NCBI GenBank assembly: GCA_907165135.1
Contig: OU015566.1
Coordinates: 2,604,001 to 2,668,000 of the forward strand
Source of the DNA: Oikopleura dioica
Lineage: Eukaryota > Animalia > Chordata
DNA length: 64,000 bases
Direction: 5' to 3'
The stretch's first letter is position 1, and each line of letters starts with the position of its first letter. Made by a program: the position numbers and the translations under genes. The notes below the pieces were generated by a model. The model was given only the letters and a program-made list of their open reading frames with translations. It did no database searches and was not told where the DNA came from. This document shows, piece after piece, positions 1 through 64,000 of the stretch.

Positions 1-821
1 CCTGCTCCACGGGCAGTTTCATCTTCACCAGCGACGTTGGCGTTAGCGATGTTATTCTTTCTGTTTGTCATGAACTCGGCAATATTGACAACTGAGAAGC
101 AGTATGCAGTACCAGCATGGTAGCTCGCAGAATGAGTGGTGCCAGCGGAACCAGCAAAGTTACCGACAACAGCAGCATTCATTTCAGTCGAGAATGCTCG
201 AAGAGATCCCCCAGCGACTCGAGCATTATTGACGTGAACACCAGCAACACTGACTTGGCGGATGAAATTCTTCTGAACAGGAACAAACAGTTTGCAAACT
301 GCACCAAGATGAACTTCTCCAACAACTGGCTTGCCTCCCTCGGCAGCAGCGCCCTTATCTTCACCGGAGAAAGATCCTCTGGTAAGGGAGAGCATATTCC
401 AACCATTACTAGCGTTCACATCGGCCGGATTAGTATTGGCTCCGAAATTTCCACCAGTAGCGAGTACTTGGTAGTTAGCAGCTCCGCTCGTCCAAAGACC
501 AAGTTTATGAAGATTATCAGAGGTATCACCGGCCTTTGAATGGTACCAAGGGAAATGTCGCTGGAAACCGCAGCTTCCCCAGTCATTTTGAACAGTGCTT
601 GTTCCTTTGTGGGACTCAGAAGCAGCGCCCGCGTTTGCTTCCCAAGCCTTGCAAGCATAAGACTCCTGTGGAACAAGAGTGGTTGCTGGATCAACCGGAG
701 AAAATGGAGATTTTTCGCTCAAGACCTCAATACAAGTATCGTGAGGGACTCCAAAGTCGTCGTATGGGCAGCACGCATAGTCGGCTGCGGCGACAGACAA
801 AACAGATGCTAATAACTTCAT
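1..821 (-). CDS. Secreted Cys-containing protein, oikosin/house-protein-like (3' end runs off the window)
   Basis: Manual translation from ATG at 821: MKLLASVLSVAAADYACCPYDDFGVPHDTC...WGSCGFQRHFPW...GAVCKLFVPV...AYCFSVVNIAEF. Open frame to base 1 with a signal peptide; absent from the ORF track because there is no stop. The oikosin-like label is inference. Confidence 0.85.
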   Translation of the reverse strand, partial: MKLLASVLSVAAADYACCPYDDFGVPHDTCIEVLSEKSPFSPVDPATTLVPQESYACKAWEANAGAASESHKGTSTVQNDWGSCGFQRHFPWYHSKAGDTSDNLHKLGLWTSGAANYQVLATGGNFGANTNPADVNASNGWNMLSLTRGSFSGEDKGAAAEGGKPVVGEVHLGAVCKLFVPVQKNFIRQVSVAGVHVNNARVAGGSLRAFSTEMNAAVVGNFAGSAGTTHSASYHAGTAYCFSVVNIAEFMTNRKNNIANANVAGEDETARGA

Positions 822-900
822 CCTTAATTATTTGATATCAGACGGTGAACTTTGATTAGAATCAAGGTCCGATCTTTCGTTAACGAAATTCATGCGTTAA

Positions 901-1265
901 GGGGGTAGAACTAGGTTTTTCGAAAATAGCCAATTCGAAACCGGCGCTCAAAGCCAGGCGAGCTAAGATATTCAAATTCTCTCTTAGGCTGTAGATCCAG
1001 CAAATGTAGATCTAGCAACATTTTTCTTAAAAATTTTTTTCGTCAATGGATTTTTGCGGAAAGGATCGAAACGTCAACGCATCTCTTCAAAAATTGCGAT
1101 TTTAGCCCATTCGCGTCCTCAAATTTCTAGATTCACGTGACGAGCCAAATTTTTTCTATTCCATTTTAAGATAGTTTAACCCTTTTTCTAGCAACATCTT
1201 ATTTTTTTCTTATTTGAAGTGGCTCTCGAAAATCACTTTTATTCGGAAAATCTAGTTCTATCCCC
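901..1265. mobile_element. Non-autonomous DNA transposon (MITE) with TTAA TSD and GG termini
   Basis: TTAA at 897-900 and 1266-1269. Left end GGGGGTAGAACTAGGTTTTTCGAA matches the reverse complement of the right end TTCGGAAAATCTAGTTCTATCCCC with a few mismatches. Confidence 0.75.
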
Positions 1266-3382
1266 TTAATGCATTAGATTTATATTTATGATTTGATATA
1301 ATGATTAATTTGGTATTTTTTAAAGCCGAGCCGTCTGAAAATTTAATATCATCATTAATTAGAATAAATAGAAATTTTGGTGTACAAAGCAATTTTAATA
1401 ATTTGGACTGATTTGCGTTCAAAAGCAAAAATTAATGCTTTCAGGCATCATGAATTTCGATATTATTTATGTTTTATATATTAAAAATTGACAAGCTTTA
1501 AATTTTTGATTTATCTTCAGATAAAAAATCTTCTACATTGATCAATAAATAAATTCTCTTGATCGGACCTCTCTCAGAATAAAAAGACTTACGTTCTGGT
1601 GAATGAACTAAATAGGCCCTATCCGATTCTTATATAGTAACAAGCATTTAAGAAGCCCTCCAATCAATAACTCTGGTTTTGAACCGCCCAACCGTAAGCT
1701 GTAGGGGAACTTCATTTTACCAATCACCATCTCTGGTCAGAGGCAGAGGAATATTTCAGAGGAAAATATTCTAGTGCTCCACCTGACCAATCACGATCAA
1801 TGGTCATTTTAACCAGAGATTTTTATTCGCGAGCACTGAGAATGGCGCAAAACCAGAGCTTTCTATTCGCACGCTCTCTAAATGTCGCAGGACCAGAAGT
1901 TCTAATTCGCTGAGAAGCACAAACTCAATAAAAAACTAACGGACAAATCAGAAGCTCTGGCCACGGTTAGCTACGACATCAGATTAGTGAGAATCACGTG
2001 TGGTGGTGAATAATTATCCACTTCGGACATGGAGGACCTTCTGACTTACTACCGGTGAGCTGACTTTTTGCCCAGTTCTTCAAGTGCTCAACCAAAGAAA
2101 CTTATTTGGAGCCTTAAAAGTGCGAAAACGGGATGAAATCAAAGTGTATCAAAGTTAATTTAAGACGTTGTGGCCATAAAACTTTAATCATGAGGATAAA
2201 AATGATGCGCATTGATGCTGTCGGTACCAGAGGTCCTGATTGGCGGATCTTCAGAGAGGACTCTTAAGCAGAGGATAAGCAAAGTACGGTGACCAGAGCT
2301 TGTGATTGGATAAAAGAAGACTCGTTTTAATCAACCAGACCTACCGATTCGGCAATTCTGAAATGCTGAGATGGTTAAGACGGTTTTGCGTAAAAGGGCA
2401 GATCTTTTTAAACAGCTCATCAAAAAGCATACAATTTATTTGTTTAAAAATAAGTTTAGCAATAAATGTGTAGATTAGAAAAATAAAAGAACTTAAAAAT
2501 CAGGACTCTGACGATTCGGGAATCAACGCAATAATAAAATTTCGATTATTGATAACAATTCCAGAAAATGTGTTTTTGATGGAGAGTAATCATGTTGCTC
2601 ATGTTGCCTTTGTAACCCTTGATGCCATTATCAGGTTTTACAAGGTTTCCCACGTTTAGACACAGGGACAAGGCGCGCGGTGTGTTCTAATGTGAGTTTA
2701 CCTGAAAAAAGTTGATGGAGCATGCAGCAAGCCATTGCAGTGTTAAGACCGCGCAGATATTTAGAAGTCTCGCCGAGCGCCCGGGTCAACTGACTTCACC
2801 CCTTATCAGCTTCCAGATAATTTTTTCGTTCTTTTGGGAACTTGAGTCTGGTCAAAATCAAACGGGCTTTTTCATGAGCTATTTATTTGTTTTGAAGATG
2901 ATTTCTTCGGTCTTTATATCAATTTTCAGTTCACATTCGCCTTCCGTTCAATATCTCGTGAAAAGAATATGATATGAAAGAATGAAAAATATGGAAAAAA
3001 AAAAGATTATTTTAAATTACATTGTATATTAGATCTCTAATTTTCAAAAACTTTTATCAATCTTGAGATTGTACGATGGCTTAAAATAAGCGAACCGGGC
3101 CGTGTATCCTTTTAGAGATCTCTGAAATAAGATAGAGCGGGGCGTATATCCGTAAATGGGTCAGATCGTCGAGAATTTTAAGTAGAATCAAAAGATAAGT
3201 TATCTTAGATAACTTATATTGAGATTTTTCTTAGTTCTGATGAAAACGACGGCATTTTCTTATCTCGTCCAAAATGATAAATAGCAAGTCGTTAAGAGGC
3301 ACCAGGACGGTGTTATTTTCATTTAATCAACAAAGCATAGTTACTTGACGACTTGTTATTTATCATTGTGGCAGCGTTATCC

Positions 3383-3389
3383 TATAAAA
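3383..3389 (+). promoter_or_regulatory. TATA box of the 3475 gene
   Basis: TATAAAA about 90 nt upstream of ATG 3475. Confidence 0.5.
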
Positions 3390-3474
3390 GAAAAAAGTGT
3401 CGTCTTTTTCATCAGAACTTATAAGAGTCTCAGTATAAGTAATCTTTTGATTTGTACTTAAAACTCGACGAATC

Positions 3475-4380
3475 ATGAAACTTTTCGCTGCAACTTTGGC
3501 CATCGCCTCCGCTCAGGACTTTGCTGCTTCCGAAGCTGGAGATGATGCACGAACCTTCTCCTTCGGGGATTCTGCTTTCGACTACGGAGAAAGTGCTTAC
3601 GCCGGATTCGATAGCGGAGCCTTCTACGACTCAGCCTACGGCAGCGATTACAACTCTCTTTCTGCTGCTTACAACTACGACGACGCCGACGCTGCCGCCG
3701 CTGACGCTGATGCCGCTGTCGCCGACGAGGCGGGACGAGACAAAGACGAAGCTCGATACTTCGGAGTTGTGCAGGCCACCACTACGTCGCCGACCACTCA
3801 GACTTTCACCACCACTTCCAGAATCACTAAACACTGCATCAAGTGCGACGTTATGACCCCAGCAAAGTGCGCCGTTGTTGGTCAAACCAACGATGAGGTC
3901 AACCAGCCATGCGAAAATGGCGAGGTTTGCTTCCTCGAAGTCCGACGAAGTCATCAAGCTGATAAGTTGACCCAGATCTGCACTGGCTGCAAGAACGCTC
4001 AAGCTTGCTGGGACCTCAAGCAACAGAACTCGATCACAGGAGCTAAAGCTTTAAGAAACCTCGCACAGTGTCATCAGATGCACACCAGCGGCAACCGAAT
4101 CCCACGACTTGGCTCGATCGCTTCCGTTTGCCGAACTTGCTTTGCCCCTTCAACTTCTGCTTACGCCTCCACCTCCGATGCTAACAAGCCAAATCAATTC
4201 TTCGCTGGTAACTCCGACGGAAACTCATTCACCATTCCCAACGGCAGCGGTGTTTCGGCAACTGTGACGCTTTACGGAAGCAATGATGCCACATTCAACG
4301 ACATCTGGTTCACCAACCGACACGGACTCTCTTCTACATCCAGCTACGATCTTGACTTCTCTCTTCCTATTCTCTCATAA
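3475..4380 (+). CDS. Intronless secreted protein: signal peptide, Asp/Ala/Tyr-rich linker, Thr run, Cys-rich domain (oikosin-like)
   Basis: 301-aa ORF MKLFAATLAIASAQ...; Cys domain CIKC...C...C...CFLEVRR...ICTGCK...AC...QC...VCRTCF. Confidence 0.85.
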   Translation: MKLFAATLAIASAQDFAASEAGDDARTFSFGDSAFDYGESAYAGFDSGAFYDSAYGSDYNSLSAAYNYDDADAAAADADAAVADEAGRDKDEARYFGVVQATTTSPTTQTFTTTSRITKHCIKCDVMTPAKCAVVGQTNDEVNQPCENGEVCFLEVRRSHQADKLTQICTGCKNAQACWDLKQQNSITGAKALRNLAQCHQMHTSGNRIPRLGSIASVCRTCFAPSTSAYASTSDANKPNQFFAGNSDGNSFTIPNGSGVSATVTLYGSNDATFNDIWFTNRHGLSSTSSYDLDFSLPILS

Positions 4381-4903
4381 TTATTCATTTCGTGAATAAT
4401 TTTACGAAAAAATTGGCTCGGCAAAATGATTCTGTACTCCTTATTTTCCTTATTTCTGGTGATATCTTAAAAAAAATAAAACAATCTCGCATATTTAAAA
4501 AAATGATATTTGTTTCTTTAGGGTGTTTTCAGTAAGGGAGTTATTGTATTTCTTCGCGTAAATTCAAAGATAAAGAGCAAATTTAGCATTAAAATATTTT
4601 CCTGCAAATTTAAAAAAATAAGCCATAGCCTGTGTCCCATAGGGGTTTATGATACAGATTCTAGTTAAATCGGCAAAAGAAATATTTTGGAATTGACCAA
4701 GCCACAAAAAATCACAACAAGAATTTAAAATGATTTGACATTTTTCAAAAAAAAACGAAAAAGGATAAATCTGAAATAAAAATTTCGAAAATTGTGTGTA
4801 CCCGGGTTATCCCAAGAGAATTTCATAGCTTGTTTTTGGCGATTTCAAAATATCAGCTTTTCTTTCGTTCGAATCTCTGAATTATCTTGATAAAAAGAGA
4901 AAA

Positions 4904-6190
4904 ATGGAAAGTTCTGTCAAAGACTTTGTTTTTATTTTGATATTTTGTTTCGTCGTTTTATGGGCAAACACTTTGAACCTGCCGCAAGATAAAGCTGAGA
5001 ATTTCATTGCACCCTTTTTTCAAACTCAAGAATCGGATACGGAAGATGTGATCAACTTTCCGGTAGATGAAGCGACTAAAGAAAGCAGAATTTTCAAAAC
5101 CTTTGTGAAGAAAAGAAAACACATCAATTTCGTCTGCGAGCGATTGAGACAAATTATAAATCTGTATCAGGACAAATCCGCGACTTCTTTGAAACTCATG
5201 AAATACCAGAAAAATATAAATAATTTCGGAAAAGACTATATTCCATGCAAGCCAATTACCCATCCGCTTGGATTGCCTGACAATCTCTTCAAAAACGAAA
5301 GTAAGCGCAACGTCGCAAAGTCGAGATAATTACTAATTGACCTGTTTTAGAGTATAAATTAAGAACATGTCTTCCGACCAAAACCGGAAGCACTAGCTGG
5401 CTTAAAGCGCTTAGCTCTCTTAAATTTTCTGATGGAATGTGGAGTCCCAATGTTATTGAGCATGGATCACTAAAATTGAGATAAGAGTCCTCTTCTTAAA
5501 ATAAGAAAAAAATGCCAAAAAAAATATAATTTAAGAAAAACATAAAATCTGACCCGCTTTTCTAAGCTGTAATTGAAGATCCATGAAAAAGATAACGAGT
5601 GGTCATATCCAGAAAAAATGCATCGAAACGCATGGTTACTTGACGCTGATGACAGTACGTCATCCGATGGCGAGGCTCTATTCAGCGTGGAAGGATAAAT
5701 TTCGAAAAGGTCATGCATATCTTGGGACGATCGAAAATCAGTTCAAGTAGTATTTGACCAAGTTCGAGCGCCAAAACATGGAAAACTCGACCTATCAATA
5801 CTCGTTTGAAGCTTTCGTCGAAACTGTCGCTCTTTCCGATTTCGATGGACAAAGAGACCGCCACTGGCAGTCAATTCACACCTACTGCAATCCGTGCGCC
5901 ATCCCTTACGAATTCATTATAAAACAAGAATATGCCTCTGAAGAAAACGACTTTGCTTTGCGCGTGTTTGACTGAGAAGACAGATTTCAAAATCTTAAGA
6001 GCATTCCACAAATATCTTCGTGGGGCCGAGAGATGAAAAATAAGCCGATCGATGTAGACGAGATGCTTGAACACTGGAGAAATGTGAGCAAAAGAACAAT
6101 AAGAAGGATTTATAAATTATTTTTCATGGATTTCGTTTATTTTGACTACAGAATCGAGAAGTTCATTGCCGCTGGAAAAAATGGTTTAGT
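4904..6190 (+). CDS. Golgi carbohydrate sulfotransferase (Sulfotransfer_2 / CHST8-14-like) with two in-frame stops (possible pseudogene)
   Basis: N-terminal TM anchor; 5'-PSB CLPTKTGSTSW (~5368-5400); 3'-PSB VRHPMARLYSAWKDKF; DRHWQSIHTYCNPC; C-terminal YKLFFMDFVYFDY. TAG at 5748-5750 and TGA at 5973-5975 lie in the same frame. The 3' end may extend to ~6590. Confidence 0.8.
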
Positions 6191-6854
6191 CAAAATTATC
6201 GAAATTCATTCTACGATTAATACGATTTTAGATGACGGAGAGCTGGAGTCATTGAGAAAAGTGCTCAAAAAGAGGATCGATCTCCAGGGATCATTAATAA
6301 GGTGGAGAGAGACAAGTCATTGCACTGGAAACTTCCCGGAAGCATGTCAATTTGTAGAGTTCCCAGGATACATTCTTTCGTGCTCAATTCAATTGTCAAC
6401 ACAGGATTTTGAAGGTTTCTAAAATAATTTTAACTTTTCAAGAATTTTTTTTAGAGGCGAAAAAGAGGGCATGTCAATATCATCCAGACGAAGGAATTCA
6501 TGGAATCGGAATAAACGATGGAAGTTACTGCCTCGCTACAATTGATGATAAATTAATGAAAACAGATGATAATCGAACGATAGGATGAGTGCGAAGGGAG
6601 CTACCAATTATTATTACGGAGAGCTTTCAACCCGGTTATTTTTCACGAATTCTGATAAGACACCAAAATAAACAAAGCTTAAACCTAACCGGCCAATTTC
6701 ATCCGTTAACATATTTTCCGAAAAATAACTTTGAAATTTGTAAATAAAAAACTGGCGCATGAAGAAATCCCTTACGTTCAAGAATAAACTCGATGCGAAT
6801 TTGCTCACATGTTTTTTTTTTGTCGAGTGATACAGTCAATTACGCTCTCTCAAA

Positions 6855-8238
6855 ATGAAATCTTTTGCTTTGTCAACTCTTTCATTTTCTGCTGCAGAGA
6901 CTCTTGTCCCGGTCACTCCTCCTCCTCTTTGTCCGTAGGTTCAAAAAAAATCTTCGTATTTTTGAACAATTGAAATTTCCCAAGAGATTTGGACAAGAAC
7001 GAAATCTGCAGTACAGAATGCTCAGATGCTCGGGACAGTTGCTACAGTGGATGTGGAAATGATTACACTTGCGCGAATCGCTGCAATGTCGTTTGGTTGG
7101 ATTGTCTTGAAACTTGCCCTTGCTCATCTGGCTGCCCAGACGGTTGTGATGGCTGCCCGCATCCAGTTTGCGAGTCAACCGAGCAGTATCTTTTCATGAT
7201 CAACTACGACTGGAGTTTTGATAATAAAGCTCTTTTATTGAGACTTTCCGATGATACCTTTATCGAATCGAGTTTCAACTATCGATTCGACATCATGGAC
7301 GTCGACGATGCCTGCTACTCGTACATCAAGGGCAACCACTACTTTCTCGGCGGATACTACAATCCCCGAGCGATAATCAAGGTCACCGACTGCGAGTTCA
7401 AATTGCAAGACGACGAGTTGATGGTTCCGCATATCGATGGGATGTGGGGATCCTGCACTAGTAAGAAAGCAGAAATTGATAAAAATATCACTGTTTTTTA
7501 TTCAGCGTATTTTGATCAGGCGCATCTTTGTTTCTCCGAAGATGGAGTAGGGGCGAAAAAATGTCAAAGATTCGATGGAGAAAATCAAGAAACAGACATT
7601 TCAGCTTCAAGTTTTGGGTCAAAAATGAAAAAAAAAAGATCAATTGTATTTTTTTATTTTGGTGTTCATTTTTTCAATAATCTACGAGAAATCTTGACCC
7701 AAGAATCAAGGCATCCTCATGATTGGACTGCGATGGCGGTTTATGACAACAAAATGTGGGTCGTCGGAGGCTGCGATCCAGACGACTTTTCCGCCTGCCA
7801 CAATCACGTCGAATACTACATTCACAACAACTACTCGTGGTTTTCCGGACCGGAGCATCCGGCTGAAAAAGTTTATGGAGGACTTGTTCTTGGAGACGCT
7901 TCTGGTTTGTATACTTTTGCCGGGCGAGGACCAAACCAGGGTCGCTCCGTTTTCCGAATGAGAAGTGGCAGTTGGTCATTCTTGGGTCAAATGACTGCTG
8001 CTGCGGGATACTCGTATTATTTTTCAAGCGGAAAGATTGTCGGCAACTTCGCTTACGTCGGGGAAAAGTAAGAATAGTAAATTGAAAAATTATCTAAGGA
8101 AAACCTAGCAATTTCGAAAAAGTCAACCTCGAAGACGAAGCATTTCCTCTTTCGACGAACATTGGTCCAGAATACGAGTCCCTTAATCTTTACTACGCTG
8201 CTATGATTCTCACTGACCGACCAATTTGTATTGAATAA
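6855..8238 (+). CDS. Secreted protein with Cys-rich N-terminal module and kelch/galactose-oxidase-like beta-propeller repeats
   Basis: MKSFALSTLSFSAAE signal; CPCSSGCPDGCDGCPHPVC motif; kelch-like blades (YFLGGY, MWVVGGC...VEYY...W..GP, LYTFAG...W..LG); several short introns. Confidence 0.75.
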
Positions 8239-8480
8239 ATAAAATAAAATAACCAATTTGATGATTTTTCCAAATTGGTTCTATCTCTCTAGATAATTTT
8301 GACATGCTTCGCTCTGACCCTCAAAAATTTGTTTCACAATTCTAGTTTGTTTATATTTTGTTTGCGAAAAATCAATTTGAGATTTTGCGAGAAGAAATTT
8401 TTGTCTGTGATTTTAAATGCCCAAAATATCCTTTTGTTTTTGTATTGTCATTTTGTCCGAGCGCGATTTTATAGAGAGAA

Positions 8481-10003
8481 ATGTCCGATAAGCCGTTCCA
8501 TATCGTCGAATGTCCTCCAGGCTCGGTTCTTCCAAAAGAGTTGGAGAAACATATGAAGTTGAAGGAGACTCTTCCAAATGGCCTTCAAGTTCACACAATG
8601 GATATTCCGGAAGGAATGCAGGTTCCAGGGCCGAAGAGTTTAGCTTATCAACCGCAGTGGGTCGGAGGGGATCTGGCCCGCGAAATATCTCGATCATCTT
8701 TTACAGCGATTTCACCCCGCCATCCAGTGGAAATCGAGACGAAATTATAAACGCCTTGATGACTACCGCCAATTGTATTCTGATCAATGAGGCGAATCCA
8801 CACATGGTCAAGTTCAAAGTCAGAGGCAAACCTGCTTTTATCGATGTCATTCATTGTCAGTTCTTTCTTCTTTTGATGATTTTAAGGGACCCGGTTAGGC
8901 AACGCCGAGCTGAACTTCACGCGCCCGTCGTTACTCTTGTGAATAAGATTTTTCGAAAATTCTTTTTGCTAATGATATCTGCAGATCAACAGCTTTCTTA
9001 TCCAATTTTCAGTTTTGTCTATCATCACTCGTTCATGAGCCAGGTCCGAAAGAGGGAGCGCAACTTCAAAAGGGTGTTTGAAGAGCAATCTTTTTCAATC
9101 TTCATGAAAGCTGCATCATTGAAAAGCCCATTAAATTTTCTACAAATCTTACCTATCGCGCAAAAATGAAGCTGTATCTATTAGCGATACAGGTCAGATA
9201 AACAAAACTTCTTAGCGCGCGCCCAGCGGAATCATGTCCCGGGAGCCCGAAATAGCGTCCTGCAGCGCTGCGGCGTGCTGAGCGCGCTAAGTTCTCTAGT
9301 TTATCAGTCATTAATCCGCAATTAGTAATGTTTCATTTTTGCGCGATAAGTAAGATTTGTAGAGAATTTAATGGGCTTTTCAATGGTGCAGCTTTCATGA
9401 AGATTGAAAAAGATTGCTCTTCAAACACCCTTTGAAGTTGCGCTCCCTCTCTCGGACCTGGCTCATGAACGAGTGATGATAGACAAAAACTGAAAATTGG
9501 ATAAGAAAGCTGTTGATCTGCAGATATCATTTGCAAAAAGAATTTTCGAAAAATCTTATTCACAAGAGTAACTACGGACGCGTGAAGTTCAGCTCGGCGT
9601 TGACTAACCGGGTCCCTTAAGGACGAAGACAGTCAGCTGAGTATTCTTGGCTTCATCAGAGCTGTGTCAGATCAATTCGCCAAACAAGCAGGAGTAAGTC
9701 AATAAAATAATTAAAAATAACTGATTCGTATCTAGCGAAAAATCAATCTTTGGCGAGAAATCCCGTGCAAGTTGAATTTTTCGAGCAAATTCATGTTCAA
9801 AACGAATGGAAACCGTCAACTTTCGACTGGCTCACGCCTAAATGTGCGAAGGTGGGTTTCATGTGTGAAGCTCACAAGTTGAACAAGAAGCTGGAATTCA
9901 TCACCATGCGCGAGGTAAAAACAAGGACAGATAAAAAAATATTTAAATTTGTTTCCAGCAAAATGGATGGCGAGAAGGACTTGTTCGAGTCTTGAATGCA
10001 TAA
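8481..10003 (+). CDS. Hypothetical multi-exon protein; one intron enlarged by a foldback transposon; frame change near 8660-8750
   Basis: Coding-like segments at 8481-8845, 9622-9693, ~9735-9914 and 9959-10003 joined by GT-AG introns; no family recognised. Confidence 0.5.
8886..9616. mobile_element. Foldback MITE, ~280-bp inverted arms, TTAA TSD, GGGACC termini
   Basis: TTAA at 8882-8885 and 9617-9620; 8886-~9168 is a near-perfect reverse complement of ~9334-9616. Confidence 0.92.
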
Positions 10004-10179
10004 GAAAATAGTTCACTTTTTGGTCTTATCTCTTACACTGTCTTCCTTTACCAGCAACAAGATCAGAAACCTCATTCTTGCCTGGCAGGTTCTTACTAAA
10101 TTTTCAAACGATCTTGAATAAAATAAAATTTATTGAAATAAGAAAATATCGATTTGAGCGTATATGTTGTTCTTGCATA

Positions 10180-11985
10180 TCATTCATCTTCAGTTGCATC
10201 GTTTTTTACAAACTTACCATGATAGAATTATTAAGTTGATATTTGTTCTTTCATAAATATTTTGGTATCAAACTTACCTCCAGCGTTGTCACCCCATTGA
10301 GGATTGTGAGTATTGGTCCTGTTCCAAACGAAGCTATTGTAAGTTTCTCCAAGCTCATTGAGCGGATAAGGCGCAACGTTGCTATTGAGAGCGCCAAATT
10401 GAGTCTCGGTCAAGGAAGCCATCCAGTTGTATCGAACAACCCAGGGCATTTCTTCAAGCATCGGAAGCGTCTGTTTCATGTATTCGTGATGCTGCTCGTT
10501 TGGACAGTCCCACCAGCCGTTTCCGCAATTGAATTCGACTAGCCAAACAGGGTAGCCGAATTTAGCCTTGTAATGACTTTCTTAAAGTTGAAAATTGCGG
10601 AAACAAAAGTTATCTTCAGCGCCTTTTTCAAACTTTTCCTAAGGGTGTCTCTAAGCAACTTTGGCTCGCAATTGCAGTGAACTCCCTGTTGTCCTCCGTT
10701 GATATTATACTCATGGACATTGAGAGCATCAATTCTGATGTTTTCCGGCAAGTTGAAATAGAAATCCTCTCCCCAACGCATCGCGCCATCTTTTGAAGCG
10801 ATCGAAGGGCCAACAATCTTGATCTCGTCGGTCGAGACGTTGTGATTGCCAGCATGTTCTTCCACTCGTTTCCAGAAGGAAGGCCAAAGGGCACGGGCGT
10901 TGGGGACGGTGAGATTCGCTTGGTTATCTCCGTATGGCTCATTCAAGTAGCCCATCCACTTTTCGCCGGTTTTCAGAACCTCATTGTCTAAAAATTCATT
11001 AAAGTTGCTGACTCGCGAGAATTCGCGGTGCTACGAGAGCGTAGATACAGCGCTAAAGAGTCCCGTTATGCGCAATAAGCGCTGCGGCGCGGTAAGTCTA
11101 GAGAAATAAAGCGCATTTTGGACATTGAGAAACGCGCAGAGACCCTGCCGCTGCGCTTATTGCGCATAACGGGACTCTTTAGCGCTGTATCTAGCGATTT
11201 GTACGCCTTTTGACTAAGTTCCGAAATCGGTGGAAAATCGAGCTGGTTCACTTACTTCTTGGGAAATAATATTTCGGATGAGTGCAAGTATTCTCTCCCC
11301 ATGGAACACTACCGCAAGTTTCCTGATCACAAGTTCCATCTCCATATCTCGTGTCAGTATCCTGCCTACATCTCGGATAGCTCATGATCGGCCAGACATG
11401 CATATTCTCCGCCAAAAGCTCTTCATCCCCTTCGTTTTGAAACGACCACCAAACATGGCTCAGCGCTCCGAATTTGATCCATCCGATCGTCGGATTTTCC
11501 GGATTTTTATGAGGAGTGTTGTATTGACGAACAAATTCAGCCTGATCAGGGTGGTTCCAAATCGCCATCCCTCGCTTGATACCCGGCGCTGGAATTTCAT
11601 CGGGAACCTCGCAGCTGACTTTCAGGCCGTTTTCCATGTCCCAGTCGGACCAGAAGTAGTTCATCAAGAATCCAGGGGATGGAGCTCGCCTTTTCGGCAG
11701 AGAAGCTCGGCGAAAACTGGGGCGGTTCCCTAAATTTTCAAAGAAGAAATTTCAAGTTCATGGTAATAATAAAAATACCTCAGAAACACATTGCAGGGTG
11801 CACATGCTTTCTTCTGGTATAAACTCCCCCTCTGCGCATTTGATATCATCGGAAAACTTGGCGATGGTCAGATTGTTCGTATTACAGTCAGTTCCGCTCA
11901 ATCCTTCTACGACTCTCTTGTTGTACTTGTAATTTGGATCTCTTTGCGCAAGCGCACTGGAAAGAACGAAATTTGAAAGCTTCAT
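10180..11985 (-). CDS. Secreted GH128 (Glyco_hydro_cc)-like beta-1,3-glucanase with an N-terminal sushi-like Cys module
   Basis: Signal MKLSNFVLSSALAQ; catalytic-type motifs WMGYLNEP, LNVHEY, GYPVWLVEF, YMKQTLPMLEEMPWVVRYNW; apparent 1-nt frameshift near 11668. The 3' end coordinate is approximate. Confidence 0.75.
11044..11191. mobile_element. 148-bp hairpin MITE flanked by TA (Tc1/mariner-type), inside a GH128 intron
   Basis: Arms 11044-11088 and 11147-11191 (GATACAGCGCTAAAGAGTCCCGTTATGCGCAATAAGCGC...) with one mismatch; TA at 11042-43 and 11192-93. Confidence 0.85.
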
Positions 11986-12945
11986 TTCTTCCTTTTTTGC
12001 TCTTGGCGGAGTTGATTCGTGATATTTAAAGATAGCAATCACGAGGCTACCGGGCGGTGGTTGCGTAGTGAATTTAATTGTTTATCGTTTTTTGTCTTTC
12101 TGACTTTGATTGAAGGTTAGTTTGACGAGTAAATTGGCATTCGGAGAAAGATATATTTGAGCTTTTTCGACATTTTTCTTCAATTCTGAATCGATGGAAG
12201 AAGGAAAGAAACATGGAAAAACGTTCGTTTTGGGGTTTCTTGCTGACCAAAAGCAAATTATCACGCTGCTGCCTGCTTGCCGCTTTGCCTGATGGGAAAA
12301 TCGGCCCCTGTCGTTCAACTGTTTTGGAAACAAAATTCATCTCAATTTAATTAGAGAGAAAAATGATTGAAAACATCGCATCTTTGATTTTGCACAAAAT
12401 TTCTTTGAAAGTAGGAAGAAACGGACAATTTCACGGATTTGAGGATGATGCACTCAAGCTCTTTGTATTCCTGATTTACCCTGCTCTGGTGTTTGTTGCT
12501 GTTAGAATTGCTTCAAGAAATAAAATGAAATAAAAGGTCCAGTTTCAATATCTTTTATTCAAAGCTCAGGTTTATCAGTAAAAGTCGAAGAAAAATGAAG
12601 ACGTTTTCGCTAGTAATAAGGATTTTTGACGAATTCTTTTTCAATTCGTTTTCCTTGTGCGCGTTTTGCCCGTCCAAGGCTGATTTTTTCGCTGGATTTG
12701 ATGAAGAAATTCGGGACTCGGTATCTTCGAGACATCCTGAATTGATTTTTATTCATTTTATTCATAAATTTTTCTCAAAATTTACCTTAATTTTTTGTTG
12801 TCTCTATCTTTCCTCCTTTGATCGGACAATTCCAGCGCTAGAAAATCCGCAAAGTCGTAATATTCTTCTTCAAAAATTTCAAAATCGGTAAATTGCTTCA
12901 CCATTTTTTTCTTTTATCTGAAGTTAGCATGATGAACGCGGCGTT

Positions 12946-13590
12946 TTATAGCGCCAAGGCCACGAATGAAAATGATGAAAGGATGGCGCATGTTTTTCGA
13001 TGATTCTCGTAAGAGCGAGAGGTTTGGAGTGAGTAACGCGTGAGTTGGACTGGTGTTGATTCAATGGAACGGATGTGACTCATGATGAGCTTTGAGGACC
13101 CTTCAGGGCAGACGCATTGGAGAAGGGTCGAGTTGTTGGTTAAATATAATTGCATCGTCTTATTGAAGCTACTTGAAAAATGAAACATTCTAGTCAATTA
13201 AAAGTTCGTTGGTTCCAAATGAATCCCTTATCAGTGACACCGAAAGATTTGAAGTCAACAGAACTTGAATTTATCTTCATTTTCTTCCCTAATTTAAATA
13301 GCTACAAGCAATGTTAGAAATGATCGCATGTCTAAAGGTGCTAATCCCTGTCTTACTACAAATATTCTTCCCAATCTTAGAGCAGAAAAAGCATAAAAAT
13401 GATGAAGAAAATCGAAGGATCGTCAGTTTTAACCGGCAAAAAGCAATCTCATTCGATGCTGACTGCTGCTATCGAGGATTTTTTCAAGCCAAGCTCAGGT
13501 AAAAGCTCCTCGATGAGAATCTATCTTATCGAACCGGCGAAGGAGGGGCTGGGAACAACCAGTGTCCACAAATTTAATATCATCAATTGA
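12946..13590 (-). CDS. Possible small multi-exon secreted or GPI-anchored protein
   Basis: Last exon ends in a hydrophobic tail (TCAILSSFSFVALAL*); upstream exon-like segments at 13230-13590 could not be joined confidently. Confidence 0.3.
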
Positions 13591-14044
13591 AAGCAAAATC
13601 GATTCTTTTTTCATGAAAATGGATTCAAAAAGCAATTTTAAATATGAAAAAGAGGCAGAGAAATCAAACAGCTTTCCGGAGAGTTTTATGAAATAGCATG
13701 CGATTTATCGATCAAGACTTATTCTTTTAAAAACTCAGCAAATAGAAGCTTCTCAAAAACTATCTTGTAATGAGAAGAATGCAGCAGGATCAAGAAGAGT
13801 TCGACAAATCTCTCACATCGACAAGTAAATTCATGAAACATTTTCTCGTGAGGACGATGAAAAATTCTCACTGGGGCTGGAAATTCAGTAAAATAGCGAA
13901 TTCAGTAAACCGGAGTCAGGGCCCAAAAGATCTAAAAATGACGCGTAGCGGCTTTTTTACAACGAAGCCGCATTGCGCTTTGAAAGCGGCTTCCAAAGAA
14001 TTCGAGAAAAATCTCGCAGGGCCGCTTTGACGCGCTTTTTTTAA

Positions 14045-14604
14045 GGTGGTGGAAGTTTTCTAGCCCACTTCCGCCATACCTACCCTGGAACACCATACCT
14101 TTTCTGAATCCGCAGAAAATTTCAAGAATTTTGACCCATTAAAATTCTAGAAATCTCCACTTCCGGTCGATTCTAGAGCCGGAAGTTGACGAAATTTTCG
14201 AATATGCATAAAGTGTGACCCATCAAATTGATGCTCAGAAGATTCTGAATCATCTCATTATCGATTCATTCAAAGAAACTAGTCCGACCGCAGTCAAACC
14301 GACCGCCAAAACTACGAAAAAAGCATAAATTTATGAAATTTTTTTCAGTTTTTAGCGGTTGATTTGACCGTGGATGAGATTGATTCTTCTCTTAGATGAT
14401 AGAGAATCTTCTGAGAATCAATTTGATAGGCCACAAGTTGCCCATACTCCCGAATTTCGATGACTTCCGGCTCTAGAATCGACCGGAAGTGAAGATTTAT
14501 AGAATTTTAATGGGTCAAAATTCTTGAAATTTTCTGCTGATTCAGAAAAGGTATGGTGTTCCAGGGTAGGTATGGCGGAAGTGGGCTAGAAAACTTCCAC
14601 CACC
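14045..14604. mobile_element. Foldback MITE, ~200+-bp inverted arms, TTAA on both sides, GGTGGT termini
   Basis: TTAA at 14041-44 and 14605-08; GGTGGTGGAAGTTTTCTAGCCCACTTCCGCCATACC... is mirrored at the right end; symmetry extends to 14029-14620. Confidence 0.9.
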
Positions 14605-15130
14605 TTAAAAAAAGCGCGTCTTTGCTTTTCCGACCCTGACTGAAATTTACAGTAAATCATTTACTACATAGGCTGCCAGGCTCAGGACTTCGCCGACTCA
14701 AATTCGGATCACCCATTTAGAATGGGCCATTTTACAATTATTTCGACAAATATCCATTCTACCTTAAAATCTTTATTGTATTATCACGAATCTATCGGAC
14801 TTCCTCTCGAAATACCAGATGAAAATCCTCTAGGTGTAATTATGGTCTATTGCCAATAGACTAGTGGACTTTCGGAAAAAACAGGCTCCGAATTCCTCTG
14901 CGCCAAAAAATGTGGCGCGCCATTGGCCACCGCCGCCCAATCGCGTTTTTATCGACTTGGGGAAAATTGATTTTTCGCGTTTTTTGCTCTTTCCTCTGCT
15001 TATTTATCTTTTCGAGAAATCGCCCGATTCTTTCTTATTTTCTTTAGCTTTTCCTTCATTTAATCACCCGATTTTTTTCTCAAAAAAAAATCTTTCAAAT
15101 TTTTTAATTAAAAAAATGTCTTCAGAAAGC

Positions 15131-18100
15131 ATGACGGACTCAAAGTACTTCACGACAACGAAAAAGGGAGAAATCTTCGAGCTGCGAGCAGATCTCAATT
15201 CCGACAGAAAAGACAAAAAGAAAGATGCCGTTAAGAAAGTAATCGCGAGTATGACAGTCGGAAAGGATGTTTCGGCACTCTTTCCCGACGTCGTTAATTG
15301 CATGCAAACTGAGAACCTGGAATTGAAGAAACTCGTCTATTTATACTTGATGAATTATGCGAAAACGCAACCAGGACACGGGCTTTTTTGAAGAGAAAAA
15401 TAGTAGAACATCTAAACAGTAACTGTTTGAGTTGATTTGAGTATTTAGATTCTAAATTTTTGAAGAAAAAACATCTCTTCGGGCCAAATATATACTCGAA
15501 ACTATCTTTGATCAGCATTTTTTTCCGCTTTTATTGAGCCCGTCTTCAAGACATGACAATTATGGCTGTCAACACCTTCGTGAAAGACTGTGACGATCCC
15601 AACCCGCTTATCCGCGCTCTCGCTGTCCGAACAATGGGCTGCATCCGAGTGGACAAAATCACCGAATACCTCTGCGAGCCGCTCAGAAAATGCCTGAAAG
15701 ACGAGGACCCCTATGTTCGGAAAACCGCAGCAGTTTGCGTCGCCAAGTTATATGACATCTCCGCCGACATGGTTCAAGAACAGGGCTTCCTGGACGCGCT
15801 CAAGGACCTCCTCAGCGATTCAAATCCAATGGTCGTTGCAAATGCAGTTGCAGCACTCTCCGAAATCGGCAGGGATGATTTCTTGACAAAATCAGTCGTC
15901 AACAAGCTTTTAACCGCGCTAAACGAGTGCACCGAATGGGGACAGATTTTCATCCTCGACGCGGTGGCCGAATATCATCCAGCTGATCCAAGAGAAGCTC
16001 AAAGCATCTGCGAACGAGTTACTCCTCGTCTTTCTCATGCCAACGCCGCCGTTGTCCTCAGCACTATCAAAGTGCTCATGCGCTTCATGGAGCTCATTCC
16101 CGACGTCGATTACAAAACTGGACTTCTCCGAAAGCTTTCGCCGCCACTCGTTACTCTTCTCAGCTCCGAAGCTGAAGTACAATACGTCGCTTTACGAAAC
16201 ATCAATCTGATCGTCCAGAAACGCCCTGAAATTCTCAAGCACGAGATCAAGGTCTTCTTCGTAAAATACAACGATCCAATTTACGTCAAACTTGAGAAAC
16301 TCGACATTATGATCAGATTGGCTTCTCCTCACAACATCGCTCAGGTTCTTGCTGAATTGAGGGAGTACGCAACGGAAGTCGACGTCGATTTCGTCCGAAA
16401 AGCCGTCCGAGCTATTGGCAGATGCGCGATCAAAGTCGAAAACTCTGCTGAACGATGCGTGTCAACTCTGATCGAACTTATCCAGACAAAAGTCAACTAC
16501 GTCGTTCAAGAAGCAATCGTCGTCATCAAGGACGTTTTCCGAAAATACCCGAACAAGTACGAATCAATCATTGCGACGCTTTGCGAGAACTTGGACTCTC
16601 TTGATGAGCCAGAAGCTCGAGCAGCGATGGTCTGGATCATCGGAGAGTACGCGGAACGAATCGACAACGCGGATGAGCTTTTGGAATCGTTCTTGGATGG
16701 ATTTAATGATGAAGCGACGCAAGTTCAGCTTCAGCTGCTCACGGCTATTGTTAAATTGTTCTTGAAAAAGGTAAAGAATGCTTGCTTGGAAGGAAGAAAT
16801 AAGGGAAATAGACATTTTCCAAAAGTTTCGTCGTTTTTGCGGGTTTCACGGATGTTTTGAGCCATTTTTTGGATAGCTTACCGTCTTCTTTCTTTACCCA
16901 GCGCACTACAACTTTCTTTTCAGCCAAACGAGTGCCAGCAGCTTGTCCAAACCGTCCTCTCCCTCGCAACACAAGACTCCGACAACCCAGATCTCCGTGA
17001 TCGGGGCTACATCTACTGGCGTCTTCTCTCTACCGATCCAGCTGCGGCGAAAGACGTCGTCCTCGCCGAGCGACCTCTTATCAGCGACGAAACAGATCTG
17101 ATCGAACCTACTCTCCTTGACGAGCTCATTTGCCACATTTCCTCGCTAGCCAGTGTTTATCACAAACCGCCCTCGCTCTTTGTCGAGAACGAAAAACCAG
17201 TCGTCAAGACTCTCCGATCGGCAGCAGCTGCTGCTTCCACTCCTGATGCCGCTGCTGAAGCCAATGGATCAGCTGCCGAAGCTCCAGCTCCTACCATCAT
17301 TCCTTCCTCAAACAACCTCGTCGACGATCTTCTCGGTTTGGACCTTGGAGGAGGCAGCACTGCCGCCACTCCAAGTTACTCAGCTCCTCCACCAACTGGA
17401 GGAATGGATATCCTGGGCGGCGGGCTCGATTCCTTGCTTGACCTGGGAATCGGTGGTGGAGCTCCACCACCGCAGCAACAGGCGAATCCGGTCAATTCGA
17501 ACCCAATGGGAGCTGCTCCTCCCATGGGTGGAGGATTGCTTGATCTCATGGGTAACCAATCTATCGATTCTTTCTTAATTGATCATCCCCTTGTGTTATT
17601 TATTATTCCCCAATCAAACTCCTTGTTCAGGCGGAGGTGCTCCACCTCCAGCTCAGGCAGCACCAAGTCCTTATGGAGGTATGGGCGCGGACATCTTCGG
17701 CGGTTTGGGCGGTTCAACTCCAGCGGCTCCACCTGTAGAACTCGATACCTGGTGTAATGCACAAGCTTGTATGGGCCTAGAACTCAAGGGCAGAATCAAA
17801 CGGGAGAACAATCAGGTAACCCGAGTTTCCGAACCATTTTCGAGCTCTTCTTTATCCTTCAGATCAGGGTCTCGAAAAATTGGATGCGCGGCGGTTGTTT
17901 GAGCGCCCCCTCTCGCTTTCAACCCCCGCGCCCTAGATGTTTGCGCGAAAAAACAACGGTGGGCTGGATGTTGCGCCACCCTCCGCGGAGAGTTGTGCGC
18001 AACGGGAGCCGATTGTTAACAGCGGTCGCTCGGTTGTTCACCAACTGGTGCGCGGTCCTCGCCTAATAGAAATAAACAAATTAGTACCCTTAGTCCCTAT

Positions 18101-20319
18101 TTTAAATAAATGATTAAAATTTCATATGTGATTTATCAAAATAGATGTTATTATACCGTGGTTTTCCATTTTAAGAGCGCCCAATGTAAGAGCGTTTTCG
18201 CCAACATTTTGCAAATTATGTTATCTGCGAAAATTCCAATTTAAGAGCGTTTTTGAAGATTTTTATGCAATCAAAAAATTTTTAGACTCAAATAAATCAT
18301 TAACTAAAACGTGTAATCTCTGACTGCTTTTCCGGCCATTTTAAAGTCAATGGTTTGGCAGTGTCGGCTCCTTCTGTCATTTGAACTTGAGGTTCTTCTT
18401 CAATCTCCATCGCCGACGGACCATCATGGTCGGAGCTCTTTTGCTTTTAATCTGATTCCTAGATATTTAATTTACCTATTCCTACAAAGGCTAGAAAATG
18501 TACCCTGAGCCTCAGTGACTGAGGCATGTCTTCCCCATCATTTTCCTTCGGATTATCTATTAGATCTCCATGACAGTCTTTCTCCCATCCTTTCTTTTTG
18601 AGCCTTCACCAGAATCTGCGCATATTTTTTCTTCTAAGCCAAAGACATGTGTTTTTCTTTTCTTCTCCTGACATTTTCGTTGTTTAAATTTTGAAGAATG
18701 AAAGAGATCAGATTAAGAAAAAACGCTCGAGGAAAATCCTGAAAAAATCACTCACGTTCTCATCTTGATATACAAATACTTTTGCTTCTAGATCTTTTCT
18801 GTTTCATACTTTCGAAATTCCCTGAAAAATGAAAATAACCACTGTCATCCTATATCGATAGGAAAATTTCCAATTTAAGAGCGTTTTGAGCAAACCCTGT
18901 CATCTAAAAAACGCTCTTAAAATGGAAAACCACGGTACCTTTAAAATATTATTTTCTAATCGGCATTTTTCATGAAAATCTAAGAAACACTCATAAGAAA
19001 ATATTTCAGATCACTCCAGCTGCCTATTTAGGGATTTTATCGGGTAGACGCGGTGTTTGACCAGATGACTTCAGTCATCTTTCAGTTCATTTTCAGTTTC
19101 TCAAGTGTAAGTGGCAGTGCGCTAGTGCTTTGGGCGCTCCCCGAAAGGCCCCATAATCTCAGTGGGTGCACACTCTGACCTACTGTGACAAATATCACCG
19201 GGTGATCTAAACAAAACAGTTCTCGGAAGTGGTCAGCTTCCTTTTTACCAAAAAATATTGAATTCATAGGCAACAAGTACTTCTAAAATGTGCTAGTTAC
19301 TGTAAGCTGTATTTTGTGAGCTTTTCAATCATAAAAAAACTAATTGCCCGAATCTCAAAATAATTTTTACATATTCGTAATCAGCGGAAAAAGTTATATC
19401 TGGAGTCAAAGTTTCACCGAAATTGAACATTTTTGCATTTTCCTATAGCGTCACTTTCCCTTTGGCGCGAGCCTATTTTTCAAACATCCAGCCCAAATTG
19501 TTTTTGAAAGTGAACAACTAGCGCGCCGATGTTGAGAGCGAGAGGGGGCGCCCTCACAACCGCCCCACATCCAATTTTTCGAGACCCTGCTTCAGATCAT
19601 TATGGAAATGCAAATTACGAATAAAGGAATGCAACCGATGACCGACTTTGGAATTCAATTCAACAAAAACTCATTTGGTCTCTGGCCCAGTGGTCCGCTG
19701 TCCGTTCCTGCTGTTCAAGCCGGACAGACTGTCCCAACTCAGTTGATCCTGACGACTCAGGGTCAGGTGCAAAAGATGGATCCTTTGACAACGCTCCAAG
19801 TAGCGATAAAGAACAATCTAAAGGTGTTTTATTTTGCCACAGAAGTTCCACTTGAGGTCTTGTTTACTCCCGATGGAAAGATGGATCGACAAGGAAAAGG
19901 TTTAATTATCAGCTTTCGTGGATCTTAGCTAGAAGTTCTTGCCATGAAGAGCTCTGAAAATCTCATAAAAAGTATTCCTTGCGACGTGGAAAGACATACC
20001 CGCACAGAATGAATCATCATCAACGATTCCCTCGGCGGGAAATCTCGGTGCAGATGCAATCACGGCGAAATTGGAGAGTGCCAATGTTTTCAATGTTGCG
20101 AAAAGAAATGTGGAAGGAGTCGACATGCTCTACAACTCGTTTAAATTAACCAACGGCATTTGGTACGTCAACGAAAGTTTGACGGTTTTCTAGCATTTTA
20201 GGTGCCTTCTTGAGCTTCGAATCCAGCCGGGGTCTTCAGACGTCGTTCTCTCGCTAAAAGCCCGGCAGACGGAAATCTTCAAGTTTGGTCAAAAAGCAAT
20301 CGAGTCCATCCTCAAATGA
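15131..20319 (+). CDS. AP1B1/AP2B1: AP-1/AP-2 adaptor complex beta subunit (beta-adaptin)
   Basis: [18 protein letters not shown]...; [19 protein letters not shown]; [17 protein letters not shown]; ear domain [22 protein letters not shown]. Exons 15131-15374, 15551-16770, 16924-17551, 17631-17815, 19596-19893, 19973-20162, 20202-20319. Confidence 0.98.
17865..19589. mobile_element. hAT-like non-autonomous element with 8-bp TSD CTTCAGAT
   Basis: TIR CAGGGTCTCGAAAAATTGGATG (22 bp perfect, degenerate to ~110 bp); CTTCAGAT at 17857-17864 and 19590-19597; no transposase recognised. Confidence 0.92.
18156..18935. mobile_element. Tc1/mariner/pogo-type non-autonomous element nested in the hAT element
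   Basis: 24-bp TIR CCGTGGTTTTCCATTTTAAGAGCG; TA at 18154-55 and 18936-37; internal copies of TTTAAGAGCGTTTT. Confidence 0.88.
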
Positions 20320-20663
20320 AGATCTTTGAAAAAATCTCTTTATTAAAAGTATCTCCAACTCACAGCTTTTAATTTACACATTTATTCCTTCGTTTTTCGC
20401 GTGTATCGTCTTGTTTACTGTATATTTTACCCCTTATCATGTATTCTTTCAAGCAAGCCATTTCATGTGCAATTTCCAATTTTGTTTATCCGACTTTCTT
20501 CATTCTGGGTAATTTTGAGTTCAGAGCAATAAACTATTTATTCTCTCAATATAAACAATCGCTATTTCCGATACAAAATAGGTCTATCCATGAAAAAAGG
20601 ATTCTCATGTTAACAGGTTAATATTCATAGAAGGGTCTTCCAGACATAACAATCATTGGCTAA

Positions 20664-21634
20664 ATGTCTTTGATAATGAGGCCGACAAGGCCAGAGTCAG
20701 GGTATGAAAGCGTTGAAAATGGCGTCGCCAAGAACTGGGACGTCGATACCGGTAAAAAGAACGAAGAAGAAAGAGAAACGATATCTACCGCGAACGAGAG
20801 TGGCTCGACTAGCTCAAACCAGCCGCGCTCTCTCCTCGAAGCGTTAGAAATTCTAAAAGAAACAGAGGAGGAGAAGAAAGCACGGCTTGACATGGAAGAA
20901 AAAGTCAAAAACATGCTGGAGAACCTACCCTTTTATGTCAAACGCGTTGTCAGAACTCCTGTCAAGCCTCTAGGTAAGCTACTTTCAATTGAATCTTTCC
21001 TGTTGAATAGTAGGGAAGCTCTTAACCTAGGTTAAGAGTGCACTAGAGTGCTCTAGGAAAGATGAAATATTGAATGCCCCCAAGATCATATTTCAGACAA
21101 AAGTCTTCACTGCAAAGACTGCGATGTTTGGGTCAACTCTCCTACCCAGATGGAACAGCATCTCGGCTCGCTGCGCCATAAAAACACAGTCGCAGGGATT
21201 CCAGTACCTCCTCGTATAGATAAAATCGAGCCTGTCAAGCCGAAGTCAATCTACCAGTACAAATGCGAGCTGTGCCACAATACGCTCAACTCGGAAGTGC
21301 AGCTTTATCAGCACTTGTGCAGCCAAAGACATTTAGCGGCTCTAGAGGGTAAACCACCAAAACGCAGATGGGTTCCGTATGAGCAATTCCGGGCGCATAA
21401 AATAATCCAAGCCAGACTCGTAAGTGTCCACCTCTCAAGACCACAGGGCTTATTCCATAAATTCAGAGACAGCAGTCTGCATACACCGTCGCTTACCAGC
21501 CGATTCTCATGCCCAACTTTACGAACTTGCAGATAGGCCAACTCGGGCAGTTGCAACAGGGAGCGATGCAAAATGTCCAAAACGTACCCCAATTGTCCTT
21601 ACCCCCTGGAATGCCGTTCGATCAGTTTATGTAA
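20664..21634 (+). CDS. Matrin/U1-type C2H2 zinc-finger protein (ZNF385/ZMAT-like)
   Basis: CKDCDVWVNSPTQMEQHLGSLRHK and CELCHNTLNSEVQLYQHLCSQRH fingers; Gln-rich C-terminal exon ending ...PGMPFDQFM* at 21634. Confidence 0.85.
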
Positions 21635-21966
21635 CTTTGACAACCACTGCTACTCGATTATTTTTTTTTCAATACTTTATCTACACGCTCAGCCCACTCG
21701 TTCTGAAATTGTCAATTGTTCAAGGTTCTCTACCTACTATTTATTATTTTGTAGGTATTTGCTAGATTCCTGCCCACAAATTTTTCTCTGCTAGGGATGT
21801 CCATGATATTTGGAGAACTGCCGAACCCTCAAAAGAAACATATCGAGTATTTTGCACAGCCACACTCTCCTGTTCAATTGGGCGCCACTTATTTTCTAAT
21901 AATTGAAATTTTTGCCACAAGAAATTCTAAAGCATCTTCGATTTGCAGATTTGAAAAAGAAATAAG

Positions 21967-22445
21967 ATGCGTTTTGGCATTTCCCTTCGGAATTACTCGA
22001 TCCGACTCGACCCAAGAAAATTCAAAATTGCAGAAAAATCAGCTGCTGGAGAACTCTCCATCGTTTCCAAAATTGATCTGGGCGTTCAAGCCAGCATTCC
22101 CTACCAAATCAAGATGACCGGCGAGAATGGGAAGCCGTTTTACTTTGCTGGGCAGATTCACGCTGTTTCGAAGAAAAATCTCGTCGGAATCGCGGGAGAA
22201 ATCGACGAAGGGAGCGAAACGGGGTTTATTTATGATGAAAAGAATGAAGATCATTTGGGCGATCTTTTCAACAAGGTAAGTTCTTCTGAGTGGCTGGAAT
22301 TGAAGTTATTATTTAGGATGATCTTTCGAAAAATGTATTCGGCTGCGAAACCGCCTTCAAAGAAGTAGAATACGATCTCGTTTTCGATGGTTCCTCTGAA
22401 AAAGCTGTTATTCACTCAATTGAGGGTCAAATTCAACTGACATAA
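21967..22445 (+). CDS. Small putative mitochondrial cold-shock/OB-fold-like protein, paralog 1
   Basis: Arg/Ser-rich acid-free N-terminus MRFGISLRNYSIRL; ...GFIYDEK...; intron after NK (22277); last exon ...KEVEYDLVFDGSSEKAVIHSIEGQIQLT*. Confidence 0.6.
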
Positions 22446-22480
22446 AATTCCGTCTTCCGTTTTGATTGTTTATCCTGAAG

Positions 22481-23403
22481 CTAGGTTCAACAAATCGAAA
22501 TCCGATGCCCGGAAAACCCGATATCGGATCGGATATTTATCGGGTTTTGTCGGGTTTTTTTTCACCCTACAAAACCCGATCCTGAAAATTTCAAACAACC
22601 CGACGTAGGATCGGGTTTTTGTCGGATTTTGTCGGAATTTCGTCGGGTTTTTCTTGCCTTTTCAGCCAATCACAGTCGGTCTAAATAGCCTCCCTTGCCC
22701 TTTTTTACTCAAAAAGCACTCGAAATAGATGAGTACTGCCTCCAAAACCGAATAAAGGCATAGAACGAGCTCTAGAGGACATTTACATTAATCTTACCAA
22801 AGATAATCTTCTGGCGATTGAGAGAATGAAATTCAGCGAGGTCCCTGGCAATCAGCGATCCATTTCGAGGGCAGAATTTCAGAGAACGCCTGAGCTTGAA
22901 GGCCTTAGCAGAACAGTCTTTTAGGTTAACGCCCACTATTTTCAACCCCATGGGTTATTTAAAGTCATGTGACCTCGGCAAGGCCTAACCCCCTAAACTG
23001 CAACTCAGCAAGGTCCAAGCTTTCTAAACATATAAAGAGGGTTTGGATTATTTATTCTATATTCTACCGTATTACTAATAATACGGTTTTAGACGAGGCG
23101 TTTTTATTGTATAAGGAGATGCACAATGGGAAAATGCACATTCTAAATAATATTATTAATGATCCTCGAAAATTGCTGAAAAAATCTGCTCAAGATAAGT
23201 TATTGACCTTCTTTTGACTTGATTTTTTTTTATTTTTGCTTGTAGGAAACCCGACAAAAATCCAACAAAAACCCGATAAAAACCCGATTTCGGACCCGAC
23301 AAAAACCCGATAAAATCCAACAAAACCCGATCCAACAAAACCCGACCTCCTAAAAAACCCGATAAAACCCGATCTTGGTTTCGGGCGATTTTGTTGAACC
23401 TAG
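22481..23403. mobile_element. Non-autonomous DNA transposon (hAT-like) with subterminal AAAACCCGA arrays
   Basis: TIR CTAGGTTCAACAAA(A)TCG; 8-bp flanks TCCTGAAG (22473-80) and TGCTGAAG (23404-11); many AAAACCCGA(T/C) or TCGGGTTTT copies near both ends. Confidence 0.85.
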
Positions 23404-23427
23404 TGCTGAAGGAAAGCTGTTTGTAGA

Positions 23428-24057
23428 ATGAGCATATTGCGAGCAACCAGATTTTTGACGAGGAGAAGCTCTTCGTTCATCCTCGGCGAGCTGAAAAACG
23501 GCGAAATTGTCGAAGCAAAATTGCCGAATGTTCCTCATTTGTCTCTTAATTTCCCAGGTACAGTTTTCTCTGTATCTTTGCTCGGTTTCATGTGTACAAA
23601 ACCTGAATCAGGACATTTTAATAAAAGGTGCATGGCGCTCTTTCAAGACCCTGACTCAGGTTTTGTACACAGAAAGTAGGAGCTCTGAGTCAGAGCCTCT
23701 GACTGCAAGGAATCGTGTTAACCTTGTTTCTAGTTGAGCTCGAAGGAGAGGGAGAAGCCTGGCTACTTGGGAAGACCTTTCCAATTTTGGCGGAAGATGT
23801 AATGGGAACAATTATTGAAACGCCGACACAAGGACCTGGCTTGATAAAAGTAGAAAATGATGAACACGATGATACAGTTTTCTTCATGGTAAGAAAAGTA
23901 ATCGTTTCTCAAGTGCTTACCATGTGTGTAGCAAGATGTCCCGCTGTATCTCCGCCCAGAAGAAGTAGAAAGCCTGGCAGGAGCGAAAGTAAAATTCGAC
24001 CTCGTGAAGACACGAAAATCAACGAAAGCTTTTATTACAGATATTGTTTTGCCCTGA
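23428..24057 (+). CDS. Small putative mitochondrial cold-shock/OB-fold-like protein, paralog 2
   Basis: Spliced: MSILRATRFLTRRSSSFILGELKNGEIVEAKLP...GPGLIKVENDEHDDTVFFMQDVP...GAKVKFDLVKTRKSTKAFITDIVLP*; three GT-AG introns. Confidence 0.65.
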
Positions 24058-24107
24058 TCCCTCGATATCCCTATCAAACTTCTCTTTGACGTCAACCTTT
24101 CTATAGA

Positions 24108-24726
24108 ATGCTGGCTCGTGCTTCAAAACAGCTTCTTAGGACGAGAATAAGCTCGAATTATGTTCTCGCTCGAGTCGTTGATGGAGAACTTCAGGAAGCA
24201 AAGATTGATTTGACCAAGACTTCATCAACAAAAGATACTCGGGAGAGCTACGGATTCCAGGGCTCCATTTGGGCAGAAGTGAACGTCAATAACTCTGAAA
24301 TGTTCGCTCAAGTTGGCGAAGTCTTCTCAAAAGAAGCTAGTGGCCGGTTAGGTAAATAGACAACTTTTATGGACTGAACCCGACACAAATGTTGTTTTCA
24401 GGCAAAATTGTGTCAGACAAAAACGGAGAAAGCTGTATTCATCCCCTTGACGTCCCTATTGAAGAGCAAAAAGTGATAGAATTCGACTTGGCCGATGTTA
24501 ACGAAGAGCAACTTGTTCGAACTAAAAACACTCGCTACCAATTCGACACTGTCAAGGACCAGGATGGATTTATCAGAGCCGTTAATATTCATCGACTACG
24601 TAGGAGAATCATTTTTCTTCTCTTTCATCATCACTTTTTCTAGCGAAATCGCAGCTCAAGAAGTTAAACGCGGCTTGGGACGAAACTCAGGAAGAAAATC
24701 TAATTTCTTTGTACAGTTATTCTTAA
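24108..24726 (+). CDS. Small putative mitochondrial cold-shock/OB-fold-like protein, paralog 3
   Basis: MLARASKQLLRTRISSNYVLARVVDGELQEAKID...RYQFDTVKDQDGFIRAVNIHRL...; starts 50 nt after the paralog 2 stop, with TAG|A directly before the ATG. Confidence 0.65.
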
Positions 24727-24759
24727 CTTTTATTAAAATAAAGAGCTCAAATGAACAAA

Positions 24760-25761
24760 TCATGGCGCGATGACGAAAGTCGAGCAGCATTGGGAAAACA
24801 AAAAGGGCTTCCATGAATTCACCTGTCTCGATCGCAAGTTGTCCCTGTCCCAGTGATAGAAGTACTGAAAGTTGCAGATGAACAAGGAAAAACCTTTAGA
24901 CTCTAAAGTTAAGAGGGAGTACCTTCAGATCAAGAGCGTCAGCTTCGTTGTCAGGAGAAGTGTAGATAGTGAATCCAACACGGTTGAAAATTTGTTCGGG
25001 AGAATCCGTCATGAACCTTTTTAGATGTTTTGTAAAACAAATCTATTTCAAGAAATCAAGGAAACAAAACGCTCCTTTCATCGCACCAGGTGATAGCAAT
25101 ATGCACATTTTCTGACCTTCGCAAAGTTACTTTCCGTCTTATCTAATTGTTCCTTACCCTCCTTTACTAGCCATTTGTGTGCCTAAATCGCCAACCCAAG
25201 CGTCTCTCAAAAGGTCTGCCTTGCCACAAGCTACGTTTTTCGTTAACCGGGCGATGTCGACTTCCTCTGATCTTGGGGTGAAATCGAATTCGGGATCAGA
25301 ATGAGAAATATTCCACTTTGTATGAATGAACTTTGGCCTTCTTCTTGTGCTGATTCCAAGTGAGACCTTTTTTTGTTAAAGAAAATTGTTGAATATTTTC
25401 TCACCTCGATTCCGTACATAACCCGATCAGGCAAAACCGATACCGCTTTCGCCAAAATCAAGCTTGAATCCGGCGAGCAAGGATACCCCAAATCCGCTGA
25501 ATCCTGACAATACAGGGCTCTGAACACTTCGCCGACGGAATTCATCTGCTCATCACTCTCTTTTCCTTCAAAAGCCAGGCAGAAATACGCTTTATTCTTT
25601 GCGTCAGCCAAGAAAGCGGGAAAAAACTCGTCGTTCATGGTTTGACAAGCGGCTGGTAGGGTTTCCGCGCGGCGAAGAACCCAGTCGCCGAATTCTTTAA
25701 AGTTTTCTCGCCAGTCTGCGTTAACAGAAGCAGAACAAAAAAGAAGTATTTTGAAAATCAT
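24760..25761 (-). CDS. Secreted hypothetical protein (multi-exon)
   Basis: Signal MIFKILLFCSASVNA; exon-like segments 25761-~25405, ~25300-25160, ~25015-24921 and 24866-24760 joined by short introns. Confidence 0.65.
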
Positions 25762-25829
25762 GTTTATTCAATTCATTAGTTCGTGAACACAGTTTTAGTT
25801 TGATGAACAGTTGGGAGATTTCTCATCAT

Positions 25830-26140
25830 AAACGAGTAACTTCAGACTCCAAAGAATCCACCAAGCATCTTTAAGAAAAAAACGATTATTATCTAGTAGA
25901 CTCCGATATTCCCATGTAACATGGGCCATGTTACATGGGCCATGTAGTTTAACATAGCTCTAGCTTTACCTGGTAATACTTCGTTGGATCAGTTTCAAGC
26001 AGATTTCCCTGCTCATCCCTACTCATCTCTTCCAGTATCATTTCATCCATCGCCATTTCCGCTGATGTCGGCGGAGGGAGAGGAAGATAGTTTGCAACCA
26101 CTACAACTTGTATCGTCGAAAACAGGAAAAGACCTCTCAT
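25830..26140 (-). CDS. Short secreted acidic peptide-like gene
   Basis: MRGLFLFSTIQVVVVANYLPLPPPTSAEM...KYYQ|gtaaag, with a probable short second exon near 25870-25845. Confidence 0.4.
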
Positions 26141-26575
26141 AATCTTCGATTCGTGTTCTTTGAAAACTTTAGCTTCCAGGCGGCTTATATAGTCCCCTGA
26201 TTCCTGTTTTCCGCATTCGAGTGCTTGTTTGAAAGCGTTTAGAATGTACTTGTAGCGATTTATATTTAATAACTAGCAGGGAAATTAAGCAAGCGCGAAC
26301 TGGAATACGGTACTTCGTCTTTGAGCCACCCTTGGAGAAGCTTGCATCTGTGTTCAAGACCCTGTGTAGAAAACCTGAGTCGGCGTTTCTTGCAAATTTT
26401 TGGGATGAAAGTGAATCGAAGGGAAAAAGTTTATTTATAATCAAATTTATGAATACAAAGAATTGGTGCTTGGAAAAAGAAAACAAGAAGTATTTGTTTA
26501 CGTATGAGAACATGTAGTTTTTTTATGGCAGTTAGGTCAGCAGTAAGTTATTAAATATTCTAGCGACCATTTTCA

Positions 26576-28102
26576 TCAGGGCGAGGAGGCGATACTTCCG
26601 GATAGAGATGAATCACTGTTGCTTGAATTCTCTTGGTCGAGTTTGAAGCTTTGATGGAGTAGTCGAATCTTTAGTTGGCGCAAATTCGTGATGACGGAAA
26701 TCAAAGTCTAACGAAAAATAATCAAATTGTCGGAAAAAAAGAAATTACCGGAATGAGTTGAGAGCGAATTCTTGCGTTTTTCTTGCATTTGAAAAAGTTT
26801 TCAAAAGCAACTGCTAGTTGATGTTGAATTTCTTCGACTGTTTCGGACTCGACAAGATCTCGCCTGTCATCGGAAAATAAGCTAAAAAGAAGCTAGAGGA
26901 AGAAAACTGTTGAAAATTCTTACCAGAGAGCGAATAAAAGCGCGGTTTCTTCCTTTCGAAGTTGAAGTCGAAAAAGTTTCTGGTGTAAATTGAGGTAGCT
27001 GTCGATGATCTCCTGAATTTAAAAATATAAACAGCCCCCTAATCGGCTGCTTTTCAACTTACAGGCGTCAAGATATAATCTGCCTTGAGCTTGAATTTTT
27101 TGTCCATGAACAAAAACGACTCATCTGCTGCATTGAATCTCGTATTCATCTAAAAACGAACATTATTTCTTAAAAAAACGGCGGCAAACCTTGAGAATAA
27201 AAATCTCGAGAAGACAGCCTCGTAGAAGAATATGCTGATCGACTTGGTGTACTTTTTCCAAGCTTTGAATTCGTGTCTAGCAGACAAAATTAAACCTCAA
27301 GAACTGAAAAAATTCCTTACCGAGAAGTCGATTATTTGCAAATAATCCTCGAGAAGCGCGCTTTTCAATCCATTATATTGCGAATTGAGAACTTGAAAAT
27401 TTCAATAATTTTGAAGATACGAATCTATCTCTTACGGGAGCCGATTTCTTCGTCCACTAAAGAGATTCTAGCATCAGCAATTCTTCCATTATTCGTGGCG
27501 ATTTTGATGACCGACCGGTGCTTTGGAGGAGTAGGCAGGAGACGGAAAAGGATTTGGTTCATCGAGTTGTCTTCTATCAGACAATCGGAAGCCTAAAATT
27601 TTCCCTAATGAGAACAGAAGAAAAAACTTACCCATGGGAATTTTTCAAGGCTTTGCTGTCTCCTGATGATTCGAAATTTATGCGGCAAAACGGGTAAATG
27701 GACGAATGCATCCAAGTAAGCTCCAACAACTGAGCTGACCAAATCCAATTCGTCCTTTTCTAGCGCTGGCTGGCTAAGCACTGCCCGTCGAAGTTTATTC
27801 TTCTCGATCACTTTTCGTTTTTCCTTGATTTCGTTGTCGCTCATGATGCATTCTCGCTTCATGCCAACTGCGAGACACTTTTCCCAGCGACAGTACGAGC
27901 AGGATCGTCGATTGACCCTGCTGATTTCGCAGTTTTTCGCAAAAGCACAAGCGAACCGCTTGCCTCCTTTGACCGATCGCCGGAAGAATCCCTTGCATCC
28001 TTCGCAAGTCATTGCATTGAAGTGGTATCCAGTTGCTTTGTCGCCGCAAACTCGACACATTTTCCATTCGGAATCGGGGATTTCCGATTCTTGGATTTTC
28101 AC
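26576..28102 (-). CDS. VDR/PXR-like: Nuclear receptor, NR1I (VDR/PXR/CAR)-like
   Basis: DBD CRVCGDKATGYHFNAMTCEGCKGFFRRS; LBD exons incl. VDQHILLRGCLLEIFILK, LQLRKEETALLFAL and LISVITNLRQL; stop at 26576. Confidence 0.92.
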
Positions 28103-29031
28103 ATGATTTTTTGTCGTTGCACTAAAAACTCTTTTTGATTTCCTTTTTCATAAAAAAATTTTTCATAAAGAATTTTTTTGAATAAATTTGGATTACATCA
28201 GAATGCTACTGGATCGATAATTCGCTGACGACATCGTGTCTCCTTTTTTCAGCGTATCTGGGTCAACAAATAATGCCCAGGTCACCTCGTGTCTATTTTT
28301 TGGCCCGGGTGACGATTTATTCCGCGACCTTGGATGATCTTTACCGCGAACGAAATCGATTTGGCTGTTTTTCGTGCTTTTTTCAAAGAATATACCGCCG
28401 TTTCATTTTGAGTGTGTGCACTCTCTTTTTGGTGACAAAAATCAAGCCTTTTCTGTCACGAAAAAAGTGAACTCTTTTTTCTTGCACCTCTTTTAACTTT
28501 CCGCGTCACCTCAGAAAATCGACGGCGTCGGCGTTGCACAAGTTCCCAGGCCACGAGCGCGTACCTCGAGCCTTTTCATCCGGCGGCAATGTTAATCCCT
28601 CTTTCACGGATCGTGATTTAACTCCAGCATAAAATCTTATTTTATGAATATTTTGAAAGTAAAAATACCATCATATTAATCAGCGTGATTCCAGCATTCT
28701 TATGGTACCAAAAACTTGATATCGATCTTTTGGAGTAAAACTGGGGCATGATCTCCCGCCGCGAATGTAGCTAAAACCGTCCGGAAATAGCTAATTTTAT
28801 CAAGATAAACAGCTATGGATCGAACCTTGGTGGTTTCCTTGCACATAAATACTCCACGAGAAGTCCATTCTTGTCCGGAAGTCAAAAAACTGTAATTTTT
28901 AAAAGTTAATTTGGAATTTTAACCTAAAAAGAGAGCTCAAAGAAAATAAAGAGAGTTGAGAAGAAGATGCTGCTCGACGAGATTCCTCCATGAGTAAGTT
29001 TTAGAAGACAATCAGGAAAGGAAAACCAAAG

Positions 29032-30774
29032 ATGAAAGGAGGAACTAAAATTTCTGCGAATGCCAGACAGAATTATAAAAGAAAATTAGATAAAATTCAT
29101 AAACTAATGAAAGAAGCCGTCGAAATCGACGGTTATGAAGACCGAATTCTCTCTTTAACCGTTGTTTCTTGTTCGCTTGAAAATCGTGGCTCTGAAGCGA
29201 GAGAAATCATCGCTCAGGGAAAAAACGCGTTTGAAGCTAGAGCCTCCAAGAAAAGAAAAGCAGAGGCACTTTTGCTTGACGAAACAGTCAATGCCCAAGA
29301 ATTAAATCAAACAGTAGCTGAACTTCCACCAGATTCAGAAGAAGAGTATTTCTGGCTCGATCCAAAATTACAAGCAAGAGCAGACGCGCTAGACCCTTTT
29401 GAAATTCCACCTCTCCCACAATTAAACACCCGAGCCGATTTTGCCGAGCTGCACACGACCGAAATGGGTCAAATTCAAAGAGAAGCCCTCTTCGATAATT
29501 TAGATAAATATAAAAAGTATGGACCAGCCATGTTTGAAGAACATGCTAATAAAAAGTTACGCTTACTTTACAGAAAGCATGAAATGTTTTCTGGGCAAGT
29601 TAAAGATCATTGTTTCGTTATCCGAAGCTCTAACAGGCAAATCTGGTGGCTTTCAAAAAGGGATAGACCAAAACTCGAATCTGTTTTTAACAAAAAAACC
29701 AAGCTAGAGCGAGCTATCCCAGATGACCCATCGCTTTTAGAACTCGTAACAAATGTCGAAAACGATCTCATTGCGCAAAGAGCGACAAGTTACAGGCAAA
29801 GTTCTAGCCTTAAATTAGCCCTTTCGAGACAGGGAGTTGATTATGATGACACTTCTCTATACAATAAAGTTTATCGAATCCTCCTTCAGAGCAAATGGAC
29901 ATGCGGCAATCTTGAGCCTGTCAAGCCATGCGTACCGGAGTCAACTCGAGTTGAACGTTTAAATTTCGCCCACTGGGTCCGGGAAAAATACTCAAAAGAC
30001 AGAAATTTTCATGATAAAATAATCCATTCTGATGAATGTAGCGTTATGTTAAATTGCACTAATGATCAAAATTTCAAAGCCTGGCGTCAGAAGGGCGAAA
30101 TATTAGCTCCTAGCGAGTTTAAAGTAAAGCGCTCTGCAACAATAATGGTCTGGGCGGCGGTGTCGATAAATTATAAATCAGAATTAATTTTTTTCTTAGA
30201 AGAATCGAAAAGAACATTAAAGGGCGTTGAAAAAACAATTTACAAAAGCCTTACATGTGGGTCAACGGAATACAAAAACATCGTTTTGGAGCCCTTTTTT
30301 CGAGATTTAGAGGCTAAAGGAATGATTAAAAATAACAAATTAGACGGAAAATTTTACGCTCAAGACGGGGCCCCATCACACACGGCTTCATCAACTCTGG
30401 ATTTTATTGATGATAAGATCGGCCTTGAAAATTGTATCACGAAAACAAAAGCTTATAAAAAACGACCAGACTTGGCGGAAAAAGCAGCGACAGTGTGGCC
30501 AGCTTCAAGTCCAGATATTAATCCTATGGATTATTCAATTTGGAATACACTTAAGCGAAAAGCAAAAATGATTCTTGGATCTCAAGGATATTTTAAAAGC
30601 CTAGAAGAAGCTAAAACGATTCTTGCTCAGGCGTGGAATGAAATTCCACAGGAGCAGATTGATAGAGTCTGCGCCGGTTTTGAGCGGCGGTGTGAGGATA
30701 TCATCCGCGGTGATGGCCATTTTCGTGAGGGAACTCCTCTTAATCGAGGCGCCTATGGAAGTCAGCAAAAGTAA
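29032..30774 (+). CDS. DDD transposase (maT/DD37D-like motifs, long N-terminal extension)
   Basis: 580-aa ORF with IIHSDEC, YAQDGAPSHT and WPASSPDINPMDYSIWNTLK. Confidence 0.95.
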   Translation: MKGGTKISANARQNYKRKLDKIHKLMKEAVEIDGYEDRILSLTVVSCSLENRGSEAREIIAQGKNAFEARASKKRKAEALLLDETVNAQELNQTVAELPPDSEEEYFWLDPKLQARADALDPFEIPPLPQLNTRADFAELHTTEMGQIQREALFDNLDKYKKYGPAMFEEHANKKLRLLYRKHEMFSGQVKDHCFVIRSSNRQIWWLSKRDRPKLESVFNKKTKLERAIPDDPSLLELVTNVENDLIAQRATSYRQSSSLKLALSRQGVDYDDTSLYNKVYRILLQSKWTCGNLEPVKPCVPESTRVERLNFAHWVREKYSKDRNFHDKIIHSDECSVMLNCTNDQNFKAWRQKGEILAPSEFKVKRSATIMVWAAVSINYKSELIFFLEESKRTLKGVEKTIYKSLTCGSTEYKNIVLEPFFRDLEAKGMIKNNKLDGKFYAQDGAPSHTASSTLDFIDDKIGLENCITKTKAYKKRPDLAEKAATVWPASSPDINPMDYSIWNTLKRKAKMILGSQGYFKSLEEAKTILAQAWNEIPQEQIDRVCAGFERRCEDIIRGDGHFREGTPLNRGAYGSQQK

Positions 30775-31255
30775 AAAGCCGCGGTGCGGCTTTTATTTTG
30801 GAAAAATTTTAGACAAATCAGATTTTAGAAAAAAAAATCGACCTAGTCTGTAAAAAGATTTTTTCTACCGCCGCCCATATTTTGCCCCTTTAAAAAAAAA
30901 GCCGCGGCGAGGCTTTTAATTTTACTGGTCATTGGCCCGCTTTTTAAAAAAAGGCTCTGCGATACTGCCGCAGCGTCTTTTCCAGGGGTTTTTTATTGCA
31001 GTTTTTTTTCGCCCCTTTAAAAAGAAGCCGCGGCGCGGCTTTTAATTTTTTCGCCCCTGGTCCTCTTATTTAAAAAAAATTCTCTGCGATACTGCCGCAG
31101 CGTCTTTTCCCTCCGGGGTTTTTTATGGCAGTTTTTTTTTGTCCCTTGAAAAAGCCGCGCTGCGGCTTTCAACTTTTTTTTCAAAAATCGACTTTTTCCC
31201 CCATCCGCGTTCTCTTCGGCTTCGATTTCAAAAAAGCCGCGTAGCGGCTTTTCAT
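30775..31255. repeat. Degenerate ~125-bp tandem repeat, each unit with an AAAAGCCGC-N3-GCGGCTTTT hairpin
   Basis: Hairpin copies at about 30775, 30898, 31024, 31150 and 31233; inter-hairpin sequences are also similar to each other. Confidence 0.85.
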
Positions 31256-33653
31256 TTTAGCTCTTCAGAACCTGACTCAGGTTTTCAACACAAGTTGCCG
31301 AGCCCAGCTAGCCGCCGTCTTCAGGTAAGGAAAATAAATTAAAACTGTTAAAAATTATTCAAGGAATAAAGCAGAGTTCGAAATCTGGCGAAAAATCTCT
31401 GCCCCTGCTGTTTCCTTGCTCCTCTGTGTCTCCATTTTACTGCTTATTCTAATCTAACTGTTTCGAATAAAAATAAAAAGAATTTTACAGAAAAATGTCT
31501 CTGGGTTGTCAAGGGAAGTCTCAGAAGCGAATGATTTTTCAAAACATAAAGCCGGCCCATCTAGAAAAATTTTCAATAACAACGTCTAGAAAATCCAGGC
31601 GCCCGCCGCTTTGCATTCGAAACAATTTTTGATTCTCATCGCTCGTAAAAAATTATCGAAATTACACGATGATTGGTATTAAAATATTGGTTGTTTTATG
31701 GAAAGAACGATTCCACAAATTATTTTCTGTAATTATTTAATTCTCAGGAAACAAATTTTTGGGTAATTATTCAGCTGTGAAATGTGACCGGGGGATTCTT
31801 TGAAGGGATTAGCGCCCGACGCCGGAGCCACTTTCCGCCCTGGGCGAGAGTTGGAAAAGTCCAAAAGCGAAATTTCTCCTGGGCCTTGCGCCCGAGCGCC
31901 CTCCCCCATGTGCACACACTCGAAATGAAACGGCGGTATGAACTTTGGAAGACATCGATAATTTTTTATTTCGGGTTCACAAGAATAACTTATTGCTTAT
32001 TTACAAATGACTTTGAAAGATTGAAAAATTTAAGGGTAAAAATATCGAAAATGACGATTCTTTAGTAGATTTTTCTCCGAAATTTAGTTGAAATTTATTG
32101 ATAAAAACACGGCTGAACATCAAAAGAAATCTCTTTCCATGAAAATCTCGGATTCCTGCGTCTAACCCTAAATTTTTAATTTCTTGAAGAAGCACGATCT
32201 GATTATGAACATTTTTGTCAATAAAATGACTTGAAATAACTTGAAAAAGTTACGAGTTCAAAAATGAACTCTTTTCTTTTCTCTTTCTCTTTGTCCCACT
32301 TTTTTCATACCTTTCATTTTCCATTTTTTCACCGTTTTTTCGATTTTTCGGATTTTAAATTTTTCGATTTTCTTGAAAAAGTTCAAATTTGTGAAATGAA
32401 GTGCTTGTTTGAAAAGGTCTGGGGCCTTTGAATATCATCGGGACGGGCTGCTCTCCTTTCTGGCTGTCTATATTTTTGCTGTCTATTTTTTCTACCGTTC
32501 AATTTCGACTCGAATCTGCCTCGATTTGACCCCCTTTTCGGCCCAACAAAAGGTCAAAATGATGTTTTGAGTCGAAAAGGGCCGTTTGAACTTTTAAAAC
32601 TTTCAAATTTCTTGAAATAAAAGGCGAAAAAAAGATAAAATTCGAACGAGCTTGAACTTTTGAATCGCCAGAGGGGCGCTTGGACTAGTTACGTAACTTC
32701 TTTCCGCGGAGTTGTTAAAATTGAGCCTCGGCGATTTTGAAAAGAGCTCAACTTGAATGACATCGTAGTGAATTCAAGTAACTCGTGTTAAATGAGCACC
32801 AAATGAGTCATTATTTTGACGCTAGAACTGCGCGAAATAACGTTATTTCTGTGGAAACCTGACATTTTTAAGGTCGTCAACAGCGATTTAGGCAGTGACT
32901 AAATAATAAGCGATATGATCCATATCATATGGACACCCTTAATTTAGAAACTATCGTTAATAATAAAGAAGCTGAAATCTTTTACTGCAAGTCAAGTTTA
33001 AAGTAAAAATGCTAAGCTAGAATTAAAATTAATTATAAATATGAAGCCTTTTCGAAAAAAAAAACGATTTTTCTTTTCAAAATTATGGGAGAAAAGCTGC
33101 TGAGAAAAATTGAACTTTCTCTTAGGGGCAAAAAAGAGGCGTCACAATAAGGATATCAGACAATTAAATAGGGTGTCCGTATTGTGCGAACTAAGTATTT
33201 CTTGAGTTTCAGTCTATAAGACCTCGTTCGCCTCGACGCGTACACTGGCGATCGATCCGATTGTTTTCTTATCCTTTCCAAAAAACAATCTAGTAGACAT
33301 TCGCCTTGAATCTAGACAGTTATGCAATAATTCTATCGTTTTTCAGACTTCGAAACCGTTGACCGCTGACCTAGAAATTAAAACATTACCACATCAATAT
33401 TCAATTTTCTCTGGCAAGCATATTTTCTTGTTAATTTTTTGATCAAATCTGAGTTCAAAATATAACACCGTATGAATTTTCTCTGTATTAATTATCGGTA
33501 TCACAAGAATAAGAAACAGAATTTTCATTTTCTTTGCAGAAGTTTGATTTCGCCTGAAATTCCCTCTTGTTCACTCTCGGAGATTTCAGAGTGATAGAAG
33601 TTTCGATTGACGTCGGAAAGTTCACCACGGTTATTTGCTTGATGAAAACGTTG

Positions 33654-35200
33654 TCAGCTTCCATTTTCGAGTCGATGCTCTTTTGCCCGCCCCAATGAGT
33701 CGAGTACGGTTGCGAGTGATTGACTGTGGATTGGCGGGTTCGAAACTGATTGGCATTTGTTAATTGAACTAGAAATCATCAAAGTTACCTTGGAGTATAA
33801 TCTGAAATGGTGAAAATATGCGATTGGAGTCAAGGAGAAATACGAAACAGCCATAACCCTAGCAGCGTAAAGAAGCCAACTAATGATCACGTGCTCAAGA
33901 AACCAATTCGTCGCAAAGGATCTTGAAATATCAATCAAATAAGTTGGGAACCAGCCAATTGTGAACAATATACAGTCGGACATGTTGTAGCGATAAAGCA
34001 TCGTCATCAACGAAGAACCTGATTTTTCCGAACGACCTCTAGAATTATTTGACTTTTTGTTTTCAAGAGAAATTTACATGTGCCGTCGAGAAACATTTCG
34101 TTGAATCAGATTTTTAGACGTGCTTTTGTTTCCCTTTTTCTTTTTGACCTTGAAATCGTTCGATGATATTTTTATCACCACAAGCGCCAGTAAAGAGCAT
34201 AAAGAAGGGATCAAGTACAAGCAGCAAAAGAGGAGGAATTTGTAGTTTTGCTGGATTTTGTGGTAGGAAGAGGCTGAAAATGATCAAGATCGAGGGCATT
34301 TCGGAAATTTGGAGGGCTTTTTCGAGTCAAAACGGTCAAACTGGATCGACTTATCCTTATTAACGGTGATTGACCAGGAAAAAGCGTCTAAAAATGACGT
34401 CTTGGATCATTTCCTGGCATGCACATTCCACAGATGTCGTCGTACCAGAAGCCAATGGGCGAGGCCATTAGCACTGGCAACGAAATCACGACAAAGCGGA
34501 TCATATCTTATCCAGGGTCAATTAAATCAATCTAAAGCAGAATGCTGTTGAAGCTCATTTTATAGTGAATGACCCGTCTTTTTATAGCATGAGAAACTGG
34601 TCAGTGTTTCGCGTTTTAGCGGACTGATGATGCCAATTGACCGATCTTTTCGTAAATAAATTTGAATAATAATGCTGTTAACAGTCAATACCTATGACCA
34701 TTGCAAGATTCGAAAAGATAGAAACTCCAGAACAGACATAAATCCAGGTCATTCCAATTTTACAGATCTGAATAAATAAGAAATTAATGCTGAGCATCGT
34801 TTTTGGGGCCTCGAATTTGAGAAGTTCTTACCAATGATCCTTGACTCCAAGAAGGAGAGACAAGTACAAAAGCGTCGATTGGAACAGTAATGACAAGATA
34901 CGAAATCGCGAAAATCGAATTTATCCTGACCATCGATGATGTCCAGCTTTTGTTGTTATTGAGGAGGAATAACTGAAGACTGTGCCCAATCAATCCAACA
35001 ATCGCTTTTTATAAGGATTTGCATGATGCATCCCATTATGGGATCATTTTTTTATATAAGGAGAATCAATCTATATTGCGTATTCCTTGACAATAATCAC
35101 GATAATCAGGGCGACGAAGTAGTCCTGCCATCTCGTATCAAATTTATTCACCCAGTCAGATTCAGACCCATTATTTGAGTCTGGAAGGTGTTTTCTAATT
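33654..35200 (-). CDS. Rhodopsin-family (class A) GPCR, divergent
   Basis: TM1 IVGLIGHSL; TM2-ECL1 ...VPIDAFVLVSPSWSQG; DRY-like KDRSIGIISPLK; TM5-like FLLFCCLYLIPSLCSLL; TM6 LFTIGWFP; TM7 SYFSLTPIAY. Exon joins and start are approximate. Confidence 0.7.
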
Positions 35201-35269
35201 TGTTATTTATGAGAATTATGGTGGTAGTCAAGAAGGGTCGGAGACAGTCAACGAGGTAGACTTCGGTTA

Positions 35270-35306
35270 TTCAGGGTAAGGGTTAGGGCTAGGGTTAGGG
35301 TTAGAG
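35270..35306 (+). repeat. Degenerate interstitial telomeric-type repeat (TTAGGG-like x5-6)
   Basis: TCAGGGTAAGGGTTAGGGCTAGGGTTAGGGTTAGAG. Confidence 0.7.
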
Positions 35307-36152
35307 CTAAAAAAGATGTCTGGGTTTGTGTTAGTGGCTTAAACACCTTCCTGAAATATTCGCTAGCTCACTTTGCTCAACAGGTTTTTTGAAGTTCATC
35401 AGGAAGCTGCAGTTTGCCTAGAATCATTTGAATTTAACATTTTCTTACAAATTAAAAATAGATAAGCAAAAACCTCCATTCTCTGCTCTGTTCATTTCTC
35501 CCTTTGTATCTTATTATTTTCTCCCTTCTCTTTCTTTCTGTTTCTCTTGGACCGTCTTGGGTTTATCGACTTGTACTTTGGAATCGGTCCGTCGATTTTC
35601 TCAAAATCTGTCAAACTCAGAAGGCGGGGAACGTAGCCAGAGTCAATTTAAAAATCAGCAGCTGTACGGCCGAAATCGCTGTGCGCCCGAACGCGCCCGA
35701 AGAAACACGAACGCAAGGAGGTTTATTTTAACATGCATCGTTGCATCAACAACTGACACTACTTCTACTACTGTACTGATATTAATGACTATACACACTT
35801 TTGCACATCATTGAATTCAAGTATTTGCTCAAGGGACATACCAGGTACCAGTCTCATTAATTTTTGAAAAAAAAACAAGTTCGAAAATTAGTTTCGAATC
35901 AAAAATAATTTTAATTGAGCTTCTTATCATCAAAAACGTACCTTTCTGTAAATATCAATTCTAAGTTCTTTGCATGCGCAGCTTCGTATTTCTTTCATAA
36001 TGTCCATTAACAAAAAAAAATAAAAATATTTTCTTCAAATTTATTAGTAAAGGAATTTTTGTCACGCGCGATAGCAGTCAAAATCTCAACGCCAGATGCT
36101 AAACCGACAAAGTCCGTGACAGACAGATACTGTTTTATTCAATCTGAAGCTA

Positions 36153-36475
36153 TTAGAGAATGTAACTTGATGCAGGTCCATAATTCGATCGGTCGAGATT
36201 TCGATGATAGTTCGATTCTAGGTGACTTTCGACTAGCCCTTCAATGGCGGTCTTTCGACAGATCGTTGTAAGAGAACCGCCATTTTCGAAGATTTTCTTC
36301 ATGCTGATTTCGTTTGCAAGAGCATCTAAAGAGGTGAATTTTTAAGATAAAAAAGTGTCAAACCTCTGAAACACTCATCAAAAAGCAGCGTGAACTCAAG
36401 AATTTCCCTTTCCAATTCTGCATTCAGGGCTCCAAAGGAAACTCCAATGAAAAGAAGAAAAAAGAAAAATTTCAT
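36153..36475 (-). CDS. Small secreted two-Cys protein / peptide-precursor candidate, copy A
   Basis: Exons 36475-36364 and 36325-36153, 38-nt GT-AG intron: MKFFFFLLFIGVSFGALNAELEREILEFTLLFDECFRDALANEISMKKIFENGGSLTTICRKTAIEGLVESHLESNYHRNLDRSNYGPASSYIL*. Confidence 0.85.
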
Positions 36476-36861
36476 TTTTATGTTGTTCTAGGTGTTGACA
36501 ACACTGTTGAGACTGATTCTAATTACGAGTAAAGACGTATTATCTTCTGATGAATTCTGACGTCTTCGATTATCGAATGTAACTATTGATGAATAGACAA
36601 GATTTTCAGAAACAGAAGTTCAAGTGCAGAGTTCCAAATTCAACTTACCCAAGATTCACTGAGGTGAAGGTGAGTGAAGGTGAAAATTTTTACCTCATCT
36701 CACCTCACCTAAATTTTTCGAAAATTGGTTTTCACCAAACCTCACTTTTTCACCTCACTCTTGAGTGAAGGTGAAAAAGTGAATTTGGAGCTCATTAATT
36801 TCTTCATTGCACCCCCAAAAATCACATATTCCATGACAGACAGACTTTTTTATTCAAGCAA

Positions 36862-37192
36862 TTAGAGAATGAAACTTGATGCAGGTCCATAATTTGATCG
36901 GTCAAGATTACGATGATAGTCGCTTTTCAGATGACTTTTCACCATTTCTTCAATCGCTTCATTTCGGCAGATCTCTGAAAGAGATCCGCCACTTTCGACG
37001 ATTTTTCTTGTTTCATTTTCATCCTCGAGGCCATCTTAAAGGGTGATAATTGTATGAAAAAGGTCTCAAACCTCTAAAGCACTCATCAAAAAATAGCTTG
37101 AACTCGAGGAATTCCCTCTCAAAAATCTCAAGTTCTGAAATCAGGGATCCAAAAGAAGCTCCAATGCAAAAAAGAAAAAACGAAAAGTTCAT
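36862..37192 (-). CDS. Small secreted two-Cys protein / peptide-precursor candidate, copy B
   Basis: Same intron position: MNFSFFLFCIGASFGSLISELEIFEREFLEFKLFFDECFRDGLEDENETRKIVESGGSLSEICRNEAIEEMVKSHLKSDYHRNLDRSNYGPASSFIL*. Confidence 0.85.
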
Positions 37193-37463
37193 CATTTAAT
37201 GATTTCGAGTTCGAAACTGATTCTTATATGAGTTCAGACGCACTCAAATTAATTCTTACATCTTCAATTATTGATTTTTACTTATAAATTATTTAGGATA
37301 TTGAAAGGTTTTACGAATTCGTTCAAGAATGGGGCAAAAACAAAAACAGGATCATGAGGCCGTAATTATAATTTCATTCGTTAATTGCCCCGTAATTGGC
37401 GCGCTTCTGTTGGCAAAAATTGCAGGTCAGAATATTTTTCGGAAAACATTGAAATGAAAGGAA

Positions 37464-40400
37464 ATGGGCGACACTGAAGATATCTTTTCGAAAATCAGAA
37501 AACGAGAGGACCAAATTAACAGGAGAGAGATCAATAGACAGATAAGCTTTGGGAGCAGTGTTAGGAGGCAGATAAGTTTGAAGGAGCTTGGGAGGATGGA
37601 TACGATTGAGCTTGGATATGAGGTAAGGAGGGATAAGATTGGAGGGCCTGGCCAACTTACTTATCAATTTAAAGGCAAACAGAAGAAATTGCCGCCGCAA
37701 AGAAATCGTTTACCGATACTACCAGCAGGTGATTCACAACTTTTTGGACCGTCCCTCCGAAGGAACCCTCGGCCGGTTCTCGACCCTTTACCACTTCCTC
37801 TCCTTCATTTTGGTGGTTGCCTGTCTTTGTCTGACGGTATTCTCGACGATGGATGCTGATCCACGATTCGAAGAAGCGCTGAATTTCATTGAAAATATCA
37901 TGATCGTCCAGTTTTTCTTGGAATACATTCTGCGAGTTTGGAGCTCGGGCTGTAGAACACGATATAGGTAAGAATATTGAAGAAAGAGTATTTCAGCGAG
38001 CATCATTTTTTATAAAAGATATGACAAGAAACAAAATTTACAAAATGCAGATAAGATTAAGAGTTCTATAATTCCATTCGAGGTATCGGAATAGCTGCTG
38101 CTCCAGGAACCCATTGAGCTAAAATTACGATGAGTCATCATTTCAAGCATTTTCTTACCTTTTTGGCGGTTTCGGCATCACTCAACGAGCTTCCGAAAAA
38201 ATCCAATCTTCAAAAATATTCAAAAAATCATATGACCAAAGTGCTTACTGGAATTGATTTTTGAAGCGTTCAATTTCGATGTCAACAGCTTCATTTTTTC
38301 TCAGGAGCTTCTGGATTTTTCTAGTTCTCACTTTGACCCAATCGATCATGTGACCCGTTGCATACTCTGTCGCTTGGGTGATCAAAGCGATGAGAACTTG
38401 CGGGTCCTTAGCCGGCATTCCCGCCCAATCTTTGATAAGTTCAGGGTCAGTCCATTTTGAGGTGTTGTCGGGACTTCCTTGTTGTCTCCATTTTGCCTGG
38501 GTACAACTTGAAAAAGAAAAGGGAAAAAGAATTTCTACCTCCCAGACCATTTGGTTGGCCATATTGACGACGACTTGAGTTCGAATGATTTTGTCACCCT
38601 TTTTGATTTTCTCGATTGATTCTCGCTCATATTTCACTAAAAATAGCGAAATGAGACCCTTATTTTTCAGATAACTTACATGGTGAAGTCTTGAACCGGA
38701 ACTCTTCTAGCACATCTCCCAAAATTTTTTCATCATCGAAAATCTTCTCTGCTCCCTTTTTCGCCTCGGCAATCAGTTCCAATCCGAGCTCAGTTTTCCA
38801 GAATTTCTCATTTTCCGCAACGCTTGACTCGCATTTCAGCACTGGGTCACCGTGAAAAAGAACGGAATCGGAGTAGGCAAAAGCTCTAGAAATCAGCTCT
38901 CGTGCGATGATTTGCGCCAAGTGGTCGAATTCGCCAATTTCTAGCGCTCGCTTGAACCGTTCGGGATTATTTTGCAGGAGCCAGTCTTGGACAATCCAAT
39001 CTTTCACATCACGAATCGCTTTTTCGCGCTCTTGAGGAAACGGGGCGACGTAGGCTTTCTTGAGCTCAACAATGAGATTTGGAAAGTTGTCATCCCACTT
39101 TTTCTTTGCAGCGGCGAAAAATTCTCTTGATTCGTCGTTATCCCAGCAACACATTTTTTGATTAAAAAAGAGCGGATGGGATGCTTCCGCTCCGGAGAAG
39201 AGGTGTCTATTTTTGATCTAATGACCTTATTAATTGCTAATTTACTATATGGCGCGATCACCAATAAATTAAGGGGAATGCGCGGAAGATTGCGCTACTG
39301 CTGCCGAATCTTCTCAATCTTGGACTTGGTCGTCATCATCGTTGGTTTCTCCATGCTCGCACTTGGCCGCGACAATGAATCATCTCGATCGTTGTCCGCG
39401 ACGTCAACTCTCCGATCAATCCGTTTTCTCCAAATCGCCCGGGTCTTCCGCCTGGATCGCTGTGGAACGAGCTGGAAGTTGCTAAGAAGCGTTTTTCTAA
39501 CTCACGCGAAAGAGCTTCTCTCGGCGGTGTATCTTGGATCCCTGACTTTGGTTTTTTCGTCTTTTGCGATTTATCGACTCGAAAGTGGAATAAATCAACA
39601 GGTATTTTATCAAAAGAGGCCCGTTTTTTCATTGCTGGCCAATAAGGATCAACCTTTCAAATTTTCTTAGAACGGAACTGACCCCTTCGGTACTTTTGGC
39701 GATGCTCTCTGGTGGGGCGTATCAACCTTTTCGACCATCGGCTATGGCGATAAGGTACCATCAACTGGCATCGCGAAATTCATCTCAAGCATCCTGTCCA
39801 TCATCGGAATATGCTTCTTCGCCCTACCTGCTGGAATCCTCGGCACTGGATTCGCTCTGAAAGTTCAAGAGCAGCACAGAGTAAAGCACAATGTTAAACG
39901 AAGAATTCCAGCGGCGAGGTTGATTCAAACGCTTTGGAAGATTCACGCGGCTGAGCAGAGTATGCTCAGAAGATGCAGACGCAGCCAGTAAGAGGGCATT
40001 CTATTTGAATTTTCTCATTTGTTGAATTAGACGTGGTTCCTTCAGAAAGAAGAAAAATGAAATTTATCATGATCTAGTTCATACTCAACCAGAAATTCAA
40101 CAAGAACGGTCTCCATCGGCTTTTATTCAAGGTTTGATTCTCGAGATTTTTACGTGACATTCTTTGACAATTGTAGGTTTTGCAGGAATCCTATCTTCAA
40201 TCAAGAACCGGCAAGAAGACGAATGCTTTCTCAGCAGTGACTCTGGAGAATATTTTAAAAATGCATCTGAAGGAGCCAAAATTCAAGCAGTCAGATTTAT
40301 AACAAAAGTCAAGTTTTTTGTTGCTCGAAAACAATTCAGAGTAAGCCCTAGAAAATGACTTGTTCCTGATTTTTTTCAGGAAGCGCTGAGACCATATGAC

Positions 40401-40601
40401 ATAACAGATGTCATCGAGCAATATTCAAAGGGGTATCTTTTGGTGCATGACAGTGTCAAAGCTATTCGAGCCGGAAACGATGAGATAAATCTTGAACTTC
40501 AAGGTGAAAATGATGAAATAGCGAATTATTGAATGCTTGTTTTAAGCTCTTCGAGAGAAGATGTCGTTGATGATGTCAAAAATGGACAGGATTATTACTG
40601 A
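37464..40601 (+). CDS. KCNQ: KCNQ (Kv7) voltage-gated K+ channel
   Basis: NFLDRP...[14 protein letters not shown]; S4 [17 protein letters not shown]; pore [20 protein letters not shown]; [19 protein letters not shown]; helix [18 protein letters not shown]. Confidence 0.97.
38070..39154 (-). CDS. Hypothetical multi-exon gene nested antisense in the KCNQ intron 37967-39272
   Basis: Open segments 39154-38680 (MCCWDNDES...) and 38637-38250 joined by GT-AG introns, with further small exons; the 3' end is approximate. Confidence 0.65.
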
Positions 40602-40970
40602 TCAGCGGACGTCAAGTGTGGCCCTTGCACAACTCAAAATCGAGCAAAACCTTGGCAACGCGAAGTCAAAGAGGATCGAAAAAGCCAAATCATCATCTCT
40701 CGAAGGCAAAAGCGAATCATGTCCTGAATGAGTACTCTTCAATGTTAAATACAAAAATATGAATATGAAATTATGAAATGAAACGACTCTTGATTGTAAA
40801 AAAAGGAAAGATATCTCTCTTAGTTTCATAAATCTTATAGAAGAAAAGGGAAAAGATAACATGTTAATAATTAATATTTGCTTAATTTTCCCTTCACCCA
40901 TTTTTTGGAAATGACAGATGTAACACTGTCAGTATGTAGTTTTAAGTTCCGATGTGAGTACTTGTTCGAA

Positions 40971-41494
40971 ATGACATCAAAAAACTTGAGAACTTATGAT
41001 GGGTTGACTCCTGAGTCGGAGTCGCCAGTGACTGACAGCTCAACAGGTAAGAATAACTAATAAATAGGCAGTATTTATTGATATTATAAGATTTTCATGA
41101 TGAATTCAACAACTACAACCCAAGACTACAAACGCGAATGCGAACAAACCGGAATTATTTCAACCAAAGGCCTGCTAGAAACTCAACTCGGCGATCCTCT
41201 CAGCGAGATGATCGGACTTCAAACTCGGAAATTATGCAAACCCTTCGGCAACAAAACAACAATTTGACTGATGAAAATCGAACTCAAAGAGCAATGATTG
41301 TTTTTCTACTGGCTCAACTCAAAGTTCCTCGGCAGGAAACTCCTCGACAAGATAATCGTCGAATCTTCAACTTTGGAATCTATCAGGAAAACCCGACAGT
41401 TGAAATCTCGACTGCTTCTCAAGATGTCTCTTCTCAAGCTACGAATCTGCGGCGAGGGTCTGCCGGCCAGATGAACGAGTCTGAGCTTGACTAA
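40971..41494 (+). CDS. Hypothetical low-complexity/coiled-coil protein (2 exons)
   Basis: MTSKNLRTYDGLTPESESPVTDSST|gtaag...aag|DFHDEF...EIMQTLRQQNNNLTDENRTQRAMIVFLLAQL...*. Confidence 0.55.
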
Positions 41495-43822
41495 GATCGC
41501 GTTTTTACTATTTGCCCAAGAGTGTTTCATCGTTACTATTAGTAACTAACTAATGCAGTTTTCTTGAAATCGCAAATACTACATGTAAACTCAACATCAA
41601 TTTCTTTATCTTATCCAATTATCTTCAGGTTTGACTTTGATTGTCAAACTCGTGATTTCAACAATTTTGTTATCATTTCTTTTTATTTTTCTAATTTCCA
41701 ATCCTTTTTTTCGTCCGAAAAGCAATATTTTGTTTTTCCCTGATTTGATTGACAGCTATTTGCCGTTTGATTTAGGCATTCAATGGTTTACTTTCTTCAA
41801 ATATTTAATAAAATTAATCAAAAAGTGTCCTGTCTAATGCTTTATTTTCACGGCCATCAAGATTTTTGGCAACTCCGGTGGCATAAAACAAATCAGTCCG
41901 CCAAGTCCCATGAATAATTAATCCGCAAAAAAACAAAGCAGCTTTGTCAATGAAGCAGGCGCGTCCGAGGGTCCTCCTTTTTCTGTCCCTCATCTTTTCC
42001 CGCAAGCACTCTCCATCGGCCTCTCAAGGGAACCCGCCCGGCCGTCTCTAATCAAATCCAAAACTCTTTATTCCAATATTCTGTCCTACACAGTCAATAC
42101 TTACTTAAATATTCTTTCGAAAAAAGCAAAACACAGACGCACGGAAAAGAAATTCCTACTGAGAACAGAGCCGAATTCAGTGAAGATATGACAGAAAAAG
42201 CAGTCGAAGGAAATTTTAAAAAAATCTAGAAATTTGTAATATAGATTTCAGGGATAAGAGTAAGACCTTTCTAAGGTTCAAAAGATTTCTAAAAATATGA
42301 AAGATAAAGAAAATAAAGCGTCCCCATCGACAGGCGAAAAACGAGAGGCTCCAGATGGCGCTGTTCAGAAATCCGAGAGTTTTCAAGAAAGAAGCTCAAG
42401 AAGCTCGAGGGGCTGCTCTAGAAGAAGCTCGAAAGAAAGAAAGAAGCGAAAGGTTTCACAAGAAAAACGGGTAAGTAAAGAGGGGACAGATTCTCTTTCA
42501 CGAAAAAAGCAGGTTTTCGCGGTACTCGTTTTCAAAGAATTGATGCAAGCATGAGTAAATTGATCCTGGCATTCGTAAAAGCCGCAGCAACCGATTTTTG
42601 AGACGATTCTTTTCTTCGATTTTTTGTTCTTGTTATTTTTTATTCCGATAATGCGAGATTAAAAAAGGTCAACTTGTCCCGCCTGAGCTGTTTTTTCACT
42701 GCAATTAAGAATTTGTATTATTCGCAGATTGCAGATCTTTGTATAAGGGCATATTCACAAGATGGTACAATTATTTTGCAATTTGCGTTTGATCCCTTTT
42801 GAATATAGATAGAGGCGGCGAAAAGTATGAAAAAAGTGTCAAGCGTGATTTTGGAGACAACGAAGAGAATATAAGTTGAAATGAGAGCGGCGCATACAAT
42901 ATCCTCGTTCGCCACTTCGAGGAATGACCGTGATAATTACGGTTTTAAGGACAATAAAGATTCTGACATCCTTTCTCAAATCCGGCGATTCTTGGGAAAA
43001 AGTCGAAAAATAAGAAATTTCGCTCAATTTTCGCAAAAATATTTTTGACAAAAATTTTATTTTAAATAATTAAAATATTTTTTATCAAATAAAAAAATAT
43101 TTTTGACAAAAATATTCTCGAAAAAAAACCGTTGATTAGAATCAAATCACCACTTATTCGCAACGAGGGCAAAGTTGCCATCCCCGTTGGAAAAAAATCA
43201 CTGACCGAGGTAGTGGGCTTTGACCCGATCGCAAACCAGCGCGTATTGCAGGCGAAAAAGGAGCGCAAGCACCGGCGCAAAAAATTTAAGGTACGGGCTT
43301 AATTAAATCGATTTTGAAAGGGTAATTAGAAGGGTGAAGAAAGTGTTTATTCGGAAAAGTCAATAAGGGTGCTTTTTTGCATGGATTTAAAAACAAATGG
43401 CTTTATGTTTTTTTTTAATTGATTGATTGATTGTTTTTTAAATTGGCAAATAATCGACTCTTTATTTTCGGGATGGCGTCCGGAACCGACAAGAAAATTT
43501 CGACAAATTTTCCGTAGGCGGCTAATTGGCTTCTGATTGGCCGGTTTGCCAAATCCAGGGTTCTGATTGGTTGGAAATTTCCACACAAAATTTGTCTAAA
43601 TTTTTTTGCCGATTCTTGACGTCTCCCCTTATTTTCGATTTCAAAAGATTCAATGTCATCATTATGATATTAAGGATCTCACTTTCATAATATTGGGGAA
43701 AATAATTCTGAAAAATATTTTGACTTTGAATCAAAATTAAGAATTCATCTACCAATAGAATAAAAATGCATTTATTCACTTTAGGCCACCTGATTGAGCA
43801 CTCCCCTGGGGGCAGAGCATCA

Positions 43823-46800
43823 ATGAGTAAAATGAGTGATGAGCAGGCTGTCAGTTCGGCGAAAAAAAATATCGTCTAGCTGCTCACCCGATCAATTGAA
43901 ATACAACGTATCGCTGAATCCAGGGCCCCGTCCAGAATACTCCCCAGAGATTGGGGTCGCTCTCGTCTTCTTTTCTTTTTTGCACGCGCTCGAAGACGAA
44001 AAAAAGTATTATCGAGAACAAGCATCGCGGAATGATATAATTAATAAAACGTTTTCAAAACAAATGAATTAAAAGAAAAACAAGAATACAAAAAATTTGA
44101 TGACGAGAACAGAACCGAGATTCCGCTTTTGCGGGAGCACAGAAGCGGTTGAATTGCCAGAAGCAGTAAGAAAATATTTTTGCGAAAGAAATTTTGGCCG
44201 GCTTTAACACGAATGATATTATTTGAGACTGTATTTTTATTCTGATTTATAAATTTCATTCAGAATGCACATTTTCTGCGAGCGGCAAGATCTGGAAATG
44301 TGGAGAAATTTCAATTCTATGTTGAAGAAAAAGGTATTCATCGTTAATTTTCCCAAAAATGAGAGAAACATAATGCGTCTTTTTCAAATAGGAAAGATGG
44401 TTATTCAAATCAGAATTTCAATTTTATAATCTTTTTAAAATTTTTTTATAGTTTTATTGAGTAAAATCGTGTTGTATTCTAGCCATGCCTGGTTGATAAT
44501 TTTATCTTGTCAACAGATAGGGTGCCATAAAAATTCTAGTTTGTATGTTTTAAATATCAATTATGGTGCCTCATTTTGAATTTTTTTTAGTCGATATCAA
44601 CACTGTGAATACAAATGGTTTATCCGCACTTCATCTCGCAAGTAAGGAGGGTCATCAAACGATCGTAATCGAGCTACTCTCGCTAAAAGTAGACGTCAAC
44701 AAGGAACAGGCTTTTTCAATCAGACAAATCATTTCATTTCTGAATTCAATTTCTGAAAAAAAATTGCGCATTTCATTTTTTTCAGAGTCGTGAATAATAG
44801 ACCAAACTGTAGCTAAAGGTTGAATTCAGACATTTCTTGAAGAATTAAGCCGGTCTTTTAATCCGTTCATCCCTTTTCTTCGGAAGACACACGGAGCGAA
44901 AATCGATCAAATGTATAAGTAATTAATATACACCTTCAAAAGCATTTTGTTTCACCAAATCGCAAATTTGTAAAAGCCGAATAAAAAGACGACGAATCGA
45001 GGCAACACAGCTCTGCATATCGCCAGTCTAGCGGGACAGGACTCGATCGTGGAGAAACTCATCGAAGCAGGGGCGAATCCGAATTTACAGGCGCACGGTG
45101 GATTCACGCCGCTGTATATGGCGGCGCAGGAAGGACATGCCGATATTGTCAAACAGCTCTTAGCAGCCAAAGCAAACCAGGAAAGGGTTCAATCGATGTT
45201 CCTCATCAGAGTCATTTTAACAGCTGAGTTATCATGAGACAAATGATTATATTGGTACTACGGACGGTAACTGTCTAGTAAATACGGGTTAATTGTATGA
45301 CTCACCTCTTATGATTCGAGAAAATTTATAAATTCGTTTTATTCAAATAAAGATATGGTTTTTAGACGACATTTTTCTAGAGAGTTTCGATCATTAACCC
45401 TCTCATAGTCAATTCCGACAACAGATGGATTCACTCCCCTTGCAGTTGCCCTCCAAGAAAACCGCCACGATGTCGTGAATCTCCTTCTAGAAGACGATGT
45501 CAAGGGAAAAGTAAAACTTCCCGCCCTCCACATCGCTGCCCGAAAGAATGATGTCAAGGCTGCTGCTCTTTTGCTGCAGAATGAACCAAAGAATGAAACG
45601 GAAGAGGTTTTGATTGTGAACAGAACGACTGAGTCTGGCTTTACCCCACTTCATATTGCCGCGCATTATGGAAATCTAGGAATCGCATCGCTTCTTGTTT
45701 CCCGGTCCGCTGGAGTCAATTTCGTCGCGAAAAACGGCATCTCGCCTCTTCACGTGGCTTCAAAGCGCGGTCACGTGGGAGTGGTCAAAATGCTCTTAGA
45801 AAAAGGAGCGAGTATAGCTGCAACAACACGTGATGGGCTTACTCCTTTGCATTGTGCAGTTCGGCACGGTCATTTGAGAGTGGCGGAAATTCTTCTAGAC
45901 AAAGGAGCGAAACCCATGGTCACGGCTAATGGCCTCACTCCTCTTCATATGGCAGCGCAAGGAAACCATGAAGGCTGCGTGGGAAAACTGATCAAATGCG
46001 GCTATTCTGTCGATTCGAAAACGCACGATCTGTTGACTCCCCTCCACATTGCTGCCCATTGCGGACACTTGACCACTGCCAAGCTTCTTCTCCAAAAAGG
46101 GGCGGATCCGAATGCTGTGGCGATGAATGGTTTTACCCCTCTTCATGTTGCTGCGAAGAAAAATCGGTTCGAAGTGGTGAAATTGCTGCTTGAAAACAAG
46201 GCAAAAATTGAAGCGGTGACTGAAAGTGGCCTGACTGTACTGATGGTTGCGACGTATGCGGACAACTTGGCCGTGGTAAAGGTCCTAACCGAAGCTGGAA
46301 TAGCCCTCGACGCCCTAAACTCTCGAGGAGAAACGGCGTTGCATGTGGCAGCGAGAAATGAGCTCAAGACAAATCACGTGCTCGATCATTTAGTGAAATT
46401 GGGCGCGGATGTCAATGTGCGCGGCGAGGATGCTAATGGAGTCATTCATTTGGCAGTGCGATCGGGCTCCGTTTCTTCCGTCAAGAATCTGATCGAAGCT
46501 GGGGCGAGGATTAATGAGAAGGTTGAGTCTTCTGGATATGCGCCGGTTCATTATGCCAGCAAGGATGGAAATTTGGAGATGGTGCAACTTCTATGTTCGA
46601 AGGTAAGAAAGATCTCGATGATCTTATAAAAATTATTCGCAAAGTTTGAAATATCTATATCTTGTGATACCCTGTGATATAATTCTAGAAAAAGTAACGA
46701 AAGCTCTTAGCCTTCGAAAATATCTTAGGAAAACCATAATATGGAAGAAAAGATACTGTGAGTGAATTTTCTTAATAACTCGTACATGGTCAACTATCTT

Positions 46801-49800
46801 AAATCTTTTCGCATATGATAATTACTTGGTAAAATTTAGGTGTATTAACATTTAAATATCATATTTTAATATGAGTCATATTATATGACATTAGAAAAAA
46901 TAAATTTTGATTGATTAAGGGGGCTGACCTGTCGTCAAAAACCAAGAAAGGCTTCACCGCATTCCATATGTGCGCAAAATACGGACACCGTCAGTTGGTT
47001 CGATATTTGGCGGAAGCAGGTGCGCAAATCAATGAAGTGGCTCTTGGCGGTCTGACTGCACTCCACATCGCCGCGCATTATGGTCACGTGGAGGTGGTCA
47101 AAGATCTTGTTGGAGTCGGAATCGACATTTCTCTCCAAGCTCAAAAGACCGGCCACGATGCGTTGCATGTTGCTTCCCGACTTGGAAACGAAGAAATTGT
47201 TCGATTCCTCCTTGATTCCGGCGCAAAACCAGATTCGACTATCAAACAGGGCTTCACATCTGCCCATCTCGCTGCTTTCGGTGGCCATGCAAATGTCCTA
47301 CAAGTTCTTGTCGATGCCAATGCTGATCTAGAATTTGCCGCGAAAAATGGCCTCGCTCCAATTCATCTCGCAGGGCAAGTGGGAAATCTCGAATGCGTCA
47401 AGTTCTTCTTGGACAAAGGCTGCTCGCTCGGACTGACAAAATCTGGCTGTTCTGTTCTCCATCTTGTCGCTCACTATGGACACGAATCTCTTGTCGATGA
47501 GCTTCTCAGACACGCTGATGACGATGAACTCAACAGAAAAAATGACGCTGATTTCACCCCGCTTCACCATGCCGCGCAAGGAGGCCATCTCGGCGTTTAC
47601 AAGCTTCTTGTTGAAGCTGGAGCTCGGCAAGACATTGTCTCTTCTTCTGGAATGCGTCCGATTGACATTGCGAAGCGGCTTGGTTATGTTTCCATTGCTG
47701 CTGAATTCGACCTCGAGGATGTGAATAAAGAGGAAGCGACAAGCGAGGGCGGAAATGATGACCAATGGTCCGCGACTTCAAGCAAAATGATTATACCAGA
47801 GAGTCTTCAAGAATCCTTCCAGAATGAGTTGAAACAGCTGTCTGATGATGAGGTTAGTACATTATATTTTCAGTCAGGCAGCTGTTTTTATTAGAAATTC
47901 TCTTCCTTGATTTCATTATCTTTTTAGGAGGAAGCACCACAAGACTTCAAAGTGATGACTGACGACTCCCTTCTCGGCAAATCCTACTCTCTCAACTCAA
48001 TGCAGCATTCTAAGAGCCTGAATCAATATTCCCGAAGGGTCGACCCGTTGGACGAGGTCATCGACGATGAGGAAAAACAGTCTGGATTCCTTGTCAGTTT
48101 CATAGTCGACGCAAGAGGCGGAATTATTTCTTCAAGAAGACATCCGGAGCTGAAATTTTTTATTCCAGAGGGCTCTTGTCCAGCGCCAACGAGAATAACT
48201 TGCAGGTAAAACTTGATTGAAGAGAAAGCTTTTTTTTCAAAAAGGTTGATTATCAATCAATGATTGATGAAGCCCTTATCCTACTTCCATTGATGAAAGA
48301 CCTTTTCAGACCTTTTGTCTTTTACACTTGTCAGAATAGTGCCCCGCTTTTCACCGCCAAAGTCCAAAGGCTCGTGCAAAATTCAGCCGATATTGAATAA
48401 ATGATAGCAGCGCAAGAAGAGTAGCTCTTTCCTTGCGATCAATATCCCGCAATGGGCAACGAGACCTCTTTTCCAGAGGAGACTCCTTCTAATCACTCTT
48501 TTTCAGGACATTGGCGCGAGCATTTAGGCTTTTTTTCTTAAGAAATATTCTCTTCCTTGATTCCAAGAGATTTATTTCATGATTCATGATTAACGCAATT
48601 TTGACAGAACGGAATACAAATAATAACTCTAGAATCGCGAGATCGACGAAACCGCCACTATCGGAAGCAGAGAACCAGGCGACTTCGGTGGTGGAGGTTG
48701 CTCCTCACCCAATGCACTACGAAAGGTACTGTCGTTCATGTACTGTTATCGAAAATGAATGTGGATGGCACTTTTGGCTGACTTTGCTAGATTTGATTTG
48801 ATGCTTTAAATATGCTATCAAATTATTTTAATATCTCTGTTACTCCTTGCTTCTGTCTAAAATGAATCACTAGAATACCGCCAGTTCGCGAAGACGAAGG
48901 CGTCTGTGCTCCATTGTTGCACATGTCCCCGTCTCAGCAGTTTCAAGGGTAATTCATTTGTCTTTGTCGTATCGTCTGCCAGACATCTTAAAAAAGAAGA
49001 ATTGAATATTTCTTTATTTACCTTCCTTATCTTACTGTACCTTGAAGCCCCGTGGCAATTGATGTTCCACATTTCGGCACAACAGTCGGCGGCAGAAGAG
49101 AAGTATTTGTCCTATCCAGCAACGACGGTCTAAAATGGCATGAACATCCGTCCCTTTCCAGCGAAGAATTCAAAGAGTCCATTTCTCCCGAAGGTAAGAG
49201 GCTCCAAGCGACGCTAGAAACGAAGCAATAGCGAGGATGCCGCAAAGTCTGTTTTTTTGAATTTTTAATCATTCTTCTGCTTCAGACATGGAAGAGCCAA
49301 AGGAATTCGTGCATCGCATTATCACAACAGATTTCCCGAAATACTTCGCTCTTGTTTCACGACCAACTGTGGAGTATGGAATGATGGGACCAGAAGGAAA
49401 GAGGTTTTCCATAGCAGAGAAATTCTTCATAAATTAGTGGGTGCCGCTCCAAGACAATTTGTAGAACATTATTATACCGTGATTCACATTTCTGACTGAC
49501 CAGAATCAATTTCTATTGTAATACGTTTGAACAAAAGTCCTATAGGTTTAACATATGTTTTAGCACAGGGAAATGTTCAAACGATTTTTGAATTGGTCAC
49601 TCACGAATGTGAATCGCGGTAATATTTCGCTAAGCGAAGTTTTTGTTGAATAGAAAAACTTATGAAAAATATTATTTTTATGGTTTTCACGGTCAAGTTT
49701 TTAAATGAAAACCTTTCAAAAAGGCGGTGAACTTTCTATCCGCGCAGAGGATAAAGACGGAATCGCCTCGTTTCCCGAGAATGCTTTGGTGAAAAAAATC

Positions 49801-52800
49801 CGCGTCGCGCTTCAGACGCTCCCCATCAATCCCGAAGTCGTGAAAAAATATGCAGATGGAAAGCTTTATTGCGGCGCAGTTTTGACCGTCGAGCCTAGAC
49901 GTCGGAAATTCCACAAACTCATTAATCTCAGCATTCCGAGCCCGGCAAAGGACGAGCATGCTTCTGGGCTTAGGCTTCTTTACAGCTTGACGGAGGGAAA
50001 TGAACAGGCAGAATGGGAGGATCTGACGAATTCGGTCGATTTCTGCGTGACGAAGAATGGATGCTTGAGCTTCATGACAAATGTATCAGCGCGCTTTTGG
50101 GCGATTCAAGTACTCGATCCAGAGATTATTCCAGATCTCGAGCCGCTCGCTACGGCAATTTATAAAGAGGCGATTAAAATACCGTACATGACGACATTTT
50201 CTGTTTGCTTGAATACCATTGATCAGGAAAGGGTTATACATTATAACTTAAAAGTAAATTAAGAGCACTAAAGTTGGTAATCACAAGTATATAAGCATGA
50301 CATCAAGAGCAAAATCAAAAATAAGCATGTTGAAAAGTTCAGAAAATACAAAAAGATAAGAAGATTATGGTGTGCATTTTCGTTTGTTTTAATCCACTAA
50401 AGGTTGCTGGCGAAGTTCGACTTACAATCATCTGCGGCACAAGAAACGAAGCTCCTTCTGATCCTCGCCTTGTAGAACTCGCCAGAAGCAAACCAATCGA
50501 AGTTCATCAAGATGCGAGCATTTGGATCGACGTCATTGGCGACATTTCTCCACACTCCGACGATGCTCAAAAGGGACAAGCATGGTTTACCTTCCATCCA
50601 TTTGAAGAGACCCAGCTCAATCTCCGATTCAAGCCTTCTATAACAACTGGCGACAATTTAGACTTCCGCGTTTGTTTCTACCCTGAACCACGTGGCGGCG
50701 GAAAAGAGCCTATTTGCGGGCTCAACTGCGAAGTACGAAACAACCGCGAAGAGTCGCCAGAAGAATGCCAGCTTGATACAGTGTCAGTTCATAGCTCCAA
50801 TACGTACACTTATCTAGTGCCACCTGATACAAGTATGGACAGTATTGATATTTTAACGGAACTGTAACTTTATTGTCTTGTACAAATTTGTCTCCTCGTT
50901 GTTGTCAATATTTCAAATGAATATTATTCAATTGAATCCATGTTGATTTCTTCCACGAAAGCTCTTTGGTTAAATTTTGATAAAGTTTTTTTCAGTTGAG
51001 GTTTCGGATGACGAGCATCAAGAAACCGACCGTGGACGATCCTGCGGGGGCGACGAAGAAGAGCCTCCAATCACACCAGATGATCTTTTTCGCGACATTC
51101 AAGAGGTCAAGTCAAAACTTGCCGAAGTCAGGCAGTTGCTTGAGGGCAGATCAGGATCGACCAGTGGTATGACTTGTAGCCAATCAGAAATGCATTTGAG
51201 TGGCTACAAAGTAAGCACACCTGTGGGCACGCCGATGAAAATTGATGAAAATACAGGTATGATTTCAATTTCTTGAGCGATTAGGGACTAATCCGCTCTA
51301 GAATTGATGGACTCCGTTTTCGGGACAATCTGCAACGAAGATGAACATGGCGTGCTTGAAGAAATGGAAAAGCTTCGATCAAAGTTTAACGAGCGACGCT
51401 CGCCTGAGGGCGCGCCATCTTTTTCCCAAAATCCGGAAATGACCAAACTCGCCGGTATCTTCCAAGCCCGCGTCGAGCAAGAACTGAAAGAAAAAGAACA
51501 AGAGCGGCTGATCGCAAAGACCGCGAATGAAATTTTCAACGAAACATTCGAAAGCATCATCCGCGAGAACAGCCAATCGCAGAAAAAGAGGTATGAACCC
51601 GTGGATAAGTGCATATGTGTGGCATATTGGTGACAATTTTCGGCTCGATTTGCGTCACGAAATCCGAGCGGTAATGTTGAATAAAGTAAATTAAGGATGT
51701 CGATCAAAGACAGAATTGCATCGATCGAGACGGGAGAGTGGCGTTTTAGTTCAGACGACGAGGCCGACGAGAAAAAATCCCAAACCAAGGTGAGAGATTT
51801 TATTTTTTGTTCATTTTAAGGATATAGCCTATGAAATTGAGTTTTCATAGCGCCTAAATGCAACGTCGGATCATTATATTTCAAAAGCAGTCCTATCTAA
51901 AAATGTACGCAGAACTCGATTCTGGTACTTTTTTAAAATTTTTCATTTGAATTTTTCTCTTTAGAGCGTTTTGAAATCTTACGATCGCGATTTCTCGAAA
52001 TATTTACATTAAATCGGTCGAGTTTTTTTGATAAAAAACTAATCTAGACCCTTATCTACAATATTGTGGGTTCGGTTTTCTCTTATCCCGACAAAAACCG
52101 ATTTAAGAGCTATTTCCGTGAGGCTTCCTCGGCGCGTGAATAGTGTAAAAAGCGCCGCGCTGTGTGCTCAATCTCTCGACTCCTCTTTCCCGAGAGAGAG
52201 TGCGCGTTTTAAAGAGCGCTCTGATTGGTTAGACCTAAAAAAACGAGCAAGGAAGAAAAATAGGAGCATGAAAGAGGAAAACACTAGAATGATAATTTGC
52301 CCGAGTTTGAGAAATTTTCAGCCACAATATTCTAGTTTAGTATTTTGCTAATGCAGTCATTGGTTTAGTTTTAGCGATTTAATGTAAAAATTTCGAGAAA
52401 TCGCGATCGTAAGATTTCGAAACGATCTAAAGAGAAAAAATCAAATGAAAATTTTTAAAAAAGTACCAGAATCGAGTTCTACGTACATCTTTAGATAGGA
52501 TTGCTTTTGAAATATAATGATCTGACGTGGCATTTAGACGCTATGAAAGTTCAATTTCATAGGCTATATCCTTAAAAGGCTTTAACAACCTTTTGAATAA
52601 GTAAGAAACCATAAGTCTTAATTTAAATTTAATTTTGAAATTGAAAGTTTTTTAAATAAATTTCAATGAAGATAATTATTAACTCGATTGTAGTTCTTCG
52701 TAATAAATTCCATTCTTTTACTAAACATCCAAAACATTACATTCAGGAAAATCGAAATACCGACCTTGAAGAAGTCAACCCCTTCGCCATGAACTCCGAC

Positions 52801-55800
52801 ATGCCGATTGAGGGCGAGGATGAAGAAATCGCCGAATTCAAGGCAGCAGAAACCATCCCTGAAATGATGAAAATGACTGAAACAGCCTTTGACGAAGCGG
52901 AAAATATCATCGCCTCGGCTGAAACACGGCTGGGTGAAGCTTGGGATCATACTCAAAAGATTTTGGAGAGGAATGATGGGGAAGAATCAGATGAAGTTGA
53001 TACAGGTTAAAACCGGGGATTATGATTTAGGGATAAAATTTTTTTAGTGACAGGAGAAAACAGCAGCAAAAATACTTCTGAGTCGTACAACACCGCCGTT
53101 TCTGATATTCGCGATCCAGATATCGGCTCAATCGAGGATCAGATTCTCAAGTCCGCGCAAAGCACCCGAGCCCGTCACTCGAGCGATCCGATTCCGTGTC
53201 TGACAGACTCGAACTTCATAGAGCAGCAAACGCGTGCTTCGTTCTCCGCGCTTTTTGGAGATCCTGTCCCCCAGAGCCGAATCGATGCTCAACTTTTGAT
53301 CATGATGTTCAGGAATGTCTCGAAAATTACCGAAAACTGAAGAAAGTTCTTCCTTACGCCAGTTAAAAATTCCTATTGCAATTATTTTTTGAGACAGAAC
53401 AAGAAAATGACAGTAAGCTCATCTTCATCAATGGACGATGTTTTTGAGCAAGAACTCAATACAGTAGCACTGGATCTATCGCTGAAGATTATCCAGGATT
53501 CGATTGAAGAGCTCCAGACGGAAATCTCACAAATTGACTCCGTCGAAAAAGCTGCAATGAATCTACTTGATGACATCATTCCTTCTGGTGAGTTTATGCG
53601 TGATTTTTTCTATGAACTCTTTCAGTCGTGAAAGAAATCAAGGAGGAAAACGATGCGAAAATCGATCGAAGCGAAATGGTACAAAATTGGCTGAACGACA
53701 AGGGCCAATCCGTTGATACAGTCATTTGGCGCAATCAGAGCGAGGAAAACGAGTGCGATTCCGTCTGTGAAAATAACACGTCTTATGAATCTGACGAAGA
53801 ATCCATCGTGACAAGAACCCTCCCTCTTGACATGAAAAGCTACGGGTCTTTTGATCAAGCAACATCGTTGACAGAAACTGCTGTAGCTGAGCATAACTTG
53901 GTCGAAGCCTTAGTCAATAACGCGATCATGAGTTCCATCACTGAAATCAAGCGCGAATACGATTTTGTCCGACAAGTCCAGCTCAAAGAATGCGTCAACA
54001 AGCTCGTCCTGGACGCCATCGGCTCAGCGATTCTAGAATCAAAGGAAGAATCCGACTCCCCGCAAGAAACTCAGCGTGAAGAAAAGTGTCATCTTCATCG
54101 AGAAATTTCAGAAGATACGACCATCGAAGCTCGCTACGAAATCGCTAGCTCAAGCGACTCTGAGGGCGCTCCTGAGCTCGACGAGCCGATCGAAAAAGGC
54201 CCCTGCAAGTATCTTCTCAAGCGCGATTCTTGCGAGCAATTTCGATTACGTAACAGCCGAACTTGCCCAGACCGTCATTCAGCTAATTTCGCATCAGTAG
54301 ATGAAGAGGATGAGAGCGATGATTTTCGAAAAGTGTCCTTCGGAAGCTGTAAGATCTACAGCTACAAAGTAGCGAACAGTGTGGACTTGGACGATGTGCC
54401 GGAAATGGACGATGACGATTTGGAGAGTCTGATCGAATCGGAAGCAGTAGCACTTACAGAAGATGCGATTTTCTTTGCAAAAAGGAACTCTACCAAGAAA
54501 TCTCTAAAGCAGAGCGAATCTTGCAGGAAACCGCTGAAAAACTCGTCTCGAAAGCGATCAATTCATCGCTCATCGACCTCTACTCTGATCGTAACTCAAT
54601 GGCGTCTTCAGACTCTGACGATCGAGAAAGCCCAGCCACCTTGCTAAACGAATTGCCTGATCCATCGGATTTTGTCTACACTTCTCTTGGATCAAACTGC
54701 AGCTCGATCGCTGGCGAGAGCCACGGCATGCTCCGATTGGATTCGATCGCTGAAGAGAGTGAGCACTCGGAATGTTCGCTAAGAAGCTCAAGCTCGAACA
54801 ACCTTGGTTTGATGCAAAATATCGAGCAAGCCTCGACCAATAGAACAGTTTCATACGGTCAAGAATCCGTCGAAATCGCCGAGTACTTCAACAACACAGA
54901 AGAATCATCAATGACTCAATCGCCAATCAAGATGTTTGTTCATCAAGGTTCCCTGCAGCATCAACCTTCTTACACCGGCTCTGCAGACTCAGCATTGTCA
55001 GATGTTGAATCTCAATCGCTTCTTGGTGGAAACAATTCTCCTTATTTCCGCCCTCAATCACCAACGCCCCCTGCCTCTCGCCTTTCCGGCGAGAATCACA
55101 AGAATCGAGCAATGGCTTGGACAAGGGAAGAGTCCCGGGATTGGAGATCTAGCGACGATGATTCAGCTCAAGAATCGATCGGAACATCTCCGCTTTTTAA
55201 TAGAATCCAAAAGCGTACCACGCCATTCCCATTTGGTTCAAGATCATCGACGATGGATTTGGACGACGGTCCAATCGAGACTCCAGAACAACAGGGTTCG
55301 ACCGAACAGCTACCAATTCAGCCTCGTGCTGGGTTCAATTGGTTCTCAACGACGCTTGATGAAGATGACGAAGCAGAAGAGCTTATTACAGGATCAGGAG
55401 CTCAAGGATCAACATCTCAGCATCAAGATCAAACGATGGACTTCGAAATCGCCAGCTCTATCGCTTCTTTCGATACAGTTATCGAGCGAGAGAATGAAAA
55501 CGTTGACGACGGAACTATCGACGAAACGACTTCAACCGGCTCTTCTCCGTCGATCATTAATTTGAAAGACGGAGGTTTTCCAGAAAGCGAAGTAGAGAGC
55601 AATTACCCAGCCAGTGATGATTTCGACCTGGTGCAAGTTCAGCCGCCAACACCCACTGACGGCTGCAGCCGAACCTTATCTCCTGAACTGATTCCTCAAG
55701 AAGAACCGGAAGTGGACAAGAAAAGATACGACTACGATCCGATTGAGCGAAAACAATCCGTGGCCGATCTTTTGGTTGAAAAAATGGAAGCACAGCTCAA

Positions 55801-57473
55801 CTCCGTCGCATTTTCTGTCGATGAACCGTGCGAAGCGCCCCCTGGAGAGACTCAATTTGACAAATTTCTAGAGGATATGCAGCGGGATTTCAGCCCTGAT
55901 TCGGATATTGAGACTTCTGTTTCCAACGAGACTGCTGTGGAGAAAATTTCGGACATTGAGTCGAACGAAGATGAACATTCAGAAAAACAGGAAGATCTTT
56001 CTCCTCATCACGAGTTCGATCATTACGGAGAAGAAGAGATTAACATGCTCGCGAGAATGCTTGACAACATAGCAACTGATCTTGTCGCAAGTTGCTTAGA
56101 TGATGTCGTTCATTCTGAAAGGCTTTCCTGCCAAACTCTTCGAGAAAAATTCAAGCAACAATTGAGTAGCGCTGAAATTGCCGATGAATTTGATCCGATC
56201 CCGAGAAGAGGATCAACAGGAGAGAGCAATCCTGAAGGCTTGCAGCGAAGAGACACGGGTATCCATGATCTGATGGCACCCGTCGAGGCGAAACCTGTCA
56301 AGCGCTCTTCTCTGGAGATATTCGACGAAGAAGACGAAGACGAAGAAGAGAATGATTCTGAGAACATTGGCGTTTCTAGAAAATCACCCCATGAAGAACC
56401 ACCAGCCGAGCCGACCTTTTCCACTTTTATCAGCACAACTGAAGAGACAGTTGTTCCGGGAAAAGTTGTCAGTGAATACATGACTGTCGGCGGCGAAGCA
56501 GCGGATGCGAACGTAACGATGCGAGAATTCGGCTTTCAGAATCCCTATTTTGACATGTCAAAATCGATCTCGCTAGAATCCAGCTCAAGAGGGGATACGA
56601 ATGAGCAGATTTCTTCGCCAGCGATGTTTGCTTCTGAAAATACACAGGTAAAATCATTTCATTCTCCAGAAAAGAATATCATTTTTAGGAGCTCCCAAGC
56701 GTTCCAGAAGAATCGCAAGAACCACCAAAAGATCCCTTTACAACAGAAGCGCCCGAGTCCGAGCGAGGTGATGACATGGAAAGTCTCAACTCAACATTTT
56801 CGCCATCGAGCTCGATTCTCGATTTTCGTCAGGACCCGCGTAATACTCAGTCTCTCACTGGATCGATTGAGCGTCGATTGAGGTAAAAATTTTTTTCAAA
56901 GCACTCAGCTATTTCCCTTCAGATGCACTTCTCGCTCCTCAGCCTCAACTTTGAGTTCCGGATCATCCCTCAGTCGACGGTCGAAATATTCAGATTCGAC
57001 GATTGTTTCTAGAAACCGCAAAAAATGCTCAGGAAGTGCACCACCTTCTTCTGATCGCTTTTTGCAACTCAAAAGTGGCGTCTTTACCTACAGGTTGCTC
57101 AAATTTTCAATTCGACTTTTTAACCTCAAATCAAGGATGAGCCCCGACGAAGAAAATCGCTTCGGACGATCAAAATCATCGAACACCGTCGAGCGTCCAC
57201 GAAGCGATTTGATCTGCTACTCGGACTCCGAGGAGATTTTCAAGCCAGCAGCGAGCGAGCCTTCGCTTTCAATGAGCACTGGAGATCTTTCAAGCCCAAA
57301 GGCGACCAATCTCAATCGATCAAACAACAGCTCGTCCAGGTATTTTCAAAAGAATTTCGAAAATATGAACGACAATCCTTAGTCGATTGTCAATTGGCGA
57401 AATCATATTCGGGCAGAGCTCGAACTCCACCTCTGCGACTTCTTCAAGCTACAACTCTGCGATGATGTACTGA
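43823..57473 (+). CDS. ANK: Ankyrin (membrane-binding ANK repeats, ZU5-ZU5-UPA, long acidic disordered C-terminus)
   Basis: [12 protein letters not shown] (44264); [13 protein letters not shown]; [10 protein letters not shown]...[17 protein letters not shown]; [19 protein letters not shown]; ZU5 [14 protein letters not shown]; [11 protein letters not shown]. The first micro-exon 43823-43846 (GC donor) is tentative; frameshift near 54480; stop at 57473. Confidence 0.93.
51820..52571. mobile_element. Foldback MITE with ~200-bp arms, TTAA TSD, GGATAT termini (in an ankyrin intron)
   Basis: TTAA at 51816-19 and 52572-75; GGATATAGCCTATGAAATTGA... is mirrored at the right end. Confidence 0.9.
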
Positions 57474-57921
57474 CCTTACTTGTTTATCTGTTTCCCCCTA
57501 CCGTTCAATAAATTCATATTATTCTTACTTCGAAAATGAAAACACCGAGGATAGCAAAAACAAGCCACAATCTGAAGCATGTGAAGCATGTGAAGCCACG
57601 TTTCGGGTGTAAAAATGTTGTCTTCGGTTTTTCATTTGCACCTGGTGTGGTCCACAAGAATTTGTTGTACTGAAGATAAGTGGTCCCATCATTGAAATTT
57701 GATGCTTTTTTCAATGATTTTTTCTCTGTTGGTCTTATTTTTCAGGAATTTTGTTATATTATTATTAATAATTAAAGATATTTATTATTCAATTTATAAT
57801 TCAAAAATATTTACTCTTGAATTAATATCATCTTTTCATTAAATTTGGCTTTAAATCTTCAAATTTTTTTATGGCTTTGAGACTCTACGGTAGTTCTCGT
57901 AATCTCCCTTTTAACTAATAG

Positions 57922-57945
57922 TTAGGGTTAGGGTTAGGGTTAGGG
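57922..57945 (+). repeat. Interstitial telomeric repeat (TTAGGG)4
   Basis: TTAGGGTTAGGGTTAGGGTTAGGG. Confidence 0.9.
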
Positions 57946-58223
57946 TTCCGCACGATTGGGACAGAGACTTTAAATTTACCAAAATTTTTAGATTCTACTA
58001 AAAATGACTAGTAGAATTCATTCCCGATCCTAGTTTTTCCTAAAAGCCATTTCTTCTGTCATTTTAAGGCTATTTAAAAATACCAAGTTTAATAAGCTTA
58101 TGCGCTCTGATTGGTCAACTGCGCAAGGGACTTTTTCTAGACTGAAGATTCTTCCATCTGAACAACACAGAAATTCAACCAATCAAGTTTTTGAAATTTG
58201 GGTCCTCCGATCCTGCGGAACCC
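57943..58223. mobile_element. Probable MITE with short TIR GGGTTCCGCA flanked by TA
   Basis: TA|GGGTTCCGCACGAT at the left and ATCCTGCGGAACCC|TA at the right. Confidence 0.6.
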
Positions 58224-58432
58224 TACTTTTAACTGTCTAAGAGAAATTTTCGGGTGGAGCTTGTTTTCGTCAATTTCTGACATCGTGAACCGACGCCAGG
58301 ATTATCCTGACAAGCTTTTGCGTTTCTCATGCAAAGCTCAACAGCGCCACGATACCGTTGAAAAAGAACTGTAGCTTGTGAAAGTTACTTTATTCTCGAG
58401 TCAAAAATTGAGATAAAATTGCTTGGCTCAGA

Positions 58433-59451
58433 ATGAAAATTCTAACGTTTCTCATATCATTTTTCTCAGCTGCTAATGCTCAACAATGCGAGCCAATCCC
58501 TGACATAGAGAATCTTAGGTACCAAAAGGGCAAAAATACGATACTAAAAATATTTCTAGTGTGAGATGCTCAGATGGAAACAACGAAATGTCGATCTGTG
58601 TTTTTTCATGTCTTCCGGGGACCATAATGCAACCAATAAATCATCCATTGATAGTCATTTGCCGGCGGAACTCCTTGGTATGGTCGAGTTCTTGGCCTGT
58701 CGGGTGCAAATCAAGTGCTGGGACAGACTTCTCCACGACAACTGACTTCTCAACAACATCGACCGCTGAAGGAACAACTTCTTCAACAACAACGAGTACC
58801 ACCCGAACAACGACCTCGACTACTACTACTACAACAACAGAGTACGATGACACAACGACTACAACAACATCAACAACAACTACAACGACGACGACAGAGT
58901 ATGATGACACAACATCGTCAACAACTACAACTACGACAACAACGACAACAACATCGACGACAGAATACGATGAAACTACTCCAACCTCGACTACCACTAC
59001 GACAACAACTACGACGGCATACGACTCAACAACGACGACAACAACGACAACATCAACTTCAACAACATCGACAACAACTCTCCCGCCACTCTCCCACGAT
59101 CAAGCTCTTCTCTCACTCCAACAATGGATCAATATAACATCAAATATTCTCTCCACACATCGTCGAGCTCATAAATTTACAGTCAGAAGCAGAAAACTCC
59201 AACGAAACGCTATCTCAACTTTTGATGAAAACTGCAGCGCTCCCTACGGTAAACAGCTTTACTTGCAGAATGACTTTGCCATTTGGAACGCTCAAACTGT
59301 TGTATCAGATGACCAGTGCACTCAATCAATAACTATGAAGGAAGGCTACAAGCACTGGATTAACAACTACGCCTGCAAAGATACGAAAACAACAAGACAA
59401 GTCAAAGCGATTTCTCGTTTTGTCGAGAAAATACCACATCCTTACTGCTGA
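58433..59451 (+). CDS. Secreted mucin-like protein: sushi-like Cys module, poly-Thr domain with EYDD spacers, C-terminal Cys domain
   Basis: Signal MKILTFLISFFSAANA; intron 58519-58559; C...C..SC.PG...C...W...C; (Thr)n-EYD[DE] repeats; AATAAA after the stop. Confidence 0.88.
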
Positions 59452-59498
59452 AAAATAAAAAAATAAACTTTATTGATCAATAAAAACTAAGCAAAACC

Positions 59499-60200
59499 CT
59501 ATTTCGTTGCTCCACTGGCGTATCTAAAACCGAGTTGTTGATTGCAAGCGGCGCAATAATGAGTTGTATCCTAAAATTTCTTAAGAAAAGTACATTTGAA
59601 TATATTTTAACCTTGAGCGATGGGATGCAAAACGCAATCCAGGAGATCGGCCAGACAAAAACAAGAAGGATTATGAAGATCAGAAAAGTGTATCCTCCAA
59701 TGGATTTCTCGATCGACGACATTCCCTTTGAAAAAGATAATAAACACTTGCGAAGTTTCTTTTTACCTGGTAACCGCAAACTGGACATTTGCAGAAAACA
59801 CTATCGTGGCCAAATTCAGGTTGTTTTTCGGGAATCGGAGATCGAGCCGGAGCAGCCTGTGTTGGTTGAGCATTTTGCTGGACATTGATGATCACAGGCT
59901 GCGGAGTTGGTGATGGCGCAGGTTGTGGAGGCAACGGTGATGGGGGAGCTGGAGGTGGCATGATTGGCGATGGTGCTGCTTGAGAATGAAGATATGGATT
60001 CTCCTGGGGAGCTGGAGAATACGCCGGAGGAGGTTCAGAATAACCAGGAGGCATTGCATAAGCAGGCAGTTCCTGTCCATATCCTTTTTGAATAAACGAT
60101 TGCCAAATGATTTATGTGAAGTTTGAATACCTGTGCCAGAAGGGACAGGAATTTCGGCCTCTTCTATTTCGCCAGAATCGGCAGGCGCCACTTTACCCAT
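59499..60200 (-). CDS. LITAF-like: LITAF-domain protein, copy 1
   Basis: Pro-rich N-terminus with PPAY/PPGY motifs; CKCPVCG...hydrophobic segment...KDTTHYCAACNQQLG. Confidence 0.9.
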
Positions 60201-60440
60201 TTTTATGATCTAATTTTTTGAGAGAAAATATTATAAAGACATCATTTGTTCTAGAAGCTGACAATCTTTTATCAAAAATAAATCTTCTCAGCGCAATTCG
60301 ACGCAATGATTTCAACAAACACTGTCTTCAATTATTCTTTATCAATATTTTTATTGAGAAAATATAAAATACCTACTGCTGATCCGAAAATAATACGAAC
60401 AGGAAATCAAAAATATTTCAGTAAGAAGACAGTCTCATAA

Positions 60441-60999
60441 TTAGGCGGCCTTGAAAGCAATTTGCTGTTTGCAAGCGACACAGTAATGTGTGGTATCCTA
60501 GAATATATTTTAAACAATCATTTACATAACATGGGTTAACCTTGAAATTTGGAATCATGAAGGCAATGCAGCAGCATGGACCCATCAAAAGGAAAATGAG
60601 ACAGCAAGCAATCCAAGTCATTGATCCGACTGTTTTATCGATCATCGACATTCCCTTAGAAAAATGAGTATTTTCGAAAAAAAAACGGTTATATTATTAC
60701 CACATGGCCGCAAAATGGACAATTGCAGTAGACAGGATCATGGCCAAATACGGGTTGGGGAACTGGAGCTTGAGTCTGCCATTGGTCTTGGCCCCAAGCC
60801 TGTTCGGGAGCCGTTGAATATCCTGGAAGACCTTCAGAATACCCAGGAGGGGCTGCATACCCGGGCTGCCCCTGATAGTATCCTATGATTGTATTGACTT
60901 GTTAAACTTGTGAACAAAATCAATAATACCTGTGCCAGAAGGAGCAGGAATCTCGGCTTCTTCGTTTACGCCGGCATCAGCAGGCACTACAACCTCCAT
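60441..60999 (-). CDS. LITAF-like: LITAF-domain protein, copy 2 (tandem paralog)
   Basis: MEVVVPADAG...PPGY...CNCPFCGH...GPCCCIAFMIPNFKDTTHYCVACKQQI; same intron positions as copy 1. Confidence 0.9.
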
Positions 61000-61226
61000 T
61001 TTTTCTTACTAATTTTTTTCGAAAGCAAAATCATTTTGGAATTTCTGTGTTCTAGAAACGCTTTTAATTTTTTTTCTTTTCAACTTTACTGACAGAAAAA
61101 TACAGGAAAACAAATTATGTAACATTAATTATGTAACATAATTCTACGACTTTTGGACTATGAGAAAAAACATGTGTATTTTCTATTTTAATTTAACAGA
61201 AAATCATAAAATACAGGCAGAAAATC

Positions 61227-61654
61227 ATGCGCTTCCTTATTTTATCGATATTTTCTGAATACCCTGCACTCGAGATTTCAAATTTACCAATTTGCAACTA
61301 TCACTGCATTGGCGCCATCATCAGAGGAAATCGATCCTGCTCCGATTCGTGGGACAACGATTCGGAAGAGTATCATCTTTTCAAAGAATACTTTCACAAA
61401 TGTACTCAAGAAGGAATTACTTTGCCAGTAGAAGATAGGTGTTGGGAAAATTGCATTGCTCCAGGGATGGAGTACACGGGCGCTGCTGACTGTGAAGATG
61501 GATTTGGGGATGGAGACCAGGATGAAGATATTTTCTTCAAATGTCTCATAGACTTAGCGGTATGTCAAGCAATGATACTTTCAAGAAAGTTTTATGTTCA
61601 TATTTTTAGGTTACGGCTGCCGAATGCCTTGCAAATTGCGATCAGAAAAAATAG
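61227..61654 (+). CDS. Small Cys-rich, probably secreted protein
   Basis: ORF 61227 with CNYHC, CWENC and KCLIDL; short GT-AG intron; last exon VTAAECLANCDQKK*. Confidence 0.65.
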
Positions 61655-61739
61655 ACAATATTGATTCTTCAAAAATTTCTTCAGAGTAACAACACTTTAT
61701 TCAATAAAATCAGGACTCAGAAGTTGTTATCGTCAAGAA

Positions 61740-62035
61740 CATTTATTGCAGATCGGCCCAATCTTCGAGAAGCTGAGAATAATCTGAAAAGTATAAAAAG
61801 AAACGTCTTTTATAAGAGCGTTACCATTTTCGTTGACACTTCGTTTCTTGAAATAATTACTGTTCATGAGCATCGAATAGGGCGAAAACGATCTTCTCAC
61901 TTTAAAAAAACCATAATTTTTTATCAAAAAAAATTGATTCTTACCAGCATCAGGGATTCGAATATCACTGAAATCGGCATAATTCGACCTTGTTCTCGCA
62001 GAAATCGCGGAAACGAGAAAAAGAAGAAGGTTCAT
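61740..62035 (-). CDS. Small secreted hypothetical protein (multi-exon)
   Basis: Signal MNLLLFLVSAISA, a GT donor after ...PDAG and further short exons; joins uncertain. Confidence 0.4.
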
Positions 62036-62490
62036 CCGTGTTTCGGTCCCTTTTTTGGATATTGATATTGACAGAAAAGCATATTAGGGCGGCATTTATA
62101 TGCAAGAAAAAGGGGATTAGGTTCGCTTGATCAAGTGGATAATACACGACGACGGGAATTCGTTATTCTCGTTTGCTCTTACTGTATCTTTTCCCATTGA
62201 TAAGTCACTATTTCGTGAATAGTCAAATAGTTTCGGCTGTCATTTCTACCTGAAAAAACAGCATTGTTTGTTAGTTTTTCGTTAGAAATCATCATTTATT
62301 CTCCAAATGAATCGTTAACGACAACATGCACATGATATTCTCCCTCAAAATCGTCAGAATCAAAGATAGGGATAACCTAATTTACCAATAAAAAAATTAG
62401 ACAAGCTCAAAACTTCCGGTCTAAAAATCACTCCAAGCCTAGATTAATTTCCTCTTCTCTTCTCATTTGAGAGAAAAATTGACAAACACG

Positions 62491-63031
62491 ATGGGTTTTT
62501 ACTACGACAATAACGTATGAGCTCTTCCCCCTTTTACTCTCCTAAGAGATATTTTTAGCAAGGCTTCTACTACGCCGTTCCTGTTGAAGAGCAGGCTCCT
62601 CAGTTCCAGCCGCGATTTGGTGGATTTTCGCCTTACCGACAGGGATTTTACTACGACCAGCAGAGAAAGTCCAAGCAAGGTACACAATAACCATCTTCTT
62701 CCTTGATCCCATCATATTAGGTTTCTACTACGACAGATTCGACGGCGAAACCAGCTTCGCCGCCGCCTGGCAAGAAAACGACGATGCCAAGCGCGCCCTC
62801 GATGCTGCGGAAAAAGAGGCCACCAAGAAGGTCTCAATCTTCGCCGTCAAGAACAAGCACTCGCCAAACCAGGTGCAGAACCGAATCCTCGGAAACATCG
62901 CTGGCGAGCGACTCGCTTATGAAGCTTGTGAGATTTACATGAACGAAACTGCTCCTAATGATCTCTCTGCTGATGAAATCCGAGCCGAAATCTTTGAAGT
63001 TGTCAAGAAGGCCATCACTGCTGATGAATAA
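62491..63031 (+). CDS. Protein with four (Q)GFYY(D) repeats and a helical C-terminal domain
   Basis: Exons 62491-62514, 62559-62679 and 62721-63031 with canonical GT-AG introns; AATAAA at ~63065; not in the ORF track. Confidence 0.85.
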
Positions 63032-63691
63032 GCATCGATTTGATTCATTTGTTTTATATTGTCAATAAACTTATTGAAAACTTGTTTCGAGGGAAAAATA
63101 GATTTGATCGTTCATGAACTTTGTTGTTGAACTTGGCCCTCCTCAAAAACGATTTTCACGCAATCCATCATTCATGTTTTCATCGACGTTTCAGAAATGA
63201 CATTTCGCTTCCCCCGCGTGAAGTCTTTCTTTCGTCAGAAGGTAAATTATTCTGCGTTTCAGGAGTTGAGTATTTACTGCTTTGATGATTGGTATTCCAA
63301 ACTCAAGTTTTCAACAAGAATGTTAGATTTAATACAAGAAATTTTCATCCTTTTTTGATAAATCCGATTTTCTTTTCAAATAAATATTTAATTCGAACTC
63401 TTATTGTCTTGAATGGAAGGTCTTAACAAAAATCCTTCGGGGTTCAAAAGGTTCCCTGAGTTTGAAGGGCCTTTTCTGAAGAATCTACAGATATAAGTGT
63501 TAACCGTCGATGAGCACAAGATCATTACTGATAGGTTGCAATTAACACCCTGTCCCCGAAGAAAATGTTCTGAGCAGTTAGAACAGCGCTGCGTGCCCAA
63601 CACGCCGCATAATCTCCTCTTAGCGATCCTTTCTGACCTTCTACACGTACATTCTTTTATTTCGAAAAAAAAACGGAGAGATTAATCAAAA

Positions 63692-63773
63692 ATGGGTTTA
63701 TTTGGAATTTTTTCGTATTTTGCCAAAATCGACAAGGATGGATCTGGATATCTAGAGCTGAATGAGATTGAAG
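63692..63773 (+). CDS. Exon of an EF-hand Ca2+-binding protein (gene continues beyond the window)
   Basis: MGLFGIFSYFAKIDKDGSGYLELNEIE|gtaag with a canonical EF loop DKDGSGYLELNE. Confidence 0.7.
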
Positions 63774-64000
63774 GTAAGGTTTAAATATATTAGTGAGGAT
63801 GAGGGTCTTCGTAAAGGGTTTCAATGCGATCCCCTCGTTGTTAAATTAAAAAAAAATTCTTATGAAATAAGGGTATCTATTTTATAAATTTTGATAAAAT
63901 CTCTGATGAAATAAGGGTATCTCATTGTTAATTTTTTAAGAATACTTAAAATTATAGTCAAAATTAAGATAACATGCAAAATAATATTTTAAGACCTCGC

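What the first reader, a model, noticed from the sequence alone, without database searches (positions are those of the whole stretch)
21967..24726. Operon-like trio of divergent paralogs: putative mitochondrial cold-shock/OB-fold proteins
Seen: three small same-strand genes each begin with an Arg/Ser-rich acid-free presequence-like segment. They share a motif (ILGELKNGEIVEAKL / VLARVVDGELQEAKI / KSAAGELSIVSKI) and end in a CSD-like strand pattern (KVKFDLV...AFITDI / RYQFDTV...RAVNI / EVEYDLV...AVIHSI). Genes 2 and 3 are 50 nt apart, with an AG acceptor 1 nt before each ATG, as in SL trans-spliced operons. Inference: an undescribed lineage-specific family of mitochondrial nucleic-acid-binding proteins. 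Oikopleura mitochondrial genes carry poly-T tracts that are shortened in mRNA by unknown machinery, which makes such proteins worth testing, but that link is speculation.
Basis: partly seen in the sequence, partly recalled or inferred. Interest (0 to 1): 0.75.

Follow-up and report, generated by a model that had tools for sequence, protein, structure and literature searches.

The report
Divergent cold-shock-domain gene operon, Oikopleura
Three small neighbouring genes of the tunicate Oikopleura dioica are real, expressed paralogues of a previously undescribed appendicularian-only family: a mitochondrial-type leader, a small beta module and a very divergent cold-shock (RNA-binding type) domain, encoded in a spliced-leader operon; they are candidate organellar RNA-handling proteins, but location and RNA binding are still untested.

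Summary
The window is O. dioica OKI2018_I69 chr1. The three genes are chr1.g647, g648 and g649 (145, 136 and 174 aa).

- **Expression.** A marine metatranscriptome confirms the g1 intron and both g3 introns. Twelve of 13 differences listed in g3 fall at third codon positions.
- **Paralogy.** All three are paralogues: g2/g3 give z 7.5, and the g1 subfamily against the rest gives hhalign E 2.6e-9 over 126 columns.
- **Wider array.** The trio is the remnant of a larger array. The Bergen genome has seven same-strand paralogues 45-121 nt apart. OKI's 982-nt g1-g2 gap is a 923-bp MITE insertion.
- **Fold.** The C-terminal ~75 residues are a cold-shock domain. Family profiles hit only CSDs in the PDB (YB-1/YBX2, E 1e-4 to 7e-4) and canonical multi-CSD proteins among 1.84 billion sequences (E 4e-11). 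AF2 models match CSDs (Unr Z 11.3 for paralogue gX; Z about 7 for g1). Pfam's CSD model misses them, and the RNP aromatic residues are largely lost in g2 and g3.
- **Operon.** In a related appendicularian, RNA contigs start with the full 40-nt spliced leader joined one base before the ATG of homologous cistrons, and carry two or three paralogues each. No SL read was found for OKI g2 or g3.
- **Untested.** Mitochondrial targeting rests on leader features only. The link to mitochondrial poly-U excision is speculation.

The family is a new variant of a known kind.

The parts
21967..22275 (+). g1 (chr1.g647) exon 1. Codes the leader-like N-terminus (residues 1-14, acid-free), the N-terminal beta module and the first half of the CSD-like domain (from about residue 66 = nt 22162).
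   Evidence: P0001 100% identical; RNA contig 22108-22273 joined to 22315-22408
22317..22445 (+). g1 exon 2. Codes the last two CSD strands (EVEYDLV...KAVIHSI) and the stop codon.
22481..23403 (.). 923-bp non-autonomous transposon (MITE) inserted in the g1-g2 intercistronic spacer. It has 14-nt perfect terminal inverted repeats CTAGGTTCAACAAA/TTTGTTGAACCTAG, subterminal ATCGGGTTTT-type repeats, and flanking TCCTGAAG/TGCTGAAG that look like an 8-bp target duplication.
Evidence: The same spacer is 53 nt in Bergen (L002) and 51 nt in L001.
23428..23557 (+). g2 (chr1.g648) exon 1. Codes the leader-like segment (residues 1-20, acid-free) and the FILGELKNGEIVEAKL hairpin motif. An AG acceptor lies 1 nt before the ATG.
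   Evidence: (P0008)
23734..23888 (+). g2 exon 2. Codes the end of the N-module and CSD strands 1-3 (GTIIE, GLIKVE, TVFFM).
23932..24057 (+). g2 exon 3. Codes CSD strands 4-5 (KVKFDLV, KAFITDI) and the stop codon.
24058..24107 (+). 50-nt intercistronic spacer between g2 and g3. It ends in a pyrimidine-rich stretch followed by ATAG|A|ATG, the putative SL trans-splice acceptor.
   Evidence: The same AG|A|ATG architecture is seen joined to the SL in L003, L006 and L007.
24108..24351 (+). g3 (chr1.g649) exon 1. Codes the leader-like segment (residues 1-24, acid-free), the YVLARVVDGELQEAKI motif and the N-module.
   Evidence: RNA contig 24171-24349 joined to 24400-24599; P0019 = CAG5103168.1
24402..24599 (+). 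g3 exon 2. Codes the whole CSD-like domain (GKIVSD ... VIEFDL ... RYQFDTV ... IRAVNI).
24644..24726 (+). g3 exon 3. Codes a conserved C-terminal tail and the stop codon (TAA 24724-24726). An AATAAA lies at 24737-24742.
   Evidence: the loose end behind 24599 matches the start of exon 3, with about five differences in 30 letters by my own count; the tail is conserved in Bergen.

Best explanation
g1, g2 and g3 are three members of an appendicularian-restricted, fast-diverging family of small (115-190 aa) proteins.

**Architecture.** Each protein has three parts:
- a short, basic, acid-free, poorly conserved N-terminal leader of mitochondrial-presequence type;
- a roughly 45-residue beta-rich N-module that starts with a conserved (Y/F)(I/V)LA..GEL hairpin;
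- a C-terminal, highly divergent cold-shock domain (five-stranded OB barrel), related most closely to Y-box-type CSDs.

**Gene arrangement.** The genes sit head to tail in one transcription unit. That unit is resolved into single mRNAs by adding the 40-nt spliced leader at an AG placed 0-2 nt before each ATG. The ancestral array had up to seven paralogues (A0, A1, g1, g2, gX, gY, g3, as in Bergen). The Okinawa lineage keeps g1, g2 and g3 at this locus and has a MITE in the g1-g2 spacer.

**Most likely function (inferred, not shown).** After import into mitochondria and removal of the leader, the proteins act as single-stranded RNA binders or chaperones, or as CSD-shaped adaptor subunits working together, in organellar RNA metabolism.

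**Sub-claim odds.**
- real expressed paralogues: 0.97
- CSD homology and fold: 0.9
- SL-operon expression: 0.85
- mitochondrial location: about 0.55
- direct RNA binding by at least some members: about 0.5
For: **Identity and expression.** Searches identify the proteins. Spliced metatranscriptome contigs carry almost only third-position differences. Between OKI and Bergen, dN is 0.10-0.23 while pS is about 0.75-0.86, which is saturated.

**Family.**
- The Bergen locus L002 has seven same-strand paralogues with 45-121-nt gaps.
- The family alignment A5 is colinear from N- to C-terminus.
- hhalign of g1-likes against the others gives E 2.6e-9.

**CSD.**
- The C-terminal profile A4 hits YBX2/YB-1 CSDs over their whole length at E 1.1e-4 to 7e-4.
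- With the whole-family profile A5, all 25 PDB hits at E<=1 are CSDs.
- Profile A3 against 1.84e9 proteins finds canonical multi-CSD proteins: P0024 at E 3.7e-11, and P0031, P0032, P0035 and P0038. Pfam PF00313 confirms them as CSD proteins at E 1e-42 to 1e-59.
- The AF2 model of gX gives about 45 top Foldseek hits that are all CSDs (TM by target 0.72-0.80). VIA gives Unr CSD Z 11.3, rmsd 2.2 A over 77 residues, and the top 12 are all CSDs.
- The AF2 model of OKI g1 (pLDDT 68) matches the CSDs of RNase II/R, CRHSP-24 and Unr at Z 6.4-7.2.
- The nearest language-model neighbours of g2 are all S1/CSD-type clusters (a lead only).

**Operon and SL.**
- The SL sequence comes from PMC6883708.
- L006 and L007 start with the full SL, then A, then the ATG of the A0-like and A1-like cistron respectively. 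They run on through two more cistrons (L006) or one more (L007).
- L003 starts with the last 19 nt of the SL.
- L005 ends in poly(A).
- L001 is intron-less and spans the g1 end, g2 and gX.
- An AG lies 0-2 nt before the ATG in 10 of 13 family cistrons.

**Leader.**
- It is acid-free, with 3-5 Arg/Lys and a hydrophobic moment up to 0.8-0.97.
- AF2 models the first residues at low confidence (gX residues 1-67 and g1 residues 1-7 below pLDDT 50).
- It is far less conserved than the rest: g2 32% against 88% identity with a 6-residue indel, and g3 47% against 72%.
- I read R-x-Y|S/A motifs in g1 (RNY|S) and gX (RRY|A).
Against: - No localisation predictor or experiment was available. The leader of g1 is short (about 10-14 residues).
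- The Bergen A0 model lacks a leader.
- Pfam's CSD model does not recognise any member even at E<=1.
- The g1 subfamily profile alone finds no CSD, and the g1 structural matches are only Z about 7, in the range the tool calls middling.
- Of the four aromatic/His residues that contact RNA in YB-1 (W65, F74, F85, H87; named from my own knowledge), OKI g1 keeps two, g2 one or two, and g3 one. This is my reading. Canonical RNA binding by the OKI trio is therefore doubtful.
- SL junctions were not found for OKI g2 or g3. Two metagenome scans returned nothing, and the available RNA runs are from a too-divergent lineage.
- The N-module has only low to moderate model confidence.
Confidence: 0.6

Rival explanations
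1. Cytosolic or nuclear Y-box-like mRNP proteins, for example germline translational regulators. On this reading the basic N-terminus is not a targeting peptide but part of the protein's RNA- or partner-binding surface.
For: The closest solved relatives are the Y-box proteins YBX2 and YB-1. O. dioica operons are said to be enriched for housekeeping and germline genes (PMC11067885). No localisation test was possible.
Against: - The N-terminal segment is the least conserved part of each orthologue pair, yet keeps its acid-free basic character.
- The models give it low confidence.
- There is no Y-box-type charged C-terminal tail.
- Independent paralogues share only the physicochemical character of the leader.
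Confidence: 0.2
2. Pseudo-CSD structural subunits. The proteins would be imported into mitochondria but bind no RNA through the canonical face. They would serve as lineage-specific accretions of the mitoribosome or of another complex, possibly as hetero-oligomers of co-expressed paralogues.
For: - The RNP1/RNP2 aromatic residues are largely lost in g2 and g3.
- The best structural match of gX is a region of the Drosophila Unr CSD456 construct.
- The co-transcribed paralogue array keeps its order (A0-A1-g1) between very divergent lineages, even though operons are rarely conserved in this species complex (PMC11067885). This fits subunits needed together.
- OB proteins of mitoribosomes appear among the weaker fold matches.
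Against: - Several paralogues (gX, gY, A0, g1) keep the F74- and F85-equivalent aromatics, and gX also keeps Tyr/Trp at the W65 site.
- There is no evidence for any complex.
- Gene number varies between lineages (7 against 3 at this locus), which is unusual for fixed subunits.
Confidence: 0.15
3. The resemblance to CSDs is convergent or artefactual. On this reading the family is an orphan beta-rich fold with no relation to nucleic-acid-binding OB domains.
For: Pfam finds nothing. Model confidence is moderate (pLDDT 56 and 68). Foldseek E-values are only 1e-3 to 1e-2.
Against: Three independent lines agree:
- Profile-to-sequence hits go exclusively to CSDs and cover the full domain.
- Canonical CSD proteins score E 3.7e-11 among 1.84e9 proteins.
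- Fold matches are dominated by CSDs, with Z up to 11.3.
Confidence: 0.05

Closest known systems
Eukaryotic Y-box / cold-shock-domain proteins (YB-1, YBX2; Pfam PF00313)
   Same: Both have a five-stranded CSD barrel. The best sequence-profile hits cover the whole CSD (E about 1e-4). The G-x-(I/V) start of strand 1, the G-(F/Y/L)-I of strand 2, the F of strand 3, the V-x-(F/Y)-D-(L/I)-V of strand 4 and the (K/R)-A-(I/V) of strand 5 are all conserved.
   Different: - Members fall below Pfam's threshold (no hit at E<=1).
- The W65- and H87-equivalent residues are mostly lost.
- There is no charged C-terminal tail.
- There is an extra N-terminal beta module and a presequence-like leader.
- The genes are many small paralogues in an operon.
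[quoted passage not shown]
   Same: Both are small proteins with a CSD and, here by inference, a mitochondrial location. Both occur in organisms whose mitochondrial transcripts undergo removal of U tracts (O. dioica: PMC11384887).
   Different: - RBP16 has a canonical CSD plus an RGG domain, and no RGG is present here.
- No common descent beyond the CSD superfamily is shown.
- The editing link in Oikopleura is untested.
Non-canonical CSDs of Unr/CSDE1
   Same: The best structural match is 6y6e_A (Z 11.3). Both are CSD folds with a degenerate RNA-binding face.
   Different: Unr is a long cytosolic multi-CSD protein. The proteins here are single-CSD products of separate cistrons.
O. dioica SL trans-spliced operons (Ganot et al. 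2004; PMC7986045, PMC11067885)
   Same: Both have head-to-tail genes, intercistronic gaps of tens of nt, a single 40-nt SL added at an AG next to the ATG, and polycistronic RNA.
   Different: Typical O. dioica operons hold functionally unrelated genes and are rarely conserved between lineages. This one is an array of paralogues whose order is kept across deep divergence.
aIF5A/EF-P two-domain architecture (SH3-like N-domain plus CSD-like OB domain)
   Same: The whole g1 model's top Foldseek and Atlas rows are IF5A (E 7e-3; TM 0.42-0.44). Both have a small beta N-module followed by a CSD-like OB domain.
   Different: TM is below 0.5, rmsd is about 10 A over the whole chain, there is no hypusine-loop motif and no sequence signal. 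This is an architectural resemblance only.

Membership tests
Cold-shock domain (CSD, OB fold; Pfam PF00313) | Five-stranded antiparallel beta barrel of about 70 residues with CSD topology | tested here: met
   For the gX model, residues 68-149 give Unr CSD Z 11.3 (rmsd 2.2 A over 77 residues), and the top 12 VIA rows and about 45 Foldseek rows are all CSDs. For the OKI g1 model, residues 65-145 match CSDs at Z 6.4-7.2. g2 and g3 were not folded; they are assigned by alignment.
Cold-shock domain (CSD, OB fold; Pfam PF00313) | Match to the Pfam CSD model at its gathering score | tested here: not met
   No PF00313 hit at E<=10 for the OKI exon pieces, nor at E<=1 for P0014, P0022, P0036 and P0019.
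Cold-shock domain (CSD, OB fold; Pfam PF00313) | Significant sequence-profile relationship to bona fide CSDs | tested here: met
   A4 against the PDB hits YBX2/YB-1 at E 1.1e-4 to 7e-4 over the full domain. With A5, all 25 hits are CSDs. A3 against 1.84e9 proteins finds P0024 at E 3.7e-11 and four more Pfam-confirmed CSD proteins.
Cold-shock domain (CSD, OB fold; Pfam PF00313) | RNP1 (K/R-G-F/Y-G-F-I) and RNP2 (V-F-V-H-F) aromatic nucleic-acid-binding motifs | tested here: not met
   This is my reading, at the sites aligned to YB-1 W65/F74/F85/H87 (residue names from my own knowledge). OKI g1 has E/F/F/K, g2 has E/L/F/M and g3 has S/C/F/-. gX has Y(W)/Y/F/A and so keeps most of them. The motifs are degenerate in the trio.
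Cold-shock domain (CSD, OB fold; Pfam PF00313) | Binding of single-stranded RNA or DNA | not testable with these tools
   Needs recombinant protein and binding assays.
Y-box proteins | CSD followed by a long C-terminal tail of alternating basic and acidic islands | tested here: not met
   The proteins end 0-27 residues after the CSD.
O. dioica SL-resolved operon | Same-strand genes with short intercistronic distance (<=60 nt strict, <=500 nt permissive) | tested here: met
   g2-g3 is 50 nt. g1-g2 is 982 nt in OKI and fails both limits, but it is 53 nt in Bergen, and the excess is a MITE. The limits come from PMC7986045 and PMC11067885.
O. dioica SL-resolved operon | Transcripts carrying the 40-nt SL at an acceptor just upstream of the ATG of each cistron | tested here: inconclusive
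   This is shown for homologous A0-like and A1-like cistrons of a related appendicularian (L003, L006, L007). For OKI g2 and g3 only the AG|A|ATG acceptor is seen. Two SL-junction scans found nothing, and the raw-read runs were too divergent.
O. dioica SL-resolved operon | Polycistronic RNA spanning neighbouring cistrons | tested here: met
   L001 is intron-less and spans the g1 end, g2 and gX. L006 holds three cistrons behind one SL. L005 holds two cistrons plus poly(A). Caveat: these are assembled contigs from other lineages.
Mitochondrial matrix proteins with a cleavable presequence | N-terminal 10-60 residues rich in Arg/Ser/Leu, free of acidic residues, able to form an amphipathic helix | tested here: met
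   The first acidic residue is at position 12-27 in 11 of 12 sequences. There are 3-5 Arg/Lys and the hydrophobic moment reaches 0.97. The segment evolves fast but keeps its character.
Mitochondrial matrix proteins with a cleavable presequence | Positive call by a trained predictor, or experimental import and processing | not testable with these tools
   TargetP and MitoFates are not available, and no proteome data were found.
RBP16-like mitochondrial editing accessory factors | CSD plus a C-terminal RGG domain; guide-RNA oligo(U) binding | tested here: not met
   No RGG region is present in any member. Binding is not testable here.

The most novel reading that the evidence does not exclude
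The family is part of the still unknown machinery that recognises and trims the long poly-U tracts of appendicularian mitochondrial transcripts down to six U. On this reading the CSD paralogues, made together from one operon, coat or measure the U tracts. This would be an animal counterpart of the CSD protein RBP16 in trypanosome U-deletion editing.
Probability: 0.1. Interest if true: 0.9.

Novelty: new variant of a known kind. Interest (0 to 1): 0.6.

Why it matters
Three reasons:

- **A CSD lineage that standard annotation misses.** Both O. dioica annotations list these proteins as unnamed, and Pfam finds nothing. The domain is joined to an uncharacterised N-module and a mitochondrial-type leader.
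- **Concrete candidates for an open problem.** O. dioica mitochondrial transcripts lose long poly-U tracts by enzymes that are 'still unknown' (PMC11384887), and most mitochondrial tRNA punctuation is gone. A lineage-restricted, organelle-directed family with an RNA-binding fold gives a small set of testable candidates.
- **An unusual operon.** It is made of paralogues and keeps its gene order across very divergent lineages, in a genome known for scrambling its operons. That points to selection for co-expression.

Tried and rejected
- **Pfam on all eight exon pieces and on full-length members.** No usable hit.
- **Raw RNA reads.** Three oligo-dT runs carry the same species label (X6-X8). Only a 40-nt patch of the upstream gene mapped, at 90-95% identity, so these runs come from another cryptic lineage. 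They say nothing about SL use or transcript ends here.
- **Metagenome scans for SL junctions.** Scans for SL+g3 and SL+g2 junctions gave 0 hits each.
- **First tool alignment of exon fragments (A1).** It misplaced several C-terminal pieces onto the N-terminal hairpin and was discarded. A2 still misplaced part of gY exon 2. A3 was used.
- **g1 subfamily profile alone against the PDB.** No CSD hit.
- **P0018 contig look-up.** Not on record.
- **A0, A1, gX and gY orthologues in the 64-kb window.** tblastn found none.
- **A secretory signal peptide.** Rejected, because Arg residues are spread through the N-terminus and there is no uninterrupted hydrophobic core.
- **Bacterial Csp acquired by transfer, as reported for Styela clava (PMC7540406).** Not favoured, because Y-box CSDs score better than bacterial Csps. 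Not formally tested.

Full report
**What is there.** The region holds three same-strand spliced genes with canonical GT..AG introns:
- g1: 21967-22275 + 22317-22445 (145 aa)
- g2: 23428-23557 + 23734-23888 + 23932-24057 (136 aa)
- g3: 24108-24351 + 24402-24599 + 24644-24726 (174 aa)

Searching single exons by reference returned proteins identical to these models: Oikopleura dioica OKI2018_I69 chr1.g647.t1 (P0001), g648.t1 (P0008) and g649.t1 (P0019, CAG5103168.1). The window is therefore Okinawa-lineage O. dioica chromosome 1.

**Expression and constraint.** The three raw-read RNA runs labelled with the species are from a divergent cryptic lineage. Only a 40-nt conserved patch of the upstream gene mapped, so they carry no information here. 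A marine metatranscriptome (X1) holds contigs about 96% identical to the window that splice out the g1 intron and g3 intron 1. One continues past 24599 with letters that match the start of g3 exon 3. Twelve of the 13 differences listed in g3 are at third codon positions. Between the Okinawa and Bergen orthologues, synonymous sites are saturated (pS 0.75-0.86) while dN is 0.10-0.23. These are selected coding genes.

**Are they paralogues?** Pairwise, g2/g3 are clearly related (z 7.5, 0 of 500 shuffles). g1/g2 is marginal (z 3.1) and g1/g3 is not significant. More sequences settled the question. The Bergen genome locus (L002, FN653028.1) carries seven same-strand small genes in a row, which I call A0, A1, g1, g2, gX, gY and g3. 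The gaps between them are 61, 80, 53, 44, 114 and 120 nt by my gene models. All seven align colinearly. A profile of g1-like proteins against a profile of the other paralogues gives hhalign probability 96% and E 2.6e-9 over 126 columns, that is, over the whole length. The trio is real, but it is the remnant of a larger array. A0, A1, gX and gY have no counterpart in this 64-kb window.

**The g1-g2 gap.** In Okinawa it is 982 nt. In Bergen it is 53 nt, and in the RNA contig L001 it is 51 nt. The excess is a 923-bp element with perfect 14-nt terminal inverted repeats (22481-22494 and 23390-23403), subterminal repeats and a likely 8-bp target duplication. Removing it restores a spacer of about 50-60 nt.

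**Fold and homology.** Pfam finds nothing in the exon pieces or the full proteins. The reverse direction is clear:
- A profile of the C-terminal ~80 residues of g1, g2, gX and A0 hits Y-box CSDs (YBX2, YB-1) across the entire domain at E 1.1e-4 to 7e-4. The rest of the hit list is almost entirely bacterial Csps and Unr.
- With the 21-sequence whole-family profile, all 25 PDB hits at E<=1 are CSDs.
- The exhaustive search of 1.84 billion representatives with profile A3 found 27 proteins at E<=1e-3. These are family members from O. dioica and unnamed marine contigs, canonical multi-CSD proteins (P0024 at E 3.7e-11, P0031, P0032, P0035, P0038), and one 1237-aa protein (P0028) in which Pfam finds no CSD. 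Pfam confirms the five as CSD proteins at E 1e-42 to 1e-59.

AlphaFold2 on gX (P0014) gives a disordered or uncertain N-half and a five-stranded C-terminal barrel with pLDDT about 58-83. Its Foldseek list is almost purely CSDs (YB-1, CspA/B/E, CRHSP-24, Unr; TM by target 0.72-0.80). The Foldseek-independent search gives Unr CSD Z 11.3 (rmsd 2.2 A over 77 residues) and CSDs in the top 12 rows.

The Okinawa g1 model (pLDDT 68) is all-beta. Residues 65-145 match the CSDs of RNase II/R, CRHSP-24 and Unr at Z 6.4-7.2, which is weaker but consistent. They are assigned through the alignment and, weakly, through language-model neighbours that are all S1/CSD-type.

**What is not CSD-like.** Four YB-1 residues stack on RNA: W65, F74, F85 and H87 (names from my own knowledge). 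Of these, the family consensus keeps the F74 and F85 equivalents. gX also has Tyr/Trp at the W65 site. OKI g1 keeps two, g2 one or two, and g3 one (my reading). The fold is a CSD, but canonical RNA binding by the Okinawa trio is not assured.

**N-terminal parts.** Ahead of the CSD lies a module of about 45 residues. It starts with the conserved (Y/F)(I/V)LA..GEL hairpin and is predicted as four strands at low to moderate confidence. The whole g1 model weakly resembles the two-domain aIF5A arrangement (Foldseek E 7e-3, TM about 0.4), which I treat as an architectural echo only.

The first 11-26 residues of every paralogue except the Bergen A0 model are acid-free, hold 3-5 Arg/Lys and can form an amphipathic helix. 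The models give the extreme N-terminus low confidence: gX residues 1-67 and g1 residues 1-7 are below pLDDT 50. This segment evolves much faster than the rest while keeping its character: in g2, 32% against 88% identity with a 6-residue indel. That is the behaviour of a mitochondrial presequence. No predictor or experiment was available, so location remains an inference.

**Operon and spliced leader.** The SL sequence was taken from PMC6883708. Four RNA-derived contigs from a related appendicularian carry homologous cistrons; its g1-like protein is about 32% identical to g1.
- L006 begins with an adaptor remnant, then the full 40-nt SL, then A, then the ATG of an A0-like gene. It continues through an A1-like and a g1-like gene.
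- L007 begins with the same full SL joined one base before the ATG of the A1-like gene, at the site that reads AAG|A|ATG inside L006.
- L003 starts with the last 19 nt of the SL.
- L005 ends in poly(A) after the g1-like gene.
- L001, from a lineage close to Bergen, is intron-less and spans the last codons of g1, then g2 and gX.

For Okinawa g2 and g3 themselves only the acceptor sequence is seen, and two junction scans found nothing. The order A0-A1-g1 is kept between very divergent lineages, although O. dioica operons are reported to be rarely conserved (PMC11067885).

**Interpretation.** The best-supported reading is an appendicularian-restricted family of divergent CSD proteins, expressed from an SL operon and probably imported into mitochondria. 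There they would bind single-stranded RNA or serve as CSD-shaped subunits in RNA metabolism. The rivals are a cytosolic Y-box-like role, a non-binding structural role such as mitoribosome accretion, and a chance resemblance, which three independent lines now make unlikely.

The editing idea has a real precedent: T. brucei RBP16 is a mitochondrial Y-box protein needed for U-indel editing (PMC10270622). It also addresses a real gap: the enzymes that excise the O. dioica poly-U tracts are unknown (PMC11384887). Nothing here tests it, and I give it about 10%.

**Novelty.** No paper found links Oikopleura to CSD proteins of this kind, and both genome annotations leave the proteins unnamed. The domain itself is a known kind. 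The new elements are the architecture (leader + N-module + degenerate CSD), the restriction to appendicularians, and the conserved paralogue operon.

Noticed in passing
window 22481-23403: A 923-bp MITE-like element with perfect 14-nt terminal inverted repeats, many ATCGGGTTTT-type subterminal repeats and a probable 8-bp target duplication. It sits exactly in the g1-g2 intercistronic spacer. Related copies are transcribed elsewhere: X1 contig 2 and reads from X6-X8 match only its ends.
   Followed up: partly
L002 3805-8166 (Bergen FN653028.1): A seven-gene array of paralogues (A0, A1, g1, g2, gX, gY, g3). Bergen g1 (4912-5386) and A1 (4259-4831) are not among the genes called at this locus in the collection's table. 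Four of the seven have no counterpart in the Okinawa window.
   Followed up: partly
L002 7218-7309 and 6372-6645: gY has a GC..AG intron of 92 nt, which is needed to reach the annotated 142-aa product. Intron 2 of gX is 274 nt, far longer than its neighbours (35-47 nt), and may hold an insertion.
   Followed up: no
window 21548-21587: This is the only patch where RNA reads from runs labelled with the same species map (90-95% identity, loose ends on both sides). It is a conserved stretch of the upstream Gln-rich gene. It shows how far the cryptic O. dioica lineages have diverged at the DNA level.
   Followed up: no
L006 1-49, L007 1-49: The JGI metatranscriptome contigs start with ACATGGGG, which looks like a template-switch adaptor remnant, directly followed by the complete 40-nt SL. 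The SL 5' end seen here is therefore the cap-proximal end of the mRNA.
   Followed up: no
P0028 (1237 aa): A long protein hit by the family profile (E 8e-8, three stretches) in which Pfam finds no CSD. Its origin and nature are unknown.
   Followed up: no
model mecf40e794050 (OKI g1): The whole-chain top matches are archaeal IF5A (an SH3-like domain plus a CSD-like OB domain), at low TM (about 0.4). The fold of the N-module remains unassigned.
   Followed up: partly
L004 5836-6785 (ENA metagenome contig): A single gX-like gene with a much longer intron (about 200 nt) next to a KIN17 gene. It probably comes from a less compact appendicularian genome. No array of paralogues is seen there.
   Followed up: no
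same genome, another piece (note s1-350421): An earlier unchecked note reports a DIS3L2/RNase II-type exonuclease with a possible mitochondrial presequence. From my own knowledge, DIS3L2 enzymes prefer oligo-U 3' ends. If it is real, it would be a natural partner to test alongside this CSD family.
   Followed up: no

Follow-up and report, generated by a model that had tools for sequence, protein, structure and literature searches.

In vertebrates, pro-neurotensin carries a signal peptide, an acidic helix, two Cys residues and a peptide whose Tyr-Ile-Leu end lies about 35 residues after the second Cys. Engagement of the receptor NTSR1 depends on the RRPYIL core, and NTSR was not found in urochordates or cephalochordates (preprint, bioRxiv 10.64898/2026.02.02.703354). 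For the tunicate Ciona, mass spectrometry has established the existence of free-acid peptides, which activate GPCRs specific to tunicates (PMC8936170, PMC6475428). All six Ciona peptides NTLP1-6 have Pro at position -4 (PMC8936170), and the sole known NTLP receptor resembles adhesion GPCRs and not class A receptors (PMC6475428). The Ciona YFV/L peptides (ci-yfv/l; PMC8936170 Table S1) are short free acids with an aromatic residue at -3 and hydrophobic residues at -2 and -1. Galanin and spexin have Tyr9 and Leu10 (PMC4764904).

Here, a 64,000-nucleotide stretch of the Oikopleura dioica genome (contig OU015566.1, positions 2,604,001 to 2,668,000 of the forward strand; referred to as the window) was analyzed. 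It contains two tandem genes, A and B, which by their sequences are an undescribed two-gene family of predicted small secreted proteins. With modest confidence, we favour their reading as lineage-restricted precursors of a putative free-acid signalling peptide.

Structure, surroundings and relatives of the gene pair

Both genes are located on the minus strand, are intact and consist of two exons, with a spacing of 387 bp. Gene A (37195-36862) comprises 98 codons for 98 amino acids and gene B (36475-36153) comprises 94 codons for 94 amino acids. For comparison, a third copy was available from a 1-kb Tara Oceans contig (L003), where the protein P0001 is encoded by a haplotype of copy B. The features of the pair are as follows.

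37072..37195, minus strand: gene A exon 1, with signal-like N-terminus, acidic amphipathic helix and the first conserved Cys (37081-37079)
37035..37071, minus strand: gene A intron, 37 nt, GT..AG, phase 1
36862..37034, minus strand: gene A exon 2, with variable linker, second Cys (36969-36967), helix, conserved 18-residue tail and stop
36849..36854, minus strand: gene A AATAAA, from the sequence
36626..36793, strand unspecified: dispersed MITE-like repeat in the A-B spacer, matched at about seven further sites of the genome
36364..36475, minus strand: gene B exon 1, with signal-like N-terminus, acidic helix and the first Cys (36373-36371)
36326..36363, minus strand: gene B intron, phase 1 with GT..AG ends, 38 nt long; the Tara haplotype L003 has 36 nt here
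36153..36325, minus strand: gene B exon 2, with second Cys (36260-36258), helix, conserved tail and stop
36134..36139, minus strand: gene B AATAAA, from the sequence and also from the comparison with the Tara haplotype

In exon 1 of gene A an additional in-frame ATG is present at 37192. The AATAAA lies less than 20 bases past the stop in each gene. Both introns are in phase 1 and interrupt the same codon, just past the first conserved Cys. Since the introns of the three copies measure 36, 37 and 38 nt while the exon frames are kept, there is strong evidence that this segment is spliced; the gene caller's translation of P0001 reads through the 36-nt intron. Strong hydrophobicity marks the N-terminal 16 residues, with hydropathy peaks of 2.3 and 3.0, and on this measure the N-termini of A and B are consistent with a signal peptide. 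Two acidic amphipathic stretches contain one Cys each. Two Cys residues are common to A and B, and a third is found in the signal peptide of A only.

Alignment of the two repeats gave a score of 399, compared to 28 ± 4 (maximum 46) for 200 shuffles. The duplicated unit spans about 500 bp, including upstream DNA and the 3′ UTR (37327-36819 vs 36624-36101). A preliminary description of this DNA had reported a direct repeat of ~370 bp; the repeat itself was confirmed, its length proved to be greater. Two intact two-exon secreted proteins with a shared intron and two conserved Cys, as described there, were all recovered from the sequence. A reading of the locus as tandem duplicates coding for predicted small secreted, peptide-precursor-like proteins is supported.

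Gene A lies head-to-head with a voltage-gated K+ channel gene (window 37464-40760, plus strand; Ion_trans matches), which from its motifs we take to be KCNQ-like. The first ATG of the channel gene is 269 bp from that of A, so that it is nearer to A than the GPCR discussed below is to B (754 bp). A bidirectional promoter common to A and the channel gene is possible. Inside an intron of the channel gene two antisense frames on the minus strand (38245-38637 and 38660-39154; 130 and 164 aa) had no Pfam match; these are probably one nested orphan gene. Upstream of B there is a CRE-like GACGTCA (~36555-36565, minus strand), which the Tara haplotype retains and whose counterpart in A is degenerate, and AGAATCAGT is kept shortly before the ATG of both A and B. 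In the Tara haplotype L003 an ~80-bp MITE-like arm upstream of B forms an inverted pair (1-80 and 225-305). Elsewhere in the window, a nuclear receptor DNA-binding domain, by eye of the VDR/PXR type (27605-28102, minus strand), and an intact 580-aa Tc1/mariner-like transposase frame (29032-30774, plus strand), which had no exact record in the contig collection searched, were observed.

Relatives of the pair were sought within the genome and beyond. Spliced models were searched exon by exon, P0001 being the sole full-length query. Searches of the whole genome (64.3 Mb, 19 contigs) returned just two precursor copies, A and B, and additional paralogues were dismissed on this ground. With a profile of both second exons, P0001 was the sole real relative among 1.84 billion proteins (E 3e-31). 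Three repeat-rich matches of the same search (P0002-P0004) were rejected as low-complexity artefacts. Pfam and PDB searches with the precursors gave no match, and word searches with exon 2 of B and with P0001 returned nothing beyond P0001 itself. JGI metagenomes, queried by protein and by a degenerate pattern of the tail, gave no match, the ESM Atlas held no relative of the precursors, and a language-model search with the precursor returned nothing >0.78. In the literature no paper on Oikopleura peptide precursors of this type was found, and a query with the letters of the tail peptide gave chance word matches only. Provisionally, the family appears to be Oikopleura-restricted.

The conserved tail and its predicted release

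The two proteins are most alike at their C-terminal ends. While exon 2 of A and B shows 66% protein identity, the last 18 residues are alike at 17 of 18 positions. The last 18 codons differ by three synonymous changes and one replacement (Y/F), which puts exact counts to the near-invariant C-terminus with mostly synonymous differences noted earlier. The tail is polar and ends in (Y/F)-I-L directly at the stop, with one tail per gene: YIL-stop is found in copy B and the Tara haplotype, and FIL-stop in copy A. Ser occupies position -4 in all three copies. The predicted peptides are the following.

36865..36897, minus strand: predicted 11-residue free-acid peptide of A, ending SSFIL, after a single Arg at which cleavage is predicted
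36156..36188, minus strand: predicted 11-residue free-acid peptide of B, ending SSYIL, after a single Arg at which cleavage is predicted; identical in the Tara haplotype

No dibasic site flanks the tail, and single Arg residues only are found near it. Two of them are candidates for cleavage and would give peptides of 11 or 15 residues. The second Arg has a His five residues before it and a Ser right after it, a context which presumably fits the rules of monobasic cleavage. The conserved stretch reaches 7 residues upstream of the proposed cut. The convertase P domain was found at seven loci in the genome. For the cleavage after Arg put forward in the preliminary description a plausible single-Arg site is thus present in the sequence, at which cutting may occur. 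AlphaFold models placed helices before the tail and left the tail poorly ordered, at low confidence (pLDDT 49-50); both models were set aside as uninformative, as were the shape matches in the Atlas (best TM 0.54, bacterial helices).

Divergence was analyzed on three sequences of one lineage (A, B and the Tara haplotype), on which selection and gene conversion are inseparable. The dN/dS along the precursor, a check proposed earlier, ranged from 0.11 to 0.43 outside the signal peptide and points to purifying selection. Between A and B the last 18 codons gave 0.11, compared to 0.17 for the part of exon 1 behind the signal and 0.43 for mid exon 2. Over the first 38 codons of exon 2 replacements differed at 0.29 per site, and this value fell to 0.025 for the tail (Fisher p = 0.0003). 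Synonymous divergence (pS) also decreased, from 0.61 in the rest of exon 2 to 0.20 in the tail (p = 0.02), and inside the tail the difference between synonymous and replacement rates was not significant (p = 0.06). Noncoding parts of A and B were 68% (3′ UTR) and 72% (intron) alike. The tail protein of the Tara haplotype is the same as that of B, while 5 residues encoded elsewhere in exon 2 differ.

These comparisons support purifying selection, with the whole mature protein apparently constrained and the tail most of all. As synonymous divergence is low in the tail too, gene conversion between the copies probably contributes to the sameness of the tail. Together with the within-tail value (p = 0.06), the low tail pS means that conversion alone could account for much of the pattern. 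Tail conservation as proof of a bioactive peptide is therefore weakened by the homogenised synonymous sites; gene conversion, which the preliminary description had itself named as a competing cause of this conservation, is probably in part borne out by the same sites.

According to the favoured precursor reading, the signal peptide of A and B would be removed, and the two acidic amphipathic helices would fold with one disulfide as a propeptide. A prohormone convertase would then cut behind one or the other Arg of the tail and free an 11- or 15-residue peptide with the hydrophobic free-acid end (Y/F)-I-L, which may act on some GPCR. This mode would be like that of the Ciona-specific free-acid peptides NTLP, LF and YFV/L, with A and B a member of none of these groups. 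Selection, and probably also gene conversion between A and B, would keep the tails alike, and the GPCR next to the pair would be a candidate receptor only.

The foremost alternative, clearly less probable and still to be reckoned with, is that A and B act uncut as small secreted helical proteins (hormone-like, or in house, mucus or defence), with tails alike mainly by conversion. Purifying selection across the whole mature region, Cys residues included, would suit such proteins, as would the lack of a dibasic site. A contribution of conversion is suggested by a tail pS of one third of that in the remaining exon 2 and by some A-like bases which the Tara B haplotype bears in the tail and the 3′ UTR. 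However, replacement divergence falls 11-fold in the tail and synonymous divergence only 3-fold. Moreover, the 3′ UTR just past the stop is only 68% alike, so that a conversion tract would have to stop at the stop codon.

The neighbouring receptor

A class A GPCR at 33654-35200 had been described next to the pair. The receptor was confirmed as a class A member, and its extent turned out to be larger (35399-33488), beginning 754 bp beyond the B stop codon on the same strand. Its predicted exons and its paralogues are listed below.

33488..35399, minus strand: divergent class A GPCR, nine predicted exons, ~420 codons
35399-35347, 35194-35092, 35004-34832, 34767-34692, 34645-34598, minus strand: predicted exons 1-5 of the GPCR
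34506-34399, 34273-34078, 34038-33789, 33745-33488, minus strand: predicted exons 6-9 of the GPCR
G000:C4:5062100-5064300, strand not given: GPCR paralogue L009
C4:901000-904300, strand not given: GPCR paralogue L011

The protein has a seven-TM layout with the motifs Trp..Cys-Lys before TM3, DRS, and WFP in TM6. Its TM6-7 exon reached an Atlas score of 0.94 to 7tm_1 clusters, and 22 of the 30 matches listed were 7tm_1. With three-member profiles of the receptor family, PDB matches were nearly all to class A receptors. For TM1-2 these were GALR1 (E 0.011), PTGDR2, KISS1R, kappa opioid and NTSR1 (E 0.16), and for TM6-7 BRS3 (E 0.003), bradykinin B2, SSTR1 and beta-1 adrenergic, in both cases weak and mixed. 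Adenosine A2a, matched by one receptor exon (E 3.2), was dismissed as an identity. Exon-wise Pfam searches gave no match to this GPCR, which is too divergent for them, and a word search with exon 3, length-limited and weak for a receptor, returned nothing. The receptor is missing from the ~70 loci found by the 7tm_1 profile in the genome and must therefore be very divergent. By its profile matches it leans to peptide receptors, with no named subtype assignable.

Two paralogues on the same contig are 31-54% identical by exon, and the three GPCRs share a Cys-Gly-x-Cys-Met-Pro motif in loop 2. Hydroxypyruvate-isomerase-like, CUB-like and synaptotagmin-like genes were seen by eye as neighbours of the paralogues. 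All eight introns of the GPCR are GT..AG. The exon 2-3 junction (35092/35004) is one base short when it is set where the intron-less paralogue requires: L009 has no intron at this position and the same residue count. A canonical in-frame alternative, with the acceptor at 34972, would cost 11 residues of TM1. As minor non-canonical introns make up ~10% in O. dioica (PMC7072748), the junction may be a GT..AA intron; it may also reflect an assembly slip (one missing base) or a broken allele.

Compatible with the precursor reading, and unlikely in our estimate, is the proposal that A and B encode the ligand of the adjoining GPCR, which would make the locus a linked ligand-receptor unit. B and the GPCR lie 754 bp apart on the same strand, and peptide receptors are what the exon profiles point towards (GALR1 E 0.011, BRS3 E 0.003). 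With ~70 class A loci among roughly 17,000 genes, the chance of a GPCR neighbour is ~1% for a given gene. However, this value precedes selection: small secreted genes are many, and the locus was picked partly for its neighbour. Lipid and amine receptors also occur among the PDB matches, which are weak, and in the assembled sequence the receptor has one out-of-frame junction. No related peptide gene was found within the 10-15 kb examined around either paralogous receptor. The gap greatly exceeds the spacing seen in operons, and B carries an AATAAA of its own; both argue against co-transcription with the GPCR, and an operon of B with the receptor was rejected on these grounds. The ligand-receptor link, argued from adjacency, is thus weak.

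Comparison with neurotensin, Ciona peptides and galanin

It is quite improbable that a very remote homology connects A and B with vertebrate pro-neurotensin/neuromedin N, with the two-Cys propeptide and the Tyr-Ile-Leu end of its first peptide retained. Like the vertebrate precursor, A and B would be secreted precursors with two Cys residues upstream, and they end 34 residues after the second Cys, compared to ~35 in vertebrates. The residues near both Cys presumably bear a loose resemblance to the vertebrate precursor. Copy B has the free-acid Tyr-Ile-Leu end in common with neurotensin and neuromedin N. In contrast, Ser and not Pro is found at -4, and Ser and Ala are found in place of basic residues at -5/-6; the tail therefore lacks Pro-4 and Arg-Arg, a motif required for engagement of NTSR1 (bioRxiv 10.64898/2026.02.02.703354). 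Dibasic flanks are absent as well, each precursor holds one peptide, and its length is ~95 residues compared to ~170. No vertebrate match was obtained among the 1.84 billion proteins, and the language-model search gave nothing >0.78. Pfam PF07421 (Pro-NT_NN) had no match to the exons, P0001 or the genome, in a search whose filters drop weak matches and whose control matched nowhere. The neurotensin likeness seen in the preliminary description is accordingly not supported beyond the last three residues, with no Pro-4, Arg-Arg or dibasic site.

The tail was also compared with the Ciona peptides. An aliphatic free-acid end is common to NTLP1-6 (IL, II, VI, IV) and to A and B, and Gly-Pro occurs inside NTLP2 and 3 as in the A/B tail. 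The NTLPs differ in having Pro at -4 and a small residue at -3, where A and B have Pro at -7 and an aromatic residue at -3. Precursors of the NTLP, LF and YFV/L groups carry several related peptides, whereas A and B carry one tail each. With YFV/L the tail shares shortness, the free acid, the aromatic residue at -3 and the hydrophobic residues at -2/-1, and Ser at -4 is present in YFV2 and YFV3 as well. YFV/L peptides have Phe at -2 and A/B have Ile; the end is chemically close, but the Tyr-Phe-Val/Leu motif is absent. A and B also differ in having a single predicted peptide, which ends at the stop codon and follows a putative helical propeptide with two Cys, and no similarity was found between the Ciona YFV/L precursor and A or B. 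Chemically, the predicted end of A and B is nearer to the YFV/L peptides than to NTLP or neurotensin.

That A and B are recent, unexpressed or decaying open frames is very unlikely: although no annotation or transcript-derived protein was found in the databases searched, frames, splice sites and polyA signals are intact in three copies at dS up to ~0.8-1.2, and dN/dS is well below 1. Hardly credible is the reading in which A and B are tunicate survivors related to the neurotensin precursor and their peptide activates the GPCR 754 bp away, which looks unrelated; it would place the root of that precursor before the vertebrates and make the locus a physically linked peptide-receptor unit in an animal genome. 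Equally remote is a shortened galanin/spexin-type peptide, for which Tyr at position 9 of the predicted 11-mer (copy B) with aliphatic residues next to it, and GALR1 as the best TM1-2 match of the neighbouring GPCR, would speak, but which lacks Trp2, Thr3, Gly12 and dibasic sites, sits at the precursor end, and had neither a Pfam Galanin match at the locus nor a PDB peptide match. On the features compared, A and B would not be members of the neurotensin, NTLP, YFV/L or galanin families.

Lineage-specific peptides escape homology searches. Oikopleura is a chordate with a tiny, mappable nervous system, and A and B supply two defined short predicted peptides together with three orphan receptors, a small and cheap case for deorphanisation. 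If the neighbouring GPCR were the receptor, the locus would be an unusual instance of ligand-receptor adjacency in an animal, and if the propeptide were homologous to pro-neurotensin, the origin of that family would move before the vertebrates. On present evidence, the pair appears to add one small new family to a kind of tunicate signal that is familiar already.
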